Assembly (NCBI GenBank): GCA_038858525.1 | Contig: JAWCFL010000037.1 | Coordinates: 1 to 16,735 of the forward strand | Reading direction: 5' to 3' | Length of the DNA: 16,735 nucleotides | Source: Candidatus Jordarchaeales archaeon | GTDB lineage: Archaea; Asgardarchaeota; Jordiarchaeia; Jordiarchaeales; Freyrarchaeaceae | Part shown: positions 1 to 16,735 of the stretch, one piece after another | Layout: each line of letters starts with the position of its first letter | How positions within the stretch are numbered: position 1 is the stretch's first letter | The notes under the pieces: generated by a model | The model's database searches: none | Told to the model about the DNA's origin: nothing | What the model saw: the letters and a program-made list of their open reading frames with translations, nothing else | Made by a program: the position numbers and the translations under genes

Positions 1-161
1 CCCATCAAACGCTCAACTTCACTCTCAGGTATCCTCCTCCTACCACCAACAGTCCTAACAACTCTGATCTTCCCCTGCCTATCCCATTTCCTAAGCGTAT
101 TTGGATGAATGCCTAATCTCTCGCAGGCTTCGCTAAGCGTCAACAACCTCTCAATCATCAT
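1..161 (-). CDS. tnpA: IS607-family transposase TnpA (serine recombinase), N-terminal MerR-like HTH; runs off the window edge
   Basis: Not in the ORF track. Hand translation of 161->1: MMIERLLTLSEACERLGIHPNTLRKWDRQGKIRVVRTVGGRRRIPESEVERLMG. This matches the IS607 N-terminal HTH pattern (A..LGIH..TLR.W...GKI...RT.GG.RR). The catalytic domain lies outside the window. Confidence 0.85.
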   Translation of the reverse strand, partial: MMIERLLTLSEACERLGIHPNTLRKWDRQGKIRVVRTVGGRRRIPESEVERLM

Positions 162-183
162 ACAAATAAATGTTAAAAAGTGT

Positions 184-191
184 TATATAAA
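184..191 (-). promoter_or_regulatory. TATA box for tnpA (probably leaderless transcript)
   Basis: TTTATATA on the minus strand, about 23-26 bp upstream of the ATG codons at 161/158. Confidence 0.55.
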
Positions 192-264
192 GTTATCTAT
201 TCAGGAACTGATGCAAACCCAACTGTCTCTTGAATGATAAAAATATTAGGAAGAATTGTTTTTG

Positions 265-1800
265 CTACTCGGCTGTCTCGTCTATTACGCCGCCTCGCCG
301 TTTCCGCCATTCTTCGATGGGGATGCTGAACCGCTTTTCCACCGCTGGCCGGTGGAGGCTGTTATACGTGCAGAAAGGTATTACGCGGCCATCTGGCGTC
401 CCGTAGTTTATCACGCACCGCTCTACCCTTGCTAGGTCGAAGTTGTAGGGGTCTTGGAAGTGCATTGAACCTATAAGGATCACGCTTCTCATAAAGTCTC
501 CTAGAGAGCTGTAGTCGCCTGAGATTAGAACTTTTCTGAAGAGGTTGAAGAGTAACCCTCTTTTCTTGAAGTGGCGTAGCATTCCTGCGAGCAACCTGAT
601 CCTCCCCCTAGTTCTTGAGAGCGCGTTACCTCTGAAGTCCTCAGCGCACTTCTCGAAGGTCTCCATTATTCTGTCCACGTTGGCATAGTGCGTTATGGGG
701 TAGTACTCGCCGTCTCCTTCAACCCTGATGAATGTTGCCATTCCACAGTGTACGTGGTTTCCGAATTCGACGACTGGTCTGCCGAAGTAGGCGGACAGCG
801 CCCTAGAAAGTGGAGTCGGCGTAGTGCAGGGATAGAAGTCTGAAACCTTTATGCGTCCCCCGGTTTGCTCCTCGCACGCCTTCAAGACCTCTGGAATCGT
901 GATCCTCATTTCCAGCCTCTTCGATTCATCTATTCTCCCCGTGAAACTCACAGGCTGGAATATTATTCCTCTAACCACGTCGTAGTTGTCGACGGCGAAC
1001 CTTATTATGTCCCCGATCTGCCTGTCGTTCACCCCGCGAACAACTGTTGGAACCAAGACTATGGAGTGTAACCCCGCCTTCCGGCAGTTATCAATAGCTC
1101 TCAGCTTGACCGGAAGCAGATTCTTCCCTCTCGCCTCCAAGTATGGTTCCGGAGTTACCCCGTCAAACTGCAAGTAGACCGTGCTCAGACCTGCTTCAAC
1201 CAACTCACGGCAGTAGTCGACGCTTTGGGCAAGCTTCAACCCGTTGCTCGCTATTTCGACGTGAGCGAAACCAGTTTCTCTAGCCGCTCTGATGAGGTCT
1301 GGCAGGTCTTCTCTAACAGTAGGTTCTCCTCCAGCAAACTGAACTGCTGGTGCTGGGACGGGCGAGTTTCTCCTAAAGACTTCTAGCATGTAGCGGATCT
1401 GCTCTTGGCTTGGCTCATAGACATACCCCGTGACGGCCGCATTGGCGAAACATATGGGGCAGCGGAGGTTACACCTGTTCGTGACATCTATAAGAGCGAG
1501 GACGGTGTAAGTCTTATGATTAGTGCATAGCCCGCAGTCATATGGGCAGCCGTGCGAGGCTTCAACATGCGGGTTCTCGATTTTAACTCTACTGTAGTTC
1601 CATCTAGCTACCTTCTTGTAGAGTTCAGCGTCACCCCAGTAGACGTCGGTCACTTGTCCATGCTCGGGGCACGTCTTAGTGATCATAACTCTTCCATCAT
1701 CCTCATAGACTGTCGCGTCGATCACCCTTTTACACTCGGGACAAACGCTCCTAGTCTGGAAAGGAAGCTGAGGAAACTCTTCATGCTGAAGCTTCTGCAT
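265..1800 (-). CDS. tes: Radical SAM enzyme of the tetraether lipid synthase family (Tes / GDGT-MAS, MJ0619-like)
   Basis: N-terminal rubredoxin-like CPEC...CPEHG, auxiliary-cluster motif CPYDCGLCTNH, radical SAM motif CNLRCPIC and GGEPT, C-terminal MHFQDPYNFD..R..RC.I.Y...DGRVIPFCTYN. Start re-called to ATG at 1800 (the track TTG at 1812 overlaps the SD-like GGTGG). Confidence 0.85.
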   Translation of the reverse strand: MQKLQHEEFPQLPFQTRSVCPECKRVIDATVYEDDGRVMITKTCPEHGQVTDVYWGDAELYKKVARWNYSRVKIENPHVEASHGCPYDCGLCTNHKTYTVLALIDVTNRCNLRCPICFANAAVTGYVYEPSQEQIRYMLEVFRRNSPVPAPAVQFAGGEPTVREDLPDLIRAARETGFAHVEIASNGLKLAQSVDYCRELVEAGLSTVYLQFDGVTPEPYLEARGKNLLPVKLRAIDNCRKAGLHSIVLVPTVVRGVNDRQIGDIIRFAVDNYDVVRGIIFQPVSFTGRIDESKRLEMRITIPEVLKACEEQTGGRIKVSDFYPCTTPTPLSRALSAYFGRPVVEFGNHVHCGMATFIRVEGDGEYYPITHYANVDRIMETFEKCAEDFRGNALSRTRGRIRLLAGMLRHFKKRGLLFNLFRKVLISGDYSSLGDFMRSVILIGSMHFQDPYNFDLARVERCVINYGTPDGRVIPFCTYNSLHRPAVEKRFSIPIEEWRKRRGGVIDETAE

Positions 1801-1845
1801 TGCAACCACCAAAAGGGGTGTCTTTAATAGTCTTAGGTGAGCGTA

Positions 1846-1862
1846 TATTTAATGTTTTCCCG
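1846..1862 (-). promoter_or_regulatory. BRE/TATA promoter of tes
   Basis: Minus strand GGGAAAAC-ATTAAATA, about 46 bp upstream of the ATG at 1800. Confidence 0.5.
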
Positions 1863-2005
1863 ACGAATCATAATTGGAAAATTGGTAAAAACTACTGAAA
1901 AATCAGAGAACAACTTGCAGATTAAAGGCAATTTAAAAAAGATAATATGAATCCCAAAAAATACTTCGCTCCCCGTCTCGAGCAAACAATAGGAAAGTTT
2001 ATGTG

Positions 2006-3325
2006 TCACCTCTTCTTTTTCTTTTCCTTCCTTTCTTTCTCTTCTGCTTCTTCTTCCTTGCTTTCCTCCACTGGTCCTTCGGGTGGTATCCTTTCTTTCT
2101 GGTGTATGGACTTAGTGAATGTCCTTGCGAGTTCCCCGTACCAGCTTAGTAGTTTTCCTAGGTCTGAGGCTTTGAAGTAGACGCCGCCCGTGACCGAGGC
2201 GATATGTTGCATCAGAACTTCGTTTACTTCTCCTCCTATTCCAACAGTGTATATTACGACGTTGCTCATTCGTGCGATTTCCTTCTCCACTATGTTCCTG
2301 ACCGACTCCTCATTGTCTGTTCCTTGGGGGAAGCCGTCGCTCAGAAAGACTATCATGGTGTTAGTGTCCTTAAACTCGTTTCTGAGGAGGGTGAGCGCTT
2401 TCCTGAGTGCGTCAGAGAAGTTCGTGTATCCTCCTGTCGCATAAGCGACTTTCTTGATTATCACGTCCGCTACCTCCTCGATGTTGCCGCTGGCAGCGTC
2501 AAAGTAGTTTTTCTCGTTAAACTTCAGGATTTCCGCCTCGTCATGATACGTTATTATGGATACCCTCTCACCGTACCCTCTGCCGACCTTCTCGGCTAGA
2601 TAGAGAAGGGCTGCGAAGGCTGCCCCATGTCTGCGCCTCACCGCTTCTCCCTCTTCGAATCTTGCAAGGAAGCTGGCGACATCTTCCGAAGTAAGGAGAC
2701 TGACTATTCCCTCTCTGGCGGGAGCAATGTTTGTCACTTCCATGTCCTTGGTGCTCATGCTCCCAGAAATGTCTATTAGGAGAATGGCGTTGAATGGCAT
2801 TGCAGGCCCTATGGGGACTATTTCAGCCTTCTCCATTTCCGCCCAGTTCACTATAGCTAGCTCCCTGCCAGTCAAGTCAGGCTTCGTGGCTTCAATGGAT
2901 ATGTTCACGTTAAGGTCCTTCCAGCGTATCTTCATCTTCTTGAAAATAACGCGTCTATCTAGAAGCTTCTTAAGCTCGCTTCTTCTCTCCTGCGCCACCT
3001 TAAATACTTCTTCCGGCTTCTGGTCCCCCAGCGGCTCTATCCCTATGACGAGTTCCCTAACAGGATGAATTCTCCCCTTATACTTTTCAACTTTGACCGA
3101 GAAGCCCTCGTCTAAACCGCATGACTCTACAAGCGTCGAGTCTATGTGAATTTTCCCCTTATCAATCCTCTTATCCGTATAGACTGGGGCAGCGCCGAAG
3201 TTCCCTGTTGTCGGGTCCTCAAAGACAATTACAGTACCATCAAAAAGCCCCTGTGAGGACGCGTCATCCGGATTCAGAAAAGCTGCTCCTTCCCGCTCCC
3301 CTGCCTTGACTACCTCAAACTCCAT
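2006..3325 (-). CDS. Cdc48/VAT-type N-domain fused to a vWA (MIDAS) domain, with a charged C-terminal tail and no AAA module
   Basis: Residues ~1-150 follow the CDC48_N/CDC48_2 pattern (GAAFLNP...GLFDG..I...AA.V...KGKIHID...GL.EG..VKV, ...LL.RRV..., ..ATKP). Then vWA motifs LLIDISGSM (DxSxS), GGYTNFSDAL (T), IVFLSDG (D) and YTVGIG. Strong SD GAGGTGAGGT before the ATG. Confidence 0.8.
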   Translation of the reverse strand: MEFEVVKAGEREGAAFLNPDDASSQGLFDGTVIVFEDPTTGNFGAAPVYTDKRIDKGKIHIDSTLVESCGLDEGFSVKVEKYKGRIHPVRELVIGIEPLGDQKPEEVFKVAQERRSELKKLLDRRVIFKKMKIRWKDLNVNISIEATKPDLTGRELAIVNWAEMEKAEIVPIGPAMPFNAILLIDISGSMSTKDMEVTNIAPAREGIVSLLTSEDVASFLARFEEGEAVRRRHGAAFAALLYLAEKVGRGYGERVSIITYHDEAEILKFNEKNYFDAASGNIEEVADVIIKKVAYATGGYTNFSDALRKALTLLRNEFKDTNTMIVFLSDGFPQGTDNEESVRNIVEKEIARMSNVVIYTVGIGGEVNEVLMQHIASVTGGVYFKASDLGKLLSWYGELARTFTKSIHQKERIPPEGPVEESKEEEAEEKERKEKKKKR

Positions 3326-3377
3326 TACCTCACCTCAATAAAGATTGAGACTCATAAATCCCTTATTTGTTAAAGAG

Positions 3378-3395
3378 TATAATATAGCTTTTCTT
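3378..3395 (-). promoter_or_regulatory. BRE/TATA promoter of the vWA gene
   Basis: Minus strand AAGAAAAG-CTATATTATA upstream of 3325. Confidence 0.45.
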
Positions 3396-3443
3396 GTTCG
3401 GTGATTGATCCGAATTTTTCTCTGTTAGACGAATTTCTCTCTG

Positions 3444-4133
3444 TTAGAGGAGTGGCTTAAAGAGCCGTGTCACGGCTTCCACAAACCCGTCTCCATATGG
3501 CTCCTTAGTTACATAGTCAGCTACACTCTTGAGGGCTTCAGGCGCATTCTGGAGAGCTATACCGTAGCCACACGCCTCAAGGAGCTCGACGTCGTTCGCC
3601 CCGTCGCCTATGCCCACAGCGTCCTCGCCGCTTAACCCCAGCCTGTCGAGAACAACGTTCAACCCCACGGCTTTGCTGACGCCGGGGCCACAGATATGTA
3701 TAGCGTATCCTGAATCGAAAACACTAACGTTCACTCCTTCCCTCCTCAAAACCGACACGATTTCCTCAACGCTCACATCTCTCTTCAAAACAACATCGGT
3801 CAGCCGGAACGTTTGGTCAGCCTCCTGCAACCTGCCACCCAGCTTTTCCCTCAGCACCTTCAAAGCCCTCAAGGGGGCTTCCTTTGAAGCCAGAGTTTGG
3901 ATAGGCGGTTGCCAGAATGGCGAGCCCACCACGCCTCCATTCTCCGCTATGAATGGTCCCTTGGAGCCTATATAGAGGCTCAACGTCATAAGGGTGCATG
4001 CGGCATTCCCCGAGCAGAGGACAACAGGCACTTTACGGGACAGCTTGCGTATGAGTTCCACCGCTGGTAGATGCAGGGATGTATCCCTTCCCGTTATGGT
4101 TCCATCTACGTCTGTTACGAGGACCTTAAACAC
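3444..4133 (-). CDS. HAD-superfamily (Cof/SPP-like) phosphatase, archaeal phosphoglycolate phosphatase type
   Basis: Motif I TDVDGTIT, motif II CSGN, IAENGG, motif III/IV SKAVGL...IGDGANDVELL. GTG start. Confidence 0.85.
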   Translation of the reverse strand: MFKVLVTDVDGTITGRDTSLHLPAVELIRKLSRKVPVVLCSGNAACTLMTLSLYIGSKGPFIAENGGVVGSPFWQPPIQTLASKEAPLRALKVLREKLGGRLQEADQTFRLTDVVLKRDVSVEEIVSVLRREGVNVSVFDSGYAIHICGPGVSKAVGLNVVLDRLGLSGEDAVGIGDGANDVELLEACGYGIALQNAPEALKSVADYVTKEPYGDGFVEAVTRLFKPLL

Positions 4134-4144
4134 GAAGTAGCCCC

Positions 4145-5098
4145 CTATGGTTTAACAAGCACTTTTATCGCCTCGCCTCCCTCAGCGAGACCAAACGCAT
4201 CTAAACCTTTCTCCAATGGATACGTGCCAGATATCAACGGTTTAACATCTACTAGGCCCTGCGATAGCAGGCGAAGTGCTGGTTGAAACGGGCCGCACCT
4301 TGAACCTACAACTGAAATTTCATCCACAACGATGGAGGAGTAATCTATGTTGGCTACGCCGTGGTAAGTGCTCTTAGCAACTATTATTCCCGTCGGCTTC
4401 AAAAGCTGCTTTGCTAAGGCAACTCCCTCCTGTCGCCCGGTGCACTCCACAACGAGGTCTGCTTTCCTTTTAGGTGGATCAATGTAATTGGCTACCTCGA
4501 TATTAAAGTCCTCAGCCACACGCATCTTTTCAGGGTGCTTTCCTATGAGAACCGTTTCGCAACCGAGGAGTCGTATAACCTGCGAGGCGAGGAGGCCAAG
4601 TCTTCCGTCACCTAAAATGTACACGGTCCACTCCGGCTTAATGTGAACCTGCGACGTTATTTCGAGGCATGCGGCTAGTGGCTCCGTGAAAACCGCTTCC
4701 TCGTCTTCGACATTGTCGGGAACCCTGTAAAGGTTATCCTCAGGGGTTAAGACGAACTCCGCGAAGCAGCCGTCAACCCCAGAAATGCCAAGAACCTTCC
4801 TGTTCGGGCAGTGCTTCTCCAGCCTGCTCTTGCAGACATCGCAGCTCTTACATGGAATGTTGATCTCAGAAACCACCCTCTTACCTATAAGACTGGGGTC
4901 GTCTGCCTCCTCCACTACTCCGACGAACTCATGTCCTAATACGCCTCTAAAAGACATGTAGCCGCGCGTTATCTCTATATCCGTTCTGCATATACCCGCC
5001 AGTTTTACCCTGACGAGCGCCCAGCCGGGCTTAACATCACCTAATGGGTAATCCTCCAAGTAGCTTAACGCTTTACCATCGAAGAAGAGCGCTCTCAA
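4145..5098 (-). CDS. Zinc-dependent medium-chain alcohol dehydrogenase (MDR family), substrate unknown
   Basis: Catalytic Zn motifs GICRTD and GHEFVG, structural Zn motif CKSCDVC...HC, Rossmann GDGRLG. The TTG start overlaps the upstream TGA (TTGA). Confidence 0.9.
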   Translation of the reverse strand: MRALFFDGKALSYLEDYPLGDVKPGWALVRVKLAGICRTDIEITRGYMSFRGVLGHEFVGVVEEADDPSLIGKRVVSEINIPCKSCDVCKSRLEKHCPNRKVLGISGVDGCFAEFVLTPEDNLYRVPDNVEDEEAVFTEPLAACLEITSQVHIKPEWTVYILGDGRLGLLASQVIRLLGCETVLIGKHPEKMRVAEDFNIEVANYIDPPKRKADLVVECTGRQEGVALAKQLLKPTGIIVAKSTYHGVANIDYSSIVVDEISVVGSRCGPFQPALRLLSQGLVDVKPLISGTYPLEKGLDAFGLAEGGEAIKVLVKP

Positions 5099-5742
5099 AG
5101 GAAACCCCCAGCCTCACCTTCGCTCGTGAAAGATAAAGCGTAGCGGTAATTGGCTTCAATGTTCCTCATAGCGCCGCGGAGGACAACTTCTCCATGACCT
5201 GGAAGAAGGACATCAACACTAAGATTCAAGAGGCGGGCGAGAGAAGAGACAAGTGCCCTCAAGCTTCCTCCGGGAAGGTCGAACCGCCCTATTCCATAAG
5301 AGAAGACAGTATCCCCCGAAAAGAGGATCTTACGGTCTGCGTCGTAAAGACATATGGCGCCAGGCGAATGCCCGGGTGTATGAACGACTTTTAACTCACA
5401 CCCCTCCGCCCTCACGACGTCACCATCAGAGAGCAGTCTCCCAGGCTTAATCCCTCCAAGCTTTAGAAGGCGCACATCAGCCTCATGAATCATAACCTCC
5501 GGTTCCGAGACCTCAAGGAAATCTAGAACCCCACCCACATGGTCAGGGTGAGCATGAGTTATGATTATCCTGCCAACCCTCCGTGGGTCGATCCCTCTAC
5601 TTCTCATCTCCCTGAAAATGTACTTCTTCGCAGCATTAGGACCCCCAGCATCGACGAGTGTTAGCTCACTTTCACCAATCACGTAAACGTTAGAGGAAAA
5701 GAACCGTTCAGGTATAAGTTGAACGTTTCCGCAGACCTCCAT
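5095..5742 (-). CDS. Metallo-beta-lactamase-fold hydrolase (glyoxalase II-like)
   Basis: LVDAG, THAHPDHVGG (HxHxDH), HTPGHSPG, LFSGDT, LPGHG. Start re-called to ATG at 5742, which has SD GGTGAGGT; the track start is 5778. Confidence 0.88.
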   Translation of the reverse strand: MEVCGNVQLIPERFFSSNVYVIGESELTLVDAGGPNAAKKYIFREMRSRGIDPRRVGRIIITHAHPDHVGGVLDFLEVSEPEVMIHEADVRLLKLGGIKPGRLLSDGDVVRAEGCELKVVHTPGHSPGAICLYDADRKILFSGDTVFSYGIGRFDLPGGSLRALVSSLARLLNLSVDVLLPGHGEVVLRGAMRNIEANYRYALSFTSEGEAGGFL

Positions 5743-5796
5743 TACCTCACCATCCATAAATGTCAACCATTCAGGCATCAGTGTAACTTTGGAGAA

Positions 5797-5816
5797 ATAA
5801 ATTATTTTTCCGTTTT
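5797..5816 (-). promoter_or_regulatory. BRE/TATA promoter of the MBL-ADH-HAD run
   Basis: Minus strand AAAACGGAAA-AATAATTTAT. The same AAAACGGAAA precedes the pan TATA box. Confidence 0.45.
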
Positions 5817-6031
5817 CAGCTAGCGTTGATGATCCTTGCCCTTAAATGACCAAACGAAATCCCGTGAATGGAAAACATTATTTCTTTCCACGTGTTGCAT
5901 AATCCAATTTCTAATTGCGGCTTATTATTGTCATTAATACTCCATCAATGTTGCCTCCTCCATGTGCTCGAAGACTTTGCCAGTTTTAAGAGAGAAAACT
6001 AGTTTGATAAAGAGAGGGCGCTCCGAATCGC

Positions 6032-6601
6032 CTATATCGGTCCCTGGTATTCTGGGGTCGTCGGGCACCCTGGACAATCGTTTTTCTGGTAGTAGGTGCA
6101 TGAGGCGCATTTTGCTCCGCAAGGTGGCGAGTCTCTAAGCATTTTTTCTACTCTTATGGGGAGGTATGGCATATAGTGGACGTCATCTATAACTTGTAGT
6201 TCTGCCTCGATAACTCCGCTCTGTTTTTTCGTAGCGTCAAGCAACCCGTTGAGCGCTCCATTAGTTTCCCCGAAGATGAGCATGGAGGCCCTTGATACCT
6301 CGTTTTTCCGCGTGAACACCGCGATCACCTTGGGACAGTTCTCGAAACGGGTGATGAACTCCATAAAAGACTTTGAGTCAACGCTGACGTTAACAAAAGC
6401 CAACTGGACATTCAAAACTGACCTGTTAAGTGTCGCGGTCACGTTAACAATGCCTTTTTCCACAAGCTTAGCTACCCTCTTCTTAACACCCATGCTGGTG
6501 AACCCTATCGACTTGCCAAGGTCAACTAGCTTTGACCTTCCATTCTCTCGTAGTATGGCGATTATTTTTCTGTCGATATCATCTAGGACCTTCTCTTGCA
6601 A
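6032..6601 (-). CDS. Lrp/AsnC-family transcriptional regulator with a C-terminal Cys-rich extension
   Basis: LDDIDRKIIAILRENGR...GKSIGFTSMGVKKRVAKLVEKGIV is an AsnC wHTH, followed by a RAM-like beta/alpha domain and the tail CGAKCASCTYYQKNDCPGCP. TTG start with SD GAGGGAG. Confidence 0.85.
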   Translation of the reverse strand: MQEKVLDDIDRKIIAILRENGRSKLVDLGKSIGFTSMGVKKRVAKLVEKGIVNVTATLNRSVLNVQLAFVNVSVDSKSFMEFITRFENCPKVIAVFTRKNEVSRASMLIFGETNGALNGLLDATKKQSGVIEAELQVIDDVHYMPYLPIRVEKMLRDSPPCGAKCASCTYYQKNDCPGCPTTPEYQGPI

Positions 6602-6825
6602 GGTAGCTCCCTCTTAATTTATCCTGTTTTATTTATCGTTAATTGGGGACTGTAATGCTCCTCGAAGAACTCCACAAAGTTTATCAATTAAACGGTAACT
6701 TAATAACATTGCGCTTCCCTCCTTTCCTAAGGGATGTAGAGGGGGACTGGCGAATATCGATATCTATTGAGAAAATGGCAGATGTTAGTATTTTTCATCC
6801 TTCCTTTAAAGGAAGGAACTGATGA

Positions 6826-6841
6826 GTAAAGCTTTTTAATA
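6826..6841 (+). promoter_or_regulatory. BRE/TATA promoter of the tfe operon
   Basis: GTAAAGC-TTTTTAATA. Its position puts transcription start near 6865, downstream of the track ATG at 6846. Confidence 0.5.
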
Positions 6842-6899
6842 AGAAATGCCCCGTATATATTTTGGAGCACCTCCTTTGTTGCTGGAGGCGGTGGACAAC

Positions 6900-7475
6900 T
6901 TGTTGGCGTCCCAAAAAACCTGCGATGAAGAGCTTCTTGAAGTACTCGTTAAGGAGATCGGCGGAGAAAGCGCATATAATATAGTCAGAATTCTTCTGAA
7001 TAGCGATAAGGAGATAACAGATGAGGAAATTGCTAACAAGCTTAACATGCAGCTTAACGCTGTCAGAAAAGTTCTCTATAGGCTATACGAGGAAAGGCTT
7101 GCATCTTACAGGCGTACAAGGGACACGAACACTGGCTGGTTCATATACTACTGGAAAATAAGACCGGACAAGGTTCGAGAGGCAGTAATCAGAAGGAAGC
7201 GAGAAGTCTACTTGAGGCTTAGTGAAAGGCTCAAGTTTGAGAAGGAAAACATGTTGTTCTACTGCGGGAATCAAAATTGCCAGCGCTTAACTTTCGATGA
7301 GGCGATGGAGGCAGAGTTTAAATGTCCTAACTGCGGGGAAGAACTGAAATTCCAGGACAATAGTGAGAGCATTAGAGTCTTAGAAGAGAAGCTTCAAGAA
7401 CTTGAAGCCGACCTAAGGGAGCTCGAAGCGCGTTGCGAGGAATCCCAACTCGAAAGGAGTGTATTGAGATCCTAA
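6900..7475 (+). CDS. tfe: Transcription factor E (archaeal TFIIE-alpha homologue)
   Basis: wHTH with TDEEIANKL.MQLNAVRKVLYRLYE..LA.YRR.RD..TGWF.YYW, Zn ribbon FYC...C..LTFDEAME.EFKCPNCG. Start re-called to TTG at 6900/6903 with SD GGAGG/GGTGG; the track start is 6846. Confidence 0.95.
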   Translation: MLASQKTCDEELLEVLVKEIGGESAYNIVRILLNSDKEITDEEIANKLNMQLNAVRKVLYRLYEERLASYRRTRDTNTGWFIYYWKIRPDKVREAVIRRKREVYLRLSERLKFEKENMLFYCGNQNCQRLTFDEAMEAEFKCPNCGEELKFQDNSESIRVLEEKLQELEADLRELEARCEESQLERSVLRS

Positions 7476-7960
7476 TAGAAGCTGGGACACCGAGAAACGT
7501 GATCAGGCACTGCATTGCGGTCTCACGCTACGCTCTTCGTCTCGCAGAGAAAGTGGCCAGAAAAGGGAATAATATAAATCTTAAATTGGTTGAAGCTGGA
7601 AGCCTTCTCCATGATATAGGACGCTCAAAGACTCATGGCGTGGATCATGGAGTTGTCGGGGCAGAGATAATTCGTAGTCTTGGATTGCCTGAAGAGTTGG
7701 CTTTAATAGTTGAAAGGCATGTGGGTGCTGGTATACCCAGAAGTGAGGCTGAGGTTCTCGGACTACCTCCGAAAGATTACATACCATTAACACCTGAAGA
7801 AAAAATAGTCGCTCATGTTGATAATCTCACATTCGGCGTGAGATACGTTACAATGGAGAGAGTCATAGAAAGGTTCAAGAGTGAACTTGGAGAGGAAAGC
7901 CCAGCTGTGGAGCGTCTCATTAAGCTTCAAAAAGACGTCGAGGAGCTTATCGACCCATGA
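7433..7960 (+). CDS. HD-domain metal-dependent phosphohydrolase (archaeal TIGR00295-like)
   Basis: H(C)...LLHDIGRS...HGVVGAEI...ERHVGAGI...EEKIVAHVDNL. Overlaps tfe by 43 bp. Confidence 0.88.
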   Translation: MRGIPTRKECIEILIEAGTPRNVIRHCIAVSRYALRLAEKVARKGNNINLKLVEAGSLLHDIGRSKTHGVDHGVVGAEIIRSLGLPEELALIVERHVGAGIPRSEAEVLGLPPKDYIPLTPEEKIVAHVDNLTFGVRYVTMERVIERFKSELGEESPAVERLIKLQKDVEELIDP

Positions 7961-8751
7961 CGTGCACGGTCACCCTTCTCGAAAAAGTCTACGGAATAGA
8001 CCTTGCTCAAGGAATTAGAGCGGCATTCACGCTTCTGAGGAGCGAGGTTTCAGGACTTAGCGTGAAAGTAAAGGACGTATCCTTAGATGATAACGGCAGG
8101 ATCGTTGTTGTGCTCGAGGGAGAAGACGAAGAGGCTGCTAGGAACTTTCTGGCGGAAAGGCACGGATGCACACGTAGCTTTGACGAGCTTGAAGAAGGGA
8201 AAACATACGTGGGACGCGCTGTAAACCCGCTAAACTACGGTTACGGCTTCTACGTCGACGTCGGCGTCACATATCCAAAACCAAAAGACGCCCTGATACC
8301 CCTCTACAAATTGAGAGAGCAGCTTCTTGATGGACGAAAAATCCCCCTCAGAGCAATTGTTGATGCATACTGCTTCATCGACAACCTACCTATAAGAGTT
8401 AGAGTCGTGAAGGTTGAGCCGGCATCAGGAAAAATAGAAGCCGAGTTAAGCAATGAGGAACTTGTAAGGCTAGACGAGTGGCTTAAAAGCCGGCTTGACC
8501 GTGTAGTGGTGTGCGGCGCAACACGCCAACAAGTTAGACGCGCAATCACCAAGTCAGGGCACTTAAAGGACATCGTCTCACTGGAGCGTCTCGGATTAAT
8601 GGAGCACGCCATCGTCTGCAAATACGGAACAGACGCGCCAGGCATAATAGCCGAGATCGGAGAACAACTAAAATACGCCGCGCTCAAAGCGTTCATACCA
8701 AAAAAAGTAAGAAGCCTGTTATCCCTCCCAGCGCCGTCAATAAGTAGTTAA
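7957..8751 (+). CDS. DUF2110-family conserved archaeal protein (S1/OB-like central region)
   Basis: ATGA overlap with the HD gene. Motifs LEGEDEE.ARNFL, YGYGFYVDVG, ERLGL.EH..VCK.GTDAPGII..IG. The position after tfe-HD matches known archaeal synteny. Confidence 0.75.
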   Translation: MTCTVTLLEKVYGIDLAQGIRAAFTLLRSEVSGLSVKVKDVSLDDNGRIVVVLEGEDEEAARNFLAERHGCTRSFDELEEGKTYVGRAVNPLNYGYGFYVDVGVTYPKPKDALIPLYKLREQLLDGRKIPLRAIVDAYCFIDNLPIRVRVVKVEPASGKIEAELSNEELVRLDEWLKSRLDRVVVCGATRQQVRRAITKSGHLKDIVSLERLGLMEHAIVCKYGTDAPGIIAEIGEQLKYAALKAFIPKKVRSLLSLPAPSISS

Positions 8752-8907
8752 CAGCTATGACCCCTCATAATCACTCGTCTTTTTTCTAAGTTAGAGGCCC
8801 GTCGAGGCGTGGCTCATAATGCTTCTAGTCTTTATTGATTCGCAACTCTGGGTTACCGTCATCGCCTCGCGTTTCTTAACTCATTGATTTGAGGTAGCTG
8901 CGCCGCC

Positions 8908-9450
8908 TCACCTTCCGATAGAGACCACTTTTTTTCCTGAGGGAGAAGGGATCACTCTGAGTTTTGCATTGTCAAATTTCAAGTAGAATTCTTTTCCCTC
9001 AAAGTAGTGGTCTAAAAAAACAGCTAAAGCTGCTATTTCAGAGTGAGGCTGATTAGTGACCGAAACGTTGTATGTTGCCATGGAATAAACTTCGCGTGGA
9101 ACCTTGGCGCCACCCACAACCACCATGACGTCCCTATTACGTGACCTGATCTCTCCTATAATTTCCGGGAGTGGGACGCCATACATTGTGAGGTGCACCA
9201 CGATTCCCCCCCTCGAAATCCACTCTTTAATTATGTTGCGCCACGCTCCCCCAAAACTAACTTTAAAATTGCCTCCAAACCTATTAACCACGTCCTCAAC
9301 CTTCTTCTGGACATCCAAGTCCTCCTGCTCTGGAAAAATTATCTCTGACGCCCCAAAGGCCCGGGCCACTAGAGCTAAGTGGGTCGAGACGCGTTCATCC
9401 CTTACTAATCTATGACCCAGCCTCAGAACAACTACTCTTACATTGTCCAA
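8908..9450 (-). CDS. trm56: tRNA (cytidine(56)-2'-O)-methyltransferase (SPOUT)
   Basis: VLRLGHR..RDERVSTHLALVARAFGA, VHLTMYG, VVGGAKVPREVY..A.YNVSVTNQPHSEIAALAVFLD. TTG start with SD GGAGG. Confidence 0.95.
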   Translation of the reverse strand: MDNVRVVVLRLGHRLVRDERVSTHLALVARAFGASEIIFPEQEDLDVQKKVEDVVNRFGGNFKVSFGGAWRNIIKEWISRGGIVVHLTMYGVPLPEIIGEIRSRNRDVMVVVGGAKVPREVYSMATYNVSVTNQPHSEIAALAVFLDHYFEGKEFYLKFDNAKLRVIPSPSGKKVVSIGR

Positions 9451-9510
9451 GCCTTAAAGCCTCCAAATAGCTGGAACACTCCGGAGATTTTTCAGTAATA
9501 TGTTCTAACG

Positions 9511-9999
9511 TTAATCCTTTAGCTGAACAACATCTCCCAAAGTTAGTTTTCTCTTCCCTGTAGCGGTTGAGGGGCTAACTGCCATTTCTGAACTGTAAAG
9601 CTTAATCTTCAGCACTTTTTCAAGCTTAACCGCCAGTTGCCTTGGAGGCTCCATCTTCCCTGCCTCTACTCTCTTTATAACAGAGAGCTTCTCTTTGACA
9701 AGTTTTGCAAGCTCCTCCTGTGAAAGCCCCATTTTCTCCCTAGCATCCCTGATTAAGTTCCCATACCCCTCAACCAACTCCTCCTCCACCTCGATACTGG
9801 CGGGTTTGGTTGCCTTTTTACGAACAATCTCCTTCCTTTCTTGGGAGACTATTTGAGGCGTTTTTCTGGAAGAACGTGACCAAGTAGCTGGGGTCACTCC
9901 GAACCTAGCGCACTCCTCGCAAACGTTCATTATCGCCCCTTCAATCACTACCTTTACGGGAGAACCACGTATCCTACGGCCACAAACCTCGCAGCTCAA
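9511..9999 (-). CDS. mbf1: Archaeal multiprotein bridging factor 1 (Zn ribbon + Cro-like HTH)
   Basis: CEVCG...IEGA.MNVCEECARFG; ELVEGYG.LIR.ARE.MGLSQEELA; LTLGDVV. Start re-called to TTG at 9999; the track start is 10095. Confidence 0.93.
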   Translation of the reverse strand: MSCEVCGRRIRGSPVKVVIEGAIMNVCEECARFGVTPATWSRSSRKTPQIVSQERKEIVRKKATKPASIEVEEELVEGYGNLIRDAREKMGLSQEELAKLVKEKLSVIKRVEAGKMEPPRQLAVKLEKVLKIKLYSSEMAVSPSTATGKRKLTLGDVVQLKD

Positions 10000-10034
10000 A
10001 ACTAACCCCCAAAGAAGAAATCCCATAGAAGAAA

Positions 10035-10050
10035 ATATTAAATTTCCCCC
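10035..10050 (-). promoter_or_regulatory. BRE/TATA promoter of mbf1-trm56
   Basis: Minus strand GGGGGAAA-TTTAATAT about 36 bp upstream of the TTG at 9999. Confidence 0.5.
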
Positions 10051-10168
10051 CTCACGGGTGCCTTTATCGCCTCTGCCAGCAATTAATATAGCCATTTGAA
10101 TAGAATCGGTAGGAGAAGGCTAATAAGGTCGCTTAATAAATATCTTAACGTCGAGCATCCTGCGAGGT

Positions 10169-10187
10169 AAAACGGAAAGTATAATTA
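10169..10187 (+). promoter_or_regulatory. BRE/TATA promoter of pan-PUA-nac
   Basis: AAAACGGAAAG-TATAATTA. The track ATG at 10190 is too close to it to be transcribed. Confidence 0.55.
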
Positions 10188-10225
10188 CCATGTCCCCAAT
10201 TTTATTCTTGGGGAGGTTGTGTATT

Positions 10226-11401
10226 GTGCCAGGCTCTACCGAGAACGGAGGAAGCTACGAGGAAAAATACGAGGACATAGTGGCGTACGCGCGTGACATT
10301 GAAAAGAAACTTTACAAGCTTGACGCCGAAAGGATGAGGCTCTATCAGGAAGTAATCCAGCTCAGAAGAGAGCTGGAAGCACTTAAGCAACCCCCCCTCA
10401 TCTCAGCTACTGTGCTTGAAACATTGGATGATGGTAGAGTCATTGTTAGAAGCACCACAGGCCCCAACTTCGTGGTTTACGCTTCAAGTGAAATTCCAAG
10501 GGAGAAGCTTGCCCCCGGGGCCCACGTCGCCCTAAGTCAGAAAACATTCGCTATAGTTGAAGTCTTGCCTACACCTGAAGACCCATTTGTGAAGGGCATG
10601 GAGGTTGAAGAAGTCCCTCCCGTAACGTACGCTGATATAGGCGGGTTAAAGGAACAAATTATGGAAGTTAGAGAGACTGTTGAGCTACCCCTTGTGCGTC
10701 CTGACCTCTTCGATGAAGTCGGAATAGAACCCCCGAAAGGCGTACTTCTATGCGGCCCTCCAGGGACAGGAAAGACCCTGCTGGCTAGGGCGGTGGCTCA
10801 CGAAACAAAGGCAACATTCATAAGGATCGTTGGCTCGGAGCTCGTCCAGAAATTCATAGGCGAGGGGGCACGGATAGTTAGGGAGGTTTTCCAGCTTGCC
10901 AAGAAAAAGGCGCCAAGCATAGTTTTCTGTGACGAAATAGACGCTATAGGCAGTAGAAGAATAGATGTCGGGACAAGTGGTGACAGGGAAGTTCAACGTA
11001 CCCTAATGCAGCTTCTCTCCATAATGGACGGCTTCGACTCGAGGGGAGACGTAAAAATAATAGGTGCAACAAACAGGCCTGACATACTTGACCCCGCCCT
11101 CCTCAGGCCTGGAAGATTTGACAGGATAATCTACTTCCCGCTTCCAGACTTAGAAGCGAGGGAGGAAATTTTCAAGATACACACTCGACGCATGAAGCTT
11201 GACCCCAGCGTCAACCTCCGAACGCTCGCCGAAATAACCGAGAACGCTACAGGAGCAGATATAAAGGCGATATGCACCGAAGCTGGAATGTTCGCGATCA
11301 GGGACTTCAGGACGAGGGTTACATTCAACGACTTCGAAAAAGCCGTAGAGAAGGTGCTGAAAAGATCCAAGGGAGAGAGTCCACCAAGAATATACAGCTA
11401 G
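10226..11401 (+). CDS. pan: Proteasome-activating nucleotidase (AAA+ ATPase)
   Basis: N-terminal coiled coil and OB domain (LKQPPL...[14 protein letters not shown]), Walker A GPPGTGKT, pore loop KFIGEGAR, Walker B (V)[30 protein letters not shown]-terminal IYS (HbYX). Start re-called to GTG at 10226 with SD GGAGGT. Confidence 0.96.
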
Positions 11402-11422
11402 TCCTCATGGGGGAACGGGTTT

Positions 11423-11911
11423 TTGGAAGAAAATAACTACTGGGTTTTACGCAAGCTGAGACTAATAGCGGATTATCAGTTCCTGCCTGGAGCCGGAAAA
11501 GCTCTTTTCCCTGAAAATGTTAACGTTTATTTCTCCTCCAAGACAGGTAGAGTTAAGGAGATCCGGTTGGGAGGAGAGCTTGTAGCAAGTTTCAGGCCTG
11601 ATGATGGAACATTCGCTCTCAGCATAAGGGGAGCCGAGCTTCTCCTGAGAAACTTTCAGAAACCACGTTTAAGAGCGATAATTGAGGAAACCGTCGCCGA
11701 TGTGGTGGCTGAGGGACGAAACGTTTTCGCTAAGCACGTGGTGGAAGCTGACCCGGAGATAAGGTCAGGTGACGAAGTCATAGTCGTAGATGAGAGAGAT
11801 ATACTTGTAGCAGTCGGAAAAGCAGTTCTCAGCGGAGAAGAAATGGTGGCATTCTCGAGGGGAATCGCTGTAAAAACCCGTATTGGAAATCCACTCTTTA
11901 AACGTAATTAA
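11423..11911 (+). CDS. Stand-alone pre-PUA(C2)+PUA protein resembling the C-terminal domains of archaeosine tRNA-guanine transglycosylase
   Basis: LR.IADYQF..GAG.ALF...S.KTGRVKEI; PUA motif GRNVFAKHV..AD.EIR.GDEV.VVDE.D.L.AVGKA.LSG.EM....GIAVK.R. Confidence 0.8.
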   Translation: MEENNYWVLRKLRLIADYQFLPGAGKALFPENVNVYFSSKTGRVKEIRLGGELVASFRPDDGTFALSIRGAELLLRNFQKPRLRAIIEETVADVVAEGRNVFAKHVVEADPEIRSGDEVIVVDERDILVAVGKAVLSGEEMVAFSRGIAVKTRIGNPLFKRN

Positions 11912-11929
11912 GTCTCGGAGGTTTCCGCT

Positions 11930-12268
11930 TTGAGGAAAGTTAGTTCTAAGCAATTAAAGAAAATGATGAAGCAAATGGGAGTTAAAGAAATTCCCGCCCT
12001 TCAGGTCACAATAAAGTGCGCAGACAAAGAGATAATCATAACCAACCCGCAAGTAGTTGAAATGAAAGTAGCCGGACAGAGAGTATACCAAATCTCAGGA
12101 ACCACGGAAGAAAAAACAACAGAAACAGAAAAGAAACAAGTTGAAATCCCCGAAGCAGACGTGATGCTCGTGGCGCAACAGGCAGGCGTAACGCCTGAAG
12201 AAGCCAGAAAAGCCCTAATGGAAACAGAAGGGGACCTAGCAAGAGCAATCCTGCTACTTAAAAAATAG
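11930..12268 (+). CDS. nac: Nascent polypeptide-associated complex protein (archaeal NAC)
   Basis: QLKKMMKQMG...EI.A.QV.I......I.NPQV..M...GQ..YQISG, followed by UBA domain DVMLVAQQAGV..EEARKAL....GDLA.AI. TTG start with SD GGAGGT. Confidence 0.95.
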   Translation: MRKVSSKQLKKMMKQMGVKEIPALQVTIKCADKEIIITNPQVVEMKVAGQRVYQISGTTEEKTTETEKKQVEIPEADVMLVAQQAGVTPEEARKALMETEGDLARAILLLKK

Positions 12269-12466
12269 AAGAGCGTATTGCGGATTTTTGTATGCCTACA
12301 TTGCTCTCTTCTTTAGCGAAGCTTTGTTGAGGATTCCGTAAGGCAAAATTCCCCTTGAATACGTATTTTCCATTTATCTCTCATTCGAAGCACATTCACC
12401 CGAAACTGGGAGCTGAACGTCTAAAAATCAACATAAAAACAGCTACCTCAACCCTTCCAATTTTAG

Positions 12467-13126
12467 TTAAGCCCCTACCTCGCCTACCTCACTTTTTTTC
12501 TCAAGAATTGCTTTAACGCGTTTCAGCCGGAACAGGTCTTCTCTTTCCCGTTCCTCGAGGTGGAGTGAAATGTATCTTATCGTGTTCTCCAGTTTCGGAA
12601 TGATGATGTATTTCAACGCATTAACTCGGCGCTTAGTCTTGTCTATTTCTTCAGCTAACTTTTTCACAGCAGTCTCAACTTCCGCTAGTTGAATTGCAAG
12701 CTTTAAAGCTTCTCTGAACTTCTTAGTTGCCTCGTCAAGTATTGCAGACGTGTCCGCGAAACCGTAAGGCGGCATCTTCACCTTACCCTCTTTAATGTTT
12801 AACAAGGGAACTTTAACTCCCATTATGTTTTGAAGGGAGACTTCGACCTCGTAGAGAGACTCAGCCCCCATAGCCGCCTCCTCAACTTTAAGTGGCCCCA
12901 TAACCATTTTAGCCAAAATAAGTGCCTCAAAAGCCTCTTTGAGGGCGTTGTTCAGCTCCCTCCTAAGTCGCCCAGCATCCTCAAGTATGTCAAAGAAATG
13001 CATGACTAAAGCGTCCCGTTTCTCCTTAAGTAAGTCATGCCCCTTTTCAGCTAGAACAATCCTCCTCTTTAAGGCTAAGAGCTCCATCCGTGTAGGATGA
13101 ACGCCCTCTATTATTCCAGTCGACAA
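12467..13126 (-). CDS. atpD: A/V-type ATP synthase subunit D
   Basis: PTRMELL.LKRR..LA.KGH.LLKEKRDAL; NIMGVKVP; LA.EI.KTKRRVNALKYIIIP.L...I.YI...LEE.EREDLFRLK. Start re-called to TTG at 13126 with SD GGAGG; the track start is 13225. Confidence 0.93.
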   Translation of the reverse strand: MSTGIIEGVHPTRMELLALKRRIVLAEKGHDLLKEKRDALVMHFFDILEDAGRLRRELNNALKEAFEALILAKMVMGPLKVEEAAMGAESLYEVEVSLQNIMGVKVPLLNIKEGKVKMPPYGFADTSAILDEATKKFREALKLAIQLAEVETAVKKLAEEIDKTKRRVNALKYIIIPKLENTIRYISLHLEEREREDLFRLKRVKAILEKKSEVGEVGA

Positions 13127-13183
13127 TTCATCATTCCTCCAAAAGAGAAACCTAAGCGGCAAAAACCCAAAACTCAAAGGAGC

Positions 13184-13198
13184 AATAAAAATTTTTTT
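13184..13198 (-). promoter_or_regulatory. Possible own promoter of atpD
   Basis: Minus strand AAAAAAA-TTTTTATT about 58 bp upstream of the TTG. Confidence 0.35.
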
Positions 13199-13236
13199 GC
13201 ACGTTTTGCAATGCTTAACCGGCAAAAATAGTGTTG

Positions 13237-13404
13237 TGGCGCGGGGGGCGGGATTACCACCTTAGGAGCATAATTTCTCCCATCGGCTTTGAACCCGCGC
13301 TCCCCAACGGGGAACTGGCTCTCTAAGAGTAAGCATTGCTGCTTAACCCTTAGCAGGCCAGCACCTTACGGCGGCTCCACTTAACCGGGCTTGGTTACCC
13401 CCGC
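13237..13404 (-). tRNA. tRNA-Ser(GCT) with three introns and encoded CCA
   Basis: Exons 13404-13382, 13366-13351, 13320-13288 and 13253-13237 join to 89 nt. Acceptor stem GCGGGGG/CCCCCGC, D stem ACC/GGT, anticodon stem CTGGC/GCCAG with loop CT-GCT-AA, long variable arm TCCCC-GTT-GGGGA, T stem GCGGG/CCCGC with loop TTCAAAT, discriminator G73, then CCA. Introns are 15, 30 and 34 nt. Confidence 0.92.
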
Positions 13405-13430
13405 ACCATGATTAAAGAAAATTTCGCGAT

Positions 13431-13443
13431 TATTAAAACTTAT
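13431..13443 (-). promoter_or_regulatory. TATA box of the tRNA-Ser gene
   Basis: Minus strand ATAAG-TTTTAATA, 27-34 bp upstream of tRNA position 1. Confidence 0.55.
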
Positions 13444-13562
13444 GGTTGTCCACATCTTGCTGTTTTAAATATTCATGTCTAAAAATTGCTTCATAATGAT
13501 GATTTTTAACCATAAAGATTATATTTAGTCAATTGCTCGTTAACGCATCCTTTTTGTAGGAG

Positions 13563-13895
13563 TTGTTCTCTTTGTATAGCGTTGAGTGTAATGTTGAGGA
13601 CTCAGTATTTGAGTACAGAGTTTATGATGACTACGGCATCAGCATCATAGCCTACGCGCGCGTTCTGCGCACCGAAGAATGGGCAGAGATCAAGATCATA
13701 AACGTGAACAGAGAATACAGGGGAAGAGGCATCGGAAGCATACTCCTAACCAGAATAGTCAAAGACCACTCAAACTGCACGATAATCGTTGAAACATTCA
13801 AATATTTAATCGACTGGTATAAACGATTCAACTTCAAACTAGTATGCGAAAACCCCGTAATAATGATGAAACACGAATCACAACAAAGCCTCTAA
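13563..13895 (+). CDS. GNAT-family N-acetyltransferase (minimal fold)
   Basis: Acetyl-CoA motif A INVNREYRGRGIGSILL and WYKRFNF (FY..xGF-like). The start may be TTG at 13572, given SD AGGAG at 13558-13562 and TATA-like TTATATTT at 13519-13526. Confidence 0.75.
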   Translation: MFSLYSVECNVEDSVFEYRVYDDYGISIIAYARVLRTEEWAEIKIINVNREYRGRGIGSILLTRIVKDHSNCTIIVETFKYLIDWYKRFNFKLVCENPVIMMKHESQQSL

Positions 13896-14157
13896 CCCAT
13901 ATTTATCCATCAAAAGCTAAGTCCATCAGCAACACTTTAATTTTAAGTTTTTAACGGTTCATCAGCTTACTGCAGGCAGTTAATTAATGATTCATTTTTT
14001 CTCTGAAGAAAATAAAGTGACTCATGCTAAGATACTCGAAGGCGCAAACCATCAGAAGAAGGGAACAAAAACTCGTTAACTTCGCGTTAATTTCACAATT
14101 ATAATCACTCTATCAAATGGCTCTTTCTTCCCGGCTCAAACCTTCACTTCAAACTTT

Positions 14158-14745
14158 TCATACTTCGCACTTCTCTCCTTTCGCCATTTCTAACAGAAGC
14201 TCCTTCCCCTGAGTGTAGCCTTTAGCTATTATCACGTCCCCTTTCTCAAGCGTGTAGGAGTCCGATGGGGAATATACCCACTTGCCCTTTCTTCTGACCG
14301 CTATTATTCTCATTCCCAGTCTGTCATCTATTGCTATTTCACCTATTGTTTTTCCCTCAAGCTCAGAACGGTCTCCAATACACGTCCTTACTATAGTCTC
14401 GTCAGCCTCTTCCATGACCATTTTAAGAATCGGGTGAGGTTCAACCCCCCTCAACACGGCGTCCGCTATTTCAGCTGCAGCATCAGCTATGTTCTCCGCT
14501 GCGAGTCCAATGCGTATAAGCGCTAGCTTGGCTTCAGGGTTTATCGCTTCATCCTCCGCATCCAAGACTTTAAGTTCGAAGTTCACGTGGAACTTATCAA
14601 AGAGCTCCTCCAACTCCATGACTTCCTCAGCTATCTCCTTGTTGTTAAAGAAGAAAGCTGAGTAAGCAAGGTCCAACATGAGCTCCGATGTATTCTTCAT
14701 TTCGACAATCATTTTTTCTATTTCCGCTACCTCGTCATTTTTCAT
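14158..14745 (-). CDS. PhoU-like helical domain + TrkA_C (RCK_C) protein, COG3273-like
   Basis: MKNTSELMLDLAYSAFFFNNKEIAEEV.ELEE; AENIADAAAEIA; RCK_C motif SELEGKTIGE.....GMRIIAVRR...W.Y.P....L..GDVII.KG. ATG with SD GGAGG. Confidence 0.85.
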   Translation of the reverse strand: MKNDEVAEIEKMIVEMKNTSELMLDLAYSAFFFNNKEIAEEVMELEELFDKFHVNFELKVLDAEDEAINPEAKLALIRIGLAAENIADAAAEIADAVLRGVEPHPILKMVMEEADETIVRTCIGDRSELEGKTIGEIAIDDRLGMRIIAVRRKGKWVYSPSDSYTLEKGDVIIAKGYTQGKELLLEMAKGEKCEV

Positions 14746-15325
14746 CTACATTTTCCTCCGCTATCTTTTTGAATTCCTGAACGCTTTTGTCAGTGCCTCG
14801 AATTATCACGGCGTCACCCGCTATTAATTTAGCGCTCTCCTTAGGGTTTATCAGCAGCCTCCCCCTCCTCCTGATGACTATCACGTCAACTCCAAGTTGC
14901 CCCCTCAAACTGTCTATCCTCTTATTACAGAGAGGCGACCCCTTACTTATTACGACGCGCATAATCCTTTCCTCAGTCTTACTGAATGCATGCGCCAGTA
15001 TCCTAAGCCCCTCCCCCCTCACTATCGTCGAAGCTATGTCTCCAGCAGCGTCAGAGATCCTGTTCGCCGCCATCGCAAGCTTCATTATGCCCGCCATCCT
15101 CTCAGCGTCCTCCTTGTCTCTCACAGCGAACGACGCACTCATGAAGAGAAGATAGATCAGGTAGTCTACATATTCTTCAAGCTCAAGCACTTCCTCCCTA
15201 AGCTCAGCGTCATTGAAAAGAACAGCTGAGTAAGCCAAGTCAACAGTCAGCTCGGAAATGTTCTTAATGGAAGTTAGAAGAGTCTTCACACTAAGAGGCT
15301 TATACTCAACCTTCTTCTCAATCAA
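14735..15325 (-). CDS. PhoU-like helical domain + TrkA_C (RCK_C) protein, paralogue of the downstream gene
   Basis: KNISELTVDLAYSAVLFND.EL.EEVLELEE; ANRISDAAGDIA; SPLCNKRI.....GVDVIVIRR...L.INP.....AGDAVIIRG. Start re-called to TTG at 15325 with SD GGAGGT; the track start is 15412. Overlaps the next gene by 11 bp. Confidence 0.85.
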   Translation of the reverse strand: MIEKKVEYKPLSVKTLLTSIKNISELTVDLAYSAVLFNDAELREEVLELEEYVDYLIYLLFMSASFAVRDKEDAERMAGIMKLAMAANRISDAAGDIASTIVRGEGLRILAHAFSKTEERIMRVVISKGSPLCNKRIDSLRGQLGVDVIVIRRRGRLLINPKESAKLIAGDAVIIRGTDKSVQEFKKIAEENVDEK

Positions 15326-15751
15326 CCACTTGACCTCCAAGAAAGAGAGAAGAACCCCCATTAAAACTGCAGGAGAATTTGTAAAATTCCTCAAAGTTAA
15401 ACTTTTCGACATCCTCGAAAAAGAAAAGCAACGTTAATGATTAAATTCCCCGAGAAAATCCAGATCCTTATTTCACTCCACAAAGAATTATCGCGGCAAG
15501 GACGTGAAGAAGAAAGACTGAGATCACCAAAACATTGCCCACTCGAGCCATGCCATCGAAATGAAGAAGTCAGTTGCCTGAGACGAATACCGCGTCTCTT
15601 TCGCAGAAAATTAATAACCACCAAGAATTCCACGAAAAGAAAAGAGAAACCCATAACCCTCACATCAGGCAAGTTTTGCTTCGCGGTTTTAAGGCGTTCA
15701 GTCGATTGAAAATCCGACTAGTTTCACCCTTATCATTAAGCGGCCTCGCCT

Positions 15752-16042
15752 CTAGGAGTACGCTTTCTTTGATGAGAGGAAAGTTATAATCCAGAGGATG
15801 GATGCCGTCAGCATCAGCGCGAAGCTGATGAACAGCACGAGATGCCAAATGTAGCTGAACAGAAAGACTACTCCGCTTATGATGCTTAGGACCCCTACGG
15901 CACCAGCCATAGAGGGCCTCGTCGTCCATTCACGCGTAGAAATGCTCATCGAGCCAAGCAGTATAACGGATAAGCCTAACACGACGAAGCCCAACCATGC
16001 AAGAGAGAGGTTCGGCGCAGGCACAGGCACGGTAAAGATCAC
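15752..16042 (-). CDS. Small hypothetical membrane protein (about 3 TM helices)
   Basis: 96 aa with three hydrophobic stretches. The GTG start overlaps the upstream TGA (GTGA), which suggests translational coupling. No recognisable family. Confidence 0.6.
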   Translation of the reverse strand: MIFTVPVPAPNLSLAWLGFVVLGLSVILLGSMSISTREWTTRPSMAGAVGVLSIISGVVFLFSYIWHLVLFISFALMLTASILWIITFLSSKKAYS

Positions 16043-16683
16043 GTATTCCCCCTTATTGCGCGGGCGTACATGTATCCTGTTGTTAGTGCTCCCGTTAATA
16101 TGAGTAGTCCCCCTAGCGCTGCTCCCCCTATGGCGAACGCTATTCTCTTCAATCCGACGAGCTCACCGGCCCCGTAGCCGTGAAAGCCGACGCAGATGAG
16201 CATGCTGGCTGCAGTGAGAAGCGCAAACAGCACAGCTGAAAGCACACAGAACAACCAGAAAGAAGGATAAACAGGCACAACCAAAGAGTAATACTCATAC
16301 TCAATGGAAGGAATACAGAAGATGGGGGAGTTAAGAGACTCGAGCAAAAACCTTTCGAAGTAAAATAAGTATGTGTTTGTTTCTGTTAGTAGCGTGTTTG
16401 TTGTTGTGGTCCACGCTATTCCAGTTGCTGCTGCCATTGCTCCAATTGCCCCTCCCACTGCTCCAACAGCGAAGGCGTCTCTAGGCATTATCCCTCCCTT
16501 TCCTGTAATCCTCCTATAGGCGGCTGCTATTATGATGGCGGCCGCTGCCAGGGATGCCGCCAGTACTAGGGCTGAGGCTGGGAGCACGCTCTGCTGGTGG
16601 AGGCGGAGTGAAACGCAGGCATTACACAGCATGGCGGCCAGTATAAATGGGCCAGTAATGACAACAGTATTATTTCCGGCCAA
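16039..16683 (-). CDS. Hypothetical multi-pass membrane protein
   Basis: 214 aa, Ala/Gly-rich hydrophobic segments with GxxxG-type motifs (GAVGGAIG, GGAALGG). TTG start preceded by GAGG. No recognisable family. Confidence 0.6.
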   Translation of the reverse strand: MAGNNTVVITGPFILAAMLCNACVSLRLHQQSVLPASALVLAASLAAAAIIIAAAYRRITGKGGIMPRDAFAVGAVGGAIGAMAAATGIAWTTTTNTLLTETNTYLFYFERFLLESLNSPIFCIPSIEYEYYSLVVPVYPSFWLFCVLSAVLFALLTAASMLICVGFHGYGAGELVGLKRIAFAIGGAALGGLLILTGALTTGYMYARAIRGNT

Positions 16684-16700
16684 TTCCTCGTAACCGTTGT

Positions 16701-16728
16701 CGGATAGTTAACTTTTTATGACTATCCG
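16701..16728. promoter_or_regulatory. Palindromic putative operator upstream of the membrane-protein pair
   Basis: CGGATAGT(TA)-ACTTTTTA-(TG)ACTATCCG: perfect 8-bp arms (10 bp with one mismatch) around an A/T-rich spacer, 18-45 bp upstream of the TTG at 16683. Confidence 0.6.
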
Positions 16729-16735
16729 TTCCACC

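Follow-up and report, generated by a model that had tools for sequence, protein, structure and literature searches.

A tRNA-Ser(GCU) gene with three predicted introns in an Asgard archaeon of the class Jordarchaeia

The tRNAs of Thermoproteales (Pyrobaculum, Thermofilum) reportedly contain up to three BHB introns per gene, located in the D-, anticodon- and T-loop. These multi-intron tRNAs are cut by an (alpha-beta)2 EndA carrying a Crenarchaea-specific loop. Closer to the gene described here are the tRNA genes of its own lineage. In three complete genomes of Atabeyarchaeia and Freyarchaeia (= Jordarchaeia), introns were found in 92-95% of the tRNA genes and were often non-canonical, with several introns in more than half of the genes (Valentin-Alvarado et al. 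2024, PMC11291895). A later census has Jordiarchaeaceae as a focal family and gives about 2.2 inserts per gene over the three intron-rich focal families, 2.01 inserts per gene for Jordiarchaeaceae in an independent panel, and up to five inserts per gene (Goswami et al. 2026, bioRxiv 10.64898/2026.10.13.758758). The census also places the richest Pyrobaculum genome, with 1.54 inserts per gene, below the Jordiarchaeia burden and reports that D-arm inserts are frequently missed by tRNAscan-SE. The Ser(GCU) gene described below is not named in the text of the 2024 and 2026 papers.

Layout of the gene and its conservation in relatives

The window analysed is a stretch of 16,735 nt (Candidatus Jordarchaeales archaeon, assembly GCA_038858525.1, contig JAWCFL010000037.1), and all positions without a genome label refer to it. 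The tRNA-Ser(GCU) gene, including G1 and the encoded CCA, is 168 nt long and lies at 13237..13404 on the minus strand. On that strand, 13404-13237 starts with GCGGGGG and finishes with CCCCCGC-G-CCA. Intron positions were numbered per Sprinzl, and all of the following features are on the minus strand. Exon 1 (13382..13404, 23 nt) holds the 5' strand of the acceptor stem, U8 and A9, the 5' strand of the D-stem, and the D-loop to A21; it is invariant in five genomes. Predicted intron 1 (13367..13381, 15 nt) sits in the D-loop at 21/22 and has a canonical BHB. Exon 2 (13351..13366, 16 nt) consists of the 3' strand of the D-stem, G26, the 5' strand of the anticodon stem, and the loop to A37 with the anticodon GCU, and is followed by predicted intron 2 (13321..13350, 30 nt) at the canonical position 37/38, with a relaxed BHB. 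Exon 3 (13288..13320, 33 nt) runs from A38 through the 3' strand of the anticodon stem, the long variable arm, and the 5' strand of the T-stem to A59 in the T-loop. Predicted intron 3 (13254..13287, 34 nt) interrupts the T-loop at 59/60, also with a relaxed BHB. Exon 4 (13237..13253, 17 nt) supplies U60, the 3' strands of the T-stem and acceptor stem, G73, and the encoded CCA (13239-13237).

The four exons were joined into an 89-mer, which ARAGORN calls as tRNA-Ser(gct) with a 7-bp acceptor stem, a 16-nt variable region, and a standard T-arm. By reading, the invariant nucleotides U8, A14, G15/C48, G18G19, A21, U33, A37, G53, U54U55C56, A58, and C61 are all in place. With discriminator G73, an encoded CCA, and a long variable arm, the product is a class II tRNA-Ser(GCU). 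The 168-nt precursor gave no ARAGORN call, intron option included, and the unspliced gene gave no Rfam tRNA match at the gathering score. When 13100-13550 (451 nt) was searched with Rfam at E<=10, there was no tRNA match and no sign of a C/D-box guide in the introns; only chance-level snoRNA/sRNA matches were returned (E 1.4-7.4). A preliminary description of the locus had stated that an 89-nt class II cloverleaf forms only if 13381-13367, 13350-13321, and 13287-13254 are removed, and its coordinates and lengths proved exact; ARAGORN calls the spliced form only. Its remark that default scans miss such genes also holds for the unspliced gene, which both ARAGORN and the Rfam tRNA model miss.

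At 13430..13441 (minus strand), 26-37 nt upstream of G1, is the A/T-rich box AAGTTTTAATAA. The three congeners share it unchanged and the other genus of the family has a similar one (AAAGTTTAAAAT); the box is likely an archaeal TATA/BRE promoter element. Downstream, a T5 run at 13224..13228 (minus strand), 9 nt from the CCA, is a plausible archaeal terminator as judged from sequence only and is not conserved in relatives. The ATP synthase subunit D gene (12467-13225, minus strand) follows the tRNA gene directly. Elsewhere in the window, a stand-alone 162-aa ORF at 11423-11911 (plus strand) has only TGT_C2 and PUA domains, the two that make up the C-terminal part of archaeosine tRNA-guanine transglycosylase; this ORF is flanked by genes for a PAN-type proteasome ATPase (10190-11401) and NAC (11930-12268).

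Forty related genomes were searched with BLAST for the Ser(GCU) gene. Full-length matches were obtained in all three congeners (G001-G003) and in the family's one other genus (G004). In the alignment of the five genomes, the exons are constrained, and the three inserts lie at the same sites and vary in sequence and length. Exon identity is 89/89 in G003, G001, and G002 and 85/89 in G004, whereas the identity of introns 1, 2, and 3 to this gene is 0.58, 0.70, and 0.65 in G003; 0.47, 0.67, and 0.65 in G001; 0.55, 0.53, and 0.59 in G002; and 0.47, 0.47, and 0.74 in G004 (47-74% over the four relatives). The introns are 14-20, 19-28, and 26-31 nt long in the relatives, and 14-20, 19-30, and 26-34 nt when this gene is included. 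G004 differs from this gene at four exon positions: two form a compensatory change of U28-A42 to C-G in the anticodon stem, and two fall in the variable-arm loop. When species-representative genomes were scanned with an exact pattern, genes with identical exons were found in three: Candidatus Jordarchaeia archaeon QC4, Candidatus Jordarchaeum sp. LHC_1308, and MAG S9B3_HD70 (labelled Thermoproteota).

Constrained exons with freely changing inserts at fixed sites are the strongest evidence that the inserts are removed from a functional RNA. This pattern supports the earlier claim of one tRNA-Ser(GCU) gene needing three excisions in three arms. The preferred reading, to which a probability of about 0.9 is given, is that this tRNA-Ser(GCU) gene is functional and has three introns, with EndA and RtcB as the processing enzymes.

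Folding at the three splice sites and the splicing enzymes

The standard archaeal geometry against which BHB motifs were scored has, on each strand, a central helix of 4 nt and then a bulge of 3 nt in which the cut follows the second base; helices flank it on the outer and inner side. All three intron boundaries can slide by 1-2 nt with the mature sequence unchanged. Every sequence-equivalent register was scored; in this genome, BHB-like geometry occurs only in the registers of the preliminary description, and it occurs there at each site. That description had put each boundary after the second base of a 3-nt bulge next to a 4-nt central helix. The bulge position is borne out at all three sites, and the complete 4-nt helix at intron 1 only, with three of four pairs at introns 2 and 3. 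Intron 1 alone is therefore motif-confirmed, and introns 2 and 3 belong to a relaxed class. Under a null of shuffled inserts or moved insertion sites, the canonical class was obtained in 0-10% of trials and the class with 3/4 pairs and both helices in 0-7%; for the classes of intron 1 and intron 3, the null rates are summed up as about 2-12%. The BHB conformers are 0-12 kcal/mol above the free MFE of each arm (37 C).

Intron 2, though at the canonical position, is the weakest motif of the three. In the 37/38 register, it has 3/4 central pairs in this genome (CUGC/UUAG) and in G002, and just 2/4 in three relatives, G003 and G001 among them. In this genome, the motif also has a 6-bp outer helix, a 4-bp inner helix, and an inner hairpin capped by GCAA. 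The MFE structure of the region 13321-13366 with 13315-13320 (anticodon arm and intron 2) is an extended hairpin that is more stable than the BHB conformer by 11 kcal/mol (37 C) and hides both splice sites and the anticodon. Within it, intron 2 pairs near-perfectly with the anticodon loop (C32-G, U33-A, C35-G, U36-A, A37-U), a pairing of this genome only that is not conserved in G002 or G004. Nearest-neighbour models normally under-predict bulged motifs; the gap of 11 kcal/mol is thus a caveat and not a refutation.

The folding of intron 2 bears on the first of the competing readings, namely that this intron is spliced in another register or structure (38/39, bulge-helix-loop), perhaps requiring prior refolding or an ordered processing. 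The mature sequence stays the same with shifts of +1 and +2, the 37/38 register is poorly paired in G003 and G001, and the MFE hairpin masks both sites here. In G004, 4/4 central pairs are formed only in the sequence-equivalent 38/39 (+1) register, and the fold of that register is also the free MFE of the arm. In this genome, however, the +1 and +2 registers have 1/4 central pairs, and another register or structure is considered unlikely. It is a refinement of the preferred reading rather than an alternative to it, since the mature product is identical either way.

Intron 3 has the central helix UUCA/UGGU with 3/4 pairs and a U54.U mismatch, and the bulges AA-G and AA-U (hyphens mark the predicted cuts). 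Its outer helix is the T-stem (5 bp), and its inner helix is 2-5 bp across genomes. All five orthologues have 3/4 pairs and two helices, and all five show the pattern 0111, in which a U54.U/C mismatch is followed by U55-G/A, C56-G, and A57-U. Among them, U55-G changes to U55-A, and the inner hairpins differ in sequence between genomes.

The central helix of intron 1, CGGU/GCCG, is fully paired (C-G, G-C, G-C, U-G), and its bulges are UA-A and UA-A. The outer helix has 3 bp, formed by G15-C16-C17 with G23-G24-U25, so the register of the 3' strand of the D-stem in the precursor differs from that in the mature tRNA. The inner helix is minimal (0-3 bp). Central pairing is 4/4 in four of the five orthologues, against 4-7% of shuffled inserts. 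It could be argued that the D-loop insert is not an intron and is kept as an enlarged D-loop, with only the inserts at 37/38 and 59/60 being spliced. The minimal inner helix of intron 1 agrees with this, and the 2026 census (bioRxiv 10.64898/2026.10.13.758758) deliberately uses the term 'intervening sequences' for D-arm stretches, without RNA evidence of removal. Yet of the three introns only intron 1 has the full canonical motif, in 4/5 orthologues, and its sequence and length (14-20 nt) drift freely next to an invariant flanking D-loop. Retention would also produce a D-loop of 27 nt instead of 12, and ARAGORN does not recognise the precursor. Retention of the insert is accordingly judged very improbable.

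Exactly two EndA homologues (PF01974) were found in the genome, each with N- and C-terminal EndA domains. EndA alpha (191 aa, G000:C3) can be aligned from end to end with 3P1Z_B, the catalytic alpha subunit of A. pernix (1.6e-48). It retains the Tyr/His/Lys triad as well as the Crenarchaea-specific loop lysine, which is aligned to Lys44 of the A. pernix protein. EndA beta (198 aa, 32% identical to alpha) has Ala at the position of the catalytic His and is without the 9-residue loop. Its closest solved structures are the M. jannaschii alpha4 EndA (1A79, 3.4e-31) and the M. kandleri EndA (5X89), and no crenarchaeal beta chain among the solved structures matches it below 1e-3. The EndA beta locus is L014:1189-1785 (G000:C43), and the protein has an acidic, Glu-rich N-terminal tail of ~25 residues. 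RtcB is also present (5e-181). By gene content, the enzyme would be an (alpha-beta)2 EndA with an L1 specificity loop. The broad-specificity (alpha-beta)2 endonuclease anticipated in the preliminary description matches this genome with its two paralogues, the alpha subunit with triad and loop lysine and the beta subunit without the His. Kaneta et al. (2018, PMC5829648) mapped (alpha-beta)2 EndA with the L1 loop to Asgard archaea and associated it with the ability to cleave introns that are relaxed and non-canonical.

Under the three-intron reading, the apparently single-copy gene would be transcribed as a ~168-nt precursor from the conserved A/T-rich promoter box. The precursor would carry three protein-spliced BHB-type introns at 21/22, 37/38, and 59/60, and the host (alpha-beta)2 EndA would cut within the 3-nt bulges. 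The lysine of the alpha specificity loop is the feature that lets crenarchaeal enzymes accept relaxed motifs at non-canonical positions. RtcB would then join the four exons into an 89-nt class II tRNA with encoded CCA. The exact cleavage sites given here are predictions.

Copy number, hidden tRNA genes, and the sister family

The anticodon-bearing exon matched no other locus in the genome, and the other loci that resemble it in acceptor stem or T-arm, namely the Ser(UGA), Ser(GGA), and Leu(CAG) genes described below, all carry interruptions. The assembly (92.7% complete, 63 contigs) yielded no second Ser(GCU) gene, a possibility that the preliminary description had set out for checking. No uninterrupted Ser(GCU) anticodon arm of this type was found in five family genomes, one of which is 95% complete in 8 contigs. 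When the whole genome was scanned permissively for another GCU anticodon arm (stem of 5 bp, YUGCUR, intron at 37/38 optional, T-loop-like motif downstream), 332 matches resulted; they included the real gene and were indistinguishable from chance. AGY accounts for 28 of 74 Ser codons (38%) in seven window ORFs. As far as a draft assembly can tell, this gene appears to be the only one on which AGY decoding rests.

The pattern used to scan metagenomes allowed 0-30 nt at introns 1 and 2. It recovered three contigs (3.7-21.6 kb), all of them unspliced DNA, which is uninformative on splicing because mature tRNAs are too short to assemble. That the locus is a decaying or untranscribed pseudogene, and that a different, unassembled or unrecognisable Ser(GCU) gene reads AGY, would be compatible with the incomplete assembly and with the lack of a transcript in this one contig scan, but is hardly credible given exons conserved across five genomes where introns and flanks diverge, a conserved promoter box, an anticodon exon at no other locus, and family genomes devoid of an uninterrupted Ser(GCU) arm.

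Over the whole genome (2.09 Mb, 92.7% complete), ARAGORN with the intron option reported 11 tRNAs, and the Rfam tRNA model reported 5 above threshold. Several of the 11 ARAGORN tRNAs are dubious, with implausible 'introns' of 100-320 nt. An anchor scan for uninterrupted pairs of T-arm and acceptor stem gave ~13 credible tRNA genes of 85-192 nt. This does not suffice for an inventory, as the majority of T-arms or acceptor stems carry interruptions of their own. The greater part of the genome's tRNA set is hidden from standard tools. Three further genes were resolved by eye: Ser(UGA) at G000:C21:30825-30950 (minus strand), with two inserts and CCA not encoded; Ser(GGA) at G000:C2:102997-103159 (plus strand), with about three inserts and CCA encoded; and Leu(CAG) at G000:C11:54134-54283 (minus strand), with at least three inserts. 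Their insert sites include the variable arm, the anticodon stem (about 29-31), and the T-loop. These multiply interrupted genes, together with the low counts from ARAGORN and Rfam, bear out the earlier expectation of more hidden multi-intron RNAs.

Of six genomes searched in the sister family Freyrarchaeaceae, four have a Ser(GCU) gene whose 37/38 site is uninterrupted. Three of these genes were spliced by hand; they have 2-3 inserts each, and every product is ARAGORN-positive. In G007 and G008, the inserts are at 29/30 (4/4 central pairs) and 59/60. The gene of G006 (G006:C1:1690130-1690305, = L021:1432-1607, minus strand, 176 nt) has three inserts, one after nt 15, one at 29/30, and one in the T-loop near 58/59. 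The T-loop intron site is common to the order or nearly so, and the D-loop and anticodon-arm sites differ between families. Repeated gains of tRNA inserts are the published picture, with which these family-specific sites agree.

G006 is the published complete Freyarchaeia genome, as its Val(TAC) and Asn(GTT) genes lie at the exact coordinates of Supplementary Data 4 (PMC11291895). This table has 38 tRNAs, and Ser(GCT) is absent from it although G006 has the 176-nt Ser(GCU) gene. According to the 2026 census (Goswami et al., bioRxiv 10.64898/2026.10.13.758758), genes undetected by tRNAscan-SE are invisible to that census. At least one Ser(GCU) gene of the order thus lies outside the 2024 table and, as far as the census is limited to tRNAscan-SE detections, outside the published catalogues; this may apply to some others of the order. 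A published 'Ser AGA' tRNA of the same genome at 1326639-1326821 (within G006:C1:1326589-1326871, L027) has an Infernal score of 25.2, the acceptor stem GCCGGGG/CCCCGGC, and discriminator U. There is no ARAGORN call at this locus, and for this reason its anticodon assignment looks doubtful.

A further-reaching proposal can be put forward only tentatively. The Ser(GCU) genes could be disrupted beyond recognition for the published Asgard catalogues across the order, as suggested by the orthologue missing from the complete Freyarchaeia table and by a census of tRNAscan-SE-detected genes only. AGY decoding could then need an unusually relaxed endonuclease or ordered or assisted refolding, in view of the canonical-position intron hairpin that buries both splice sites and the anticodon in this genome. 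Taken as a whole, this proposal is more doubtful than not.

Relation to described systems

What is new is an omission: the tRNA table published for the complete Freyarchaeia genome lacks the Ser(GCU) orthologue. The gene in the window is itself a well-supported, ordinary example in a lineage already published for multiply interrupted tRNAs and matters little alone. It is, however, an essential AGY-serine decoder that is invisible to ARAGORN and the Rfam tRNA model. Since such a decoder escapes these callers and its orthologue is absent from the table of the order's one complete genome, the tRNA complements of these Asgard genomes are still under-annotated. The gene also offers a compact test substrate for the Asgard splicing endonuclease, with one canonical and two relaxed motifs in three arms of one 168-nt transcript.

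The gene was initially described as rare and was set beside Thermoproteales. This framing does not stand: the host is of the Asgard class Jordarchaeia, and the heavy interruption of tRNA genes in this lineage has already been published, so a three-intron tRNA is ordinary here. With a Jordarchaeia host and three inserts, the gene falls in the class of heavily interrupted Jordiarchaeia tRNAs. It resembles the published ones in being of the same lineage and in having several short inserts per gene, many of which are at non-canonical D-arm and T-arm sites, with BHB-like boundaries. Thermoproteales differ in belonging to another phylum and in an intron burden lower than that of Jordiarchaeia, and many Asgard inserts are missed by standard callers. 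The predicted endonuclease is like the crenarchaeal (alpha-beta)2 EndA (A. pernix 3P1Z) in its two separate paralogous genes, in the triad and loop lysine of alpha, and in a beta subunit without the catalytic His. It is unlike that enzyme in that the host beta subunit, among solved structures, is nearest to 1A79 and 5X89 and matches no crenarchaeal beta chain below 1e-3.
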